From: Alphaproteobacteria bacterium
Lineage (GTDB): Bacteria > Pseudomonadota > Alphaproteobacteria > UBA2966
Direction of reading: 5' to 3'
Assembly (NCBI GenBank): GCA_964291395.2
Contig: OZ219856.1
Location: 1,632,001 to 1,696,000, forward strand
DNA length: 64,000 bases
The stretch's first letter is position 1; each line of letters opens with the position of its first letter. The position numbers were made by a program, and so were the translations under genes. Positions 1 to 64,000 of this stretch are shown here, piece after piece. The notes beneath the pieces were generated by a model that had not been told where the DNA came from, did no database searches, and worked only from the letters and a program-made list of their open reading frames with translations.

Positions 1-101
1 GGATGGGAGGTCCGTCATGCGCGGCGCGTGATATCACGCCGCGAGTCGGTTAGAAAGCGGGATGCTCCCCGCCTTCCGCGGACCACCGATGCCTGCAGCC
101 C

Positions 102-936
102 ATGTCTGACCTCACGGTCCCCATCATCCGGCATCCCGACCCGGACAAGTCGCGGCCGGTCGTCGTCAGCATCCCGCACTTCGGGACCGAAGCCATTCCG
201 GATATCCGGCCCGAAGACTATTCGGTCCCCGAATTCGTACATCTGCCCGTGGGGATATGCCGACACCTTCGCCGCAGACGTCTATGGGCGGGCGCACGAC
301 CACGGCGCGACCGTCGTCGCGACACCCTACTCCCGCCTGTTCGTCGACGTGAACCGCCGGCGCGACGACTTCGCTTGCGATGACGGGGTTGTCACTTCGA
401 CGCGGGGCGTATTCCGAACCCACACACGGCGCGGCAAGCCGATTTTCGCGAAGCCCATGGCGGAAGCCCGCGCCGAGCATATTCTCGCCGCCTACTACGA
501 TCCCTATCACGAGGCCCTCGACGGCATGATCGAGGATATGCGCAACCGGCACGACCGCCTGCTGCTGCTGGATTCGCACACGGCCAGCCCCGACCGAATC
601 GGGAAGCACGAGGTCGTCATCGGCACGCGAGGCGGCGTGACGGCGGATCGGACGATCGTCGAGCGCATCAAAGACCTCGTCGCGGCCGCGGGCGTCGACG
701 TTCACGAGGATGTTCCCGGATATGCCGGCGGGCACATCGTGCGGCGCTACGGGGAAAACCAGCCGCCGGACGTGCACGCCGTTCAGATCGAGATCAATGC
801 GGCTCTGCTCACGACGACACCGCGCGAAGAGCTGGTGCCGAAGATGATCCGCGGCGAGCGGCCCGGCAAGCACGCGGAGAACATCACGCGGATGCGGCGC
901 TGCGTCGCGGCGATCGTGAAGGAAACGTTCGGATAG
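102..936 (+). pseudogene. N-formylglutamate amidohydrolase family protein, +1 frameshift near 245-248
   Basis: ATG 102 frame gives PVVVSIPHFG. The other frame continues with YADTF, ATPYSRLFVDVNR, YYDPYHEAL, LLLDSHT, YAGGHIVRRYG, VHAVQIEIN. Length 835 = 3n+1. Confidence 0.75.
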
Positions 937-966
937 AGCGGCACCCGGCCTGGACAGGGTATCCCG

Positions 967-1635
967 CTACACCGTGAACGGCTCGCCGTCGAAGGCGCCG
1001 CGGGTGGCGATTTCCTCGACCGGCTTGCGCCGCAGTCTCGTGAGCTGCTTGACCGGCTTGCCCAGGGGCACGAGAGCGCTTACCGCATATTCCGGCGGAA
1101 CGTTGAGCAGCTTCTTCACCTCCGGCTCGTTGGCCACCGGCACGGTGGTGATGGTGCCGCCGAAACCCGCCTGTCGTGCGGCGAGGAGGGTGTTCCAGAC
1201 GAACGGATAGATGGAGGCCCCGCTGATCACGCCGATGCGGTCGAGTTCCTTGTCCATTGACGCCACGACTCGGAGGTCGACGGCGAACACGAGCACGACG
1301 GAGGCGTTGCGGTAGGGTTCGACCAGAATGTCGAGGGGCGGCGTTTCTTCGATCCGTTGCGCCGTGACGTCAGAGGGAACGATGGTGTTCCAGGGGCTCT
1401 CGCCCGCATCCCGCTGCGCCGCGTAAATCTTGGCGGGCTGCTCGGCGATCTTCGAGATCCGGTCGCGGGTTTCCTGATCCCTGACGATGATCACGCGGTT
1501 CCCTTGACGGTTGCCGCCGCTCGGCGCGAATCGCGCGATGTCGAGAATGCCGTAAATCACTTCGTCGGGCACCGGATCGCCCGTGTAGTCGCGCGCCGAA
1601 AAGGTGGTCCGCATGACATCGTTGAGTTCCATCAC
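967..1635 (-). CDS. Nitroreductase family protein
   Basis: RTTFSARDY, ARFAPSGGNRQ, LLAARQAGFGG, LVPLGKP motifs. Confidence 0.9.
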   Translation of the reverse strand: MMELNDVMRTTFSARDYTGDPVPDEVIYGILDIARFAPSGGNRQGNRVIIVRDQETRDRISKIAEQPAKIYAAQRDAGESPWNTIVPSDVTAQRIEETPPLDILVEPYRNASVVLVFAVDLRVVASMDKELDRIGVISGASIYPFVWNTLLAARQAGFGGTITTVPVANEPEVKKLLNVPPEYAVSALVPLGKPVKQLTRLRRKPVEEIATRGAFDGEPFTV

Positions 1636-1753
1636 TACCTCTCCCGCCTGATACGACGATTCGGCATTACTCTATCAGGTTCGTGCCTGCCGTTGCCCGG
1701 TTCCATGAGACGTGGTTTTGATTGGGCATCGCGAACCTGCCGGAGACCATGCC

Positions 1754-2851
1754 GTGAAGATCAGAAACCTCACCGTCAAGTCGCTGCACTGGGATCTCGA
1801 CCCTCCCCTCTCGAATCCGGTTCTCACCTGGTACAAGAAGGAGATCGTGCTCGCCTTCATAGAGACCGACACCGGGTTGACGGGTGTCGGCGAGGGCTGG
1901 GTGGCTGGCGGAACGGCGCGTGCGCTGGCCGCCACGCTCGAGGACGACATCGCACCGGTGGTCGTCGGCAGAGACCCGCGTCACATCGCCGCGATCTGGG
2001 AAGACATGGATTTCAGCCGCAGCATCAACGCCCGCCCGGGCCTGATCCGGGCGGCGATGTCGGCCGTCGACATGGCTCTCTGGGACGTGCTCGCCCGGCA
2101 CGCCGGGCTGCCGCTCTATCAGCTGCTCGGCGGGCATTCCGACCACGCCTATGTCTATGCAAGCGCGGGCCTCTACGGGAAGGACAAGTCCGTTTCGGAT
2201 CTCGCCGGGGAGATGTCGGGCTACATCGCCCGGGGGTTCACCTCCGTCAAGATGAAGGTCGGCGGTGCTCCCCTCGATGTCGACGTCGAGCGCGTAAAGG
2301 CGGCGCGGGAGGCGATCGGACCCGACCATCGCCTGATGATCGACGCCGTCTGCGGCATGACCACCCACGACGCCCTCGCGCTGGCGGAACGCGTCAGGCC
2401 GTTCGACATCTACTTCTTCGAGCAGCCTGTCGCCGCCTACGACTACGATGGCATGGCGGTGATCAACGCGCGGAGCGGCATCCCCGTCGCGGGCAACGAG
2501 AACTTCATCGACCAGCGGGAGTTCCACGAGCTCCTGGTTCGCAGGTCCGTCACCTTTACCCAGTTCGATCTGGCGATCTGCGGAGGCATCACGGAAGGCT
2601 TGCGCATCGCCGCGACCGCACGCCCCTGGTACAGCCCCACGACCATTCACAGCGCGAGCTCCATCGTCTGCATGGCCGCGAGCCTCCACACGGCGGCAGC
2701 TCTGTCCAACTGCGAATCCGTTGAGTATCACATGCTGCACCGCTGGCTGTTCGACCGCGCGCCCGACGGATTCCTGGCGGTCGAGGACTCACGCATCCGG
2801 CTGTCCGACCGCCCGGGCCTGGGCCTTGATCTCAATCCGGATGATTTCTGA
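1754..2851 (+). CDS. Mandelate racemase/muconate lactonizing enzyme family (enolase superfamily)
   Basis: ETDTGLTGVGE, SAVDMALWD, KMKVG (KxK), EQP, GNE metal ligands. GTG start after GGAG. Confidence 0.9.
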   Translation: MKIRNLTVKSLHWDLDPPLSNPVLTWYKKEIVLAFIETDTGLTGVGEGWVAGGTARALAATLEDDIAPVVVGRDPRHIAAIWEDMDFSRSINARPGLIRAAMSAVDMALWDVLARHAGLPLYQLLGGHSDHAYVYASAGLYGKDKSVSDLAGEMSGYIARGFTSVKMKVGGAPLDVDVERVKAAREAIGPDHRLMIDAVCGMTTHDALALAERVRPFDIYFFEQPVAAYDYDGMAVINARSGIPVAGNENFIDQREFHELLVRRSVTFTQFDLAICGGITEGLRIAATARPWYSPTTIHSASSIVCMAASLHTAAALSNCESVEYHMLHRWLFDRAPDGFLAVEDSRIRLSDRPGLGLDLNPDDF

Positions 2852-2930
2852 CTCCGTCGCCCCGTCCCTCTCCCATCCGCTTCCACCACCGCAACCCCGA
2901 TGGTCGGATAACGGGATACGAGGGGAAGGC

Positions 2931-3701
2931 TCAATCCCGGGGATTGATCATGCCGGACTGGCCGCCTGTCACGTCCACGATGGCCCCGGAAACGAACGAC
3001 GCCTCGTCCGAAAGAAGCCACAGGATGGCGTCCGCCACCTCCTCGGGTTTGCCGTCGCGCATCTCGGGGTTCTGGGCTACGAATTTCTCTATGCGGTCGG
3101 GCCAATTCGCGTTGATGTGGAAGTTCGTGATGACGAATCCGGGCCGCACGGCGTTTACGCGCACGCGTTGCTGCGCCACCTCCTTGGACAGCCCGATCGT
3201 GTACGTGTCCGCGGCGCCGTTCGACGCCGCGTAGTGGATCCAGTAGCCGGGCGCCCCGTGCTGGGTGGCCGGCGAGGTCACGTTGACGATCGCGCCCCCT
3301 TCCCCGCCATGTTTCGGCATCATGCGCCTCAGGGCCTCGCGACAACACAGAATGATGCCCATCACCTTGGTGTCCATGGTCACCTGAATGTCCGCGGCCG
3401 TCACCTGATCGGCCGTGGCCCGGCCCGGCACGAAACCCGCATTGTTGACCAGAGCCGTCACCGGGCCGAGCTCCCGGTCCACCGTCTCGAACATGCCGAG
3501 AACGTCATCTTCCTTGCCAACGTCCGCTTTCACGGCGATCGCCTTGCGTCCGAGCTTCCCGATCTCCGCCACGACGGCTTCGGCCTCGGCCGATCGGCTG
3601 CGGTAGTTGACGCAGACGTCATACCCGCGCCGGGCGCCGACCCGCGCGGTTGCCGCCCCGATCCCCGTGCTTGCTCCGGTGACGATGAGAACTCCGCTCA
3701 C
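2931..3701 (-). CDS. SDR family oxidoreductase
   Basis: TGASTGIG, LVNNAG, YAASN (Lys of YxxxK replaced), RVNAVRPG. Confidence 0.9.
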   Translation of the reverse strand: MSGVLIVTGASTGIGAATARVGARRGYDVCVNYRSRSAEAEAVVAEIGKLGRKAIAVKADVGKEDDVLGMFETVDRELGPVTALVNNAGFVPGRATADQVTAADIQVTMDTKVMGIILCCREALRRMMPKHGGEGGAIVNVTSPATQHGAPGYWIHYAASNGAADTYTIGLSKEVAQQRVRVNAVRPGFVITNFHINANWPDRIEKFVAQNPEMRDGKPEEVADAILWLLSDEASFVSGAIVDVTGGQSGMINPRD

Positions 3702-3739
3702 ACCTGACCTCCTACGTTTCTGGCTAAAGAGGATAAGCT

Positions 3740-5758
3740 CTAGACGGCCGGTTCGCGCAAAACGGGACGCACGTGGGCCAACTCTCCGGACGACGCCTGG
3801 ATGAGTCTCAAAGTCGAAGGTCCGATGATGACCGCGCCGTCGGCGTTCGCCTCGGAGATGCGCGCCCAGCCGCGGACGTTGGCGCCCTTCCCGGCCGCGA
3901 CCTCTATCATCTCGCCTTCGGCCACGCCGAGACGTACCGCCGCTTCACTGGAGATCGCCAGAAGGCGCTTGGGGCCGTCGAACATCTCGTCGTTGGCCGC
4001 GTGAACGGTCAGCGTGACCCGCGCGGCCGAAAGCGCCCTGCGTTTCCCGGCCGTACGCTTCTCGTCGACCCCGTCGCGGCCGTTCAGAACCACGCCAAAG
4101 CGCTTCTCCGCCTGCTCTTCGGTCAATAGGCCGTCCTTCACGTCTCGCCGGACTGCCACGGTATCGCGCATCAGCGGGTCGCCGTATCCCCCGCCGCCCG
4201 CCCCTTCCATGCGCACGATGTCGCCGGGCCCCACCGGAAACCCGGTCACTTTTCCCGGTATCGGAGACGGTTCGGCGACGACCCCGTCGCGCAGAACCAC
4301 GAAGCGGTTGGCCGCCGGATTCCTCGCTCCCTTCACGCTGTAAGGCGGAATGACGTTCTTGTCGGACAGCACCGACAAGGTGGAGTGGTCGTTGAACACG
4401 CGGATGTCCCGGCGGATTCCGAAGCCGCCCCGCCATTGGCCGTCGCCACAGCTCCCTTCCCGCAGCTCGCAACGCTCGACGCGCAGCGGGTTCTGGCTTT
4501 CGACGATTTCCGACGACTGGATGGCATTGAAGTCGCCTTCCGTGTAGACGCGAATGCCGTTGTGACCGTCGCGGCCGTGGATGGCCCCCGTCCCGCCCGA
4601 AGGGTATTCGTAGAGCAGGTAGATACCATCGATGTCGGGATGGGGACCCGAGATGTAGGTGTGATTGGCCGAGCAACGCGCGTCCCCGGTCATCATTTCG
4701 GGAACGATCTGGCCGAACGCGGCGGCCACCGTCGAATCGAGCAGGTACTTGACCTCCGCCATGCCGCCGCAAGGCGCGGGGAGGCGGGCATTGAGAAAAC
4801 TGCCCTCGGGAACGAGCACCTCGATCGGCGCGAAGGACCCGTGGTTGATCGGCGAGTCGGGATCGAGGAAGGACTTGGCGATGGTCACGACGGCGTTTCG
4901 CGCCATCGCTGGTCCGACGTTGGTGGGTCCTGCCGATTGTGGGGATGATCCCGAAAAATCCGCGACCAGCGAGTCCCCCGCGACCGTCAGCTTGAGCTTG
5001 GCGACGAGCGGCTCCGGGTTGTGCCCGTCGCTCTCGATGTAGCCTTCCGCAAAGTAGTCGCCGTCCGGCAGCTCGCCGATCCGCCGGCGTTGATAGGCTT
5101 CGCCCCGTCGTATCAATTCCTCGATGCCCTCGAGGAACGTCTCCGGACCGAACCGACCAAACAACCGCCGGAGGTGCTCCGCCGCCTTGCGCACGGTCCC
5201 GTGCATGGTGTTGAAGTCGCCGCGCCGTTCCGTCGGGACGCGCATGTTGTCGATGAGCAGCTTCAGGAACGCCTCGTTCATCTCGCCCCGGTCGCAGATC
5301 TTCGTCGGCGTCACCCGCAACCCTTCCTGAAGGATCTCCTTGACGCGCCCGGAAATGGAGCCCGCCGACATCCCGCCGACATCGCCCCAGTGGCAGCGCA
5401 CGGCAGCGAACATGACGTGCCGTTCATCGTGGAACACCGGGCACAACATCAGGATATCGTTGAGATGGGTGCCACCCGTGTACGGATCGTTGTGCAGGAA
5501 GATGTCGCCTTCGTGGATGCTGCCGGCGAATGCCTTCAGAACCTGCTGAGTCGAATAGGGCACCGCGAACAGGTGAATGGGGTGATCGTCGAGCGATTGC
5601 GCCACCTGCCGACCGTCCGCCGTGAGCAGCGCACAGGAAAAGTCATGGCCCTCGTAGATGATCGAGGAGTACGACGAATGGATGACGTTGGCGCGCATCT
5701 CCGCGGCGACCGCGACGAGCGATTCGCGAATCAACTCCAGCTCACCGAGTTCCCGCAT
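3740..5758 (-). CDS. Hydantoinase B/oxoprolinase family protein with C-terminal extension
   Basis: HSSYSSII, DFSCAL, HNDPYTGGTHLND, HWGDVGG, EGLR, GGGGYGDP. Confidence 0.9.
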   Translation of the reverse strand: MRELGELELIRESLVAVAAEMRANVIHSSYSSIIYEGHDFSCALLTADGRQVAQSLDDHPIHLFAVPYSTQQVLKAFAGSIHEGDIFLHNDPYTGGTHLNDILMLCPVFHDERHVMFAAVRCHWGDVGGMSAGSISGRVKEILQEGLRVTPTKICDRGEMNEAFLKLLIDNMRVPTERRGDFNTMHGTVRKAAEHLRRLFGRFGPETFLEGIEELIRRGEAYQRRRIGELPDGDYFAEGYIESDGHNPEPLVAKLKLTVAGDSLVADFSGSSPQSAGPTNVGPAMARNAVVTIAKSFLDPDSPINHGSFAPIEVLVPEGSFLNARLPAPCGGMAEVKYLLDSTVAAAFGQIVPEMMTGDARCSANHTYISGPHPDIDGIYLLYEYPSGGTGAIHGRDGHNGIRVYTEGDFNAIQSSEIVESQNPLRVERCELREGSCGDGQWRGGFGIRRDIRVFNDHSTLSVLSDKNVIPPYSVKGARNPAANRFVVLRDGVVAEPSPIPGKVTGFPVGPGDIVRMEGAGGGGYGDPLMRDTVAVRRDVKDGLLTEEQAEKRFGVVLNGRDGVDEKRTAGKRRALSAARVTLTVHAANDEMFDGPKRLLAISSEAAVRLGVAEGEMIEVAAGKGANVRGWARISEANADGAVIIGPSTLRLIQASSGELAHVRPVLREPAV

Positions 5759-5919
5759 GAGACAAATTCCTCCGAAGTCCGGGGCCATCATAGGGCCAAG
5801 GCCGGACGTGCCGCCACCTCGCGCGACCTCGCGGCCGGCGGGGTCGGTCTGCTATCAAATCGATAGACCGAACCATCGGGCGCGTTTAGCCCGAGAGTCC
5901 TCATGAAAGGAACGAAACG

Positions 5920-6849
5920 ATGCCGGACAAGATCGTCTCGGTGGGCCGAGGCCTGGTAGGCCGCGCCTGGGCCATCGCCTTCGCGCGGGCCGGGCACGAC
6001 GTCGCGCTTGTCGGCCGAAAGGGCGTCGCCGCCGACGAAGCCTGGAGCGCGATCGACACCAATCTCAGGGATCTGGAGCGGGTCGGCGAGATCGAGTCCG
6101 CCACGGCCGTGCGAACGCGGATCATAGGCACCGACGACCTCGCCGACGCGCTGGACGGCGCCGTTCTGGCGATCGAGAGCTATCCGGAGGATCGGGATGT
6201 CAAGCACGCCCTCTTCGTGGAGATGGACCGCCTTGCGGGACCCGACTGCATCCTCTGCAGTTCCGCATCCGGCATCGGCGCCTCGGAATTCACGGAAGAC
6301 CTCGACGGCCGTCATCGCTGCGTGATCACCCACCCCTGCAACCCTCCGTCGTTCCTGCGCGTCGTCGAAATCTCACCCGCCCCGTGGACGGCACGGGAGG
6401 TCGTCGAGCGGTGCCGGAAGATCATGGAGGGCATCGGCAAATCCACGGTGATCGTCAAGAAGGAGATCATGGGTTTCATCCTCAACCGCCTGCACATCGC
6501 CCTGGTCGTCGAAGGCCTGAGGCTGGTCGATCGGGGATATGTTTCGGCCGAGGATCTGGAAAAGGTCGTGAAAGACGGCGTCGGACCCCGATGGGCCTTC
6601 ATGGGACCGTTCGAAACCCTGGACCTCAACGCTCCCGACGGCTGGCGGGAGGTGATGGGCTATTTCGGCGACCTCATGAAGCGCATGTATCCGGATCGGG
6701 GATGGGATGACGATGCCGTCGAGCAGGTCGACGAATACCGGCGCCGATATCTGCCGCGCGAGCGCCTTGACGACCGTCGGGCTTGGCGCGACCGTCAGCT
6801 CATGGCGCTTGACGTTCTCAAGCAGAAAGCTGATATGGAATGGCAATAA
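5920..6849 (+). CDS. 3-hydroxyacyl-CoA dehydrogenase NAD-binding family (L-gulonate/carnitine dehydrogenase-like)
   Basis: VGRGLVGRAWA, ESYPE, HPCNPP, GFILNRL, MGPFETLDLN. Confidence 0.9.
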   Translation: MPDKIVSVGRGLVGRAWAIAFARAGHDVALVGRKGVAADEAWSAIDTNLRDLERVGEIESATAVRTRIIGTDDLADALDGAVLAIESYPEDRDVKHALFVEMDRLAGPDCILCSSASGIGASEFTEDLDGRHRCVITHPCNPPSFLRVVEISPAPWTAREVVERCRKIMEGIGKSTVIVKKEIMGFILNRLHIALVVEGLRLVDRGYVSAEDLEKVVKDGVGPRWAFMGPFETLDLNAPDGWREVMGYFGDLMKRMYPDRGWDDDAVEQVDEYRRRYLPRERLDDRRAWRDRQLMALDVLKQKADMEWQ

Positions 6850-6998
6850 TAGTCTTCAAGAAATTGAAATAAAGTGAAATTTAAGGAGGTCCTCTCCAAT
6901 ACCACCATCCACCGGCTGCCGGGTATCCGATATCCGATCCTCCGGGCCGGCATGGGCTGGAGCGCCTGTGGCGCCCCCGCCGCCGCGGCGGTCGTCTG

Positions 6999-7892
6999 AT
7001 GCGCCGCCCCGTCACGTCGGGATCGATCTCTCCTACCGGCGGTATCGCCTGCATCCTGCTGGGGGGCGTTTTCCTTACCACCAACGACGCGGCCATGAAG
7101 TGGCTGACGGGCACCTATCCCGTGGGTGAGATCATTACGCTCCGCGGACTCTTCGCGTTCCTGCCCGTCGCGTTCTTCGCCTGGCGCGCGGGCGGCTGGC
7201 GCTCGCTCAGGGTCCGACATTTCCACGCCCAAAGCGCGCGGGCACTCTTTTTCGTGGCTTCGTCCTTCCTCTGGGTGTTCGGCCTGACATTCCTGCCGCT
7301 CGCCGACTCCATGGCCGCGACCTTCACCGGCCCGATCATGATTACGGCGTTGGCGCCGTTGCTGTTGGGCGAAACCGTGGGGTGGCGGCGTTGGACGGCC
7401 GTCCTCGTCGGCTTCGGCGGGGTCCTGCTGATGATCCAGCCAACCGGCGACGGCCTGCGCGTCGCCATGCTCCTGCCGCTCGTCTCGGTGATGGGCGGGG
7501 TCGCGCGCGACATCATCACGCGGCGGATCGCGTCGTCGGAGTCGTCGGTCGGCACCCTCGCGTTCACGACCGCCGCGGTATGCCTGTTCGGTCTTGCCAC
7601 CCTGCCGTTCGGTTGGGTCGTCCCCGGCGCGCGGGACTGGTTGATCCTGGCGGTCAGCGGGGTTCTCATGGGCGCGGCGCATTTCCTCTACATCGAGGCC
7701 CTGCGTCTCGCCGAAGCCGTCATCGTCATGCCCTTCAAGTACTTCAATATGGTCTGGGCCGTCGCCCTGGGATTCGCCATCTGGGGAGACCTGCCCGACC
7801 GGTGGGTGATCAGCGGAACGATCTTGGTCGTCCTGAGCGGCCTCTACATCATGCACCGCGAGGCATTGCGCCGGCGTCAGGGAGCCACGTGA
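6999..7892 (+). CDS. DMT/EamA family transporter
   Basis: About 10 hydrophobic helices; LLGETVGWRRWTAVLVGFGGV. Confidence 0.9.
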   Translation: MRRPVTSGSISPTGGIACILLGGVFLTTNDAAMKWLTGTYPVGEIITLRGLFAFLPVAFFAWRAGGWRSLRVRHFHAQSARALFFVASSFLWVFGLTFLPLADSMAATFTGPIMITALAPLLLGETVGWRRWTAVLVGFGGVLLMIQPTGDGLRVAMLLPLVSVMGGVARDIITRRIASSESSVGTLAFTTAAVCLFGLATLPFGWVVPGARDWLILAVSGVLMGAAHFLYIEALRLAEAVIVMPFKYFNMVWAVALGFAIWGDLPDRWVISGTILVVLSGLYIMHREALRRRQGAT

Positions 7893-7988
7893 CCTTGCGC
7901 ACGCGAGGCGTTCGACAGGCCCGGCGCCGTGCTAAACTGCGGGGAGCCTATTCATCACTCGCAACTGCCATGAACGGGGGACGGACCC

Positions 7989-8411
7989 ATGGCTATCACA
8001 GCCCTCAACCACGTCAACATCGTCACCGGCGACCTTGAAGCGACGAGGAAGTTCTACTCCGATGTCATCGGCCTGATCGACGGAGACCGTCCGTCCTTCC
8101 AGTTCCCGGGCGCCTGGCTCTATTGCGGCGACGAGGCCGTCATCCATCTCGTCGGCGTCGATGACCAGCCCGACGAAGGCACCGGCACGATCGACCACGT
8201 TGCCTTCGAGGCCAAGGGCATCGACGACATGATCGAACTGCTGGAGGGGAGTGGGGTTCCCTTTCACGTGCGCGACGTGCCGGGCCGCGAAATCCGACAG
8301 GTCTTCCTGCACGATCCCAACGGCGTGAAGATCGAGCTCAACTTCCGCGGCGCCGAGGTTGTCAAGGCACGCGAAGCGGACGGCGTGCTCGAAGCCGAAG
8401 TGCCGGGCTAA
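7989..8411 (+). CDS. VOC/glyoxalase family protein
   Basis: LNHVNI, FYSDVIGL, IDHVAF, DPNGVKIELN. Confidence 0.9.
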   Translation: MAITALNHVNIVTGDLEATRKFYSDVIGLIDGDRPSFQFPGAWLYCGDEAVIHLVGVDDQPDEGTGTIDHVAFEAKGIDDMIELLEGSGVPFHVRDVPGREIRQVFLHDPNGVKIELNFRGAEVVKAREADGVLEAEVPG

Positions 8412-8698
8412 GGGATCGCCCTACTTCCCTCGCCCGTCGCACGCCGCCCGGGCATCGTCCGATCTGATTGACCGTTCGCGCGACGTTGTGGAACTGTCGC
8501 TGGCAAGGAGAATTGTCCGGATTTCATAGCAGATCGATTGGCCGCTTCTGTTGAGGTTGCGGGCCCTATGGGAATTGATCAGGCGCGGAGCGGCTGTCCA
8601 CTTGTCCACAGGGCGCGGGCGGGCCGCGTCGAAGCGGATCACGCGGCCTTCCGGGTCGGGGTCTCGAACGGTTCCAGGGACGGGATCGGAGATTCGCC

Positions 8699-10288
8699 TC
8701 ACCCGTCTCCCGCCTCGCCGTAGCCTCCGCCGCCGCCGGTCGAGAGAATGATCTTTTCGCCCTTCTTGAGGCGGTAGTGCCCGCGGCCCTCGATCACCTC
8801 CTCCGTGCCGCCCGTCGAGACGCGCCGCAATTCGTAGGGGGCTCCGCTCTCGCCCCCGAGCAGGCCATAGGGCGGCACCTTACAGCGATCCAGCATGGCC
8901 GCGAACTTGGTGTCCTCTCCCAGCATTTCATAGATCCGCACGACGCCGTTGCCTCCGCGGTGGCGGCCGCGCCCCCCCGATCCGTCCCGCAGCGCCTGCT
9001 TCGAGACGACGATGGGATATTGCGCCTCGACCATCTCGGCGGGCGTGTTCATGACGTTGGCGAGGTTCACGCGCGTTGCGGACCACCCGTCCCGGTCGAC
9101 GCGGCCCCCTTCGCCGCCGCCGTGAGCCTCGTAAAAGGACCACCAGCGGCCGTCCGGCCATTGGCCGCTGAAGATGAGCACCGACGCCGATCCGGAACCG
9201 CCAGCCGTCACGGCGTCGGGAACGCAGTGCACCATCGCCCGCATGATCGCGTCGACACAGCGCTGCGACGTCTCGTGATTGCCGAGGACGACGGGATAGC
9301 TGTAGGGCGGACTCAGGACGGAGCCCGGGCGGGTGATCACTTTCACCGCACGAAAGAACCCGTCGGCGTGGAAGATTTCGTGCTTGGAGATGGCCTTGAT
9401 GAAGAACCCGGCGGCGGTCGCGGCGAGCGACGGCGTCGCGTTCACCGGCGCCTCGACCGCATCGCCCGAGGCGCTGAAATCGAAGGTCGCGCCGTCCCCG
9501 TCGATCGTGACCTTGACCCGGATGGCAACGTGCTCCCCGTCGGAGCCGATGTCGTCCATATGGTCTTCACCTTCGTAGACGCCGTCCGGCAGGACGCGAA
9601 TGGCCTCGCGAGTCTGCTCCTCGGTCAGCTCGTTGAGCTTCTCCACGGCGGCCTTGAACGTCTCTGGACCGTGTGTCTCGAACAGGGTCTGCAGGCGGGT
9701 ATCCGCTACCCGCGTAGCGGCCGCCTGAGCGAACATGTCGCCCCGGATGACGTCACGCGTGCGTATGTTGGCGAGCAGGAGGTTGAGACTTTCTTCGATC
9801 GGCTCGTCGCCGGCGAAGAACCGGGTCGGCGGAATACGAAAGCCGTCCTGCCAAACGTCCGTCGCGTGGGCCGTGTAGCTGCCGGGCGTCGCGCCTCCGA
9901 TGTCCTCCCAGTGGGCGAGCGAAACCGCAAAGGCGAGCAGTTCTCCCTCGTGGAAGACGGGCCGCACCGCCTTCACGTCGGGTAGATGATTGCCGCCGAC
10001 CTCGGGCAGATTGAGATACCAGATATCGCCGGGCGCCAGTCTCTCCTTGCCCACCACCTTGAGGAATTCCCGTGCCGCGAACCCCATGACACCGAGATGG
10101 ATGGGGATGTCCCGGCCCTGGGCAATGACTCCGCCGTCGGCGGAAGTCAGGGCGGACGAATGGTCGCCCGCCTCGCGCAACAGCGGGGACCGTGCGGCCC
10201 GCATGACCACGAGCGACATCTCTTCGGCGATGGATGCCAGGGCTTGGCGGATCACCTCCACCGTGAAGACATCGGGTCGTTCGCTCAT
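8699..10288 (-). CDS. Hydantoinase B/oxoprolinase family protein
   Basis: RAARSPLLREAGD, GGNHLPD, HWEDIGG, GGGGGYG. Start overlaps the A-subunit stop (ATGA). Confidence 0.9.
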   Translation of the reverse strand: MSERPDVFTVEVIRQALASIAEEMSLVVMRAARSPLLREAGDHSSALTSADGGVIAQGRDIPIHLGVMGFAAREFLKVVGKERLAPGDIWYLNLPEVGGNHLPDVKAVRPVFHEGELLAFAVSLAHWEDIGGATPGSYTAHATDVWQDGFRIPPTRFFAGDEPIEESLNLLLANIRTRDVIRGDMFAQAAATRVADTRLQTLFETHGPETFKAAVEKLNELTEEQTREAIRVLPDGVYEGEDHMDDIGSDGEHVAIRVKVTIDGDGATFDFSASGDAVEAPVNATPSLAATAAGFFIKAISKHEIFHADGFFRAVKVITRPGSVLSPPYSYPVVLGNHETSQRCVDAIMRAMVHCVPDAVTAGGSGSASVLIFSGQWPDGRWWSFYEAHGGGEGGRVDRDGWSATRVNLANVMNTPAEMVEAQYPIVVSKQALRDGSGGRGRHRGGNGVVRIYEMLGEDTKFAAMLDRCKVPPYGLLGGESGAPYELRRVSTGGTEEVIEGRGHYRLKKGEKIILSTGGGGGYGEAGDG

Positions 10289-12288
10289 GATGTTTCTCCA
10301 ACCTCGATCCGGAGGTGGCCGTGCGGCGTCGTGCCGAGCCGGCAACCGGGAGGCACGACGGTCGTCGACGTCCGGTCCACGACGACGAGAGGACCCTCCA
10401 TGGTCCGCGCCGGGCCGAGATCGTCTCGCGCGTAGACGGGCGTAACGGCGGGACCTCCCGCGAAGATGCAGCTCACGGCTTCGATGGGTTCGGGCGCCGC
10501 GCCCGACGCCCCCGGGCGGCCGAATTCCGGCCTCTCGGGATCGATCTTCGCTGCGACACGCAACGACTGAACCTCCCACGGCTCATCCGTGTGATAGCCG
10601 TAGAGCTCCTGGTGGCGCCGCCAGAACGCTCCTTGAAGCTCATCGGCGCGGCTCTCGGGCATGCAGGGGATTTCGATCGCGTAGCTCTGGCCGAGATAGC
10701 GCATGAACGCGACATACTCCACGCTGACCTCGGGAGTCCCGCTGCGGCCTTGCAACAGGCTTTCCCGCGCCTCGTCGGCGATTTCGGTACAGACCCGCTT
10801 GAACGCATCGGCGTTCCAGTCCGTACCTGTCAGGCGCACCGTCCGCTGGCGCGTGTAGCTCGGAGCCGCGGTCAGACAGCCGATCGCCGAGAGGAGGCTT
10901 GAATCTCTCGGCACCAGAACCGTGCCGATGCCCACGTCGCGGGCGAGTTCGGCGGCATACATCGGCCCTGCCCCACCGAATGCGATCAATGTGCAGTCAC
11001 GGGTATCCACGCCCCGGTCCACCGTGATTCGTCTGAGCGCCCGCGCCATGTTGGCGTTGGCAACGCGCACCACGCCCCGGGCTACACGCGGCATGGGTGT
11101 ATCCAGTTGACGGGCGATGCCTTCGAAGGCCCGTTCCGCCAAGTCCCTGTCGACCCGGATGTTGCCGTCGGTGTGCGTGGACGGCTGTAGATATCCCAAT
11201 ATGACCGCGGCATCGGTCAACGTGGGCCGGCTACCCCCCCGGCCATAGCACGCGGGACCCGGGTCGGCGCCGGCGCTTTCCGGCCCCACCTGCATGCCTG
11301 CCGATCCGTGACGGACGAGCGACCCGCCGCCGGCGCCGATGGAGTGCACGGCCAGCATCTGCAGATTCACCGTCCACGGACCCACTTGCGCCTGGTCCCG
11401 GACCTCCGGCTGACCGTCCACGATCAGGCAGACGTCCGTCGTCGTGCCGCCCATGTCGATACTGATGGCGAGCGGCGCCTGTACGTCTCTCGCCACCTGA
11501 CGGGCCGCTTCCACGCCCGCGGCGGGACCCGAGAGTGCGAGTGAAAGGGGCAGAGACACGGCGGCTTCCGGCGTCATCATGCCACCCGCCGAATGAAACA
11601 GTTCCAGGCGCAGATCGGGGGGCAGGAACTCGTCCAGCGTGGCGACGTAATCGGCCACCATCGGCATCACGCTCGCATTCAACACCGTGGCGAGCGTCCG
11701 CTCGTACTCCTTGAGTTGCGGCCACACCTGATGGGACAGCGAAACGTGCGAATAGAACTCCCGGCACAGCTCGCCCACGGATCGCTCGTGCTCGCCGTTG
11801 GCGTAGGCATGCAGCAGCGAGACCGCGATCGAATCGGCCGTACCGTCGAGGCTTCTCAGGATCTCCCGAACCCGGTCCGCATCCAACGGAGTCGCGATGC
11901 TGCCGTCCGGCCGCATGCGGGCGTCGATTTCGAAGCGCAGTTCCCGCGGTACCGGAGCGGGCTCGCGGGGAAGCGCCGCCAGGTTGTAAAGCACCCGTCG
12001 CGATTGCCGCGCGATGTCGAGGACATCGCCGTATCCGGCGGTGGTGAGCAGCGCCACGCGCCCGAGTTGACCCTGGATGATGGCATTGGTGACGATAGTC
12101 GTGCCGAACGTCAGCATCCGCACGTCCGCCGTTTCCAGATCCAGGGCCTCGAGGGCGGTCGAGACGGTCGCCCGTGGGTCGTCCTTGACGCTCCAGACCT
12201 TGGCGGTCCGGGACTGTCCCGTCGTTCCGTCGTGCGCCACCACGTCCGTGAACGTGCCGCCGATGTCGATGCCGAGGTGCCAGCTCAT
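10285..12288 (-). CDS. Hydantoinase A/oxoprolinase family protein (ATP-binding subunit)
   Basis: GIDIGGTFTD, SGPAAGV, DMGGTTTD, GAGGGS, SAGADPGPACYGRGG, AFGGAGP. Confidence 0.92.
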   Translation of the reverse strand: MSWHLGIDIGGTFTDVVAHDGTTGQSRTAKVWSVKDDPRATVSTALEALDLETADVRMLTFGTTIVTNAIIQGQLGRVALLTTAGYGDVLDIARQSRRVLYNLAALPREPAPVPRELRFEIDARMRPDGSIATPLDADRVREILRSLDGTADSIAVSLLHAYANGEHERSVGELCREFYSHVSLSHQVWPQLKEYERTLATVLNASVMPMVADYVATLDEFLPPDLRLELFHSAGGMMTPEAAVSLPLSLALSGPAAGVEAARQVARDVQAPLAISIDMGGTTTDVCLIVDGQPEVRDQAQVGPWTVNLQMLAVHSIGAGGGSLVRHGSAGMQVGPESAGADPGPACYGRGGSRPTLTDAAVILGYLQPSTHTDGNIRVDRDLAERAFEGIARQLDTPMPRVARGVVRVANANMARALRRITVDRGVDTRDCTLIAFGGAGPMYAAELARDVGIGTVLVPRDSSLLSAIGCLTAAPSYTRQRTVRLTGTDWNADAFKRVCTEIADEARESLLQGRSGTPEVSVEYVAFMRYLGQSYAIEIPCMPESRADELQGAFWRRHQELYGYHTDEPWEVQSLRVAAKIDPERPEFGRPGASGAAPEPIEAVSCIFAGGPAVTPVYARDDLGPARTMEGPLVVVDRTSTTVVPPGCRLGTTPHGHLRIEVGETS

Positions 12289-12377
12289 GGAATACTCACC
12301 CGTACTCACCCGTCCCGTCCTCGGGACAGGCATACCGTCCGGACTCCGGCTTGTCGAGACGATGCGACGCTCGAGAG

Positions 12378-13763
12378 TCACCAGGAGACGTAGCTGACGA
12401 CGATCCCCGCCGCTGCGGTTAGTCCGAGGGTGACGAACAGCCCGAGATGCCGGCCGAAGGTGAGCCAGATTGCAAAGACGGTCAGGCCCAGCGCCGAGAA
12501 GTCAGTGCCGGACAAAGAAGGCAACGGCACGGATACGAGACCGAACTCGAATGCGTCGACGTCCCGGAATACCACGTGCATGCCGAACCACACGGCGAGG
12601 TTGAGCACCACGCCGACGACGGCCGCCGTGATGCCGGAAAGCGCCGCGCTGAGGCTCCGGTTGTTCCGCAGCCTCTCGACATAGGGCGCGCCGAGGAAGA
12701 TCCATAGGAAACAGGGAACGAAGGTCACCCAGGTGGCAAGCGCCGCCCCGATGACACCTGCGGTCAGCGGATCGAGACCGCCCGGGTTGCGGAAGGCCGC
12801 CAGGTAGCCCACGAACTGAACCACCATGATCAAAGGACCAGGTGTGGTCTCGGCGAGCCCGAGGCCGTCCAGCATCTCGCCCGGCGCCAGCCAGCCGTAG
12901 GCCTCGACCGCCTGCTGCGCCATATATGCCAGCACCGCATAGGCGCCGCCGAACGTCACCACGGCGAGCTTGCTGAAGAACCAGCCGATCTGGGTGAAGG
13001 CATCATCCCCACCCAGGACGAGCAACGCCACGATGGTCGGCCCGAACCACAAGGGCAGGCAGACTGCGACGACACGCGCCGCGTGCGCCAAGGACGGCCT
13101 TGTATGGTCGAGACGACCGGAATCGAGCGCGGCATCCGCGATGGCGTCACTATCCGCGCTTCCATGTCCTTGGATGACAACGAAGCGATCGGGATCGAAC
13201 TGCGCTCCGAGAAACCCGATCAGCGCGGCTGCCACGACGATCACGGGAAACGGAACGGAAAAGAAGAAGATCGCGACGAAGGCCAGCGCCGCGATGGCGT
13301 ACATGGCCGGGTTACCCAACGCCCGGCGGCCGATGCGCAGCACGGCCTCGACGACGATGGCCAGCACCGCCGCCTTGATGCCGAAAAACAGCGCGTCGAT
13401 GAGTGGCAGATGGCTGTAAAGCGCATAGACGATACTGAGCGCCAGAATCACCAAGGCGCCCGGCAGGACGAACAGGATGCCCGCGGCCAATCCGCCCAGG
13501 GTTCGGTGAAGGAGCCAACCCACGTAGGTAGCAAGCTGCTGCGCCTCGGGGCCCGGCAGCAGCATGCAGTAGTTGAGCGCGTGCAAATAGCGCGCTTCGC
13601 CGATCCAGCGTTTCTCGTCGACGAGGATGCGATGCATCATGGCGATCTGACCGGCCGGTCCGCCGAAACTCAGCAGCCCGACCTTCAGCCACACCCGGAG
13701 GGCCTCGCGGAAAGGGACCTCCGCGACTCCGGCTTCAACCTCCTGCGTCGTTGCGGCCGTCAT
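12378..13763 (-). CDS. chrA: Chromate efflux transporter (long-chain CHR)
   Basis: LSFGGPAGQIA, LLPGPEAQQLA, TFGGAYAVL, ETTPGPLI. Confidence 0.95.
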   Translation of the reverse strand: MTAATTQEVEAGVAEVPFREALRVWLKVGLLSFGGPAGQIAMMHRILVDEKRWIGEARYLHALNYCMLLPGPEAQQLATYVGWLLHRTLGGLAAGILFVLPGALVILALSIVYALYSHLPLIDALFFGIKAAVLAIVVEAVLRIGRRALGNPAMYAIAALAFVAIFFFSVPFPVIVVAAALIGFLGAQFDPDRFVVIQGHGSADSDAIADAALDSGRLDHTRPSLAHAARVVAVCLPLWFGPTIVALLVLGGDDAFTQIGWFFSKLAVVTFGGAYAVLAYMAQQAVEAYGWLAPGEMLDGLGLAETTPGPLIMVVQFVGYLAAFRNPGGLDPLTAGVIGAALATWVTFVPCFLWIFLGAPYVERLRNNRSLSAALSGITAAVVGVVLNLAVWFGMHVVFRDVDAFEFGLVSVPLPSLSGTDFSALGLTVFAIWLTFGRHLGLFVTLGLTAAAGIVVSYVSW

Positions 13764-14569
13764 GACCTCTCCCCCGCGTTTTCGCTTATGCGTTGCCGGC
13801 AATCGGCATAGAGGGCGTCATACACCTTCATGCCGGCATCCAACATCGCGAGATCGTCTGTATGAAGCACCGCAAGACCTCGGGAAATGGAAACGAGCCC
13901 GGCACTTTCGGGAGCCAGTTTGTAATGTCTGGTGTCGGCCCCGCGAACGATGTCCGCCAAAGCGTCAACGGCTTCATCCTGGATATCGAACTTCTCGAGG
14001 AACGCGTCGAAGCTGCAATTGCCATTCATGTGGGTGAGCTCAACGCCGTCCACATCGAACGGTGTAGCGCCCGTGACTTCGGCCACGGCGTCGACGTGCT
14101 CGGCTTCAACGTAGAGGATCGCCGCGTCCGGATCGAGAAAGCGGCGCACCAACCAGGGACATGCGATGCGGTCGATCTTCGGCCGTGCCCGGGTTACCCA
14201 TCGGGTCCGGCCATCGGGACCGCGCTGCGGGAGAGACTTCCGGGTGACGGTGGGACCACCCCCCTCGACGAAACCATCGATCCCACCGACCAGATATCGA
14301 GCGGTCAGTCCAGCGGATCGTAACAATGCCGCGACGCTTTGGCTCATCTGGTGGCCGTGGATGCAATAGGCGACCACGCCGCGATCACCGTCCAGGTCGT
14401 TGGACCATTCGTGCACGGACAGTGGATCGCGCCATATTGCGGTCGCGACGGTGATGTCGGAGGCCTCGTAAGCCTCCTGCCGCCGCACGTCGATCACGGT
14501 TGGACTTCGGCCCGACGCCAGTAGTTCTATGAGTTCTTGGGGTTCGAGAGAAAGTGGGGTATCGCCCAT
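13760..14569 (-). CDS. chrB: Rhodanese + ChrB C-terminal domain chromate resistance protein
   Basis: N-terminal rhodanese (IDVRR, YCIHGHQMS, LVGGI). C-terminal WVTRARPKIDRIACPWLVRRFLDP, CSFDAF, IVRGADT. Confidence 0.88.
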   Translation of the reverse strand: MGDTPLSLEPQELIELLASGRSPTVIDVRRQEAYEASDITVATAIWRDPLSVHEWSNDLDGDRGVVAYCIHGHQMSQSVAALLRSAGLTARYLVGGIDGFVEGGGPTVTRKSLPQRGPDGRTRWVTRARPKIDRIACPWLVRRFLDPDAAILYVEAEHVDAVAEVTGATPFDVDGVELTHMNGNCSFDAFLEKFDIQDEAVDALADIVRGADTRHYKLAPESAGLVSISRGLAVLHTDDLAMLDAGMKVYDALYADCRQRISENAGERS

Positions 14570-14657
14570 AAGTCGCCCTCCTGATTCAGCAGGATTGCGA
14601 CGGCGCTTGGGCGCGATTGCCTTGGAGTTGCGGGGAGACCGCCTTTACCCCCACGCG
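14570..14657 (-). ncRNA. Structured 5' leader of chrB; candidate chrB-a/chrB-b RNA motif
   Basis: P1 GCGUGGGGG/CUCCCCGC, loop GGCGGU complementary to downstream GCCGUC, hairpin over the SD. Lies between a promoter and chrB. Confidence 0.55.
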
Positions 14658-14661
14658 GAAC

Positions 14662-14690
14662 AATATGGGTAAGGCCTGCGGCTTTTGCAA
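14662..14690 (-). promoter_or_regulatory. sigma70-type promoter for chrB-chrA
   Basis: TTGCAA-17 nt-CATATT on the minus strand. Confidence 0.6.
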
Positions 14691-14715
14691 GTCGGAATGG
14701 CGCGTACGGCCAATA

Positions 14716-16131
14716 TCATTGGAGCGGCGGGACCTTTTCGTGCCAATCCGTTTCCCGCTGATAGGCGTGGCCCAAGGTGAATAGGCGGGCCTCGGAAAAC
14801 GGGCGGCCGATGAGCTGGAAGCCGAGCGGCAAACCCTTTCCGTTGAAACCGCAGGGGACCGCCAGCGCCGGCAAACCCAGATATCCCACCGGGCGGGTCA
14901 GTCGGGCTACGCGGTGCATCAGCTCCGCCGCCCGCTCCGCGTTACCGGGACTGACATCGGCCATCTTGGGCGCCGCGTCCTCGCTGACCGGCGCGTGGAG
15001 AACATCGACTTTCCCGAAAACCCGCTCGACGAACTCCACCATCTTGGGTTCGCGCATGCGCTGAGCTTCGAGATAGCGGACGGCCGGAATCAGCAGCCCG
15101 CTCTCGAGCTCTCCTCGGATTCCGTCCGAGTAATCCTGGGGGCGGGTACGCAGCCACTCCTCGTGAATGGCCGACGCCTCGGCCTTGAGGCCGACCTGGG
15201 CCAGCTCGTAGATCTGCTCGAGGTCGGGGATGTCGACCTCCGCGACCTCGACGCCGAGTCCGCGATAGACGTCGAGACTCGCCATGACGGCAGCCTCCAT
15301 CTCGGCGTCGACGGCGTCGTAGAAGTAGCTCGTCGGCACACCAACCCGCATGCCCCGCACGTTGTCCTCCAGACGCGCCTCGTAATCCGGCACTTCGACG
15401 TGCACGGTATAGCCGTCCATCGGGTCACGACCGGCGATGACTTTCGTCATCCGCGCGCAGTCCCGGACGGTCCGGGTCAACGGGCCCATGGAGTCCGTGG
15501 CGTAGGAGCGGGGCATGGCCCCGTAGCGGCTGACGCGGCCGTAACCGGGCTTGAGACCCGCCAGCCCGCACTGCATGGCGGGCAGACGGACCGATCCTCC
15601 GGTGTCGGAGCCCATGGCGCCGTAGACCAGACGCGCGGCGACGGCGGACCCGGACCCGCTCGATGAGGCACCCGGCGAGTGCTCGACGTTCCAGGGGTTG
15701 AAGCAGTCGCCGAAGTGTTCGTTATGGCCGGTCGATCCGGCGGCGAACTCCACCATGTTGAGGGTGCCGGCCTGCAGCGCCCCGGACGCCTCCAGGCGTT
15801 CGATGACGGTCGCCGTATGGTCCGGACGCCAGCCGCGCCGAATCTTCGACCCGCACGTGCAGATCTTACCGGCACGATAGAACATGTCCTTGTGGGCGAG
15901 CGGCACGCCGTGCAGCGGGCCGCAGGCCTCGGGGTCGCGTGCGAGTTTTCCATCCGCGGCTTTCGCCGCGTCGAGCACGTCGCCGGCTTCGATGGAAATA
16001 AAGCAGTTGAGCGCCGGTTGATGCCGCTCGATTCGCGCGAGGCAGGCTTCGGTGACCTCGACGGAGGACACGCGTTTGTCCCGGATCGCGGACGCGACCT
16101 CCGTCAGGCTCAGATGTGTAACGTCGGTCAT
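14716..16131 (-). CDS. Amidase signature family protein (GatA/AtzE-like)
   Basis: GPLHGVPLAHKD, PGASSSGS, GSDTGGSVRLPA catalytic Lys-Ser-Ser motifs. Confidence 0.93.
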   Translation of the reverse strand: MTDVTHLSLTEVASAIRDKRVSSVEVTEACLARIERHQPALNCFISIEAGDVLDAAKAADGKLARDPEACGPLHGVPLAHKDMFYRAGKICTCGSKIRRGWRPDHTATVIERLEASGALQAGTLNMVEFAAGSTGHNEHFGDCFNPWNVEHSPGASSSGSGSAVAARLVYGAMGSDTGGSVRLPAMQCGLAGLKPGYGRVSRYGAMPRSYATDSMGPLTRTVRDCARMTKVIAGRDPMDGYTVHVEVPDYEARLEDNVRGMRVGVPTSYFYDAVDAEMEAAVMASLDVYRGLGVEVAEVDIPDLEQIYELAQVGLKAEASAIHEEWLRTRPQDYSDGIRGELESGLLIPAVRYLEAQRMREPKMVEFVERVFGKVDVLHAPVSEDAAPKMADVSPGNAERAAELMHRVARLTRPVGYLGLPALAVPCGFNGKGLPLGFQLIGRPFSEARLFTLGHAYQRETDWHEKVPPLQ

Positions 16132-16337
16132 GACGAATCCCTCAAGCGCACGAGACTCGCCGGGAAATCCGCGGGCTCGCCGTCGAAGGAAAGTTCCGGC
16201 GACATGTCGCGCGCGACCTCGAGGATGCGGTCGGTTTCGGCGACCAAGCCCTTCAGGTGCGCATCGTCGAGCTCGATTCCGTATTCCTCGACGATCCGGG
16301 CACGCGCTGCCTGAAGCCGCTTCGTTTGGTCGGCCAT
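16128..16337 (-). CDS. Small acidic helical protein, putative GatC/AtzG-like amidase partner (69 aa)
   Basis: Strong SD GAGGAGG. Stop overlaps amidase start (ATGA). Ends LSFDGEPADF. Confidence 0.65.
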   Translation of the reverse strand: MADQTKRLQAARARIVEEYGIELDDAHLKGLVAETDRILEVARDMSPELSFDGEPADFPASLVRLRDSS

Positions 16338-16413
16338 ATCTATCCTCCTCCACGGACGGAGGATGCTAGAGCGATTCCGGTTTGGCTGAAACCGCTGCGG
16401 CATTCCTCGTCGT

Positions 16414-17508
16414 TCACGGCAGCGGACCTCCGGTACGCACCGGCGGCGGCGCGACGGTGCCGCGGATGCTGAGCACGCTGTCGAGCTCGGTGAGATGCGC
16501 CGCAGGTTGATCCGCGATGCGCGCAAGGAGGTATTCCGCGGCCAGGCGGCCCATCTCCGCCGCCGGGACGTTCACCGCCGTCAGCGGCGGATTCATGTGG
16601 CGGGAAATCTCCAGATCGTCGAAACCGGTGATGGAGATCTCTTCAGGAACGCCGATTCCCATCCTATGGCATTCCAGCAGGGCGCCGATCGCATAGACGT
16701 CGCTCGTGCACAGGATGGCGGTCGGCGGAGAGGTCACGGCCATGAGCTGGCGGAACGCGTCCCGCCCGTCCGTCACGCCGTATTTGCGCTCCACGACTCG
16801 TTCCGGCGGCAAAGCCAGTCCCCGTTCCGCCATGGCGCGGCGCAACCCTTCGATTCGTCCCCGCGCGCGATCGTTCTCGTCGTCGAGCCCGCCGACGATG
16901 ATGGCTATGTCCCGATGTCCCATGTCGAGGACGTAGCGCGCCATCTTCAGCATGGCCTCGCTATTGTCGAACCCGATGCAAGGATGCTCCGAAGCGGGTT
17001 CGAAAACCCAGGTATTGACGAACGGGACGTTTCGCTCGACGAGGAATTCGGTGAGCCCCGGCGCGTGTTCGATTCCCACCATGACGATACCGTCCACGCC
17101 ACGGGCGATGAGCGCCCTGACCTGCCGGGCCTCCTCCGCGAGATCGTAGTTCGAATAGGCCATCAAGGACGTGTAGTCCGCCGCCGCGAGACGGGACTGG
17201 AACGCCTGTACGCCCGCCGCGAAGGGCGCGACGTCGAGGGTCGGCACGACGAACCCAAAGGTATTGGTCCTTCCCGTCACCAACGCCCGGGCGGAGGCAT
17301 CCGGCACATATTCGAGTTCCTTGACGGCCGAACCGACCCGTCCGCGCAGCGCCGGACTGACCGCCTCGGGTGAACTGAAGAAGCGCGATACGGTCGCCGT
17401 GGAGACGCCGGCCACTTCCGCGACATCCGCCAGCGTTGGCCGGCGATGGCCCGAGTGGCGCCCCTCTTGTGCACCGTCTTCGCCGTGCACAGAATCCCGA
17501 TCGGTCAT
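16414..17508 (-). CDS. LacI family transcriptional regulator
   Basis: PTLADVAEVAGVSTATVSR HTH, ITGFDD, PPLTAV. Confidence 0.95.
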   Translation of the reverse strand: MTDRDSVHGEDGAQEGRHSGHRRPTLADVAEVAGVSTATVSRFFSSPEAVSPALRGRVGSAVKELEYVPDASARALVTGRTNTFGFVVPTLDVAPFAAGVQAFQSRLAAADYTSLMAYSNYDLAEEARQVRALIARGVDGIVMVGIEHAPGLTEFLVERNVPFVNTWVFEPASEHPCIGFDNSEAMLKMARYVLDMGHRDIAIIVGGLDDENDRARGRIEGLRRAMAERGLALPPERVVERKYGVTDGRDAFRQLMAVTSPPTAILCTSDVYAIGALLECHRMGIGVPEEISITGFDDLEISRHMNPPLTAVNVPAAEMGRLAAEYLLARIADQPAAHLTELDSVLSIRGTVAPPPVRTGGPLP

Positions 17509-17526
17509 CGTTCGAGTGTAGCGTCG

Positions 17527-17555
17527 TTGACGGTGAATACGTTAGCCATTACAGT
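17527..17555 (+). promoter_or_regulatory. sigma70-type promoter of the desaturase-like gene
   Basis: TTGACG-17 nt-TACAGT. Confidence 0.65.
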
Positions 17556-17564
17556 CGGGTGTGG

Positions 17565-17578
17565 TGTAAGCGCTTACA
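17565..17578. promoter_or_regulatory. LacI-family operator
   Basis: Perfect palindrome TGTAAGCGCTTACA with central CG, just downstream of the promoter and next to the LacI gene. Confidence 0.8.
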
Positions 17579-17616
17579 ACGATGGCACGCATTTTCTCGA
17601 AAGGAGTTCATCGACC

Positions 17617-18582
17617 ATGCCCTCGGAGTTCGCCTACGGTCGCGAAGCCATCATCGACCGCAAGACCCTGAAGCGGTACACGGATCGCCGGAGCGACGCC
17701 AAAGGGCTCTTCTTCCTGGCGCGGCATTTCCTCGTCTTGTTCGCCACCGGCGCGCTGGTGGTTCTCAGCATCGGCACTTGGTGGATGCTCCCCGCCATGA
17801 TCCTGCACGGCATCGTCATGGCGCTCCTGTTCGCGCCCGTGCATGAATGCTCCCACGCCACACCGTTCAGGACGCGTCGGCTGAACGAAGGCGTCTATTG
17901 GCTGGTTTGCCTGATCTACAACGTGCCGCCGAACATGTTCCGCCACTCGCACTTGGCGCATCACCGCTATACCCAGATCCGGGGCAGCGATCCCGATATG
18001 GTCCTGCCCCGAAACTCGACGGTGTGGGACTACCTCTACTATGTGTCGGCCATTCCGTTCTGGATTCGGGGCGTGCAATGGTTCTTCACTCTGCCCTTCG
18101 GAAAGATCGCCGAGAAGCACCGGCATTTCATCCCCGAGAGCGCGATCCCCAAGATCAAACGCGAAGGCTGGATCATCTGGGCGGTCTACGGATCGGTCGC
18201 CGTGATCGCGGTGGTGCTGGAGTCTTGGATGCCCCTGTGGCTGTGGATCCTGCCGCGCCTGATGGGAGAGCCGTACATGCGCTGGCTGCGGATCGCCGAG
18301 CATGCCGAGTGCGAGGAAAGCGCCGATCTCACAGTCAACACGCGCACGACCCGAGCCCCCGGCTGGCTGCACGCCCTGTTCTGGAACATGTCGTACCACT
18401 CCGAGCACCACCTCTGCCCGGCGGTGCCGTTCCACGTCCTGCCGGAGCTTCACAAGATGGTCGCCGGCGCGCTGTTCCCCGTTGCGTCCGGCTACCTGGC
18501 CGTCCATGCCGAGGTGCTGCGCAACCTCAGCACACGGACGGGCGCCACCTGGGCGGCGGAGCCTCAGGCCGAAGCCGGCTGA
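17617..18582 (+). CDS. Fatty acid desaturase family, MocD-like membrane di-iron oxygenase
   Basis: His boxes HECSH, HLAHH, HSEHH; AEH; SD AAGGAG. Confidence 0.88.
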   Translation: MPSEFAYGREAIIDRKTLKRYTDRRSDAKGLFFLARHFLVLFATGALVVLSIGTWWMLPAMILHGIVMALLFAPVHECSHATPFRTRRLNEGVYWLVCLIYNVPPNMFRHSHLAHHRYTQIRGSDPDMVLPRNSTVWDYLYYVSAIPFWIRGVQWFFTLPFGKIAEKHRHFIPESAIPKIKREGWIIWAVYGSVAVIAVVLESWMPLWLWILPRLMGEPYMRWLRIAEHAECEESADLTVNTRTTRAPGWLHALFWNMSYHSEHHLCPAVPFHVLPELHKMVAGALFPVASGYLAVHAEVLRNLSTRTGATWAAEPQAEAG

Positions 18583-18598
18583 CTTTTCGGAAGCACCC

Positions 18599-18952
18599 CT
18601 ACTCGACGGCCGCGGTACAGGCGATCTCCACGAAGTAGTGGGGAGCGGCGAGAAGCGATTCCACGCAGGCTCTCGTGGGCGCTTCGCCAGGAGGCAGCCA
18701 AGCATTCCATACCGCGTTCATTTCATCGAAATAACGGATATCGGAAATCCAGACCTGGGCCGTAAGCAGTTTCGACTTGTCCGTTCCCGCCTTCTCCAGC
18801 AGGGCGTCGGTACGGTCAAGGATGTTCCGGGTCTGTTCGGAAACCGAAGCCCCCGGTTTGTCCCGCGCCACCTGACCGGCGATATAGGCGATACCGTTGT
18901 GTACCACCGCCTGGGATAGCCTTTCGGACGTCTCGATCCGCGTGATGGTCAT
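18599..18952 (-). CDS. RidA/YjgF family protein
   Basis: RLSQAVVHNG, AGQV, MNAVWNAW, APTRACVE, VEI. Confidence 0.92.
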   Translation of the reverse strand: MTITRIETSERLSQAVVHNGIAYIAGQVARDKPGASVSEQTRNILDRTDALLEKAGTDKSKLLTAQVWISDIRYFDEMNAVWNAWLPPGEAPTRACVESLLAAPHYFVEIACTAAVE

Positions 18953-18984
18953 CGTGTTCTCCCCTGGTTCCGATGATTTCCGGC

Positions 18985-19842
18985 TTATGTGTAAAAGGCC
19001 CGGTCCCCCTTGATCGTGAGCCGCAGCATCTCGCGCCGTTGCCCTGGATAGTCGTTGGCCGCGTAATGCCACGTGCAACGGTTGTCCCAGAGCGCCAGCG
19101 ACCCCGGCCGCCAATGGAACCGGCAAATGAACTCGGGACGTGACCCGTGCCGGTAAAGGAACGCAAGCAGCGCCGCGCTCTCCTCCTGCGACATGCCTTC
19201 GATGTACTCCGTGTGCGCCGGGTTGACGTAGAGCACCCGGCGTCCCGTCTCCGGATGGGTGCGGATGACCGGCTGCATGGCGGTACTGAAGACGGGATCG
19301 CCTTCCGTGCGGGCATCGTCACGGGCGCTGAATTGCGAGCCGCCGCCCCGCTCCGAGTAGATGTAGGGCCCGCCGTTGACCGCCGTGAGCTTGGCCAGCC
19401 TCTCCCGCATCGGTTCGGACAGCGCGTCATAGGCGGCGTACATGTTGGCGAACAGGGTGTCGCCGCCCCTCTCCGGAACTTCGACGGCATAGAGGGCCGA
19501 GGCCTTGGGCGGCGTCTCCGCGTAGGGCGCATCCGAATGCCAGACATGGCCGACGGCGTAATCGTCGTCGGGCTCCTTGGTGACCCGCATGATCTCGGGC
19601 AGACCGTCCGGACCGACCAGCGGCTGAAGGACGTTCAGCTCCCCGAATCGGCGGCCGAACGCCAGCAACCGTTCCGGCTCGAGCTGCTGGTCCCGGAAGA
19701 ACAGCACATGATGCTCGAGGAAGGCGCGGTCGACTTCCGCTTGAGTGGCGTCGTCGAAAGGTTCTCTCAGGTCGATACCTCCGACCTCGGCGCCGAGGGC
19801 GCCGGAGATCGGCGTTACGGTGATTCGTTCGTAATCCGTCAT
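18985..19842 (-). CDS. TauD/TfdA family Fe(II)/2OG dioxygenase
   Basis: WHSD, GGDTLFANM, RTHPETGR, WDNRCTWH, R..R. Confidence 0.93.
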   Translation of the reverse strand: MTDYERITVTPISGALGAEVGGIDLREPFDDATQAEVDRAFLEHHVLFFRDQQLEPERLLAFGRRFGELNVLQPLVGPDGLPEIMRVTKEPDDDYAVGHVWHSDAPYAETPPKASALYAVEVPERGGDTLFANMYAAYDALSEPMRERLAKLTAVNGGPYIYSERGGGSQFSARDDARTEGDPVFSTAMQPVIRTHPETGRRVLYVNPAHTEYIEGMSQEESAALLAFLYRHGSRPEFICRFHWRPGSLALWDNRCTWHYAANDYPGQRREMLRLTIKGDRAFYT

Positions 19843-20076
19843 GCTGCCGCGTCGTGCCGCCCGCCGCCCAGGTAATGCGCGCTCATCATCTTCGTTCGCG
19901 CCGTCTCCGTGCAAGCGAAACCGTAACGCACGCTCCACGCTTTGCCCAGAAGACCGGACGGGTGTCGACGAAACCGCCCTCCTCCGCGTCTTCCCGGCTG
20001 CGCTTGCAGCACCCCGGCGCCGTTGGCATGCTGCGCGGACCTTGGTTCAGAGCTTGTACCGACCGGAATCCCTCTC

Positions 20077-21450
20077 ATGCCCACCCATCGGAACGTCCTA
20101 GAATTGATCGGCAATACCCCGATCGTCGAGTTGCAGAATTTTGACACCGGTCCGTGCCGGCTGTTCGCCAAGATGGAGTCCCATAATCCGGGCGGTTCGA
20201 TCAAGGACCGGATCGGGTTATCCATGATCGACGAGGCCGAGAAATCCGGCCGTATCAAGCCCGGCGATACGTTGATCGAGGCGACGGCAGGCAACACCGG
20301 TCTGGGACTCGCCCTGGTGGCGGCCCTCAAAGGGTACCAGCTGATCCTGATCCTCCCCGACAAGATGAGCCAGGAGAAGATCTTCCATCTCCGCGCCATG
20401 GGAGCGCGGGTCATCACCACGCGCTCCGACGTCGGCCGCGGCCACCCCGACTACTACCAGGACGTCGCGGAGCGCCTGGAGAAGGAGATTCCCGGGTCGC
20501 TGTGGATCAACCAGTTCGAGAACACCGCCAACCCCAAGGCGCACCGCGAGGGCACGGGTCCCGAGATCTGGGACCAGATGGATCACGACGTCGACGCCGT
20601 GGTCTGCGGCGTGGGTTCGGGGGGCACGCTGACCGGGGTCGGGCGGTTCCTGCGGAGCGTCAATCCGGGTATCGACATGGTCCTCGCCGATCCCGAGGGG
20701 TCGATTCTGGCGGATGTCGTGCGGACCGGTGAGATTCAGAGCGACCCGGGCTCCTGGCTGGTCGAAGGCATGGGTGAGGATTTCGTGCCCGGGAACGCCG
20801 AGCTCGACGTCGCCGCGGAAGCCATCGTCGTGTCCGACAACGACAGCCTCAACACGGCGCGTGAACTCCTGCTGAAGGAGGGGATCTTCGCGGGCTCCTC
20901 GTCGGGTTGCCTGGTCAAGGCTGCCCTCGATTACTGCCGCAGGCAGACCGAGCCCAAGCGCGTCGTGACGTTCATCTGCGACTCCGGGAACAAGTACCTC
21001 TCGAAGATGTTCAACGACTACTGGATGCTCGACCAGGGGTTCCTGGAGCGCGAGACCTTTGGAGACCTTCGCGACCTCATCACCCGCCGGGCCGAAGAAG
21101 GCGGCGTGATCTCGGTGACGCCCGAAGACACGCTGCTGAATGCCTACGGCCGCATGCGCATGTATGACGTGTCGCAGCTGCCCGTCCTCGACGGAGACCG
21201 GATCGTCGGGATCATCGACGAATCGGACTTGCTGGTCGCTGTCCACAACCATGAGGACCGGTTCACGGAACCCTGCTCCAAGCACATGACCGACCGGTTG
21301 GAGCTGGTGACGCCCGACACGCCGGTCGACGAATTGATGCATATATTCCGGGCCGGCCACGTCGTTCTGGTGGTCGGCGACGGCCAGTTCCATGGCCTAA
21401 TCACGATCTCGGACTATCTCAACTACCACCGCCGCAAATCGCTGAAGTGA
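20077..21450 (+). CDS. cbs: Cystathionine beta-synthase with C-terminal CBS domains
   Basis: IGNTP, NPGGSIKDR, EATAGNTG, GVGSGGT, DSGNKYLSK, CBS pair. Confidence 0.9.
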   Translation: MPTHRNVLELIGNTPIVELQNFDTGPCRLFAKMESHNPGGSIKDRIGLSMIDEAEKSGRIKPGDTLIEATAGNTGLGLALVAALKGYQLILILPDKMSQEKIFHLRAMGARVITTRSDVGRGHPDYYQDVAERLEKEIPGSLWINQFENTANPKAHREGTGPEIWDQMDHDVDAVVCGVGSGGTLTGVGRFLRSVNPGIDMVLADPEGSILADVVRTGEIQSDPGSWLVEGMGEDFVPGNAELDVAAEAIVVSDNDSLNTARELLLKEGIFAGSSSGCLVKAALDYCRRQTEPKRVVTFICDSGNKYLSKMFNDYWMLDQGFLERETFGDLRDLITRRAEEGGVISVTPEDTLLNAYGRMRMYDVSQLPVLDGDRIVGIIDESDLLVAVHNHEDRFTEPCSKHMTDRLELVTPDTPVDELMHIFRAGHVVLVVGDGQFHGLITISDYLNYHRRKSLK

Positions 21451-21485
21451 GGCGAAGGTCGGACCAGCTTCCAGGAGGACATCCG

Positions 21486-22634
21486 TTGAAACGCGACACC
21501 ACGATCGTCCACGCCGGCATCGTGCCCGATCCCACGACCGGGTCGATCATCCCGCCGATCTACGAGACCGCGACTTACGTCCTCGACGAGGTAGGCCGGG
21601 ACAAGGGCTTCGATTACACGCGGTCGTCGAACCCGACGCGCCAGGTCCTTGAAGACAATCTCGCGGCGATCGAAGGCGGCGCCCACGGCATCAGCTTCGC
21701 AAGCGGCATGTCGGCGGTGGATAGCTGTCTGAAGACGCTCGATTCGGGCGATCACGTGGTCTGCACGGACGACGTCTACGGCGGCGTGACGCGCCTGTTC
21801 AATCAGGTGTTGTCCCGCCACGGCATCGGGGTCACGTACGTCGATTCGTCGCAGCCGGAGACGGTGCGCCAGGCGGTACGGCCCGAGACCAGGATGCTGT
21901 GGATCGAGACGCCGACGAACCCCTTGCTGAAGGTCACCGACCTCGCGGCCATGGCGGAGATCGCCAGGGAGCACGACCTGGTCTACGCCGTCGATTCGAC
22001 ATTCGCGACACCGATCTTCCTGCGGCCGTTGGAGTACGGCGCCGATATCGTCATGCATTCGACGACGAAATACCTGAGCGGGCATAACCAGATCATCGGC
22101 GGGATCGTCGTCACCAACCGCGAAGACATCCGTGACCAGCTCAAGTTCCTGCAGAAGAGCGTCGGCGCCGTGTCGAGTCCCTTCGACTGCTGGCTGACGC
22201 TGCTCGGCGCCAAAACCCTGCACCTGCGCATGGAGCGCCACGCGGCGAATGCCCAGAGGGTGGCAGAATTCCTGGAGGCGCACGACAAGGTGGCACGGGT
22301 CGCCTACCCTGGACTCTCGTCCCATCCCCAGCATGGCATCGCCAAGGCCCAGATGTCCGGATTCTCCGGCATGATCTCCTTCGAGCTGACGGGGGGCATT
22401 GCCGCCGGCAAGACCCTGATGAACTCGGTGGAGCTCTGCGGCCTTGCGGAAAGCTTGGGTGCCGTGGAGACCATGATCACCCATCCGGCGACCATGACGC
22501 ACGTCGACGTGCCGGTGGAGGAACGCCACGCCCGTGGCCTGACCGACGGGCTCGTCCGCATTTCCGTAGGCATCGAGGATGCGGACGACATCATCGCCGA
22601 CCTGTCCCAGGCTCTCGACAAGGCGGAGGCGTAG
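21486..22634 (+). CDS. Cystathionine gamma-lyase/gamma-synthase (Cys/Met PLP family)
   Basis: YTRSSNPT, FASGM, ETPTNP, HSTTKYLSGH, AESLG. TTG start after GGAGG. Confidence 0.92.
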   Translation: MKRDTTIVHAGIVPDPTTGSIIPPIYETATYVLDEVGRDKGFDYTRSSNPTRQVLEDNLAAIEGGAHGISFASGMSAVDSCLKTLDSGDHVVCTDDVYGGVTRLFNQVLSRHGIGVTYVDSSQPETVRQAVRPETRMLWIETPTNPLLKVTDLAAMAEIAREHDLVYAVDSTFATPIFLRPLEYGADIVMHSTTKYLSGHNQIIGGIVVTNREDIRDQLKFLQKSVGAVSSPFDCWLTLLGAKTLHLRMERHAANAQRVAEFLEAHDKVARVAYPGLSSHPQHGIAKAQMSGFSGMISFELTGGIAAGKTLMNSVELCGLAESLGAVETMITHPATMTHVDVPVEERHARGLTDGLVRISVGIEDADDIIADLSQALDKAEA

Positions 22635-22661
22635 CGGCCTCCGCCTGCGGCTTTCCAAGAC

Positions 22662-23338
22662 CTAAGTGCAGCTCTGCTCCAGCAATCCACCCAACCGGTA
22701 GATCGAGATCGTCCCCCTCAGCGATTCAGTCGCCGCAAACGCCTCCCAACCCCTGCGCTCCAGGATCGGCGCGCTGGCGTCCGCCGAGCAGAAGATCTCG
22801 TCGAACCCCAGCCGCCGGGCCTCGTCCTCGATCGCCGCGACGAGCACGGTTCCAACGCCCTTGCCCCGGAACGCTTCACCCACCAGCAGGGCGGTGAGCC
22901 ATGGGCCGTCCGCCCGTTCGCTCCCCACGGACTCGTCCTTCAGCGCGGCGGTGCCGAGAACCTCGCCCTGCCCATCCACGGCGACCAGACAAACGGGCAA
23001 ATCATCGCGGCCGCGGCAGGCCGCGAGATCGGCCGCCGCGTCACCCTCCCCGTCGGGTCCGTACCACGGTTCCCATTCCGCGACGAACCAGTCCACGATG
23101 GGCCGTCCGCCCGTTCGCTCCCCACGGACTCGTCCTTCAGCGCGGCGGTGCCGAGGTCGCCCTGCCCATCCACGGCGACCAGACAAACGGGCAAATCATC
23201 GCGGCCGCGGCAGGCCGCGAGATCGGCCGCCGCGTCACCCTCCCCGTCGGGTCCGTACCACGGTTCCCATTCCGCGACGAACCAGTCCACTACGGCGGCC
23301 GGGACGGCGGCCAGATGGACGATACGGAGGTCCCTCAC
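22662..23338 (-). pseudogene. GNAT acetyltransferase interrupted by a 197-bp-period tandem duplication
   Basis: GTG start overlaps the SDR stop. WFVAEWEPWY...GPWLTALLV...FRGKGVG. Internal segment is present twice and shifts the frame. Confidence 0.75.
22901..23290. repeat. Tandem duplication (22901-23096 and 23098-23290)
   Basis: Copies identical except CGAGAACCTCG versus CGAGGTCG. Confidence 0.95.
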
Positions 23339-24114
23339 CACGCCAGGAAGCCGCCGTCCACGGGCAGCGTGTGACCGGTGATCATCCCGCTCTCGTGTGA
23401 CGCCATGAACAGCACCGCGTGCGCGATATCGGCGGGCTCCGCCTCCTTGCCCATGGGCGTGTACCATTTGATCGTTTCGTAGAAGTCCGCGTTGGCGAAC
23501 AACGCGGTCGTGAGGTCCGTCCGCACGAAGGTCGGCCCCACGCCGTTCACGCGGATGCCGTGGGGCGCCCACTCGACGGCGAGCGCCCGGGTCAGGTTGA
23601 CGACCGCGCCCTTCGAGGTGTTGTAGGAAACATTCGGATAGATCCCCCCCGAAAAACCCATGATCGAAGCGATATTGACGATACGTCCCTTGGTCTTCCG
23701 GGCAATCATGTGACGCGCCGCCGCGCGGGCGCAGAGGAAGACACCCGTCGCGTTGATCCCCATCACCCGTTCCCAGGACTCGCGCGGCATCTCCGTCGCG
23801 GGCATCCGTTCGGCAATACCCGCGTTGTTGACGAGGATGTCGAGCCGACCATGACCCGTCGCCAGCGTCTCCATGACCGCGTCCACCGCCGATTCATCCA
23901 TGACGTCGAGCCGATGCGCCTCGGCGCTGCCGCCGTCGCCCTCGATCTCGGAGGCCACCGTTGCCGCGCCCGCCGCGTCGATGTCGAGGATTGCGACATG
24001 CGCGCCTTGCCCCGCGAGAACGCCGGCCATGGCCCGGCCGAGCCCCGTGGCACCACCGGTCACGACCGCGATCTCGCCGTCGAGACGGAAAGCCTTGCCG
24101 TTCCTGTCGGTCAT
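23335..24114 (-). CDS. SDR family oxidoreductase (KduD/gluconate 5-dehydrogenase-like)
   Basis: TGGATGLG, NNAG, YNTSK, VDGG. Confidence 0.92.
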   Translation of the reverse strand: MTDRNGKAFRLDGEIAVVTGGATGLGRAMAGVLAGQGAHVAILDIDAAGAATVASEIEGDGGSAEAHRLDVMDESAVDAVMETLATGHGRLDILVNNAGIAERMPATEMPRESWERVMGINATGVFLCARAAARHMIARKTKGRIVNIASIMGFSGGIYPNVSYNTSKGAVVNLTRALAVEWAPHGIRVNGVGPTFVRTDLTTALFANADFYETIKWYTPMGKEAEPADIAHAVLFMASHESGMITGHTLPVDGGFLAW

Positions 24115-24124
24115 CGCCCCCTCC

Positions 24125-24895
24125 TCAACGCGCCGTGTAGCCGCCGTCGACCGGCAGGGTGTGGCCGGTGACCATTCCCGCCTCGCGGCTCGCCAGAAAG
24201 AGGGCTGCGTTGGCGATATCGACCGGCTCCGCCCTGCCGCCGAGGGGCGCCATGCGATCAAGGTCTTCGAGCCATTCCTGCGGAATCGGTGCCGTCAGCT
24301 CGGTCTTGACGTAGATCGGCGCGATGGCGTTCACGCGCACGCCGTCCCCGGCCCATTCCGCCGCGAGCCCCCGCGTCATGCTCACCACGCCGCCCTTCGC
24401 CGTCGTGTACGAGATGTTGGGAAAACGGGCGCCGATCAGGCCCATGATCGAGGCGATGTTGACGATGCGCCCACCCCCGCCCGCAATCATGTGACGCCCG
24501 GCGATCCGCGCGCAGAGAAAAACGGCCGTCAGGTTGACCTCGATCACCTTGTCCCAACCCTCGCGCGGGACCGAGACGGCGGGCTTCCGCAACCCGATGC
24601 CGGCGTTGTTCACCAGGACGTCGAGACGGCCGTGAGCCTCGACGATTCCGGCAAAGGCCGTCTCGATCATCGCTTCGTCCGTGACGTCGAGCGTCCGCGC
24701 CTCGGCAACGCCGCCGGCATCGCGGATTTCCCGGGCCGTCTGCTCGGCCAGGTCCCCCAAGATATCGACGATCACGACCGTCGCGCCCTGCACGGCAAAG
24801 ACCTCGCTGATCGCTCGTCCGAGTCCCCGGGCGCCGCCCGTGACCACGGCCACGTCTCCATCGAGCCGGAACGGTTCCTTTGTCATGTCCACCAT
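24125..24895 (-). CDS. SDR family oxidoreductase, paralog of the adjacent SDR
   Basis: TGGARGLG, NNAG, YTTAK, TGHTLPVDGG. Confidence 0.92.
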   Translation of the reverse strand: MVDMTKEPFRLDGDVAVVTGGARGLGRAISEVFAVQGATVVIVDILGDLAEQTAREIRDAGGVAEARTLDVTDEAMIETAFAGIVEAHGRLDVLVNNAGIGLRKPAVSVPREGWDKVIEVNLTAVFLCARIAGRHMIAGGGGRIVNIASIMGLIGARFPNISYTTAKGGVVSMTRGLAAEWAGDGVRVNAIAPIYVKTELTAPIPQEWLEDLDRMAPLGGRAEPVDIANAALFLASREAGMVTGHTLPVDGGYTAR

Positions 24896-25056
24896 TGCTC
24901 CAGATACGCCGACCGAACCGCTGTCCATCATACCCGCGATACCCGCATCCCCGCCAACGGCACGATCCACATGACCGTCACCGACTGACGTCCGGCCGAA
25001 GCCGCGCTATCATGAGATGCGGATTGACGAACGGGCTCTGCCCGAGGCTCGGCGGC

Positions 25057-25248
25057 ATGCTGGAAGTGATCATCGAGCGCTGGACCAACCCGGACGGGTC
25101 GACGGACTATATGTGGTCGGTATGGCAGAGCGGGAATCGAATCCAGATGAGCGGCACCTATCCCACCTCCGATGCCGCCGAGGCGGACGCCTTCGAGTTC
25201 TGCACCGAGACGCTGAACGGCACGCCGGACCGGGTCAGCCGGTTGTAA
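25057..25248 (+). CDS. Small hypothetical protein (63 aa)
   Basis: MLEVIIERWTNPDGSTDYMWSVW. Genome-like codon usage; fills an intergenic gap. Confidence 0.6.
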   Translation: MLEVIIERWTNPDGSTDYMWSVWQSGNRIQMSGTYPTSDAAEADAFEFCTETLNGTPDRVSRL

Positions 25249-25283
25249 CACGCGTCACAGGCCGCTTCTCGAGCACTCCGTGA

Positions 25284-26132
25284 TCACCTCAACGTAGCCG
25301 TCGGGGCCGCCGCTTCCTTGTCATAGAAGTTCGACTTCCGGATTGCGACGGCGCGCTCGAACGCCGCCACGGCATCCGCGCCGAGGTCGGCCTTCGGCCG
25401 CGGCTCGAGCTCGTAGTAGCCGTAACGGTCCTCGCCACGCGCCAACATCGCCGTCTCGTGCCGTCCCGTCGGGTCGACGTGCGGGGCGATGTAGCGGACG
25501 GCATATCCGATGCGCGTGTAGTCGGCGTTATTGGGACTCGAGCCGTGCACCATCGCCAGGTGATGAAGCGACATTTCCCCCGGCCGCAGAACCAAGTCGA
25601 CGGCCTCGGAGTCATCCAGGTCTTCGACCAGCCGTTCCTGCCGCGCCAGGATATTCTTCCCGTCGTCCGTTTCCTCGTGCAGCAGTCGCCCGATCTTGTG
25701 GGACTCCGGCAGGACCCGCATGCAGCCGCTCTCCACCGTGCTCGGACTGAGGGCGATCCAGACGCTGACCTGATCCCGGCCCTTGAGATTCGTGTAGTTG
25801 GTATCCTGATGCCACGCGGCGTAGGAACCGTCGCCCGCGTCCTTCACGAACAGCGCGCTGCTCCATACCAGAATATCCGGACCGATGATGTCTTCGACGA
25901 CGTCCAGCACGAGAGGATCGTGCACCATCTCGTCGAGCCAGGTGTAGGCGAGGTGCAGCTTGAACGAGATGCGCACATCGACGCTTATCGACCGTCCGCC
26001 GCCCGAGACACGCAGGTCCTGGGCCAGCCGGCGGTAACGCTCCGCCCGTTCCGGCGAGAGCACCCGGATGGGGTAGTGATATCCTTGGTCGTCGTAGCGC
26101 GCGATGTCACCGGCGGACAGTATGCGTCCCAC
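25284..26132 (-). CDS. Phytanoyl-CoA dioxygenase (PhyH) family
   Basis: WHQD, SVWIAL, GCMRVLPESH, HGSSPN, R. Confidence 0.92.
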   Translation of the reverse strand: MGRILSAGDIARYDDQGYHYPIRVLSPERAERYRRLAQDLRVSGGGRSISVDVRISFKLHLAYTWLDEMVHDPLVLDVVEDIIGPDILVWSSALFVKDAGDGSYAAWHQDTNYTNLKGRDQVSVWIALSPSTVESGCMRVLPESHKIGRLLHEETDDGKNILARQERLVEDLDDSEAVDLVLRPGEMSLHHLAMVHGSSPNNADYTRIGYAVRYIAPHVDPTGRHETAMLARGEDRYGYYELEPRPKADLGADAVAAFERAVAIRKSNFYDKEAAAPTATLR

Positions 26133-26169
26133 GGGTCTCCCTTCCCTCTCTTTCCTGAGCTCCGCGAAC

Positions 26170-28224
26170 TTATTCGGCGGCTTGTGCCGGAGCCTGGTAG
26201 GCGGCCACCTCGACGCGGGTGTCGTTGAAGCACGCCCCCTCGCAGAGGTCAGCGTGCGTGGCGGGCGCCAGGGCGCTGACCGTCTGCATGTTGTCCGAGG
26301 TCCGGAACCAGGCCCCCTTTTCCGAATAGCACACGCCGGGCCGCACCGCGTCCGTGACGATGAGCGGCAGGTGCACCTCACCCCGCTCGTTCCATGCCCG
26401 AACCCACTGCCCGTCGCGAAGACCGCGCGCGGCCGCGTCGTCGGGATGCATTTCCAGCGGCGGCGTTTCGTCGCTCCACTTGAGCCCGCCGAAGGTGGAG
26501 GTTATCCGCTTGTCCGATGACGGCGTGACCAGCGCCAGCGGGTGGGCCGCCTTCAGCGGGCGATAGGATGCCACGGGTTCGTCGTACGCCTCGGTCAGAT
26601 AGACGGACTCCAGCTCGACCTTGCCTGACGGCGTTCCGGGAAAGACGTTCCGGAAGGGGATTGCCTCTTCCCCGCCGAATTCCATCGGCAGCGCGGTGGC
26701 CAGGGGAAGCTCGCTCGCCTTGATCCCTTTCATGCGTGGATCCGAGCCGTCGACCGCATCGTCCATCAGCTCCTTGTCGCTCGCCTGGAAGATCGGATCG
26801 TTGAAACCGAACCGCATGGCAAGCCTGCGGAATATCTCCGTGTTGGGGAGCGATTCGCCCACCGGTGGGATCACCGGGTCGCCGCGCTGCAGATGGTGGT
26901 GTCCATAGGCGGGATACAGGTCCGCGTACTCGAAGTGCGTACAGGCGGGCAGGATGACATCCGCGTACATCAGGCTGTCGGTCATGGCGATATCGCACCC
27001 GACGATGAACACGTCCTCGCGTTCGAACCCGCGCCGGATCAGGTTCTGGTCCGGGTGCACGATCACCGGATTGTGGTTGTAGACGAACAGAGCCTTGAGC
27101 GGCGGGTCGATGTCCTCTTCCGTGAGATGCCGCCCGACGTCGAGGATGTTGAGCGTGCGAGTCCCCTCCGGGACCAGATCCGGACGTCCCAGCCTGGCCG
27201 CCGTCTTGGGGAACGCATTGCCCGCGCCGGCGACGAGGCCCGTCCCCGGCTGCCCGAACTTGCCGGCCAGCGCCGGCAGCGCGAGGACGGCGCGAACTCC
27301 GCTGCCGCCGTTCCTGTTGCGCTCGAGGCCGTTGCCGATGGAGATGATGGCCTTTTCGGTCTCCCTGTAGAGGGCCGCGAACCTCCGGATATCTTCAACC
27401 GCGAGGCCGCAGACATCCGCGGCCTTCTCTGCCGGATATTCCCGCGCCCGTTTCATGAAGGACTCGAACCCCTTCACGTGCTCGGAGATGAAGCCGTGAT
27501 CGAGTCCGCCGGTTCGCTCCAGTTCGCAGGCGATGGCGAAGGCGAGCACGACATCGGTTCCGGGCCTCGGGGCGAGATGCAGGTCAGCCTGCTCGGCAAC
27601 CTTGACCCGCTTGGGGTCGATCACGACGACCTTCGCGCCGCGGGCTTTCCTGGCCTTGTTGATCTGCGGCATCAAGTGGAGGTTGGAATAGGTGACGTTG
27701 TTTCCCCACACCACGATCAGTTCGGCGTTCGCGACCTGTTCCGGCCGCATGCCGGGGGCGTTGCCGTAGGTGCCCGCATAGGCTTCGGCCTTGATGCCTC
27801 CGCAGAGCGCGCGCCGGTTGATGAGACTGGCACCGAGCCTGTGAAAGAACCGCAGGTCCATCGATGCGTACATCAACATGCCGTGCGGTCCGGCATAGTT
27901 GAGCGGCATGACCGCTTCGCGCCCGTACCGGTCGATCACGTCCGTGATGCGGTCATGGATGATGTCGAAGGCCTCGTCCCAGGTGATGCGCTCGAACGCC
28001 CCCTCGCCCTTCGCGCCGACGCGCTTCTGCGGATGGCGCAGCCGATTTCCGCCGTGCACGAAATCCGGGAAGTAGTGGGTGACTTTGTTGCAAAGCACCC
28101 CTTCCGTGAACGGGTTCACGTCGGTGCCGCGCACCTTGACGACCCGATCGTCGTCGACGCTCACGGTGAGCGAGCAGGTGTCGGGGCAATCGAGCGGACA
28201 GACACTCGGCAGTTCGGTCGTCAT
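26170..28224 (-). CDS. Molybdopterin-dependent oxidoreductase (DMSO reductase superfamily, cytoplasmic)
   Basis: CPLDCPDTC...LC 4Fe-4S motif, VWGNN, PRPGTD, ADVILPA, MHPDDAAARGL. No TAT signal. Confidence 0.92.
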   Translation of the reverse strand: MTTELPSVCPLDCPDTCSLTVSVDDDRVVKVRGTDVNPFTEGVLCNKVTHYFPDFVHGGNRLRHPQKRVGAKGEGAFERITWDEAFDIIHDRITDVIDRYGREAVMPLNYAGPHGMLMYASMDLRFFHRLGASLINRRALCGGIKAEAYAGTYGNAPGMRPEQVANAELIVVWGNNVTYSNLHLMPQINKARKARGAKVVVIDPKRVKVAEQADLHLAPRPGTDVVLAFAIACELERTGGLDHGFISEHVKGFESFMKRAREYPAEKAADVCGLAVEDIRRFAALYRETEKAIISIGNGLERNRNGGSGVRAVLALPALAGKFGQPGTGLVAGAGNAFPKTAARLGRPDLVPEGTRTLNILDVGRHLTEEDIDPPLKALFVYNHNPVIVHPDQNLIRRGFEREDVFIVGCDIAMTDSLMYADVILPACTHFEYADLYPAYGHHHLQRGDPVIPPVGESLPNTEIFRRLAMRFGFNDPIFQASDKELMDDAVDGSDPRMKGIKASELPLATALPMEFGGEEAIPFRNVFPGTPSGKVELESVYLTEAYDEPVASYRPLKAAHPLALVTPSSDKRITSTFGGLKWSDETPPLEMHPDDAAARGLRDGQWVRAWNERGEVHLPLIVTDAVRPGVCYSEKGAWFRTSDNMQTVSALAPATHADLCEGACFNDTRVEVAAYQAPAQAAE

Positions 28225-28370
28225 GGCGATCCCATCCGTGATCTGACGCGGCGGTCCGCGTCGATTCGTTCGTCGACGCTCATACTAGTACAGGACGGCG
28301 CGCCGCACATGTCTTTCGCAATCCTGCCGTCGTCGATTGACCTCCGTCGGACCATGGGCGATACAACGTC

Positions 28371-29414
28371 ATGCCGCCCACTTACAGGCTCGCACTCATC
28401 GGCTTCGGCAGCGTCAACCGGGCCTTGGCCCGGATGATCGCGGACGACGGCGGCAGGATGGGGGAGCGGCTCGGCTTCCGTCTTTCGATCGTCGCGGTCT
28501 CCGATCTGCTCCTCGGCTCGGCTCACGACGCCGGCGGCCTCGATCTCGATGAACTGACCGCCCTTCCCGCCGAGAAAGGGGCGCTGGCGTCGGTTCGGGG
28601 CGGCAGGGCGGAGGCGGACAACGAAGCCCTGATCAAGAACTCCTCGGCCGACATCGTCTCGGAGGCCACGTTCACCGACGCACGGACCGGAGAACCCGCG
28701 GGAACCCATTGCCGGTGGGGGCTCGCCGCCGGCAAGCATGTCGTCACGACCAACAAGGGCCCTGCCGCGTTTCATGGCGAAGAGTTGCGCGCGCTCGCCG
28801 CCGAACACGGCGTTTTCTTCGGCATCGAAGGAACCGTGATGAGCGGCACGCCCGTTCTTCGCCTGGCGGACAACGAGCTCGCCGGCTGCCGGATCGACGG
28901 CTTCAAGGGCATCCTCAACGGCACCGCGAACTACGTCCTGGGCCGCATGGAAGACGGCATCGCGCTCGACGACGCCGTCGCCGAGGCTCAATCCCGCGGC
29001 TATGCCGAGGCCGACCCGGCCGCCGATATCGAGGGTTGGGACGTGCTCCTGAAGGTCGTGATCCTCGCCGGCTCCGTCCTCGGCGTGCGGCTTTCGCCCG
29101 ACCAGGTACGGCGCCGGGGGATTACCGGCCTCTCGGCGGAGGACGTGGCCGCGGCGCCGCGGGACGGGCACCGCTGGAAGCTGATCGGCGAGGCCAAACT
29201 CGGCGCGGGCGGCGCCGTGGACGCGGGCGTGTCTCCGCATCGCCTGCCGCATTCGCATCCCCTCGCCGCGATCGGCGGCGCGACGAACGCCGTCACCTTC
29301 GAAACCGACTATCTCGGACAGGTCACCGTCTCCGGGCCGGGCGCCGGCCGCGTGGAGACCGGCTTTGCCCTGCTGTCCGACATCGCGGCGATCCACCGGC
29401 GCGTCGCGGACTAG
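28371..29414 (+). CDS. hom: Homoserine dehydrogenase
   Basis: IGFGSV, HVVTTNKGP, EGTVMSGTP, GILNGTANY, GYAEADP..DIEG.D. Confidence 0.9.
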   Translation: MPPTYRLALIGFGSVNRALARMIADDGGRMGERLGFRLSIVAVSDLLLGSAHDAGGLDLDELTALPAEKGALASVRGGRAEADNEALIKNSSADIVSEATFTDARTGEPAGTHCRWGLAAGKHVVTTNKGPAAFHGEELRALAAEHGVFFGIEGTVMSGTPVLRLADNELAGCRIDGFKGILNGTANYVLGRMEDGIALDDAVAEAQSRGYAEADPAADIEGWDVLLKVVILAGSVLGVRLSPDQVRRRGITGLSAEDVAAAPRDGHRWKLIGEAKLGAGGAVDAGVSPHRLPHSHPLAAIGGATNAVTFETDYLGQVTVSGPGAGRVETGFALLSDIAAIHRRVAD

Positions 29415-29501
29415 CGTTTCGACACTTTCCTCAGGCCGAAGCCCGGGAAACGGATCCTGCAAACCATCCTCGATGTCATCGGAGTCGGCGCAATCGGCCT
29501 T

Positions 29502-30218
29502 GTGCCGTTCGTCCTGATCGTTTTCGTCGGCGCGGTCATCAAGGGATACAGCGGCTTCGGCGCATCCATGCTGTGGGTGACGGGCCTGTCGCTGCTGTTG
29601 CCGCCCCTGGAGGCCGTTCCCATGGCGTTGATCTTCGAGATCATCTCGAGCATTCATCTGTTGCCGGCCATCTGGCGGCGCATCGACTGGCGGTCGGTCT
29701 GGCTGCTTTTCATCGGTACGCTCGTCGCGACGCCGGCAGGCGTGTATGCCCTCGCGTCGCTGCCGGTCGACCCCGCGCGCGTCGTCGTCGCGGTTGTCGT
29801 GCTTCTTGCGACGGCCCTCCTCTGGCGCGGGTTCACCCTCCAGAACGTGCCCGGCAGCGTCGCGACGATCGCCATCGGCCTGTTTGCCGGACTGATGAAC
29901 GGCAGCGTCGGCTTCGTCGGACCCGCCGTCGTGCTGTTCTATTTCTCCTCGCCGATCGGCGTCGCGATCAGCCGCGCGTCCATCATCACGTTCTTTCTCG
30001 GCACGGGGGCCGCCGGAACCGGCGCGTTCGCCGTCCAGGGGTTCGTCACCGGTGACCTGTTGCTGCGAATCGTGGCATGCCTGCCGATCCTGTTCCTCGG
30101 GGTCTGGATCGGCCATCGGCGCTTCGAAAATGCCGAACCCGAATCCTTCCGCAAGTTCGGCCTGCTCCTGTTGATGTTTCTCGCCGTGGCCCTGGCCGCG
30201 CGCGCCATCTGGCTCTAA
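29502..30218 (+). CDS. Sulfite exporter TauE/SafE family
   Basis: KGYSGFG, G.MNG..GFVGP, hydrophobic. Start may lie slightly upstream. Confidence 0.85.
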   Translation: MPFVLIVFVGAVIKGYSGFGASMLWVTGLSLLLPPLEAVPMALIFEIISSIHLLPAIWRRIDWRSVWLLFIGTLVATPAGVYALASLPVDPARVVVAVVVLLATALLWRGFTLQNVPGSVATIAIGLFAGLMNGSVGFVGPAVVLFYFSSPIGVAISRASIITFFLGTGAAGTGAFAVQGFVTGDLLLRIVACLPILFLGVWIGHRRFENAEPESFRKFGLLLLMFLAVALAARAIWL

Positions 30219-30254
30219 GGTCTCGGCAACGACGCAACCCCGGGAGGTTCCGAG

Positions 30255-30716
30255 ATGGCGAAGTCCGAGCGGTCGAAAAAAGCCAAGGCCCTTGGCATCA
30301 ATCACCTCGTGCTCGAGGTCGGGGACTTGGACGAGGCGCTTGAGTTCTACGGCGCCATCTTCGACTTCACGCTGCGGGCCCGGTCCGAGACGGCGGCCTT
30401 CATCGACCTCGGCGACCAGTTCCTGCAACTGAGCCGGAACCGCGCCACCGAGCCGGACGACAAGCGGCATTTCGGACTCGTGGTCGACGATCGCGAACCG
30501 GTTCGCGCGGCGTTGGCGGCGCTCGGCGTCGAACTGCTCGGGCGCGGGCTCAACTTCCGGGATCCCTGGGGCAACCGGGTCGAGGTCGTGCCCTACGACG
30601 ACGTCCAGTTCACCAAGGCGCCCCACGTGCTGCGCGGCATGGGCGCCGACGGCCTCGAGAAGACCCCCGACGCCATCGCACAACTCGCCGGGAAGGGCAT
30701 GGCGCCCGACGGCTAG
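30255..30716 (+). CDS. VOC family protein
   Basis: GINHLVLEVGDLDEALEFY, HFGLVVDD, DPWGNRVEVV. Confidence 0.9.
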   Translation: MAKSERSKKAKALGINHLVLEVGDLDEALEFYGAIFDFTLRARSETAAFIDLGDQFLQLSRNRATEPDDKRHFGLVVDDREPVRAALAALGVELLGRGLNFRDPWGNRVEVVPYDDVQFTKAPHVLRGMGADGLEKTPDAIAQLAGKGMAPDG

Positions 30717-31585
30717 ACGTTCGACGCCATCTCGGCGACCTTCACGAACGCCGAGAAATCCTCGGGACCCATGCCCGCGGCCATTCCCATGCTGGCCGCC
30801 TGCTTGGCGGCGGCACCGGCGGGCATGCCGACTCCCAGGCTGTCGGCGAAGACGAGCGCTAGTCCCATGTCCTTGTTCATGTTGGCGAGCGAGAAGCGGG
30901 CCGCGAAATCCCGCGCCTTGATCGTCGGTGCCTTGCTGTCGAGGAAGAAGTTCTGCCCGCCGCCGTAGGAGATGGCGGTGATCATATCGTCGAAATCGAG
31001 TCCCGCCTTCCTGCCGAGCACGATCATTTCGGAAACCGCCTGGGCGATGGTGGCGGTCATCAGGTTGTGACAGAGCTTCATGGCCATGGCTCGGCCGACA
31101 TCCCCCATGCGGATGATGTTCTTGCCCATGCACTGGATGACGGGCATGGCCTTTTCGCAGGTCTCGGGGGCGCCGCCCAGGTAGATGCCGAGCTCGCCGG
31201 CGATCGCGGCGGGCTGGCTCAGGACCACGGGCGCCTCCATCAGGTCGCCGCCGGCCGCGCGCACGACTTCGGCCATTTCGACGCAGACGCCGGGCGTGAT
31301 GGTGCTCATGATGACGATGGTGCCGTTGGGCCGGAGACCCTCCAGCAAGCCGTTCTCGCCCGTGATCACCTCGCGAACCTGCTGGTCGTTCACCACCATC
31401 AGCACCGTCACATCGGCGGCCGACGCCACGTCCGCCGGGCGCTGTTTGATCGAGGCCCCGTCTTCCTGGAGACGCTGTAAGGGCTCCACGTCGATGTCGT
31501 AGACGGCGAGCTCGTGCCCCTTCTTGACGATGTTGCGCGCCATGTGCTCGCCCATGGTCCCGCAGCCGACGAATCCAACCTGCAT
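30713..31585 (-). CDS. NAD(P)-dependent beta-hydroxyacid dehydrogenase (HIBADH/GarR family)
   Basis: VGCGTMG, EAPV, MKLCHN, F.LANMNKD. Confidence 0.9.
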   Translation of the reverse strand: MQVGFVGCGTMGEHMARNIVKKGHELAVYDIDVEPLQRLQEDGASIKQRPADVASAADVTVLMVVNDQQVREVITGENGLLEGLRPNGTIVIMSTITPGVCVEMAEVVRAAGGDLMEAPVVLSQPAAIAGELGIYLGGAPETCEKAMPVIQCMGKNIIRMGDVGRAMAMKLCHNLMTATIAQAVSEMIVLGRKAGLDFDDMITAISYGGGQNFFLDSKAPTIKARDFAARFSLANMNKDMGLALVFADSLGVGMPAGAAAKQAASMGMAAGMGPEDFSAFVKVAEMASNV

Positions 31586-31606
31586 ACGATCTCCTCCCTA
31601 TCAAGA

Positions 31607-31642
31607 AAATGGTGCCAGACCCGACACCGGTGTCTGACACCA
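31607..31642. repeat. 36-bp palindromic dispersed repeat, copy A
   Basis: AAATGGTGCCAGA-13 nt-TCTGACACCA; same architecture as 59949-59984. Confidence 0.6.
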
Positions 31643-31668
31643 ATATGTCCCGGAATGTAATTCAGGCG

Positions 31669-33066
31669 CTACGACGCAAGCTTGACCCCCTGCCCCGCCA
31701 GCATCCGTTCGGTGTCTTCGAGAGCCCTGGAGAAGCAGTCCATCATGTCGTCGATCTGCGACTCGGTGATGATGAGCGGCGGGCAGAACGCAACCGAGTC
31801 GCCCGCCGGCAGGGCCCGCAGGATGAGGCCGTGCTCGTAGGCGCGGGCGTTGGCGAAGGCGGCCACCTTGAGCGACGGGTCGAACGGCTCCCTGGTCTTC
31901 TTGTCGGCCACGAACTCGATGGCGCCGATCAATCCGACGCCGCGCGCCTCGCCGACCAGCGGGTGATCCTCGAAGGACCGCAGTTTCTCTTGGAAATGTG
32001 GCGCGACGCTTGCCACATAGGCGAAGGTATCCCGCTCCTCGTAGATCTTCTGTGTCTCCAGGGCGACGGCCGCGCAGGCGGGATGTCCCGTATAGGTGAA
32101 GCCGTGTCCGAACAGTCCGATCTCGGAGCTCTGCCGGCGCAGACCCTGATAGATCTTCTCGTTGAACATCACCGCGGCGATGGGCAGGTATCCCGCCGAG
32201 ATCGCCTTGGCCATGGTGACCATGTCGGGGTTCAGATCGTAGGTCTGCGATCCCCACATGTTGCCGGTGCGGCCGAATCCGCAGATCACTTCGTCCGCGA
32301 TGAAGAGGATGTCGTACTTCTTCAAGAGCGGCTGCACCTTGTCGAAGTAGGTCGCGGGCGGCGGAACGACGCCGCCAGCGCCCATCACGGGTTCGGCTAT
32401 GAACGCCGCGACGGTCTCCGGCCCCTCCTCGAGGATCTGCTTCTCGAGATTGTCCACCATGCGCGTGGCGAACTCCTCTTCCGACTCCCCCTCTTCGCCG
32501 AAGCGGTAGTAGTGCGGGCAATCCGTCTGCATGAGGTTGGGAATGGGCACGTCGAAGCCCGCCTGCACCGCCTTCAGTCCGGTGAGACTGGACGACGCCA
32601 CGGTGACGCCGTGATAGCCGTTGCGCCGCGAGATGATCTTCTTCTTTTCCGGCTTGCCGATCGCGTTGTGGTAGTACCAGACGATCTTGATCGCGGTATC
32701 CACCGCCTCCGACCCCGAGCAGGTGAAGAAGATCTTCGACATGGGCGCCGGGGCGTTCCCGATGATCCGCTCGGCGAGCTCGATGGCGGGGCCCGTCGAG
32801 CGGTGGGAAAACGTGTGATAGACGGGCAATTCCGTCATCTGCGCCGCCGCGGCCTTGACGAGGCGCTCCTCCGAGAACCCCAGAGAAGCGTACCAGAGGC
32901 CTGCCAGACCCTCTATGAACTTCTTGCCGTCGTCGTCGTAAACGTAGATGCCGTCGCCGCGCTGGATGATCTGCGGGCCCGAATCCTCATGCGCCGAAGG
33001 GTCGGTGTAGGGGTGCATGACATAGGCGATGTCTTTGGTCGCCGGTGAATTCGGTCGGACGGCCAT
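31669..33066 (-). CDS. Class III aminotransferase (omega-amino acid/putrescine-pyruvate type)
   Basis: GLAGLW, SGSEA, GYHG, EPVMGAGG, DEVICGFGRTG, MAKA, HGFTY. Confidence 0.95.
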   Translation of the reverse strand: MAVRPNSPATKDIAYVMHPYTDPSAHEDSGPQIIQRGDGIYVYDDDGKKFIEGLAGLWYASLGFSEERLVKAAAAQMTELPVYHTFSHRSTGPAIELAERIIGNAPAPMSKIFFTCSGSEAVDTAIKIVWYYHNAIGKPEKKKIISRRNGYHGVTVASSSLTGLKAVQAGFDVPIPNLMQTDCPHYYRFGEEGESEEEFATRMVDNLEKQILEEGPETVAAFIAEPVMGAGGVVPPPATYFDKVQPLLKKYDILFIADEVICGFGRTGNMWGSQTYDLNPDMVTMAKAISAGYLPIAAVMFNEKIYQGLRRQSSEIGLFGHGFTYTGHPACAAVALETQKIYEERDTFAYVASVAPHFQEKLRSFEDHPLVGEARGVGLIGAIEFVADKKTREPFDPSLKVAAFANARAYEHGLILRALPAGDSVAFCPPLIITESQIDDMMDCFSRALEDTERMLAGQGVKLAS

Positions 33067-33107
33067 GATCGGGACTCCTTGATTTGCCTTCGGGGCGCGC
33101 GCCGGAA

Positions 33108-33211
33108 CCGAATGGCGGGGCGTCGCTGCGCGGGATCGGCAAAACGCTATCGTCGGCGCAAGAAAGAAAGCCCCGAATGGCGGGGTGTCGCTGCGCGGAT
33201 CGGCAAAACGC
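33108..33211. repeat. About 40-bp direct repeat, two copies (33108-33147, 33173-33211)
   Basis: CCGAATGGCGGGGYGTCGCTGCGCGG(G)ATCGGCAAAACGC twice, period 65. Confidence 0.9.
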
Positions 33212-33286
33212 AAGAAATGCCGAACGATCCGGCCGGCGTCGGCGACGGCGTGCGGCGGGGCCGGGCCCGCGTTCGCGCACCGGCCC

Positions 33287-34846
33287 TCAGTCCTCCCGGG
33301 TGATCCGCCCCTCTATCGCCGGCGAGACCACGCCGGCCGCGATGACGTGGTCTATCAACTGCCCGGCCATCAGGCCGCCGGACGTGGAGTCGATCAGCAC
33401 CTCGCCCGACCGGAACACGGCATAGCCGTCTCCCCCGCGCGCCAGGAAGTCGTTGGTCGCGAGCGTGTACGTCCTGCCGGCGTCCAGCGCCGCGCCGCCG
33501 ACCGTGACCCCGGTGACGCGCGAGCCGGCCGGCCTCCGAGCGTCGAACGAGAAAGCGAGGCCCGAGACATGCGGAAACCGCGCTGTGCCTCGCCCCGACT
33601 GATCGAACCGGCTGAACTGACGGACGCCGTTCTCCAGCGCCTGCCTGAGCTGGGCGCCCGTGAGGCGCAGCTTCACCGTCCTGTTGCCGAACGGCAGCTC
33701 GGTCAGCAACAGCTTTCGGGTGATCTTGGTGCCCGGCGGGTACGTCGTATCGCCCCGGATGCCTCCGCCATTGGTCAACGCGACGTCGCTTCCCGTGGCC
33801 GCCCGCATGGCGTCGGCCAACAGGTTGCCGAACGCGGTTTCTCCCGAACGCACCGAACCACGTCGGGTATCGATCTCCGTCGCGCTTTCGCCGATCACGG
33901 CCCCCAGGTCCCGGTCTAGACGTTCCTGGTAGCGCCTGACCTCGGCGGCGATCGCGGCATCCCCCGCGACACCGGACGTCGAACGGAGACGGTAGCTCGG
34001 ACTCCAGACCGTCTTCGACACCCCCGCGCGGCTCTTTCTGCGGTCGATCTCGAGGTCGAGGACGCCGACATGACGCCCCTGGGACCCGGCTTTCATGACG
34101 GCCTGACGGCCGTCGTACCAGGCGATCAGCAGATGATCGTGACCGCCGAGCACGATGTCGATCTCCTTCACCGCCTCCAGCAACGCCAGATCGTCGGCAA
34201 GCCCGCTATGGGTCAGCGCGACGACCAGATCCGCGCCCGCCTCCTTCAGTTCCCTCGCCAGGGCGGCACCCGCCTCGGCGATGGGCGCGAACGACACGTC
34301 CTCGCCCGGACTCGAGATCTCGGCGGTTTCCGGCGTGAGCAGGCCGAGGAAACCGATCTTGTAGCCGTCCCTCTCCACCATCATCGTGGCGCGGGTTCCG
34401 GGGAAGCCGGCCTCGCCTCTGTAACGGACGTTGCCCGCCAGCCAGGTGATGCCGGATTCCGACAGCCGTTCCCGCAAGACGTCCGGACCGAAGTCGAATT
34501 CGTGGTTCCCGAGGACCGCGACGTCGAATCCGATGGCGTCGGCCAGGGCGATCATGTGCGCGCCCTTGTCGATCCCCGACAGCAGGGAAGGCGAAATCAT
34601 GTCGCCGCCGAAGGTGACGATGGCGGAACCTCCTCCGGACTCCGCCCGGGCGCGTTCCTCAGACACCACCGCGGCGATCCTCGCGGCGCCGCCCCGGCCG
34701 TCTCTGCCGGCCATCCGGTCCCAGTCGTTCACGTGAACGATCGTCAGGGAGGCCGGCTCGGCCATGCCGGAGAGCGGCACGACGCCCAGGGCGACGAAGA
34801 TCGCCGTCGCGATCGACAGGTTCCTCAAGCTGCGGCCTCCGTGCAT
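33287..34846 (-). CDS. Bifunctional metallophosphatase/5'-nucleotidase, secreted
   Basis: Signal peptide, HVND, GGD, GNHEFDFG, GGHDH, NGGGIR, LPFGN. Confidence 0.93.
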   Translation of the reverse strand: MHGGRSLRNLSIATAIFVALGVVPLSGMAEPASLTIVHVNDWDRMAGRDGRGGAARIAAVVSEERARAESGGGSAIVTFGGDMISPSLLSGIDKGAHMIALADAIGFDVAVLGNHEFDFGPDVLRERLSESGITWLAGNVRYRGEAGFPGTRATMMVERDGYKIGFLGLLTPETAEISSPGEDVSFAPIAEAGAALARELKEAGADLVVALTHSGLADDLALLEAVKEIDIVLGGHDHLLIAWYDGRQAVMKAGSQGRHVGVLDLEIDRRKSRAGVSKTVWSPSYRLRSTSGVAGDAAIAAEVRRYQERLDRDLGAVIGESATEIDTRRGSVRSGETAFGNLLADAMRAATGSDVALTNGGGIRGDTTYPPGTKITRKLLLTELPFGNRTVKLRLTGAQLRQALENGVRQFSRFDQSGRGTARFPHVSGLAFSFDARRPAGSRVTGVTVGGAALDAGRTYTLATNDFLARGGDGYAVFRSGEVLIDSTSGGLMAGQLIDHVIAAGVVSPAIEGRITRED

Positions 34847-35041
34847 GCGTCGCTCCCCGTCTCCCGAGGTTCGATGCCGTTTTCCGTTTCATGGCCCGCG
34901 ATGCCAGGAAACGGCACGGCGGATCGGCCATCATACGGGCCGGGCGAGGCGGATGGGAGAGGCCGGAGCGCTGGACACCGCGCCGCCGCGGCGTCAGGTT
35001 TGTCGCCGAGAACAGGGGCAGCCGCAGGAAGCCTTCCCGCC

Positions 35042-36034
35042 ATGATCAAGATCGGTTTCACCCTCATCAACCACTTCACGCCCGGCACCGACGTCAATCA
35101 CGAGCTTCCGCTGATGCTGGAGCAGGTTCGCGCGGCCCGGGACTCGGGCCTTCATTCGCTCTGGCTCGGCCAGCATTTCCTCATGGGGGACGTACCCTAT
35201 TTCGCGTACACGCCCCTGATGGCGCGGTTGATTCCCGAGGCCGGAGACATGATGGTCGGGCCGTGCATTCAGCTTCTGCCTCTCTACAACCCCGTCGCCG
35301 TCGCGGAAGAGGCGGCCACGCTCGACGTCCTGTCCGGCGGCCGTTACGTGCTCGGCGTGGGCCTCGGTTACCGGCCGGAAGAATGCGACGCCTTCGGGAT
35401 CGGCTGGAGGGAACGCGCCGGACGCCTGTCGGAGGGTGTCGAGGTCATCCGCAGGCTCTGGTCCGAGGAGACGATCGACCACGACGGCCGTTTCTACACG
35501 ATCGCCGGACAAGGGACGAGCCTGAAACCCGTCCAGAAACCCGGACCGCCCATCTGGGTGGCCGCGGTCGCGGAGCCCGCGATCAGGCGGGCGGCCCGCA
35601 TCGGCGACGGCTGGGTCATCCTCGTCACGGTGTCCTTCGAGGAGCTCAGGGATCAAATCCCCATGTATCTGGAGGCCGTTCGGGACTCCGGCAAACCCGC
35701 TCCGCCCGACATACCGATCACGCGCGAGATTCACATCGCCGAACGGCACGCCGACGCGTGGGGCGAATGCCGCGACGGCCTCGCCCGCAAATACGGCATC
35801 TACGCCTCGCTCGGCCTCAACTCGTCGGAAGGCGCCGGCGGTTCCCTGGAAGACTTCGCCCGGGACCGTTTCTTCATCGGGGACAAGGAGTCCGTCAAGG
35901 ACGAGATTCTGCGTTACAACGAGGAGCTCGGCGTGACTCACTTCATCACGCGGATTCAGTGGCCCGGCCACGATCACGGGACGACGATGAAATGCCTGCG
36001 CCGGCTGGGGGAGATCGCGGCCGAGATCAACTGA
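35042..36034 (+). CDS. LLM class flavin-dependent oxidoreductase
   Basis: LYNPVAVAEEAATLDVLSGGR, GLGYR, PVQKPGPPIW, RAARIGDGW. Confidence 0.93.
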   Translation: MIKIGFTLINHFTPGTDVNHELPLMLEQVRAARDSGLHSLWLGQHFLMGDVPYFAYTPLMARLIPEAGDMMVGPCIQLLPLYNPVAVAEEAATLDVLSGGRYVLGVGLGYRPEECDAFGIGWRERAGRLSEGVEVIRRLWSEETIDHDGRFYTIAGQGTSLKPVQKPGPPIWVAAVAEPAIRRAARIGDGWVILVTVSFEELRDQIPMYLEAVRDSGKPAPPDIPITREIHIAERHADAWGECRDGLARKYGIYASLGLNSSEGAGGSLEDFARDRFFIGDKESVKDEILRYNEELGVTHFITRIQWPGHDHGTTMKCLRRLGEIAAEIN

Positions 36035-36075
36035 CGCCGAGCGCGCTCCCGACGGGAATCTGGTGGGAGGAACCA

Positions 36076-36498
36076 ATGACCGTACCCTTTGAAGGCGGCT
36101 GCCTGTGCGGCGCCGTCCGCTACCGCGTCACCATGGAACCGCTCGGAGTGGTGATCTGCCATTGCACGAACTGTCAGAAACAGACGGCGTCAGACCGTTC
36201 TCCCGTCATGTGGGTTCCCGCCGAGGGTCTCGAGTTCATCGAGGGAGAAACCCGGACCCTGCGCGTCCAGGGAGCGACGGGCAACATGCAAAGCCGCCAT
36301 TTCTGCGGCGACTGTGGTTCGCCGATCATGACGCAACCCGACGCCCGCCCCGAAATTCGAACGATCAAGGCGGGCACCATCGACGACCCGAGCTGGCTCG
36401 AGCCGTCCGCCCATATCTGGGTCGCGAGCGCCCCGCCCTACGCCCTCATCGACGACGAGCTGCCGCAGCATCCCGGCAACCCGCCGAGCATCGGCTGA
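36076..36498 (+). CDS. GFA/CENP-V family protein
   Basis: GGCLCGAVRY, CHCTNCQK, FCGDCGS. Confidence 0.93.
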   Translation: MTVPFEGGCLCGAVRYRVTMEPLGVVICHCTNCQKQTASDRSPVMWVPAEGLEFIEGETRTLRVQGATGNMQSRHFCGDCGSPIMTQPDARPEIRTIKAGTIDDPSWLEPSAHIWVASAPPYALIDDELPQHPGNPPSIG

Positions 36499-36530
36499 GG
36501 CTTGCGCGCCGACGCGCGCCCGCCGGGCAC

Positions 36531-36549
36531 ATGGTCCATGTTGGACCAT
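36531..36549. promoter_or_regulatory. Inverted-repeat operator of a Phd/YefM-type TA promoter
   Basis: ATGGTCCA-TGT-TGGACCAT, just upstream of SD GGAGG. Confidence 0.6.
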
Positions 36550-36570
36550 ACTTGCTCGCTTGGAGGAGAC

Positions 36571-36636
36571 ATGGCCGGTCGTCATGCCGAACCCCGCCGG
36601 GTGTGGACCGTCTCTCAGGCCAAGGCGCGCCTGTCC
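36571..36636 (+). pseudogene. Truncated Phd/YefM antitoxin (N-terminal fragment)
   Basis: MAGRHAEPRRVWTVSQAKARLS matches the Phd W-T-V-x-[EQ]-A-K-A-x-L-S start, then homology stops. Confidence 0.7.
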
Positions 36637-36737
36637 GGGGGCTATCCTTGGAACCCCTGTGGCCATGCTTGGCACGACAAAATTTCTTACTGGCATTTGC
36701 CAAACGATGGTTCGGCGCGGATTTCCGAGTCAGCCTC
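36637..36737. mobile_element. MITE-like / IS-end remnant (about 100 bp)
   Basis: Imperfect terminal IRs GGGGCTATCCTTGGAA / (rc) GAGGCTGACTCGGAA; AT-richer interior; begins where Phd breaks off. Confidence 0.4.
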
Positions 36738-36744
36738 ACTAACC

Positions 36745-37002
36745 CTACCGTCGGTAGGCGTCGCGCCGGTGCGCGACGCGAACCGCCAGAACCACAAGTT
36801 CATCGTCCCGGATTTCGTACACGACGCGGTAGTCCCCTACCCGGATCCGCCGCAGACCCCGCAGGTCGCCCTTCAGCGCGGCACCGAGATGAGGAGTCTC
36901 GGCCAGCCGGTCAATGGCGGAAACGATGCGCGTGCGCTCCGGCCTGGCCACGCGCCTCAGCTCCTTGGCTGCGCTCTCCTTAATCCGTATCGAGAAGCTC
37001 AC
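36745..37002 (-). CDS. relE: RelE/ParE family toxin
   Basis: SAAKELRR, LKGDLRGLRRIRVGDYRVVYEI, VAHRRDAY. Confidence 0.92.
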   Translation of the reverse strand: MSFSIRIKESAAKELRRVARPERTRIVSAIDRLAETPHLGAALKGDLRGLRRIRVGDYRVVYEIRDDELVVLAVRVAHRRDAYRR

Positions 37003-37204
37003 GTCGGACCTCGTCCCAGTCCAGCACCGGATCCGTGGGATCGCGGAGCCGGTCGATGGCGACGGAGAGATCGTCGAAGTCCTCGAGATAGTGCTCGACG
37101 GCGAGGCGGATGACGTCCGCCCGGCTGCGCCGGAGCTGTTGCGCGGCCGTATCCAGCGCATCGACCACCGGGTCCGGCAATCGCGCTGTCACTTGTTGGG
37201 GCAT
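36980..37204 (-). CDS. Ribbon-helix-helix antitoxin (RelB-like)
   Basis: VTARLPD..V..LD..A..LRRSRADVIRLAVEHYLEDFDD; overlaps the toxin start. Confidence 0.88.
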   Translation of the reverse strand: MPQQVTARLPDPVVDALDTAAQQLRRSRADVIRLAVEHYLEDFDDLSVAIDRLRDPTDPVLDWDEVRRELLDTD

Positions 37205-37470
37205 GGTAGTTCCAGCCTGGGTAGAAGTGAGTGACATTAATCTACTTCACTCCAAAACGTGCTGGCAAGCTCGCTCCATCTTGTGATCGGCGCCATGCGA
37301 AACATCCGCGCCGGTGTCACTCGCTATGGCGAGTAGTCCGTCGTCTTGTCAACGCCCGGCTCAGGAAATCGGTGTACCCATGCACGAATCTTGCGACCGA
37401 ACCTGTGGTACGCAGGTCCCGTGGAAAACACCCGAGGAAATTTCCGAGATGTCGTGGCAGCGTGCGAAGG

Positions 37471-38226
37471 TCAGTGCGAGAACCGCTTCATGCCGCCGTC
37501 GACGTACATCACCGAGCCCGAGATCATGCGGGCCTTGGGCGAGGCGACGAAGGCGACGAGATTGCCGATATCCTCGGGATCGCCGAACTCGCCCGCCGGA
37601 ATGTGCTGTGCCGCGAAGGCGAGTTCGTCCTCCACCGTCGGGTACCCGCGCTCGTTCTGCTCCGAATGGATGCGCCCGGGGACGATGCAGTTCGACGTCA
37701 CCCCGTCCTTGGAATGCTCGCGCGACAGGCCCTTCGACCAGGCCTGCACGGCCGCCTTGGCGCACGTGGCCGCGTTGATCCCGAAAGGCTCCATGGTTCC
37801 CGTGATGTTGATGACGCGGCCGTACTTGCGCTCGATCATGCCCGGGACGAATTGATCCGAGACGCGCCGGACCGCCCCCCAGTTCAGGTTCATGGTATCG
37901 ATCCACACCCGTTCCTCGGTGCCGACCGGCGCCGGAACGGCGAAGCCCGCGTTGTTCACCAGGATGTCGAGCCGGCCGTATGCGTCGTCGACGGCCCTCT
38001 TGAGGTTCGCTGCCGCGTCGTCGGTCATGATGTCCTGCATGATCACCAGCGGCCGCGGATGGCCGGCCGCCTCGATCTCGTCGGCGACTCCGTCGAGAAG
38101 CTCTTCCCGCCTGGCGGTGATGGCCATCCGGCATCCCTCCGACGCCAGCACCTTCGCCGTGCCTTCTCCGATGCCGACGCTCGCGCCCGTGACGAGCGCC
38201 ACCCGATCCTTCAGTTGCAGGTCCAT
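37471..38226 (-). CDS. SDR family oxidoreductase (atypical, AxxxK)
   Basis: TGASVGIG, NNAG, PGRIHS, VDGG. Confidence 0.9.
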   Translation of the reverse strand: MDLQLKDRVALVTGASVGIGEGTAKVLASEGCRMAITARREELLDGVADEIEAAGHPRPLVIMQDIMTDDAAANLKRAVDDAYGRLDILVNNAGFAVPAPVGTEERVWIDTMNLNWGAVRRVSDQFVPGMIERKYGRVINITGTMEPFGINAATCAKAAVQAWSKGLSREHSKDGVTSNCIVPGRIHSEQNERGYPTVEDELAFAAQHIPAGEFGDPEDIGNLVAFVASPKARMISGSVMYVDGGMKRFSH

Positions 38227-38324
38227 CTGATGTCTCTCCCTTCGTTTCGCGCCGTCTCGCGGCGAGGCTCCCGTCAAGAGTCCCGGCGGTGCCGGCGACC
38301 CATCGGTCCGTGTGTCGGTTGGGG

Positions 38325-38429
38325 AAAAGGGGTGCTTCCTCGTGACGAACGTTCAGCTTCGAGAAGGAGCACCCCCGTGCCGCGGTCTGTGACGACCGGG
38401 AGTTTACCAACGGCCTTCGAGGCCGTGAA
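38325..38429 (-). ncRNA. Candidate small RNA or attenuator leader (promoter + long hairpin + U-tract)
   Basis: TTCACG-17-TAAACT, then GGGGTGCTCCTT...AGGAAGCACCCC-TTTT. Confidence 0.4.
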
Positions 38430-38468
38430 GGCGAGGCGGCACGCGTCGGACGATCGAAACGGGCACCC

Positions 38469-40271
38469 TCACGCGACGAGACGGTGCCCGCGGGCCAGCG
38501 ACTCGGGAACGGCGATTTCGATGTCCAGCAGCATCTGCGCAAAGGCCTTGGCCTGCGGGTCCATGCGCAACGAGGCGATGCCCCCGCCGCCCAGCGCCTC
38601 GTGCAGCATGAAATTGAACGCCTGGATGCCCGGCAGCTCGTACCGCCGGACCGGGCCGTCCAGCACGTGTCCGAAATACTTCGCGACGGCGTCTTCCGTC
38701 AGGCGGGCGCGAAGCACGGGAACGAAATCGGGATGGCGGGCGATCACCCCGATGTTGGCGCTGTCGCCCTTGTCGCCGCTTCGTGCCAGGGCGAGCTTGA
38801 CCAGGGGCACGGGAATCGAGGGCTCCGACGGGTCGGGCAGATCCGCGCCTCCGGCCGGCGGGCGGGGTTCGGGCCGTTCGGCCGGCAGGGACGGGACATG
38901 CGCCGGGATCTCGATCGTCTTCCCGCCCGCGGCGACGGAGGCCGGGACCAGGCCCTTGTCGATCAGGAACGAATGCAGCCGCACCACCGGCGAGACGCGC
39001 GGCCGCCCCCCGAAGATTCCGGTCACGCCCGGCGCCATTCCCGTGACAGCGGGCGCGATCTCGCGCGCGAAGATCTCGGCGGCCTCCCGCGAATCGTGGT
39101 GGACGGCGATCTTGACCATGACCTCGCGCGTGCCCCGCGCGCGGGCATGGGCGCCGTACGTGGCTTCGGCGCCGAGGATCTCGACGTCGGTGTCGCGGTA
39201 GTCGCCGAGGTTGCTCTCGCGAAACAGGCGGCGCGTGCGCCGGAGGATCGCGTCGGCGACGGCATCGCCCTTGAGCCTGGCGTCGATCCCCCCGATCATG
39301 AACAGGGCCGTCGCCCGATATCCGTCCATGTGGGTCGCGTTGACCTTGTAGGTCGGCGTGGCCCCGAGCCCCCTGGCGCCCGTCACCCGCACCCTGTCCG
39401 GCCCGACGTCCTCGAACGTGACGCCGGTGAAATCGCAGACGACGTCCGGCAGGACGTAGTTGGCGGGATCTCCCAGCTCGTAGAGCATCTGCTCGCCGAC
39501 CGTGCCGCGGCTGACCAGCCCGCCGGTGCCCTCCGGCTTGGACACCGTGAAACTGCCGTCCGGTTCGCAGTCGATGAACGGGAAGCCGATATCGTGCCAG
39601 CCGTCGGCCGCCAGGCGCCAATCGGTGAAGTTCCCGCCGGTGGCCTGGGCCCCGCATTCGACGATGTGGCCGGCGAGGCTGCCCGCGGCGAGCCGGTCGT
39701 AGTCGTCGTCCGCCCAGCCGAATTCGTGCATCAGCGGCCCCAGCACGACCGCCGAGTCGGCGCATTTGCCCGTGATCACGATCCGCGCCCCGGCGCCCAG
39801 CGCCTCGGCGATGGGCCGGCCCCCGAGGTAGGCGTTGAGGCTTTGGGTGTCATCGGGGAACGGCGCCCCCGTGAACATCTCGCTCTTGTCGATGTCCCGG
39901 AGGTCGCCCAGTCTCGGCATCAGGTCGTCGCCCGTGACCACCGCGATGTCGATATCGATGCCCGCATCCGACGCCATCCTGGCGACCGCGTCCCGGCACG
40001 CCTGCGGATTGACCCCCCCGGCGTTGCTGACGACCTTGACGTCGTTCGCCACGACGTCGGCGAGGATGTCCGCCATGACGGGATCGACGAAGTCGACGGC
40101 ATACCCCAGGTCCGGATCGCGGCGCCGCGCCCGTGCCAGGAGAGACATGGTGACCTCGGCGAGGTAGTCGAACACCAGGTAATCGACATCACCCCGGCGC
40201 ACCAGTTGCCTGGGGGCGCTCGGCGTGTCGCCCCAGAACCCGGCGCCGCAGCCGATTCTGACGGTTTTCAC
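38469..40271 (-). CDS. atuA: Acyclic terpene utilization AtuA family (DUF1446)
   Basis: RIGCGAGFWGD, DYLAEVTM, NAGGVNP, GHIVECGAQATGG, ARSGDKG, LRMDPQAK. Confidence 0.92.
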   Translation of the reverse strand: MKTVRIGCGAGFWGDTPSAPRQLVRRGDVDYLVFDYLAEVTMSLLARARRRDPDLGYAVDFVDPVMADILADVVANDVKVVSNAGGVNPQACRDAVARMASDAGIDIDIAVVTGDDLMPRLGDLRDIDKSEMFTGAPFPDDTQSLNAYLGGRPIAEALGAGARIVITGKCADSAVVLGPLMHEFGWADDDYDRLAAGSLAGHIVECGAQATGGNFTDWRLAADGWHDIGFPFIDCEPDGSFTVSKPEGTGGLVSRGTVGEQMLYELGDPANYVLPDVVCDFTGVTFEDVGPDRVRVTGARGLGATPTYKVNATHMDGYRATALFMIGGIDARLKGDAVADAILRRTRRLFRESNLGDYRDTDVEILGAEATYGAHARARGTREVMVKIAVHHDSREAAEIFAREIAPAVTGMAPGVTGIFGGRPRVSPVVRLHSFLIDKGLVPASVAAGGKTIEIPAHVPSLPAERPEPRPPAGGADLPDPSEPSIPVPLVKLALARSGDKGDSANIGVIARHPDFVPVLRARLTEDAVAKYFGHVLDGPVRRYELPGIQAFNFMLHEALGGGGIASLRMDPQAKAFAQMLLDIEIAVPESLARGHRLVA

Positions 40272-40288
40272 GGGCCGCTCCTTCCGGT

Positions 40289-41080
40289 TCACCGGCCCGG
40301 CCAGTCCGGGTCGCGCTTTTCCTGGAATGCCGCGAAACCTTCCCGCGCGTCCTCGGTCATGGACATGCGGGCGACGTTGGCCTCGGCGAAGGCGAACGCC
40401 TGCTGCAGCGGCATGTCCTGCAGGGCGTGCACGCCGTTCTTGCCGTGCCGCAAGGCCGTGGGGGATTGCTTCAGGATCCGGTCGAGCAGCCAGTCCACCT
40501 TCTCGTCCAATCGGTCGGCCGGGACCACGTGATTGACCAGCCCCATCGCCAAAGCCTCCTGCGCCGTGAACGGATCGCCGGTCAGGCACATCTCCATCAG
40601 CTTGCGCCGGGGGACCAGCCGCAGCATGTAGCCCAGGATCTGCATCGGGAACAGGCCGATCTTCACTTCCGGCACGCCGAATTTGGCGGTGTCCGCGGCG
40701 ACCGCCAGGTCGCATCCGCACAACAGCCCCATGCCGCCCGCCAGAACGTGCCCGTTGACCCGGGCGAGCATCGGCAGGTTGCAGGCCTCGAACGCCCGAA
40801 AGACCTGGGTCAGGGCGTTGTGAGGCGCCGCCATGTCCGGCTTGACCGGAGACGCGGAGCCCTCCGCCTTGATATCGGCGCCCGCGCAAAAAGCCCGGTC
40901 CCCGGCCCCCGTGAGGACGATCGCGCGGAGGCCCGGATCGTCGTTCGCCTCGAGAACGGCGGTCCGGATGCGCTGCAGAACGCCCTCGTTGATGGCGTTG
41001 CGGCTTTCCGGCCGATTGATCGTGATCCAGCGCACGTCGCCGCGGCGCTCGACCAGAAGCTCGTGGTCTTCATTCGACAT
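40289..41080 (-). CDS. Enoyl-CoA hydratase/isomerase family
   Basis: INRPESRNA, FCAGADI, AGGMGL, PEVKIG, AFQEKR. Confidence 0.93.
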   Translation of the reverse strand: MSNEDHELLVERRGDVRWITINRPESRNAINEGVLQRIRTAVLEANDDPGLRAIVLTGAGDRAFCAGADIKAEGSASPVKPDMAAPHNALTQVFRAFEACNLPMLARVNGHVLAGGMGLLCGCDLAVAADTAKFGVPEVKIGLFPMQILGYMLRLVPRRKLMEMCLTGDPFTAQEALAMGLVNHVVPADRLDEKVDWLLDRILKQSPTALRHGKNGVHALQDMPLQQAFAFAEANVARMSMTEDAREGFAAFQEKRDPDWPGR

Positions 41081-41339
41081 GATGGGATCGCTCCGGACTA
41101 TCGATGACGGGTGGATTCGTCCGGTTTTCATAGCACATCGGGCGGCCGCTTCCGTCGCGGCCGTCGGGTCGGCGGGGAAGCGGCGGCGGCCCGTCGGCCC
41201 CCGGGCGACGCATATTTGGGTTTCCATCCATTGACGCGGCGGCGCCGAGTCGCCATACAGGTTTCCTGACCGCCGAACGATCGACCGATTCGGCGGACGA
41301 GAAGAAGCACATCGAGCCGCCCGGGGGCCGGTTTACGTC

Positions 41340-42632
41340 ATGGAAAGCATCATCCTGCTCGCTTGCCTTATCACGTTGGTGCTGCTCGGCGCGCCGATCG
41401 GCTTCACGCTGATCCTGCTGCCGGTGGCCTACATCCTGCTCTTCGATCCGGGCGTGCCCCTGAACCTGATCCCGACCCAGATGTTCGACGTGCTCGATTC
41501 GGTGACGCTCACGGCGATCCCCTTCTTCATGCTGACCGGCGAGCTCATGAGCACGGGCAAGATCACCGACCGGTTGGTGGAGCTCTCCGCGCGCATCATC
41601 GGGCGCATGCGCGGCAGCCTGGCCCAGGTGAACATCCTGGTGAGCATGTTCTTCGCCGGCATGAACGGCTCGGTCGTGGCGGACACGGCCACCGTCGGCT
41701 CGCTGCTCATCCCGGCCATGAAGCTTCGCGGCTACGAGCCCGAATACGCCGCCGCGCTCACCTCGGTCAGCGCCACGATCGGCGGCATCATCCCACCCAG
41801 CATCGCCATGGTCATTCTTGCGAACGCGGGCGGCATTTCGGTCGGCGCCCTGTTCGCCGCCGGCATCATCCCGGGTCTCCTGATCGGGATGACCCTGATG
41901 GTCATGACCTACGTCATCGCGGTCAAGCGCAACTACGAGCGCAGCGAGGAGGATTTCAGTTGGGTCGCGCTGGGCAAGGCCTTCCTCAACGCATCCTTCG
42001 CGCTGGTCATTCCCGTCGTGCTGGTGGGGTCGGTCATGGGCGGCATCGCCGGCGTCGTGGAGGCCGGCGCCATCACCGCGTGCGTGGCACTGGGACTCGG
42101 CGCCTTCGTTTACAGGACCGTCACCTGGGCATCGGTCGTTCAGGCCTTCATCCGCGCCTTTCGGACCAGCGCCATCGTCTTCATCATCCTCTCCGCCGCC
42201 GGTCCGTTCAGCTGGCTGCTGACCATCCTGGGCGCGATCAACCTGCTCAGCGAATGGCTGCTCAGCTACGCCGACACGCCGATCCTGTTCGCGACGGTCC
42301 TCGTGCTCTTCATCTACTTCATCGGCATGGTGATGGACGCCGGCGCCAACATCATCGTGCTGGGACCGGTGTTGATCCACATCTGCGTGCAGGCCGGGTA
42401 TCCGGCCGAACAGGCCGCGATGATCATGGTCATCGGCTTTCTCTTCGGGACCGTGACGCCGCCCATCGGCGTGGCGTACTTCACCGCTGCGGCCGTGGCG
42501 CGGGCGACGCTGGAGTCCGTCGCCGTATCGATGCTGCCCTACCTCGTCGCCTTGTTCTTCCTCCTGTTCGCCGTCATCCTGGTGCCGCCGATCACGATGT
42601 GGCTGCCGACGGCATGGGGATTCATCCGCTAG
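41340..42632 (+). CDS. dctM: TRAP transporter large permease
   Basis: AIPFFMLTGELM, IIPPSI, TPPIG. Confidence 0.93.
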   Translation: MESIILLACLITLVLLGAPIGFTLILLPVAYILLFDPGVPLNLIPTQMFDVLDSVTLTAIPFFMLTGELMSTGKITDRLVELSARIIGRMRGSLAQVNILVSMFFAGMNGSVVADTATVGSLLIPAMKLRGYEPEYAAALTSVSATIGGIIPPSIAMVILANAGGISVGALFAAGIIPGLLIGMTLMVMTYVIAVKRNYERSEEDFSWVALGKAFLNASFALVIPVVLVGSVMGGIAGVVEAGAITACVALGLGAFVYRTVTWASVVQAFIRAFRTSAIVFIILSAAGPFSWLLTILGAINLLSEWLLSYADTPILFATVLVLFIYFIGMVMDAGANIIVLGPVLIHICVQAGYPAEQAAMIMVIGFLFGTVTPPIGVAYFTAAAVARATLESVAVSMLPYLVALFFLLFAVILVPPITMWLPTAWGFIR

Positions 42633-42645
42633 GGGATCGGTCGAT

Positions 42646-43176
42646 ATGCTGGACGCCCTGAGAGCTCTCGATCTGTGGATCCGCCGGCTCCTGACCTGGT
42701 TCTGTGCGGTCCTGCTCGCCATGATGGTGGTGTTCACCGTCTACACGGTGTTCATGCGCTACGTCTTCGAGAACCCGCCCCCCTGGGGCGATCAGATGGC
42801 GGTGTTCAGTTGCATCTGGCTGGTGTTCATCGCCTTGGCCCTGACTACGCGGGAGAAGGAGCACATCGCGCTCGACATGCTCTACACCTATCTGCCGCTG
42901 AAGTGGTCTTTCACGGTCCAGCAGGCCTGGAACCTCATCATCTGCGCGCTCGGGTTCGTTCTGCTGGTCTACGGCTACGACACCGCGATCAACAATTTCG
43001 GCAAGTACTGGGAGCTCAACTACCTGCCCAAGAAGTATCCGATGATGATCCTGCCCACCACGGGAGGGCTGATCATGATCGGCTCGTTCGTCGCCTTCCT
43101 GGAGGACTGGGCCAGGTACAAGAAGGGCGAGTTCGTCGCCAAGGAGCCCCTCGACGAGGCCGTCGGCGGCGCCTGA
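42646..43176 (+). CDS. dctQ: TRAP transporter small permease
   Basis: Four TMs, MRYVF, W..F, EHIALD. Confidence 0.9.
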   Translation: MLDALRALDLWIRRLLTWFCAVLLAMMVVFTVYTVFMRYVFENPPPWGDQMAVFSCIWLVFIALALTTREKEHIALDMLYTYLPLKWSFTVQQAWNLIICALGFVLLVYGYDTAINNFGKYWELNYLPKKYPMMILPTTGGLIMIGSFVAFLEDWARYKKGEFVAKEPLDEAVGGA

Positions 43177-43225
43177 GCCAAATTCATCTGAGGATCGAGG
43201 CGCCGGCGAGCGGCGCGTCCCGAAG

Positions 43226-43251
43226 AAAAAAGGGGGCCGGAGGCCCCCTTT
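43226..43251. terminator. Intrinsic, likely bidirectional terminator
   Basis: AAAAAAGGGGGCC-GGA-GGCCCCCTTT between convergent dctQ and dctP. Confidence 0.85.
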
Positions 43252-43277
43252 GAAATGAATTCGGTTGACGGCTTCGC

Positions 43278-44318
43278 CTAGAGCGCGCCGCCCTTCTTGA
43301 GAGAGTCGATGAACGAGTCGAGACCCTGCTCGGCGAGAGCCCGCTCGGCCAACTCGGGCTCATAGGCACCCTTGGCGTCCGCCCAGGCCCCGACGGCACC
43401 AGCCCGCCACATGTCCATCTCGGCGTCGCTCGGCTTGTACCACTCTTCGATCTGCTCCTTGAGCAATGCCGTCTGTTCCTTCACCCACTCGTTGTCGAGC
43501 GTGCGTGCCATGTGCGAAAAGGCGTCCATGCCGGCCCGTACCCACGCCTTCTCGTCGTCCGACAAGGCTCTGTACTGCTTCAGGTCCATGGAGATGTGAT
43601 TGCCGCCCCACGCACCGCCGATCTCGGTGTAGAACTTCTGCACCTCGTACATCTTGTAGACGTACTGCCACGGCACCTGCACGTACTGCCCCGAGACGAC
43701 GCCCGTCTGCAGGCCCTGATAGAGCTGCAGCCAGTCGTACGGCACCGGGATCGCGCCCCAGGTCTTGATCAGGGTGTACTCGATCGGGCTCTTGGTCACG
43801 CGGATCTTGATGCCCTTCAGGTCGCTGGGGACGTGAACCGAACGGGCCGCGTTGCCCAGGTGACGGAACCCGCCCGAGGCAAATACCTCGAAGACCTTGT
43901 GCTGGGTCGTCTCCTCGGCGATCTTGCTCTGAGCCTCGCCGAGCCAGGTATCCGAGATCTGATTGGCGGTGTCCAGGTTCTTGAACAGGTACGGAAGGTC
44001 GAAGATCGACAGGGCCGTCCCGAAGTTGCCGAAGTTGGCCGTCGAGCTCGTCCAGATCGCCAGCAGGCCCTGGTTCGCCTGCTCGCCGCACTTCTGCTCG
44101 CCGCAGATGGAGCCGCGATAGTGCGGATCGACGGTGAGCTGACCGCCGGAAACCTCCGCAACCTTCGGCACCAAACCCTGGTCCATGGCATCGCCGAGCG
44201 GCAGGCCCGGACGGCCTACGGAGCCGAGCTTGAGCACCTTCTGGGCGTCGGCGGCATCCGCGCCGATCGCCATGATCGCCGCAACCGCTGCCGCCACGAA
44301 AAGTGAACGCCTTTGCAT
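43278..44318 (-). CDS. dctP: TRAP transporter substrate-binding protein
   Basis: Signal peptide, FDLPYLF, GFR, DLKGIKIRV, LYQGLQTGVV. Confidence 0.92.
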   Translation of the reverse strand: MQRRSLFVAAAVAAIMAIGADAADAQKVLKLGSVGRPGLPLGDAMDQGLVPKVAEVSGGQLTVDPHYRGSICGEQKCGEQANQGLLAIWTSSTANFGNFGTALSIFDLPYLFKNLDTANQISDTWLGEAQSKIAEETTQHKVFEVFASGGFRHLGNAARSVHVPSDLKGIKIRVTKSPIEYTLIKTWGAIPVPYDWLQLYQGLQTGVVSGQYVQVPWQYVYKMYEVQKFYTEIGGAWGGNHISMDLKQYRALSDDEKAWVRAGMDAFSHMARTLDNEWVKEQTALLKEQIEEWYKPSDAEMDMWRAGAVGAWADAKGAYEPELAERALAEQGLDSFIDSLKKGGAL

Positions 44319-44495
44319 AGATGTCCTCCCCTTGATTAGTTGGACGATTGTCGAGGGATATATCCCACTGACGGCGGCGAAGACCGCCGCCGAGGAACGC
44401 CGCATCGTCGACTAACCGATACGCGAACGGCCCAGGCTCTTACCAAGCCGTACGTACCATGCCAAGCAACGAGGGCGGCGCATAATGACACAAGT

Positions 44496-44564
44496 GCGCG
44501 GGGCCGATCCAGTTTTTGAAAGGGATTGCGACAGGGGATTTTGATCAGGATCGTCGCGGTGGTC
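44496..44564. repeat. 69-bp repeat, copy 1 (copy 2 at 45310-45378; 5' end also at 59825-59839)
   Basis: GCGCGGGGCCGATCCAGTTTT..GGGATT.CGACAGGGGATTT..GGAT.GTCGCGGTGGTC. Confidence 0.85.
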
Positions 44565-44831
44565 TTCGGGTGCTCGTCCAGATGATGGACATGGGGCACC
44601 GCGTCGAAGGGGAGACAGACCCACCCGGCCCAGTAGTAGTCGATCGTCAGTTCCGAGAGCGGTGGAAACTTGTTCCGTAACGCCCCGAGCAATCGGGCCT
44701 TCCATCTCGGGCGGTCGACCGTGCGCTCGTCGATGGGGCCGCGGCCTCCCATCATGATGCGGTCGTCCGGCAGGCGCCGGTAGTAGAAGAGCACGTGCCG
44801 CGTGTCCGCGACCGGCGCGGTCGAGCGGAAA
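44565..44831 (-). pseudogene. 267-bp fragment of a diverged allele of the FAD oxidoreductase (matches 45610-45876)
   Basis: Ungapped match with 12 substitutions by my count. Confidence 0.9.
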
Positions 44832-44999
44832 ATGATAATATCGGATAATGACAATGGGCTGAGGGAAATTCCCTTCCGTTCACGAACCGCATCTTCGCGC
44901 TGGTCGCGGCCGAGCGGAATCGCCCACGTACGGCCATGCAGCATGTGGTGTGAGCCGAGTAGTGAAGGCGGAGAGAAGCATCCAACCCGGGGAACCAAG

Positions 45000-45224
45000 A
45001 TGACCGACACGCTGATCGAACGGAATCCGGACATACTTGGCGGGACCCCCGTTTTCGCGGGAACCCGGGTTCCGGTACGCATATTGATGGAGCATCTCGA
45101 GGCGGGGGACCGGCTCGACGACTTCCTGACGGACTACCCCACCGTGTCCCGGTGGCAGGCAGTAGCATTGTTGGAACGGGCGACCACGATGCTGGTATCG
45201 GGCGGCGATGAAGCTGCTGCTTGA
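45000..45224 (+). CDS. DUF433 domain antitoxin
   Basis: RNPDILGGTPVFAGTRVPV..L...LEAG..LD.FL.DYP. Confidence 0.92.
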   Translation: MTDTLIERNPDILGGTPVFAGTRVPVRILMEHLEAGDRLDDFLTDYPTVSRWQAVALLERATTMLVSGGDEAAA

Positions 45225-45309
45225 CGAATCGGTGCCGAAGCGCCTCGCCCTGTCCTTCCCCGAATCGTTCGTGCTGGCCCCGAACCTTCGCATACTTGCG
45301 GTGCCTTGA
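45208..45309 (+). pseudogene. Truncated DUF5615 PIN-like toxin
   Basis: MKLLLDESVPKRL N-terminus overlapping DUF433; ends after 33 aa at the 69-bp repeat. Confidence 0.8.
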
Positions 45310-45378
45310 GCGCGGGGCCGATCCAGTTTTCGAAATGGGATTACGACAGGGGATTTGACCGGGATTGTCGCGGTGGTC
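45310..45378. repeat. 69-bp repeat, copy 2
   Basis: Near-identical to 44496-44564. Confidence 0.85.
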
Positions 45379-45410
45379 CGTAGCTTCGAGAGCGCGTTGC
45401 CGCGGTCGAT

Positions 45411-46784
45411 TCAGGCGTCTTGCAGCCGGTACCACGCGTACATGACGCGCTGGCCGAGACGGCGAAAGGAAGCCAGCGGGAACTCAGGCATGGGGCGGGC
45501 GAGCGCCTCGGGAATTTCTCCGCGGCCTCCGATGCGATCGGCGAGCAGGGAACCGAAATGCAGAGCCGGGGCCACGCCGGTCCCGCAATATCCGAGCGAG
45601 AACCAGACGTTCGGATGCTCGTCCAGATGATGAACATGGGGCACCGCGTCGAAGGGGAGACAGACCCACCCGGCCCAGTAGTGGTCGATCGTCAGTCCCG
45701 AGAGCGGTGGAAACTTGTTCCGCAACGCCCCGAGCAACCGCTTCTTCCATCTCGGGTGGTCGACCGTGCGCTCGTCGATGGGGCCGCGGCCTCCCATCAT
45801 GATGCGGTCGTCCGGCAGGCGCCGGTAGTAGAAGAGCACGTGCCGAGTGTCCGCCACCGGCGCGGTCGAGCGGAAATCGGTCGCCCCCTTCTCGTCCGCC
45901 GTCATCGGACGGGTCACGATGACGTTGGAAAGGACCGGCAGCGTCCGTGCCCTCAGGGCCGGATGCAGGGAGTCGCCGGTGTAGCCGTTGGTGGCGACGA
46001 CCACGTGCTTGGCGCGCGCCAACGCCCGTGGAGTCATGACCGCGTATCCGGAACCGTCGGAGCGCCAGCCGGTGACCGGACTCGCCCGGTGCACCGAAAC
46101 GCCCGCGCCGCGCGCCAGACGCAAGACCCCCTGGGCGAGTTTCAGGGGATGAACCGCGAACCCGTCGGGAAACCGTAGGGCCGCAAAGGCTTCGTCGCTC
46201 CTGAAGTAGTGCTTCTCGATGTCCCCGGCGTCGAGGAGTTCCGCACCGTAACCGAAGGCTTCGTTGAGCAGCTTGTGGTCTTCCGCCAGCCCGCCGATGC
46301 TGGCGGGGCGGTGCGCCACGCGCAGCAGGCCGGTATCCTGCAGGTCGCAATCGATGCCGCCGTCCCCGATCAGGGACCGGACCGTGCCGAGAGCCGAAAG
46401 CTGCTCGTCGAACAGCGCCTTGGCGCCGTCCACACCCCAACGCCGGCGCCAGTCCCGCAACGGAACCCGCCCGATGCCGGGACGGATATTGCCGCCGTTG
46501 CGGCCGCTGCAGCCCCAGCCGGGCACGTTCGCCTCCAGGACGACGACGTCGGCACCGTGGTTCCGAGAAAGGTGATAGGCGCAGCTCAGGCCGGTGTAGC
46601 CGCCGCCGATGACGGCGACGTCCGCCTCGCGGTCCTGGTCGAAAACGCCATCGTCGTCGGGCTGCGGGCCGGCGGTCGCCGCCCAATAGCTGTCCGGTAG
46701 GGACAGGCCCTCGCCGGGGCCCCGGCCCTTCAAGGGGTCGTATGATACGCTTCCGGTCGGAGGCCGCGATCCGGCATCGGGCAT
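45411..46784 (-). CDS. FAD-dependent oxidoreductase (DAO/gamma-glutamylputrescine oxidase-like)
   Basis: SYWAAT, IGGGYTGL, GCSGRNGG, HPLKL, ATNGY, GYCGTGV. Confidence 0.92.
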   Translation of the reverse strand: MPDAGSRPPTGSVSYDPLKGRGPGEGLSLPDSYWAATAGPQPDDDGVFDQDREADVAVIGGGYTGLSCAYHLSRNHGADVVVLEANVPGWGCSGRNGGNIRPGIGRVPLRDWRRRWGVDGAKALFDEQLSALGTVRSLIGDGGIDCDLQDTGLLRVAHRPASIGGLAEDHKLLNEAFGYGAELLDAGDIEKHYFRSDEAFAALRFPDGFAVHPLKLAQGVLRLARGAGVSVHRASPVTGWRSDGSGYAVMTPRALARAKHVVVATNGYTGDSLHPALRARTLPVLSNVIVTRPMTADEKGATDFRSTAPVADTRHVLFYYRRLPDDRIMMGGRGPIDERTVDHPRWKKRLLGALRNKFPPLSGLTIDHYWAGWVCLPFDAVPHVHHLDEHPNVWFSLGYCGTGVAPALHFGSLLADRIGGRGEIPEALARPMPEFPLASFRRLGQRVMYAWYRLQDA

Positions 46785-46802
46785 CGGGATCGGATGCGCG
46801 GA

Positions 46803-48455
46803 CTATTCTGCGGCGTGCGCCGCCGGCGGGGTCACCAGTCCCGACTCGAAGTCCTGCAGCAGGCGCTCGGCCGGCCGCTCCGCCGGATCTCCATAGCCAC
46901 CGCCGCCGCTGGTTTCGGTGACCAGGACATCCCCGCGGTTGAGCTTGAGACTGGTCTTGGAGGCGACCGGAACCTCGCCCCCGGTCTCCCGGATGATCCG
47001 GGTGCGCGTCAGGTCGCCCGGTTCGCCGCCGAAGGCGCCGTCCGGCGCGATGCGGTAGCGGTCCGAGTAGTGGCCCAGCGTGACGTCGTCCGCGAGGATT
47101 TCGAACCTGCGGCGCAACCCGTTCCCGCCCCGGAATTTCCCGCGCCCCCCGGAGTCGGGCCGCAGCGCATATTCGGTGACACGGAAGAAATCGTACTGCT
47201 GGTCCAGGGACTCGACCGGGATGTTGCTGCAGTTGGACAGCGGGCCGTCGATGCCGTCGCTGCCGTCGGAGCCCGGCCCCGCGCCGTAGCCCCCGCCATA
47301 GATCTCGAGATAGATGCTGTAGTTGCCATCCACCAGCCGGCTCATGCAGATGGAATGGGTCGTGTCGAACCCGGTGGCTATGACCTTGTCCGGTACGGCC
47401 TTGGCCAACGCCTTCACGACCGCGTCGAAGGCCCGGAAGGCGGGGATCATGCGCGCCCGCACCGGTGCCGGCGGCTTGGGATTGAGCAGGCTGCCGTAAG
47501 GGGCCGTCACCGTTATCGGCTTCGCCAGACCCTGGTTGAACGGGATGTCGGGCGAGCTGGCCACCGCCTTGACCGCCGCCAAGGCGGCCGAGACCGTCGA
47601 GGCGAAGGGGCAGTTCAGGTTGAGCAACACCTGGTCGGCGGTCCCTGCGAAATCGACCGCGATATCGTCGCCGTCGACCGTTACGGCCGCCTTGATGGGT
47701 AGCGGCTTCGAGTTGATCCCGTCGTCGTCGACGGCGTCCTCGCCGTGATAGACGCCGTCCGGAATCTCCGCGATGGCCGCGCGCATGCGCCGCTCGGAAT
47801 AGGTGAGATGGGAGTCCATGACGGACATGATGGTCCCCGCGCCGTAACGCGCGCAGAGCTGCTTCACCCGCTCGCCGCCGATGGCGTTGGCCGCGAATTG
47901 CGCGTTGAAGTCGCCGATGGTCAGTTCGGGCACGCGGATATTGGCCGCGATCAGGCGCTCGAACGGACCACCGTTCCAGTCGCGCCCCATGTTGTAGCGC
48001 GACGGCGGGATGATGAGCCCTTCCTGATGGACGTCGGTGGCATCCGGGTTCATGCCGGGCGCGCCGCCGCCGAGGTCCAGGTGATGGGCCACGCTCGCGC
48101 TGAACCCGACCAACGTCCGGTCGAAGAAGATCGGCGAGAAGATGAACACGTCCGGCAGGTGCTGACCGCCTTCGAACGGGCTGTTGTTGATGTAGAAATC
48201 GCCCTCTTCGAGTTCCTCGGGAGGGACGGTTTCCGCGCAGGGCTTGAAGGTGGCGCCGAGGGGTCCGAGCTGCATCGGGATCAACTCCGCCTGCGCCACC
48301 ACGTTCCCGTGCCGGTCCAGCAGCGCGGCCGAGCCGTCGCTCGCCTCGCGCAGGATCGTCGAGTAGGCCGAGCGGATCAGCTTCACGCCCATTTCCCGGG
48401 CCGAGGCCACCAGCCCCTGGCTGATCACTGCCTGATCGATGGGGTCCAGGTTCAT
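46803..48455 (-). CDS. Hydantoinase B/oxoprolinase family protein
   Basis: RSAYSTILRE, GGQHLPD, HHLDLGG, QEGL, GGGGYGDP. Confidence 0.92.
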   Translation of the reverse strand: MNLDPIDQAVISQGLVASAREMGVKLIRSAYSTILREASDGSAALLDRHGNVVAQAELIPMQLGPLGATFKPCAETVPPEELEEGDFYINNSPFEGGQHLPDVFIFSPIFFDRTLVGFSASVAHHLDLGGGAPGMNPDATDVHQEGLIIPPSRYNMGRDWNGGPFERLIAANIRVPELTIGDFNAQFAANAIGGERVKQLCARYGAGTIMSVMDSHLTYSERRMRAAIAEIPDGVYHGEDAVDDDGINSKPLPIKAAVTVDGDDIAVDFAGTADQVLLNLNCPFASTVSAALAAVKAVASSPDIPFNQGLAKPITVTAPYGSLLNPKPPAPVRARMIPAFRAFDAVVKALAKAVPDKVIATGFDTTHSICMSRLVDGNYSIYLEIYGGGYGAGPGSDGSDGIDGPLSNCSNIPVESLDQQYDFFRVTEYALRPDSGGRGKFRGGNGLRRRFEILADDVTLGHYSDRYRIAPDGAFGGEPGDLTRTRIIRETGGEVPVASKTSLKLNRGDVLVTETSGGGGYGDPAERPAERLLQDFESGLVTPPAAHAAE

Positions 48456-48459
48456 CTGC

Positions 48460-50475
48460 TTATCCGATCCTTCGGATGACGAGGTTGTCGTGTTCGTCCG
48501 GGCCGCCGGTCCACCCTCCCGGTACATAGATCGTAGACGTTTCGTCCGCAACAAGCGCGGGACCCGCGACCTCCGATTCCGGCTCGCAGGCGGAGCGGCT
48601 CATCACGATGCACTCGGTCCGCTCACCCCGGTCGAAAATCTCGCCTTCCGTCGTGAAGAGCTCCATGCCGTGCCCCTCGGCCAGGGTCGGGACGGGTCCG
48701 GGAGGGGCCGAGACACCCAGGCGGAACGACACGATCTCGACCCGCTGGCGCCCCGCGTCGCCGAAGGCGAACATCTGGTGGTGCGCCGCGACGAACAGCT
48801 CGAGCAGGGTCTCTACTCGCAGGTCCTTCAGCGCCGCTTCATCGAGCGTCACCGGGATCTCGAACGCCTGGCCGACGAAACGCATCTCCAGCGTGAAAGT
48901 GAACGCCAGCGCATCGGTAAGGCCGAGCTCCGCGAACGCCTCGACGGCGCGGCCTTTCATGGCCGCGAAAATTTCGCGAACCTCGTCGGCGACGTCTCCC
49001 TCGACGATCAGGTGACGAGTGTAGCTGTCGTAGCGCAGGAAGTCCGCTGCCAACAGCCCGAAGGCCGAGAGAACGCCGGCGTTGGGCGGCACCACGACGG
49101 TCCCGATCTCCAGCTCCTCGGCGACGCGCGCCGCATGAAGCGGTCCGGCGCCGCCGAAGGGGACGAGGACGTAATCCCTGGGATCGCGCCCGCGCTCGGT
49201 CGAGACGAGCTGAATGGCGCGGACGATGTTCGCGTCGGCCACGCGCAGGGCGGCGTCGGCCATCTCCTCCAGGCTCCTGCCGAACCGCTCCGCCAGGGGA
49301 GTCAGCGCCGACCTCGATTTGCCTCGGTCGAGGGACATGCGCCCGCCGACGAAGGCTTCCGCCTTCAGCGTGCCGCGCAACAGATGCGCGTCGGTAACGG
49401 CCGGCAGCGTTCCGCCCCGGCCGTAGCAGGCCGGTCCCGGATCGGCGCCCGTGGATTCGGGCCCGACGCGCAGCATGCCTCCGTCGTCGACCCAGATGAT
49501 GGAACCGCCCCCCGCCCCGATCGTCGCGATGTCGATCACCGGGGTACGCACCGGCAACCCGTTGATTTCCGTCTCGGTTGAAAGGTCCGGCTTGCCGCCG
49601 CGCACCAGGCACACGTCGGTGCTGGTACCTCCCATGTCGAGGGTGATGATGTCGTCGAAGCCGGAGATACCGGCTTGCCGAACGGCTCCCATCACCCCCG
49701 CCGCCGGCCCCGAATAGAGACAGGTGATGGCGCTGCGGCGGATGCCGTCCGTCGGAAGACGGCCGCCGTTCGACTGCATGATCGAGAAGTTCCGCTTGAA
49801 GCCGAGCGACTCCAGCTCCGCCTCCAGCCGCGAAATATAGGAATCGATGACCGGCTGCACGTAGGCCGACAGCGCGGTCGTGGTCGCCCTCTCGTATTCG
49901 CGGAACTCCCGGGTCACCTCGGCCGAATACGTCACGAAGACGTCCGGATGCCTCTCGCGGATCAGGCCGGCAATCCGTTCCTCGTGATCCGGATTGGCGT
50001 ACGAGTTGAGAAAGCAGATCGCGACGGCATCGTAGGCGCCGCCGGCGAGGGCCGACCCCGCGACCTGCTTCGCGGATTCGATATCCAGGGGCGTGATGAT
50101 CCCGCCGTCCGCGCCGATGCGTTCCCTGATCTCGAACGTGTCTCCCCGTCCGACCACCGGCTCTGGTTTCTGGTAGAACAGGTCGTAGATCCGCTTGCGG
50201 TCGTGACGTTGAAGCAGCAACAGATCGCGGAAGCCGGCGGTCACGAAGAAGGCGACCTTGGCGCCCTTGCGCTCGAGGATGGCATTGGTCGCCACCGTCG
50301 AGCCGTGAACCAGGTCTTCGATCGCGTCGAGCCGGATGTCCGCGGCGGCGAGCGACGAAAGCGCGCCTTCGTCGGGGCGCGCCGGCGTGCTCGGCACTTT
50401 GGCGACGGTGACCCGCCCCCGATCGATGGCGACGAGATCCGTGAACGTGCCGCCGACTTCGATTCCCACTCGCAA
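48460..50475 (-). CDS. Hydantoinase A/oxoprolinase family protein
   Basis: GIEVGGTFTD, HGSTVATNA, SGPAAGV, DMGGTSTD, GPACYGRGG. TTG start. Confidence 0.92.
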   Translation of the reverse strand: MRVGIEVGGTFTDLVAIDRGRVTVAKVPSTPARPDEGALSSLAAADIRLDAIEDLVHGSTVATNAILERKGAKVAFFVTAGFRDLLLLQRHDRKRIYDLFYQKPEPVVGRGDTFEIRERIGADGGIITPLDIESAKQVAGSALAGGAYDAVAICFLNSYANPDHEERIAGLIRERHPDVFVTYSAEVTREFREYERATTTALSAYVQPVIDSYISRLEAELESLGFKRNFSIMQSNGGRLPTDGIRRSAITCLYSGPAAGVMGAVRQAGISGFDDIITLDMGGTSTDVCLVRGGKPDLSTETEINGLPVRTPVIDIATIGAGGGSIIWVDDGGMLRVGPESTGADPGPACYGRGGTLPAVTDAHLLRGTLKAEAFVGGRMSLDRGKSRSALTPLAERFGRSLEEMADAALRVADANIVRAIQLVSTERGRDPRDYVLVPFGGAGPLHAARVAEELEIGTVVVPPNAGVLSAFGLLAADFLRYDSYTRHLIVEGDVADEVREIFAAMKGRAVEAFAELGLTDALAFTFTLEMRFVGQAFEIPVTLDEAALKDLRVETLLELFVAAHHQMFAFGDAGRQRVEIVSFRLGVSAPPGPVPTLAEGHGMELFTTEGEIFDRGERTECIVMSRSACEPESEVAGPALVADETSTIYVPGGWTGGPDEHDNLVIRRIG

Positions 50476-50625
50476 CTCGAAACCCCCTGCCTTTGATCGA
50501 TACGCTAAGGAGAGCGACCGTGCCGGAGTATGTCGGCTTTGATGCATCGAAGGAAGTGACAGCGCCCCGCTCGCGCTCTTCCCGCCTCGAGGGGAGACCG
50601 GGAGGGAGATCGTTGCGGATCGGCC

Positions 50626-51471
50626 TTAGAACGGCGCGTCGCCCTTGAGCGTGATGCGATGCATCTTCCGGCGATAGCCCTGGTAGTCGTTCAGCGGGAA
50701 ATGCTGAGACGCCCGATTGTCCCAGATGACCAGGGTGCCCTGCTCCCAGCGAACCCGACAGGTAAAGTCCGGTTGAACCTGGTGGGCGAACAGGAATTCC
50801 AGGAGCGGGGCGCTCTCCGCTTCCGTCATGCCGTCGAACTTCACCGTATGCCCCGCATTGACGTAGAGCGCTTTGGCACCCGTCTCCGGATGGGTGCGCA
50901 CGACCGGATGCACGGCCTCCAGGGACTCTCGCTTGCGTTTCTCGCTCACATTTGTCCGGATCTGGTTGGCCTTGGCCGACGTGTTGAGCCCACGGAGCGG
51001 GGCGAGCAGGGCCTTCATCCCGTCCGATAAGGCTTCATACGCCGCCACCTGACTGGCGAACAGCGTATCGCCGCCGATCGGCGGGATTTCCCGGGCGAGA
51101 AGCATGGTCGCGGCGGGCGGGCATTTCAGGTACGCCGTGTCCGTATGCCAGACGCCGCCGAAATTCTGAGTCTCTTCCGGCTCCTTGATGACCGGCGTAA
51201 TGACGGGATATTCGTCGATACCGGCTACGAAAGGATAGATGTCCGGCTCGCCCATCGCCTCGGCGAACGCGATCTGCTGCTTCGGCGTGAGGTCCTGGCC
51301 GCGGATGACCAGCACGTGGTGGCGCAGGAAAACCGCTTTGAGTCCCGCGACAACCGCCTTCGTCAATGGCCCGTCCAGGCGCAGTCCCCGGATCTCCAGC
51401 CCGATGACCGGCGACAAAAGCCGACCGTCGAACGGCGTTTCCCCGGGATCGGATGCGCTTCGCAGGGCCAT
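50626..51471 (-). CDS. TauD/TfdA family Fe(II)/2OG dioxygenase
   Basis: NFGGVWHTD, GGDTLF, HPVVRTHPETG, WDNRASQH. Confidence 0.93.
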   Translation of the reverse strand: MALRSASDPGETPFDGRLLSPVIGLEIRGLRLDGPLTKAVVAGLKAVFLRHHVLVIRGQDLTPKQQIAFAEAMGEPDIYPFVAGIDEYPVITPVIKEPEETQNFGGVWHTDTAYLKCPPAATMLLAREIPPIGGDTLFASQVAAYEALSDGMKALLAPLRGLNTSAKANQIRTNVSEKRKRESLEAVHPVVRTHPETGAKALYVNAGHTVKFDGMTEAESAPLLEFLFAHQVQPDFTCRVRWEQGTLVIWDNRASQHFPLNDYQGYRRKMHRITLKGDAPF

Positions 51472-51493
51472 CAACGCGATTCGGTTTGCGGCA

Positions 51494-52690
51494 TCACCGC
51501 TGATCCGCGGGTGCGATGACTTCCATGTTTTGAAGCTGACCCAACAGTTCGTCGACCCGGTCCGAACCCAGATGGGAGAACAGGGCTTGCGCCTCGCTGT
51601 CGAGAAACTTGGGATGCTCGAGCACCCAACTGACGAAGTCCTGCGCGCCCGGTGGAATGGGGACCCCGGCCTCGCCGGCGCGCAGGTAATACCGGTCGTC
51701 GCGCCGGACGACCTTCAGGCCCTTGGCCGTCAGCACGAATTCATTCGTCACCGGGCGTTCCGGCAACGCATACGCTCCGCGGGTTCCACGACGGCGCCGC
51801 TGCGACTGGATCGTGGCGTCGAGGAAATTCGGCTCCTGCATCAGCTTCTTGATGCGGCCGGCAAGATCCGCGAGCCGCTCGCGCAGGTCATCGGCGGCGC
51901 CGTTGGCGTCGTATCGGGGCAGGTCCTGCCGAAACAGGCTGTCCGTCACGGCCTCGTCTTCGAGCAGTTCGAAGATGTCGATACCGCGGAGAGGTATCAC
52001 CCCGAAGGTCAGGTGAAGCGAGGCGTCGCTCGACGCCAGCGCGTCGTGATACTGGCCTCGGGGGATGTAGAGGAGGTCTCCCGGAGTCATGTGGACCTCC
52101 ATCAGCAGATCGCGCCTGTTGCGCCGGTGTTGTTCCGCCGTCAGTTCGAGGAACGTCGGATGGTGAATCGGGTTGTCGAGGCGCCCTTCGTAGACGTTCC
52201 ACGTTTTCTCCCCTTCCGTGTGAAGGGCGAACACTTCGTGCGTGTCGAAATGACTGTCGAATGCCCTGTGTCCCGCGAACGAGCAGTAGAGGTTGAGCTG
52301 GGTGTAGCCGAGGAGCGCGCGTTCGAGCACGTCCGCGACCGACTGGATGCCCGGGGTCAGGGTGTCGATGGAATTGAGGACCAGGGATGCTCCGCGGGAC
52401 AGGTGGGACTTGACCAGATCGGGATCCGGCCGCAAGACGCGCGTACCGAGCCCCGGCACGGAGCGGCAGTATTTCTCTGCCGGGACCGCGGCGATGTCCT
52501 GGTAGAGCTTGAGATTGTCCTTCGTCCAGAAGGCATTGATCGCCAGGGCCTGATTGAGGCCGTCCCACGACATCACCTCCGCGAACTTGTGCGGTTCGCC
52601 GGGGATGTGGAGCGGCTTCTGCCCGTAGTATTCGCCGAAAAACTCGCCGGGCGTGACGGGAGCGAGGAGCTCTTCGAACGATGTCGCCAT
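51494..52690 (-). CDS. JmjC/cupin_4 family 2OG oxygenase
   Basis: FF.EYYGQKPLHI, HFDTHEVF, GEKTW, PGDLLYIPRGQYH, SLHLTFG. Confidence 0.9.
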   Translation of the reverse strand: MATSFEELLAPVTPGEFFGEYYGQKPLHIPGEPHKFAEVMSWDGLNQALAINAFWTKDNLKLYQDIAAVPAEKYCRSVPGLGTRVLRPDPDLVKSHLSRGASLVLNSIDTLTPGIQSVADVLERALLGYTQLNLYCSFAGHRAFDSHFDTHEVFALHTEGEKTWNVYEGRLDNPIHHPTFLELTAEQHRRNRRDLLMEVHMTPGDLLYIPRGQYHDALASSDASLHLTFGVIPLRGIDIFELLEDEAVTDSLFRQDLPRYDANGAADDLRERLADLAGRIKKLMQEPNFLDATIQSQRRRRGTRGAYALPERPVTNEFVLTAKGLKVVRRDDRYYLRAGEAGVPIPPGAQDFVSWVLEHPKFLDSEAQALFSHLGSDRVDELLGQLQNMEVIAPADQR

Positions 52691-52736
52691 GGCACGGACC
52701 TTATCTCATGGCGCGACCCCGGCGCGAGTTCAAAGA

Positions 52737-52806
52737 TACCCCTCCGCCGTCAGGTCGGGGCGCGAGTTCACCGCCTGGCTCGGCTTGGTGCCCCGCCGGA
52801 GCGGGG
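52737..52806 (+). mobile_element. IS110-family transposase remnant
   Basis: Translates YPSAVRSGREFTAWLGLVPRRSG, matching the IS110 DP..F.SGR.FAAWLGLVP...SSGG motif. Confidence 0.7.
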
Positions 52807-52807
52807 T

Positions 52808-53458
52808 TTACTCGGCGGGTTGTTGGCCGGGGTTGAGCTTGTCGAGCTCCGCCAGCACCTCGTCCAGGGACATCACGTCGGCGTATTTCTGCTCCATGTC
52901 GAACAGGTTCGCCTCGTGGGGTGCCTGGGCGCGGTCACCCACGCACTCCCTCGGCACGATCGGCCGGAAACCATGGCCCATCGCATCGACGACGGTGGCC
53001 CGCACGCAACCCGACGTCGTGCACCCTGCGACGATCGCGGTATCGACCCGTCGCATGGCGAGCCAGCCGGACAGGTCCGTCTGGAAGAACCCGGACGGGT
53101 ACTGTTTCTCGATGACCTTTTCGCCCGGCCTCGGGGCCAGTTGATCGACCACTTCGGTGGCCTCGGTATCACGCGTCAGTTTCTCGGTGAGTCCCGAGAT
53201 CTTCAGGTTGAACACGCCGTCCTCGCTGCCGTCCCCGGCATAGCAGTGGGTGGTGAAGGCGATCGGGATACCGTGATGACGCGCGGCCCCCAACAGGGTC
53301 TCGGTGTGGTCGATCGCCGACTGGATGTTGCCCCCGCCCAGAGACTCGGGGTCGTTGAATCCGTTGCTGAAGTCGATGATCAAGAGCGCCGGCTGTTCTC
53401 CGAACCCCATGCGCGTTCCCAGGCCCTGTCTCGCGTAGATCTCGAGATCGTCCGGCAT
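52808..53458 (-). CDS. Isochorismatase-family cysteine hydrolase (maleamate/N-carbamoylsarcosine amidase-like)
   Basis: GFGEQPALLIID, KQYPSGFF, GCTTSGCVRAT. Confidence 0.92.
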   Translation of the reverse strand: MPDDLEIYARQGLGTRMGFGEQPALLIIDFSNGFNDPESLGGGNIQSAIDHTETLLGAARHHGIPIAFTTHCYAGDGSEDGVFNLKISGLTEKLTRDTEATEVVDQLAPRPGEKVIEKQYPSGFFQTDLSGWLAMRRVDTAIVAGCTTSGCVRATVVDAMGHGFRPIVPRECVGDRAQAPHEANLFDMEQKYADVMSLDEVLAELDKLNPGQQPAE

Positions 53459-53477
53459 GTCATCCCCCTTCGACGGT

Positions 53478-53993
53478 TCAGAACGGTATGAATAGCGATT
53501 TCAGCATGGCGTCGCAGTTGATCAGCACCACCTTCTTCCAAACGATGCGCCAGAGCCCCCCTTCCCGCCTCAGCGCATGACGGCAGTCCCCGGCGTACAC
53601 GTCCTGCTGATCCTGGCGGTACGTGGCGACCAGCAGCTTCGAGGAGACGAGCGCCTCGGCCTCCGGCGGGACGTCGGGCTCCAGCAGGACGTTCGTCACC
53701 AGATGGGCCGTCCGCGTGTGCGGAATCTGCGCGTGGACGCGGGGGTGACGGAGACGCTTGATCCGCGTCTCCATCAGGTCCTTGTCGTCATAGAAGATGG
53801 AGACCTCGTCGAGCGGATTCGGCTGATCGGGCCGGGCCGGAACCCAGTAGTATCCGTCGTCCGTGAATAGCTCCCGCCACTCCTCGAACCGCCTTTCGTC
53901 GAGCAGGCGCGCCTCCATGAACAGGAAATCGGCCGCGGCCTCGAAAGACAGCGGCATCGACGCCCGGTCCCGGATGGACTCCGCCGAGGCCAT
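53478..53993 (-). CDS. Aromatic ring-hydroxylating dioxygenase beta subunit
   Basis: EARLLDERRFEEW, YWVP, RT.HLVTN, KKVVLINCD. Confidence 0.92.
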   Translation of the reverse strand: MASAESIRDRASMPLSFEAAADFLFMEARLLDERRFEEWRELFTDDGYYWVPARPDQPNPLDEVSIFYDDKDLMETRIKRLRHPRVHAQIPHTRTAHLVTNVLLEPDVPPEAEALVSSKLLVATYRQDQQDVYAGDCRHALRREGGLWRIVWKKVVLINCDAMLKSLFIPF

Positions 53994-53995
53994 GG

Positions 53996-55279
53996 TCAGT
54001 TGGCGCCCTCGCCCATGTAGCTGAGCCATTCCCGGTACTGGTTGCGCAGCGGAAGTTCATGGGTGCCTTCGGACCGGTATCCGAAGTCGTCCTCGAGCGG
54101 TTGCTCCGCGCCCAGGCCCCGGCCGAGGAACACCCATTCCGAGCCGTCCGCCGGAAGACCGCGTTGCAGCCGGCCGAAGGCCTCGAGATCGTCGGTCTGG
54201 ATCAGCGATGCCGCGGCGTGCGTGACGTTCAAATAGCGGATGACCGTCCGGTTCAACACGTCCGGGGCGTCCCTCAGCTTCATCGGATAGACCGATACCT
54301 CGGTACGATCGACGGAGATCGGCCGGATCACGCGGATGTGCTGGGCCATGGATTGCAGGCCCAGGTTCGGGTAGATGATGGCGTTGTGCCAGTCCGCGTC
54401 GAGGACCTCCGCCGCGCGCTCGGGTCCGAGCCGCGCCTCCAGCGCCGCCACATAGTCCGGGTGCTCCTCCCGGGAGACGGGACCGGCATCCGGCATGCGC
54501 CCGCAGTAGCTGTGCCCGCCGTCGAAGGCCCATACGCCCGTCCGGTCCCAGAACGAGATCGGTGAGCCGTCCTCCCGGGTCAGCCGCGAACCCGTGGCCG
54601 TGCCCGTCCGCCGGAACTGGCGGCCGCCCGAGGTGGTCGACTCGTGCGAATGGGGTACGTGATAGAGATCGTTCAGGTTCTCCATCTGCGCTTTCCAGTT
54701 GCCCGGGAACTCGTAACGGTGGACCCCGCCGGTGACCTCGACCTCGCCGGCCGGTGACCGGTCGCAAATGTCGTCGATTTTCCGGGTCATCGGGCCCAGG
54801 TACTTGGCGAGCGTCGGCCCGTCCGGCGCCAGGCTCGCGAACACGAACCCGCGGTGCGTATCCGTCCGCGGCACCCGGACCATGCCGAGTGAAGGGTCGT
54901 CGAGGTCGACGTCCCGAGGGTACCCGGCTTGGAGCGGGATGGCCTTTATCAGCCCGTTCAAGTGGAACGTCCACCCATGATAGCAGCAGCGGAAATGCCG
55001 AGCGTTGCCGTGCGGCTCGTTGCACACCACGGCACCCCGATGACCGCAACGGTTGAAGAGGACGTAGATCTCACCGTCCTCGTGACGCGACAGCACGACG
55101 GGCTGCCGCCCGATCCGGGTGGTCAGGAAATCGCCGGGCTCCGGGACCTGCGACGCATGGCCCACGTAGATCCAGGCGCGGGCGTATATGCGCTCCATCT
55201 CCATCTCGAAAATGGATTCGTCCAGATAGACGCTGCGGTGCACCCGGTCCGGCTTCACGAGTTCGCGGATCCCGGTCAT
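53996..55279 (-). CDS. Aromatic ring-hydroxylating Rieske dioxygenase alpha subunit
   Basis: CGH-X17-CCYH Rieske motif; NWK..EN..DLYH...H and DD mononuclear Fe site. Confidence 0.95.
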   Translation of the reverse strand: MTGIRELVKPDRVHRSVYLDESIFEMEMERIYARAWIYVGHASQVPEPGDFLTTRIGRQPVVLSRHEDGEIYVLFNRCGHRGAVVCNEPHGNARHFRCCYHGWTFHLNGLIKAIPLQAGYPRDVDLDDPSLGMVRVPRTDTHRGFVFASLAPDGPTLAKYLGPMTRKIDDICDRSPAGEVEVTGGVHRYEFPGNWKAQMENLNDLYHVPHSHESTTSGGRQFRRTGTATGSRLTREDGSPISFWDRTGVWAFDGGHSYCGRMPDAGPVSREEHPDYVAALEARLGPERAAEVLDADWHNAIIYPNLGLQSMAQHIRVIRPISVDRTEVSVYPMKLRDAPDVLNRTVIRYLNVTHAAASLIQTDDLEAFGRLQRGLPADGSEWVFLGRGLGAEQPLEDDFGYRSEGTHELPLRNQYREWLSYMGEGAN

Positions 55280-55377
55280 TGCCTTGCCTCAACCAACTCG
55301 TCCCGCCTCCACCGATTTTCCTTCCCGCTCGAGCCGCCGCTGCCTGGGGGGCTGGGGGTCGTGTGTGCTTCCTTCCC

Positions 55378-56304
55378 CTACGTCGTCACGCTCAGGAAGT
55401 TCTCGTTCAGCTTGCGGTCGTAATAGAAGATCGCCTTGCCGAGCTCATTGTCGGTCCACGTGAGGACGGGATTGTCGGGGTAGTACTGATAGCCGCCGCA
55501 AAACACCTCGTTCCGGTTCCCCGAGGGATCGAAGAAGTAGATCGTGCCGCCGCGAGTAATGCCGTGACGCGTCGGCCCGATGTCGAGCTCGACCCCGTTT
55601 CGGCTGATGATATCGGCGGCCAGCATGATGTCGTGCCACGACTCGAGATAGAACGAGGCATGATGGAACTGGCCCTTCCCTTCCGAACGGATGAAGGCGA
55701 TGTCGTGGGCCTTGTTGCTGCAGGTGAGGAAGGCCCCGATCATCAGCGACCTGTCCTGGGTCACCACCTGCTCCGCCAGACTGAACCCGAGGATCTCGCG
55801 GAACAGCTTGACCGAACCGTCGAGATCGTCGCCGTAGAGCAGCACGTGATCGAAGCGCGTCGGATGCATACCGTGCAGTCCGTCGGGCCAGACCTCGGGG
55901 TTTTCGATCGAGAGGCCGTTGCCGGGCTGCTCGATCTCGGCGTAGAGATCGAAGACGTGGCCCGTGGGCGCGGTGAAACGAAGGCGCTCGCCGATTCCGG
56001 GCTGCTCGCCGGCCGGAACGTTCTCCACGTCGATGCCCGAGTCGGCGATCTTCCTGCCCAGGCTCCTCATGGTGTCGGCATCGAGGACCTTCCAGGCCAG
56101 ATGATCCATGCCGGGGCTGTCGGCCTCCCGCAGGACGACGCTGTGGTGGTCGTGCTCGTCCCAGGCCTTGAGATACGCCCGGCCCTCCGAGTCCGTGCCA
56201 ACCTCGTTCAGGCCGAGCACGTCCCGATAGTGGTTCGTTGCGGCACCGATGTCCGTCACTCGGATCTGCACGTGACCGGGCCTGAGGACTCCTGAAAAAG
56301 CCAT
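55378..56304 (-). CDS. xylE: Catechol 2,3-dioxygenase
   Basis: GVLRPGHVQIRV, AYLKAWDE.DHHS, FDHVLLYG, KAHDIAF, GPTRHGITRG.TIYFFDPSGNRNE. Confidence 0.95.
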   Translation of the reverse strand: MAFSGVLRPGHVQIRVTDIGAATNHYRDVLGLNEVGTDSEGRAYLKAWDEHDHHSVVLREADSPGMDHLAWKVLDADTMRSLGRKIADSGIDVENVPAGEQPGIGERLRFTAPTGHVFDLYAEIEQPGNGLSIENPEVWPDGLHGMHPTRFDHVLLYGDDLDGSVKLFREILGFSLAEQVVTQDRSLMIGAFLTCSNKAHDIAFIRSEGKGQFHHASFYLESWHDIMLAADIISRNGVELDIGPTRHGITRGGTIYFFDPSGNRNEVFCGGYQYYPDNPVLTWTDNELGKAIFYYDRKLNENFLSVTT

Positions 56305-56441
56305 GATCGCCTCCCGCTGCGTCTCGTTCCGCTCTTCCCAGGAGGGATGTTAGCGCACCGGCGCCGTCTCGGCATATCTCGGTTAGTCCCGCCTAGTCAC
56401 GCAACGCACGATTTCCCGCCCCTCGGAACGCGCGATCCTTG

Positions 56442-56470
56442 TTGACTTGCGCGCGGCGGCAATCTTATAT
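56442..56470 (+). promoter_or_regulatory. Promoter of cspA, ahead of a long 5' UTR
   Basis: TTGACT-17-TTATAT about 150 nt upstream of the ATG. Confidence 0.55.
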
Positions 56471-56617
56471 GCGAGCCACGCTTCGCATTCGACATGTGTT
56501 ATCTGAACGGCCGTCAATCCTGTTAGCCTTGCTCTTCCCTGACATTGTGAGACCTGACAAGACCGAGCCGACACACGGTGTGCAGCACGGACACTCTCTA
56601 ACGGCTGAGGACTTACC

Positions 56618-56827
56618 ATGCCTACGGGAACAGTTAAATGGTTCAACCCTGCCAAGGGTTACGGCTTCATCGAGCCTGAGGAAGGCGGCAAGGACGCGTT
56701 CGTCCACATCTCGGCCGTCGAGCGTGCAGGCCTCAACACCCTGCACGAAGGCCAGAAGGTCTCCTACGAGCTTCAGCCCGGCCGCGACGGCAAGTCGTCC
56801 GCCGAGAACCTGAACCTCGTCGAATAG
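56618..56827 (+). CDS. cspA: Cold-shock protein
   Basis: GTVKWFN, KGYGFI, FVHISA. Confidence 0.97.
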   Translation: MPTGTVKWFNPAKGYGFIEPEEGGKDAFVHISAVERAGLNTLHEGQKVSYELQPGRDGKSSAENLNLVE

Positions 56828-56832
56828 CTGTC

Positions 56833-56862
56833 CCGCCGCCGCCGAGGGTTTCGCTGGCGGCG
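56833..56862 (+). terminator. Hairpin after cspA
   Basis: CCGCCGCC...GGCGGCGG stem; weak U-tract. Confidence 0.5.
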
Positions 56863-56949
56863 GTCCATTCGGTTCTCCGGAAACCTTCGGAGTGCCTAGC
56901 GACGGGGTGTCGAGCCGATGGATCCGTCGTTCGTGCGCCTGATTCGGTG

Positions 56950-56975
56950 TAACCCCAAGGGTACCCGTGGGGTTA
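56950..56975. promoter_or_regulatory. 26-bp near-perfect palindrome (candidate operator)
   Basis: TAACCCCAAGGGTACCCGTGGGGTTA, one mismatched pair. Confidence 0.55.
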
Positions 56976-56985
56976 AACTCCTCTC

Positions 56986-57243
56986 ATGCGCATCCTTATC
57001 GCCCTGATACTGCTCGTCTTGTTGGGCGGCGGTGCCTGGATTCTCAGCTACGAGACCCGCTTCGTCCCCATGGCGCCGTGCCAGAGCAATCTCGATGGAA
57101 AGTTTATCGTCGAGAAGGACTGCGAGGAGTATTGGGCGAACACGAGAAATACATCGTCCACCTCCACGCCTGATGCACTTTCGAGGGGACATCCTCCAGC
57201 ACCCCATGGTCTTGGCGAAGGGGGATCGAGAGGAGAGGAGTAA
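56986..57243 (+). CDS. Small exported/membrane-anchored hypothetical protein
   Basis: MRILIALILLVLLGGGAW hydrophobic N-terminus; two Cys. Confidence 0.5.
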   Translation: MRILIALILLVLLGGGAWILSYETRFVPMAPCQSNLDGKFIVEKDCEEYWANTRNTSSTSTPDALSRGHPPAPHGLGEGGSRGEE

Positions 57244-57273
57244 AAGAGGCCGTCAAAGAAGGCGCTCCCTCCG

Positions 57274-58479
57274 CTATTTGCCGCGCCGCTCCCTCCGCGC
57301 CGCTTCGAGCGATCTCTCACGCTTCGACAACCACCAGCCGTAACGAGGCTGCCACACGCTCTCGTAGGACTTCGGACCGATCAGGGCGCGGGCCGCGTGC
57401 ACCGGCCAGTTCGGGTCGTTGAGGGCTTCGCGGCCGATCGCGACGAGATCCGCACGGCCTTCGGAGACGACGCTTTCCGCGTATGCCGGTTCCATGATCA
57501 GGCCGACGGTCATGGTGGCAAGGCCGGTGTCCCGTTTCAGGCGCTCGGCGAAGGGAACCTGGAACCCTTGCTCGCGGGGGACCACCACCGGGGTGCCCCG
57601 CAGACCGAGCCCGCGGGATGAGCAATCCATCACGTCCACGCCCCGCTTGCCGAGCGCCCGGGCCAGTTCCACCGATTCGTCGAGTGTCCAGCCGCCCTCC
57701 TCATCGTCGATGCACGAGATCCGGTAGAACAGCGGCTTGTCGTCCGGCCACTCGGAGCGGACGGCATCGGCGACCTCCAGGGCGAAACGCATTCGCCCCT
57801 CGAGGCTTCCCCCGTAATCGTCCGACCGCCGGTTGCTGACCGGAGACAGGAAGGTGTGGATCAGATAGCCGTGCGCCGCGTGGATATCCAAGACATCAAA
57901 GCCCGCCTCCCGGCAGCGTCGCGCCGCCGCCGCGTGTTCCGCCAGCGCGGCGCCTATGTCGGACCGGGTCATCTCGCGCGGCGTCGGCCACCCTGGATTG
58001 GCGGGAAGCGCCGAGGGACCGACGGTCTCCCAGGGCGCCTCGCCCCGTTCGCCGATGTCCATCCCGGAGAGGGGTTCGAACCCGTCCCAAGGGCGCTGCA
58101 CCGACGCCTTGCGCCCAGCGTGCAGGATCTGGGCGCCGGGCATGGCGCCCTGCTTCCGCACGGTGTCGGCGATTCGCGCCAACGGCTCGACGCACGCGTC
58201 GTCCCAGCTCCCGAGGTCGCTGTATGTGAGGCGACCTTCCGGCGAGATGCACAGCGCTTCCGTGAAGACCAGACCCGCCCCGCCCATGGCCAGACGTCCA
58301 TAGTGGGCGAGATGGTAGTCGGTGGGCAGGCCGTCACGCCCTGCCGCGTACTGCTGCATCGGCGAGATAACGATCCGATTCTTGAGTGCCACCCCGCGCA
58401 GCGTGAGCGGTGTGAAAAGTCGGGGCGCTCGCCTGGTGTCCGCATCCGGGTCGTCGTTGAGCGCCTCTTCTGCCGTCAT
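57274..58479 (-). CDS. NADH:flavin oxidoreductase (Old Yellow Enzyme, YqjM-like)
   Basis: LKNRIVISPMQQY, HAGRKAS, HAAHGYL..FLSP.SN.R.D.YGGS, GRE.L.DP.W. Confidence 0.93.
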   Translation of the reverse strand: MTAEEALNDDPDADTRRAPRLFTPLTLRGVALKNRIVISPMQQYAAGRDGLPTDYHLAHYGRLAMGGAGLVFTEALCISPEGRLTYSDLGSWDDACVEPLARIADTVRKQGAMPGAQILHAGRKASVQRPWDGFEPLSGMDIGERGEAPWETVGPSALPANPGWPTPREMTRSDIGAALAEHAAAARRCREAGFDVLDIHAAHGYLIHTFLSPVSNRRSDDYGGSLEGRMRFALEVADAVRSEWPDDKPLFYRISCIDDEEGGWTLDESVELARALGKRGVDVMDCSSRGLGLRGTPVVVPREQGFQVPFAERLKRDTGLATMTVGLIMEPAYAESVVSEGRADLVAIGREALNDPNWPVHAARALIGPKSYESVWQPRYGWWLSKRERSLEAARRERRGK

Positions 58480-58528
58480 GTGATCCCCGTCCATGGTGGC
58501 GCTTATCTGCCGTGCGACAGCGGCCCGG

Positions 58529-59158
58529 TCAAGGCGCCTCGGCCAGCGGCCGCAGTTGACGCATCAGTTCCTCGGCGCGCGTGACCGCGGTGCTGTCCAC
58601 CTCCAGGCCCGCCGCGCTGAGCGCCCTCGCCGTCCACACATTGCAGGTGTTGCCGAGGTGGAACCGCCCAACCGCCGGATAGAACAGACTGTTGGCGAAG
58701 AGGCCATCGGCCTTGATCTCGGCCTTCCGCCGACCCGCACGCTCGAAGGAGGCGTGGATGTACTCGATGAGTTGGGCGAGTCCGGTTTCGCTGACCCGCA
58801 GCGCGACAACCTCCGCCGCCGGATGGCGACGGGCCGGCTCGCTGAACGATCCCGCCATGTGAACGACGGCGGGGGTCGGTTTGAAGGCCGCACGCAGCGT
58901 CATGCCGAGCGTCGTCTTCTTCGCCGGGTAATATTCGGCGTCTCCCCAGCCGAACTCCAGGTACTCGGCATCAGGGAAGTCGGCTGTCTCGGGAATGAGG
59001 CCCGCCGGCACGTGCCGGCGTTCGAATACGACATTGGAGTGCCAGCCGTTGGACACCACGTAGATCGTGTGCGCGGTCGGTTCGGCGGACCTGACGGTCG
59101 CCGCGATCAAGACCAACGCGACGACAATTGCTCCGATGGCTGGCAGGACTCGAGTCAC
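58529..59158 (-). CDS. DUF2459 family protein
   Basis: IYVVSNGWHS, EFGWGD..YY, FY.A.GRFHL.NTCNVW. Confidence 0.85.
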   Translation of the reverse strand: MTRVLPAIGAIVVALVLIAATVRSAEPTAHTIYVVSNGWHSNVVFERRHVPAGLIPETADFPDAEYLEFGWGDAEYYPAKKTTLGMTLRAAFKPTPAVVHMAGSFSEPARRHPAAEVVALRVSETGLAQLIEYIHASFERAGRRKAEIKADGLFANSLFYPAVGRFHLGNTCNVWTARALSAAGLEVDSTAVTRAEELMRQLRPLAEAP

Positions 59159-59282
59159 ATCGTGCAGCGTCGTTACAGGTAAACGGGCAAAGCGATGCTA
59201 CTCCGATTTTCGGATGTTCGTGACACCGCGTTGCTGCGATAATCGGTGCACGGATGGTCTGTATTCGGTGGGAGCATTGAGA

Positions 59283-59786
59283 ATGGCGTATACGGTCGAT
59301 GAACTCGCTGCCGACTGCCGGGATGCGCTGGCCGCGGATTCCGACGCGGCCGGACTTGAGCGGCTCCGGCAATTCGTCGGACGCGCCCTCAAGGATGAAG
59401 AGTTCATCGAAACCCACCTCGGGCCCGGGGCCGACTCGCCGCGCAACATCCTCTATGAGGATCCGGACCACGGCTTCTGCATCATCGCCCACGTCTACGG
59501 CGGCGGCGCCAACCCGCCACCCCACGATCACGGACCCGCCTGGGCGATCTATGGACAGGTCGCCGGCGTTACGGAGATGACCGACTTCGAGATCGTCGAA
59601 CCGCCCCGTGGGGAGGAACCGGGCAAGGTAAAGCGGGTGCGGACCTACGAACTCCACGCCGGCGACACGAAGCTGTACCGCGTCGGCGATGTGCATACCC
59701 CGCGCCGCGAAAACCCGACCCGTCTCATTCGGATCGAGGGTCAGGATTTGGCGAAGATCAAACGGGATCGTTTCGAGCCGATATAG
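59283..59786 (+). CDS. Cysteine dioxygenase-like cupin
   Basis: LYEDPDHGF, PPHDHG.AWAIYGQ, GDVH. Confidence 0.75.
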   Translation: MAYTVDELAADCRDALAADSDAAGLERLRQFVGRALKDEEFIETHLGPGADSPRNILYEDPDHGFCIIAHVYGGGANPPPHDHGPAWAIYGQVAGVTEMTDFEIVEPPRGEEPGKVKRVRTYELHAGDTKLYRVGDVHTPRRENPTRLIRIEGQDLAKIKRDRFEPI

Positions 59787-59948
59787 AGCTTCGGCGGATT
59801 TTCCCTCGCCACCTGCGTGTGAAGGAGCGCGGGGCCGATTTTTGATTTGCCCTACCGGAGAGGGTCACGGAACGCCGGATTGCGGCGCCGACTTCGTGCA
59901 ACGACGTAGGGCCTGGGGTCCGTACAGCCAGGACTCCGCATGTAGTGG

Positions 59949-59984
59949 AAATGGGGTCGGACTTGGAGCCCGACTCCGACACCA
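59949..59984. repeat. 36-bp palindromic dispersed repeat, copy B
   Basis: AAATGGGGTCGGA-13 nt-TCCGACACCA. Confidence 0.6.
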
Positions 59985-59995
59985 GGTCGAACATG

Positions 59996-60472
59996 TCAGA
60001 GAGGCAGGTGCGTGAACGAATCCAGCATGCGGGTGTCCAGAACCGCCCGATGGCAATCGTAGAGCCAGCGGCCGTTTGCCTTGACAAGGGAATCGACGTA
60101 ACGGCCGGCGACATAGATGCTGCTCACGCCGTCCGGATCGGTACGGGTGATCTGGAAATGCGACAGGGCCTCCGCGCGGTCCGCCGAGATCTCGACGGAC
60201 ACCGGGCTGACGAGGTGAAGACGCCGCGCCGGATCGCGGACGTGATCCCGCGCTTCCTTGAGAATCTCGGCGAGTTCCGCATAGGTCGATCGCCACCACA
60301 CCATGTCGGCGCGAATTTCGGTCCCGTAGGCCCGAATCTCGTAGATGCCGTCCTCAGAGAACAGCGCGAGCCAGTCCTCGAGCGCCTCCTCGTCCAGGAG
60401 CCGCGCGGTCCGCATGATGTGTTCGCGGACCGCGTCCTTCTCGATCAGTCGAATCGTCGCGTCGTCGGACAT
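59996..60472 (-). CDS. Rieske oxygenase beta subunit, MsmB/AbsAb-like
   Basis: RLLDEE..EDWL, Y.IRAYGTEIR..M.W, RTDPDG.S, GRY.D, LDTR.L...HLPL. Confidence 0.8.
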   Translation of the reverse strand: MSDDATIRLIEKDAVREHIMRTARLLDEEALEDWLALFSEDGIYEIRAYGTEIRADMVWWRSTYAELAEILKEARDHVRDPARRLHLVSPVSVEISADRAEALSHFQITRTDPDGVSSIYVAGRYVDSLVKANGRWLYDCHRAVLDTRMLDSFTHLPL

Positions 60473-60497
60473 GGCGCATCACCGCGAGGTCGTCACT

Positions 60498-61873
60498 CTA
60501 GGAATTCCTCATGAACGGATTGTGGGGCGGATAACCCGTGCGCCGTCCCCACTCCTGATAATAGCAGTAGTGCGTGAAGCCCAGCTCCCCGGATATTGGC
60601 GTCGTCGGTCGGGTTCAGATCCTCCTCGCGTGCGACGATGCTGTAGCGCACCACGTCCGCGGCGATGGCTTTCCATTGCTCCTCGACGGCGATCGTGTCC
60701 TCGCCGAGATTGCGGCCCGCCGGCCCCCAGAACATGTTGTGGTGGCGCAGGCGTTCGGCGATGAGTTCCCGCGAATCCGTGACCTGGCCCAGACCGCGCC
60801 ATTCCACGACGGTCCGGCCGGGCCCCGTCGGCACCATGCGGTCGATGCGGACGACGTTGGAGCGGATGTTGACCATGAGATCGGGAAAGATATTGATCAC
60901 CCGCATCTCGTTTTCCTTCATGCCAGGCAACACCGCTCCGGAGACACCCCTGTAGCCCGCCGCGCCGTATTCGACGGGCGCATCGCCCGCCGACCAGTAG
61001 CCGCTGTGGCCGTTCGGCAGGATGCGCAGCCGCATGGGGCTGATCTTACCCGTGACCCACGGCATCGTCCGGCGGTTGATCAGATGTTTTCCTTCATGCC
61101 AGGCAACACCGCCCCGGAGACACCCCTGTAGCCCGCCGCGCCGTATTCGACGGGCGCATCGCCCGCCGACCAGTAGCCGCTGTGAGGATGCGCAGCCGCA
61201 TGGGGCTGATCTTACCCGTGACCCACGGCATCGTCCGGCGGTTGATCAGATGGAGGAGCGAATGGTAACGCTCGGAGTTGTTGTCCTGCCAGAGTTTCCA
61301 GTTGGTCTTGAGGTTGGCCTTGTGGACGTGGAAAACCTCGAGCGGCGCGCCGCCCAGGGGCTCCACCAGGGGCTCCATGATGTCGCCGAGGTAGTCGGCG
61401 AGCGGCTCGGTGTCATCGGACAGGCAGGCGAACACCAGGCCAGCAATCGACTCGCTGCGGACGGGGATCAGGCCCAGCTTGTCCTTGTCCAGCTTCACCG
61501 CCTCGTAGCCCTCGGGTTTGGCGACGCCGGTGCAGCGGCCGTCGAGGCCGTAGGTCCACAAGTGATAGAAGCACTGGAATCCGCCGGCATTGCCGGAATC
61601 GTTGCGGACGACCGGTGATCCTCGATGGCGGCAGACGTTGTAGAACGCACGGATCCGCCCGTCTTCGCCGCGCACGATCAGGACCGGTTTTCCCGCGACG
61701 CTGGTGACCCGGTAATCTCCGGTCTCCTTGAGTTCGCTCTCGTGGCAGACGAACAGCCAGACCTTCGAGAAGATCTCCTCCCGCTCGACCTCGAAGATTT
61801 CCTCGTCGGTAAAGATCCGGTTGTCGAGGTAGTGGGTGTCCGGCAGGCCGGGGAGTTGATCGATGGAGTTCAT
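60498..61873 (-). pseudogene. Rieske oxygenase alpha subunit, MsmA/AbsAa-like; disrupted by a duplication and indels
   Basis: PDTHYLDNRI, CRH-X17-CFYH, TNWKLWQDNNSERYH, PNGH, RIDR, WGPAGRNLGED; YYQEWGRR in a shifted frame. Confidence 0.8.
60911..61252. repeat. Tandem duplication (60911-61086 and 61087-61252)
   Basis: Second copy lacks GCCGTTCGGC and has one SNP. Confidence 0.95.
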
Positions 61874-62031
61874 GGTCGTCGCCGTTTCCAAGGCAGAACG
61901 GGGCAAGGTTGCACGGCTGGAGGGCAACCGTCGCCCATCTAACGACACGCGCGCTGGGTGAATCAATCGTCGCCGGCGGGGGGAACGAGCGACCGATGGC
62001 CCACCGGCCTTCGCCGCGATGCGGCACGAGA

Positions 62032-62107
62032 TGGTGCGCCCGCTAGGAATCGAACCTAGGACCCACTGATTAAAAGTCAGTTGCTCTGCCGACTGAGCTA
62101 CGGGCGC
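62032..62107 (-). tRNA. tRNA-Lys (UUU)
   Basis: GCGCCCG acceptor stem, D arm GCTCAGTCGGCAGAGC, anticodon loop CTTTTAA, T arm GGTTCGATTCC, encoded CCA; 76 nt. Confidence 0.97.
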
Positions 62108-62143
62108 CCGAAATGCCTACATTCGCCGCGTATGGCGCGCCGG

Positions 62144-62172
62144 ACATTAGGCACCAGCCGAACACGGGTCAA
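62144..62172 (-). promoter_or_regulatory. Promoter of tRNA-Lys
   Basis: TTGACC-17-TAATGT. Confidence 0.65.
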
Positions 62173-62476
62173 CATCTACGACTTGCGAACGCGAACGAGC
62201 CGCTGCCCTTGCGCGCGGTGCGATCGATCACGAGTGAGCCCGCTTGCGCCACGGCAAAGTATCGGGAACAGAAATGCCCCGGCCTCGTTGAAGCTCGAAA
62301 GTATCCGAGGCATTTCGGCTCCGGCTTCATCGAGGCGCGCCTCCTGTTGCGCCCGCCGAGCCGGGAGAGGTCCGTCCTGGGCCGGGCGGACAGCCCGATC
62401 ATTGAGTGTGGCGAGGCCCACGGCGACGGCAGCGACCAGATCCGTGCCCGTGCTGCCGCACGACCTCCCCGACCCC

Positions 62477-62761
62477 TCAGGCGCCGGCCGCCCTCCGAAG
62501 CGCCGCCGCCGGGCGAAACTTCAATACCTTCGAAGCCTTGATCCGTATCTGCTCCCCCGTCCGAGGATTGCGGCCCTTGCGCGCCTTGCGCCGGACGATC
62601 GTGAAAGTGCCAAAATTGCCAATCCCGTAACGACCCTCCCTCTTCGACTTCCTCAGACCCGCCTCGATCTCACCCAAAACCAGATCAACCGTCCGCCTCG
62701 CCGCCGCCTTGCTCATGCCGCCCTTCCGGGCAACGTTCTCAATCAGCACGGTCCTGCTCAT
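62477..62761 (-). CDS. HU family DNA-binding protein
   Basis: NFGTF, RKARKGRNPRTGE.I.I.AS..LKFRPA; SD GAGGAGG. Confidence 0.92.
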   Translation of the reverse strand: MSRTVLIENVARKGGMSKAAARRTVDLVLGEIEAGLRKSKREGRYGIGNFGTFTIVRRKARKGRNPRTGEQIRIKASKVLKFRPAAALRRAAGA

Positions 62762-62986
62762 CTCTACCTCCTCTCGCGCCGTGCCCTCCCTCAACAACAC
62801 TCTGCGCAATGACCCCACACCAGTCAACGACTGAAAAAAGGCGGAGCAAAGGCATCGGTGCCGGCGGCACCGCTCGTCCGATCTCGTTCCGGGCCCGGGC
62901 GACGCGCCTCGTGGCGTGCTGGACCCGGAATCGGCCGCCGCCGGAAAAGATTTCGAATCGGCCGTTCGCAGGCTAACGTGTCGGCC

Positions 62987-64000
62987 ATGAAAACCGGCGC
63001 CCCGCCCGCCATCGCCGACGTTCCCGATGACGTTCTCGACTCCTTACGGCGCCTCGGACTCCTCGAAGACCGCTCCGAACCCCGGTTCACCTCCCTTCCT
63101 GGCGGCGTATCGTCCGACATCTGGCGCGTGGACACCGGAGATCGTGTGATTTGCGTCAAACGCGCCCTCGCGCGTCTCAAGGTCTCCGCCGACTGGCGGG
63201 TACCGGTCGAACGCAACGCCTACGAGGCCGCCTGGATCGAGACGGTGGCGTCGGTCGTTCCCGAGACGGTACCGGCCCTCCTCGCCCAGGACGCGAAAGC
63301 CGGTCTCATCGCCATGACGTACCTCGAACCGGAATCCCATCCCCCGTGGAAGGAAAAGCTGCGGCTTGGGAACGCGCAGACATCGGACGCCGAGGCCGTC
63401 GCCGCGCGCGTCGCAGCGATCCATGCTGCTACGGCCGGGAGAGAAGACGTGGCCGAACGATTCGCCTCCGACGACATCTTTTACGCCATCCGTCTGGAGC
63501 CTTACCTGGAGACCGTCGCCCGCGCCCATCCGGAAGCGGCTCGGATACTTCGGGAGATCATCGCACGCACGGCGTCGACTCGGGTGGCCCTCGTCCACGG
63601 TGACGTCAGCCCCAAGAACATCCTGCTCGGCCCGCGCGGGCCGGTGTTTCTCGACGCCGAATGCGCCTGGTACGGCGATCCGGCCTTCGACCTCGCCTTT
63701 TGCCTCAATCACCTGCTGCTCAAGTGTCTATGGAAGCCCCAAGCATCGTCGAAGTTCCTCGATTGTTTCGACGCGCTGGCAAGGACCTATCTCGCCGCGG
63801 TTGACTGGGAGGCACCGAGCGGCCTCGAAGGGCGCGCCGCGCCGTTGCTGGCCGGGCTGTTCCTCGCGCGCGTCGACGGCAAGTCGCCGGTAGAGTACAT
63901 CACCGAAGAGAGAGACAAGGAACGCGTACGGCGCGTGGCCCGCGAACTGCTGCGGTCATCCGCGACACGCCTCGTCGCGATCCGCGACGCCTGGGCGGAG
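62987..64000 (+). CDS. Aminoglycoside phosphotransferase/methylthioribose kinase-like protein (runs off the window)
   Basis: GGVSSDIW, VKRAL.RLKV..DW, HGDVSPKNIL, LDAE..WYGDPAFD; no stop before 64000. Confidence 0.9.
   Translation, partial: MKTGAPPAIADVPDDVLDSLRRLGLLEDRSEPRFTSLPGGVSSDIWRVDTGDRVICVKRALARLKVSADWRVPVERNAYEAAWIETVASVVPETVPALLAQDAKAGLIAMTYLEPESHPPWKEKLRLGNAQTSDAEAVAARVAAIHAATAGREDVAERFASDDIFYAIRLEPYLETVARAHPEAARILREIIARTASTRVALVHGDVSPKNILLGPRGPVFLDAECAWYGDPAFDLAFCLNHLLLKCLWKPQASSKFLDCFDALARTYLAAVDWEAPSGLEGRAAPLLAGLFLARVDGKSPVEYITEERDKERVRRVARELLRSSATRLVAIRDAWAE

Follow-up and report, generated by a model that had tools for sequence, protein, structure and literature searches.

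The 5' leader of the rhodanese-ChrB_C gene in the window (the whole 64,000-nucleotide stretch of DNA analysed here) is a divergent, unannotated chrB-family 5'-UTR RNA, in which a pseudoknot and a hairpin over the ribosome-binding site (P3) are fairly likely to act as the two alternatives of a translational switch. The class itself is already described: chrB-a and chrB-b are orphan riboswitch candidates of alphaproteobacterial chromate-resistance operons, and the window adds a divergent member. In their account of the two motifs, Weinberg et al. (2017, PMC5737381) present them as related alphaproteobacterial RNAs that are likely the 5' UTRs of several classes of chromate-resistance genes, and the description of CaCoFold by Rivas (2020, PMC7657543) names chrB RNA as an example in which an additional helix, a pseudoknot, emerges from covariation. 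Judged from sequence and its comparison, the leader in the window probably controls translation by switching between two competing folds. Comparison with chrB-a RNAs narrows the conserved core to the GGGG/CCCC of the first hairpin (P1), the pseudoknot between the P1 loop and the 3' tail, an unpaired A before a second, very small hairpin (P2) and an unpaired AAG after it.

Gene context and anatomy of the leader

All features described here lie on the minus strand and are given in window coordinates. An amidase gene ends at 14716 and is followed, after a gap of 146 nt, by a gene for a rhodanese and ChrB_C fusion (13760..14569, 269 amino acids; Pfam ChrB_C at 1.8e-45 and Rhodanese at 7.4e-10), with its ATG start codon at 14569-14567. 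The ChrB_N domain was not found in the product by Pfam, in agreement with the first-pass annotation of this DNA, which had described a ChrB with a rhodanese domain instead of the DNA-binding N-domain. Downstream lies chrA, encoding a chromate transporter (12378..13763; Pfam Chromate_transp at 7.2e-76 on the longer open reading frame 12378..13802), whose likely start, the ATG at 13763, overlaps the stop codon of the fusion gene as ATGA when read from the sequence. The rhodanese-ChrB_C fusion is common, being found in 7981 of 8000 scored candidates at E <= 1e-10 in a protein search, and the closest relatives of the protein in the window (P0002-P0006, 72-99% identity) come from metagenome sources only.

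The gap upstream of the fusion gene contains a putative -35 hexamer, TTGCAA (14685..14690), and a putative -10 hexamer, CATATT (14662..14667), separated by a 17-nt spacer. This is the promoter proposed in the first-pass annotation and it is present as proposed, though a scan for sigma-70-like promoters called none in 14400-14900; the two hexamers match 8 of 12 sigma-70 positions and the scan requires 9. Both hexamers and their 17-nt spacing are identical in the closest related locus (L001), where the spacer sequence has diverged, and the distance from the -35 hexamer to P1 is 31 nt in the window as well as in L003, a locus with a chrB-a RNA. Transcription probably starts near 14655, which would place P1 at the extreme 5' end of the transcript.

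P1 (14630..14654) consists of seven pairs between GUGGGGG (14654-14648) and UCCCCGC (14636-14630). The same helix had been proposed before with 14648-14656 against 14630-14637; the helix stands, while that nine-with-eight version needs a bulged U and the plain helix has seven pairs. Its 11-nt loop (14647-14637, UAAAGGCGGUC) holds the 5' strand of the pseudoknot, GGCGGU (14638..14643), which forms six pairs, two of them G-U, with the 3' strand GCCGUC (14599..14604). Between the two strands lies P2 (14610..14621), a mini-hairpin of GGC (14621-14619) and GCC (14612-14610) closed by the loop AAUCGC, and 3' of it the conserved unpaired CAAG (14606..14609), which in the alignment corresponds to the CCAAGC of the chrB-b consensus. 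P3 (14572..14601) covers the ribosome-binding site with an outer stem, GUCGC/GCGAC (14601-14597 with 14576-14572), that encloses an inner stem, UCCUG/CAGGA (14594-14590 with 14583-14579), over the Shine-Dalgarno sequence AGGAGG (14577..14582), itself 7 nt 5' of the start codon. P3 ends 2 nt before the AUG, and its first three bases (14601-14599) are bases of the pseudoknot strand. Both stems are kept in L001, the inner one with a G-C pair replaced by G-U. The pairing of UCCUG with CAGGA over the Shine-Dalgarno sequence was already part of the first-pass annotation and is indeed present; the outer stem of P3 and the GGC/GCC mini-hairpin are two helices beyond its list.

Two other kinds of element were considered for this region. 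A leader peptide could be encoded by a small frame that runs from GUG at 14654 to UGA at 14586, and was rejected because in L001 a 1-nt indel brings this stretch into the reading frame of the main gene, and no separate small open reading frame is kept there. A transcription terminator was rejected as well, the region containing no terminator-like site.

Relation to the chrB-a and chrB-b RNAs

The search with Rfam models, which had been set beforehand as a test, gave a match to chrB-b (RF03086) at 14653..14600 on the minus strand over the full length of the model (positions 1-49 of 49); its score is 31.6 bits, where the gathering score is 36.5. The E-value of this match is 8.1e-5 in a 501-nt search and 0.01 over the whole window. 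By Rfam's own cut-off the leader is not a listed chrB-b member: a scan of the window at gathering thresholds lacks chrB-b and returns a tRNA as its sole match, and standard annotation misses the leader because its score is below the threshold. The chrB-a model (RF03078) gives 15.9 bits on the leader (E 2.9), against a gathering score of 43.9. The full-length chrB-b match, below the gathering score as it is, supports the earlier assignment of the leader to the chrB-a/chrB-b type of cis-regulatory RNA.

The leader shares with chrB-b the GGGG/CCCC core of P1, a GC(A/G)G word in its loop, the word CCAAGC after what may be a counterpart of the small second hairpin, a tail strand able to pair with that loop and a position in the 5' UTR of chromate-resistance genes, here directly upstream of the rhodanese-ChrB_C gene and chrA. 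In the cmscan alignment, P1 is formed by 14653-14648 with 14636-14631, the consensus loop GCAG and tail CUGC correspond to GCGG and CCGU, so that an A-U pair of the consensus loop-tail helix is G-C in the window, and CCAAGC lies at 14610-14605, preceded by a hairpin that is reduced to GGC/GCC and in which a non-standard pair is marked. It differs from chrB-b in having 6 extra nt between P1 and P2, and in its P2, which has three pairs, a mismatch and a 6-nt loop, whereas that of chrB-b has five pairs and a 4-nt loop. Moreover, the Rfam model of chrB-b goes no further than the pseudoknot strand and leaves out the Shine-Dalgarno hairpin seen in the window.

Related loci were collected with the fusion protein. 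A search of genome contigs with one query gave two, L001 from an alphaproteobacterial metagenome-assembled genome (MAG), which encodes a protein with 65% identity and shares the upstream amidase gene, and L002 from a Phyllobacteriaceae MAG, with 47% identity. In both, a chrB-b match below the gathering score (25.6 bits in L001 and 22.1 bits in L002) lies immediately in front of the orthologous gene, and the window's own subtype is sampled by three sequences, those of the window, L001 and L002. On plasmids, tblastn showed the fusion gene to be present in many alphaproteobacteria; 21 such loci were taken (L003-L023), to which three more were added later (L030-L032). All 24 have a chrB-a RNA above the gathering score of 43.9 (47.9-80.3 bits), ending at the start codon, and this includes the three extra loci obtained by tblastn with the L002 protein (L030-L032), which carry chrB-a and not chrB-b. 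That same search found no relative in plasmids that is closer than 55% along the full length. By blastn against plasmids, the leader of the window gave seven short matches at E = 4, none of them beside chromate genes, and the leader of L002 gave no match.

The leaders were aligned with MAFFT (alignments A1 and A2) and each was parsed into its parts, with the result that the chrB-a RNAs and the leaders of the window, L001 and L002 show one common order of parts. It begins with P1 and its GGGG/CCCC core, a loop containing a GCGAU-like word and a linker ending in A; continues with GGC, a loop and GCC, then nAAG, one spacer base and a strand complementary to the loop word; and ends with P3, which starts inside the pseudoknot strand and whose 3' arm holds or abuts the Shine-Dalgarno sequence and stops 1-11 nt short of the start codon. 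No variation is seen in either type at two C in the 3' arm of P1, at the A that precedes P2, at GGC/GC of P2 or at the central A of AAG; in A2 this last A (A47) is invariant across chrB-a and the window type, and its neighbours A46 and G48 are nearly so. The likeness to chrB-a thus extends over P1, the loop strand of the pseudoknot, the A-GGC-loop-GCC-nAAG segment, the 3' strand, a P3 that includes the Shine-Dalgarno sequence before the AUG, the overlap of pseudoknot and P3, and the downstream genes (rhodanese-ChrB_C, then chrA, in 24 of 24 loci). The window differs in its P1 loop (11 nt, against 7-9 in most leaders), in its linker between P1 and P2 (8 nt, with 7 in L001 and 2 in L002, against 3), in the 6-nt loop of its P2, in its pseudoknot word (GCCGU against AUCGC) and in a P3 of other sequence with an extra inner stem over the Shine-Dalgarno sequence.

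Compensatory changes in homologous leaders were the other test set beforehand, and they are found. Alignment A2 holds 23 distinct rows, leaving out L012, L017, L018 and L022, whose cores repeat those of L010, L015, L010 and L009, respectively. In the pseudoknot (columns 11-16 with 50-55) all six pairs have changed on both sides, and 89.8% of the cells pair, a figure that includes unpaired cells added by row L007, whose loop sits one column out of register. The complementarity of GGCGGU to GCCGUC noted in the first-pass annotation is therefore not only present in the window; its pairs change on both sides across the homologues. In P2 (columns 33-35 with 42-44) 100% of the cells pair in all 23 rows, two of the pairs never varying and one being G-C or G-U. 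Taken together, the six loop-tail and three P2 pairs give standard pairs in 93.2% of the cells, compared with 23-46% once the 3' partner has been moved along by 1-3 columns. None of 500 shuffles of A2 reaches the observed pairing, the number of two-sided pairs, the number of two-sided cells or the covariation score, and 4 of 500 reach the observed number of further pair types. P1 varies as well: among 26 leaders, its second pair is G-C in 24 and C-G in two (L002 and L031), and its sixth is U-A, A-U, C-G, G-U or U-G in 22. Run on the window together with L001 and L002, RNAalifold gives a consensus that contains P1, P2 and a downstream helix.

The GCGC-CCAA-GCGC hairpin (14614-14603), which had been proposed as overlapping the 3' strand of the pseudoknot, fared differently: it is there in the sequence as an alternative pairing, and its comparative support is absent, since 121 of 500 shuffles of A2, on which few rows are informative for it, reach its observed pairing. 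Single-sequence tests likewise do not stand out. The 106-nt leader folds with a minimum free energy of -41 kcal/mol (z = -1.21), with 20 of 200 shuffles folding equally well, and an equally good pseudoknot arises in 229 of 2000 shuffles of the P1 loop. When each loop was paired with every tail in a cross-matrix, matched partners did not stand apart from unmatched ones, since the sequences are all G+C-rich. The single sequence alone shows nothing above chance, and it is the comparison that carries the reality of the element.

The proposed switch and its effector

In each of the 26 leaders compared, 2-5 nt belong both to the 3' strand of the pseudoknot and to the 5' arm of P3, and in the window three do (the count was first 24 of 24 and became 26 of 26 after L030-L032 were added and L022, a duplicate of L009, was dropped; the P3 of L015 was chosen differently in the two parses). 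Since the last three bases of the strand are the first three of P3, the two helices cannot coexist, and the pseudoknot and the full P3 are, as read from the sequence, mutually exclusive. In the window the shared bases are a G, partnered by C in the pseudoknot and by C in P3, a U, partnered by G and A, and a C, partnered by G and G. A shared C of the chrB-a RNAs (partners G and G) is replaced by U in L001 (A and A) and by U in the window (G and A), and the neighbouring shared G of chrB-a (C and C) is replaced by C in L002 (G and G). A shared base that keeps two partners through such a change is what would be expected of helices formed at different times, which is the signature of a switch. On these comparative grounds, bases held in common in 26 of 26 leaders and co-varying with both partners argue for mutually exclusive structures of the expression platform.

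In the mechanism proposed here, the sensing part would be an H-type pseudoknot made of P1, P2 with the conserved unpaired A and AAG on its flanks, and the loop-to-tail helix. P3 would bury the Shine-Dalgarno sequence and the pseudoknot would compete for the base of P3, such that an effector stabilising the pseudoknot would open this base and allow more translation of the rhodanese-ChrB_C gene, with translation of chrA rising by coupling to it. This direction, on in the presence of the effector, is proposed because the biology of resistance operons suggests it and is not a computed result. In ViennaRNA the full Shine-Dalgarno hairpin has -16.8 kcal/mol, its inner part alone -7.1 kcal/mol and the loop-tail duplex -7.6 kcal/mol, so that withholding the shared bases would weaken the Shine-Dalgarno hairpin by nearly 10 kcal/mol (from -16.8 to -7.1). 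At equilibrium, however, the Shine-Dalgarno sequence is not freed in this way: its mean probability of being unpaired is 0.33 in the unconstrained ensemble and 0.25 with the pseudoknot strands withheld, because the inner stem UCCUG/CAGGA persists. Opening would consequently have to be kinetic or ribosome-assisted, or else the switch runs the other way.

Possible effectors are chromate acting with a cofactor, a product that arises under chromate stress, and a protein; the first-pass annotation had suggested that an oxyanion or a sulfur species is perhaps sensed. The fluoride (crcB motif) riboswitch, which is a small 5'-UTR RNA with a pseudoknot, switches on export or resistance genes for a toxic anion and has a proven ligand, offers an analogy. 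A sequence relation to it was not found, there being no such Rfam match in the leader or in the whole window, and the chrB RNAs differ from it in being without a proven ligand. The gene context of the chrB RNAs points to chromate, yet they are orphan candidates that have no known ligand: Weinberg et al. suggest them as chromate sensors and report, in the part of that work that treats these motifs, no evidence of binding in vitro for chromate or related chemicals (PMC5737381). No ligand assignment for chrB-a or chrB-b was found in a literature search, in which the work found on the motifs was PMC5737381 and PMC7657543.

Association with ChrB forms and alternative readings

A chrB RNA is present in all 27 alphaproteobacterial rhodanese-ChrB_C loci and in none of five alphaproteobacterial loci of other ChrB forms, a contrast whose positive side is partly built in, the loci having been chosen by protein similarity, and whose negative side rests on those five loci. 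In all, a search at E <= 5 found no chrB RNA in six other loci (L024-L029). In the Cupriavidus locus L024 the two domains are encoded by separate genes (chrE and a ChrB_C gene), L025-L028 are alphaproteobacterial loci with longer ChrB genes (ChrB_N and ChrB_C by Pfam in L025, L026 and L028; L027 is unannotated) and in L029 chrA is followed by a gene for ChrB_C only. Within this sample, the RNA accompanies the form of ChrB that is without ChrB_N, and not full-length ChrB: the full-length forms examined carry ChrB_N and have no chrB RNA, whereas the protein in the window has a rhodanese domain in the place of ChrB_N. This suggests that RNA-level and protein-level control are alternatives in chr operons. 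The link between a missing ChrB_N and control at the RNA level had been drawn in the first-pass annotation, and the distribution (27 of 27 against 0 of 5) fits it. The protein-level counterpart is represented by ChrB of Ochrobactrum, described by Branco and Morais (2013, PMC3817168) as a chromate-responsive transcriptional regulator of the chr operon. As presented in that description, the ChrB of O. tritici TnOtChr resembles the system in the window in controlling chrA-type efflux genes and in sharing ChrB_C, and differs in being a DNA-binding protein.

Several readings compete with that of a chrB-family translational switch. That the resemblance is due to chance and without function can be given next to no credence, even with a sub-threshold score, an unremarkable folding energy and a weak promoter match in its favour. 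Sequence comparison already contradicts it: L001 and L002, whose proteins are 65% and 47% identical, have this element at the corresponding position, and its parts align one by one with those of 24 genuine chrB-a RNAs that precede the same gene. It is very improbable that the GGGG...CCCC inverted repeat is a DNA operator for a repressor, of which the RNA structure would be a by-product. The repeat does lie just downstream of the putative promoter, and a palindrome that changes symmetrically could give the appearance of covariation in P1; however, the long-range pairs of the pseudoknot and P3 also co-vary and are not palindromic, the element reaches the start codon and includes the Shine-Dalgarno sequence, and Rfam models of sequence and structure match strongly in 24 of 24 related loci. 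A constitutive structure, in which a 5' hairpin and a structured ribosome-binding site fix the stability of the mRNA and a low rate of translation with no effector, seems improbable. It would agree with P1 at the predicted 5' end, with the lack of a known ligand and with a Shine-Dalgarno sequence that is mostly paired in both modelled states, but a plain stabilising hairpin would need neither the conserved unpaired bases around P2 (A26, A46, A47 and G48 of A2) nor a pseudoknot kept by two-sided changes, and the bases common to two helices co-vary with both partners, pointing to two alternative states.

There is a modest chance that the leader is instead an operator for a protein, either rhodanese-ChrB_C or another factor, and that chromate acts through this protein. 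The reported lack of in vitro binding of chromate or related chemicals to the RNA (PMC5737381, in its treatment of the motifs) would follow naturally, ChrB is described as a chromate-responsive regulator in Ochrobactrum tritici (PMC3817168), and the RNA co-occurs with the ChrB_C form that is without ChrB_N (27 of 27 against 0 of 5). This association is in part built in, though, by the collection of loci through searches with the rhodanese-ChrB_C protein, the chrB motifs precede several classes of genes according to their published description (PMC5737381), and the model of the protein has rhodanese-like matches in the PDB only and no known RNA-binding fold. A more specific form of the idea, to which we give a small chance, is that chrB leaders are not small-molecule riboswitches but RNA operators of rhodanese-ChrB_C, which would bind the 5' UTR of its own mRNA and let go of it on meeting chromate or a chromium-thiol product. 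If so, rhodanese-ChrB_C would be a chromate-responsive translational autoregulator, with ChrB_C as its presumed chromate-sensing domain, and both the failed binding of chromate in vitro and the restriction of the RNA to the form without ChrB_N would be accounted for.

As regards the structure of the protein, a literature search found no structures of the ChrB C-terminal domain, and nothing informative for ChrB_C came from the structure model and the fold search of the PDB. The AlphaFold2 model of rhodanese-ChrB_C has a mean pLDDT of 92.2 and a pTM of 0.90. Searches of the PDB by sequence and by fold returned rhodanese domains only; the fold search matched the N-terminal domain of the fusion protein to solved rhodanese folds, and one two-domain rhodanese aligned over 191 columns at an rmsd of 13, a weak match. 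Among the invariant residues of the fusion protein are two cysteines, Cys69 of the rhodanese loop and Cys137 of ChrB_C.

Possible alternative pairings of P1 and P2

The loop of the mini-hairpin P2 in the minus-strand leader reads AAUCGC (14613-14618), a word identical to the 3' strand of the pseudoknot in the related Rfam motif chrB-a (RF03078), and this loop could pair with the GCGGU of the P1 loop. The word is not conserved in the orthologous locus of an alphaproteobacterial MAG (L001), since AAUAGC stands at the corresponding position there. Descent from a chrB-a-like ancestor may have left it behind as a relic, or it may have arisen by chance. A further pairing partner lies within the coding sequence, where CCCCAC (14553-14558, codons 4-6) is complementary to the 5' arm of P1; when the coding sequence is included, P1 is paired with this segment in the MFE fold. 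L001 has no counterpart of this CCCCAC.

The boundary between chrB-a and chrB-b

In the leader cores of two Methylocystis plasmid loci (L015 and L017), the chrB-a RNAs carry GCCCAAG 3' of P2. This is the form that follows P2 in chrB-b (RF03086), and it stands here in place of GCCGAAG. The two Rfam families therefore grade into one another.

The chr genes, their neighbours and their counterparts

The stop TGA of the rhodanese-ChrB_C gene and the likely start ATG of chrA overlap as ATGA (13760-13763, minus strand), and the overlap is preceded by a G-rich stretch, which together suggest that the two genes are translationally coupled. chrA is followed, virtually without intervening sequence, by a hydantoinase/oxoprolinase gene of the same orientation (10285-12381), and a LacI-family regulator gene (16414-17508, minus strand) is found upstream of an amidase gene. 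In L001 the ORF stops at 3283 while tblastn similarity continues to 3297, and the ChrB_C Pfam match ends at 90 of 132, so that 2501-3297 may contain a frameshift or a MAG assembly error. The fused domains of the window correspond in a Cupriavidus plasmid locus (L024, 1498-2294), from which the chrB RNA is absent, to two adjacent genes overlapping by 4 nt, chrE (rhodanese) and a ChrB_C-only gene.

Other RNA matches

The Rfam cspA thermoregulator gave a sub-threshold match over the full model span at 56518-56866 on the plus strand (37.8 bits, E 3.5e-6; gathering score 78), which may represent the leader of a cold-shock gene. A tRNA gene lies at 62035-62107 on the minus strand (75.5 bits), and a Plastid-ycf2 match on the strand opposite it is spurious.
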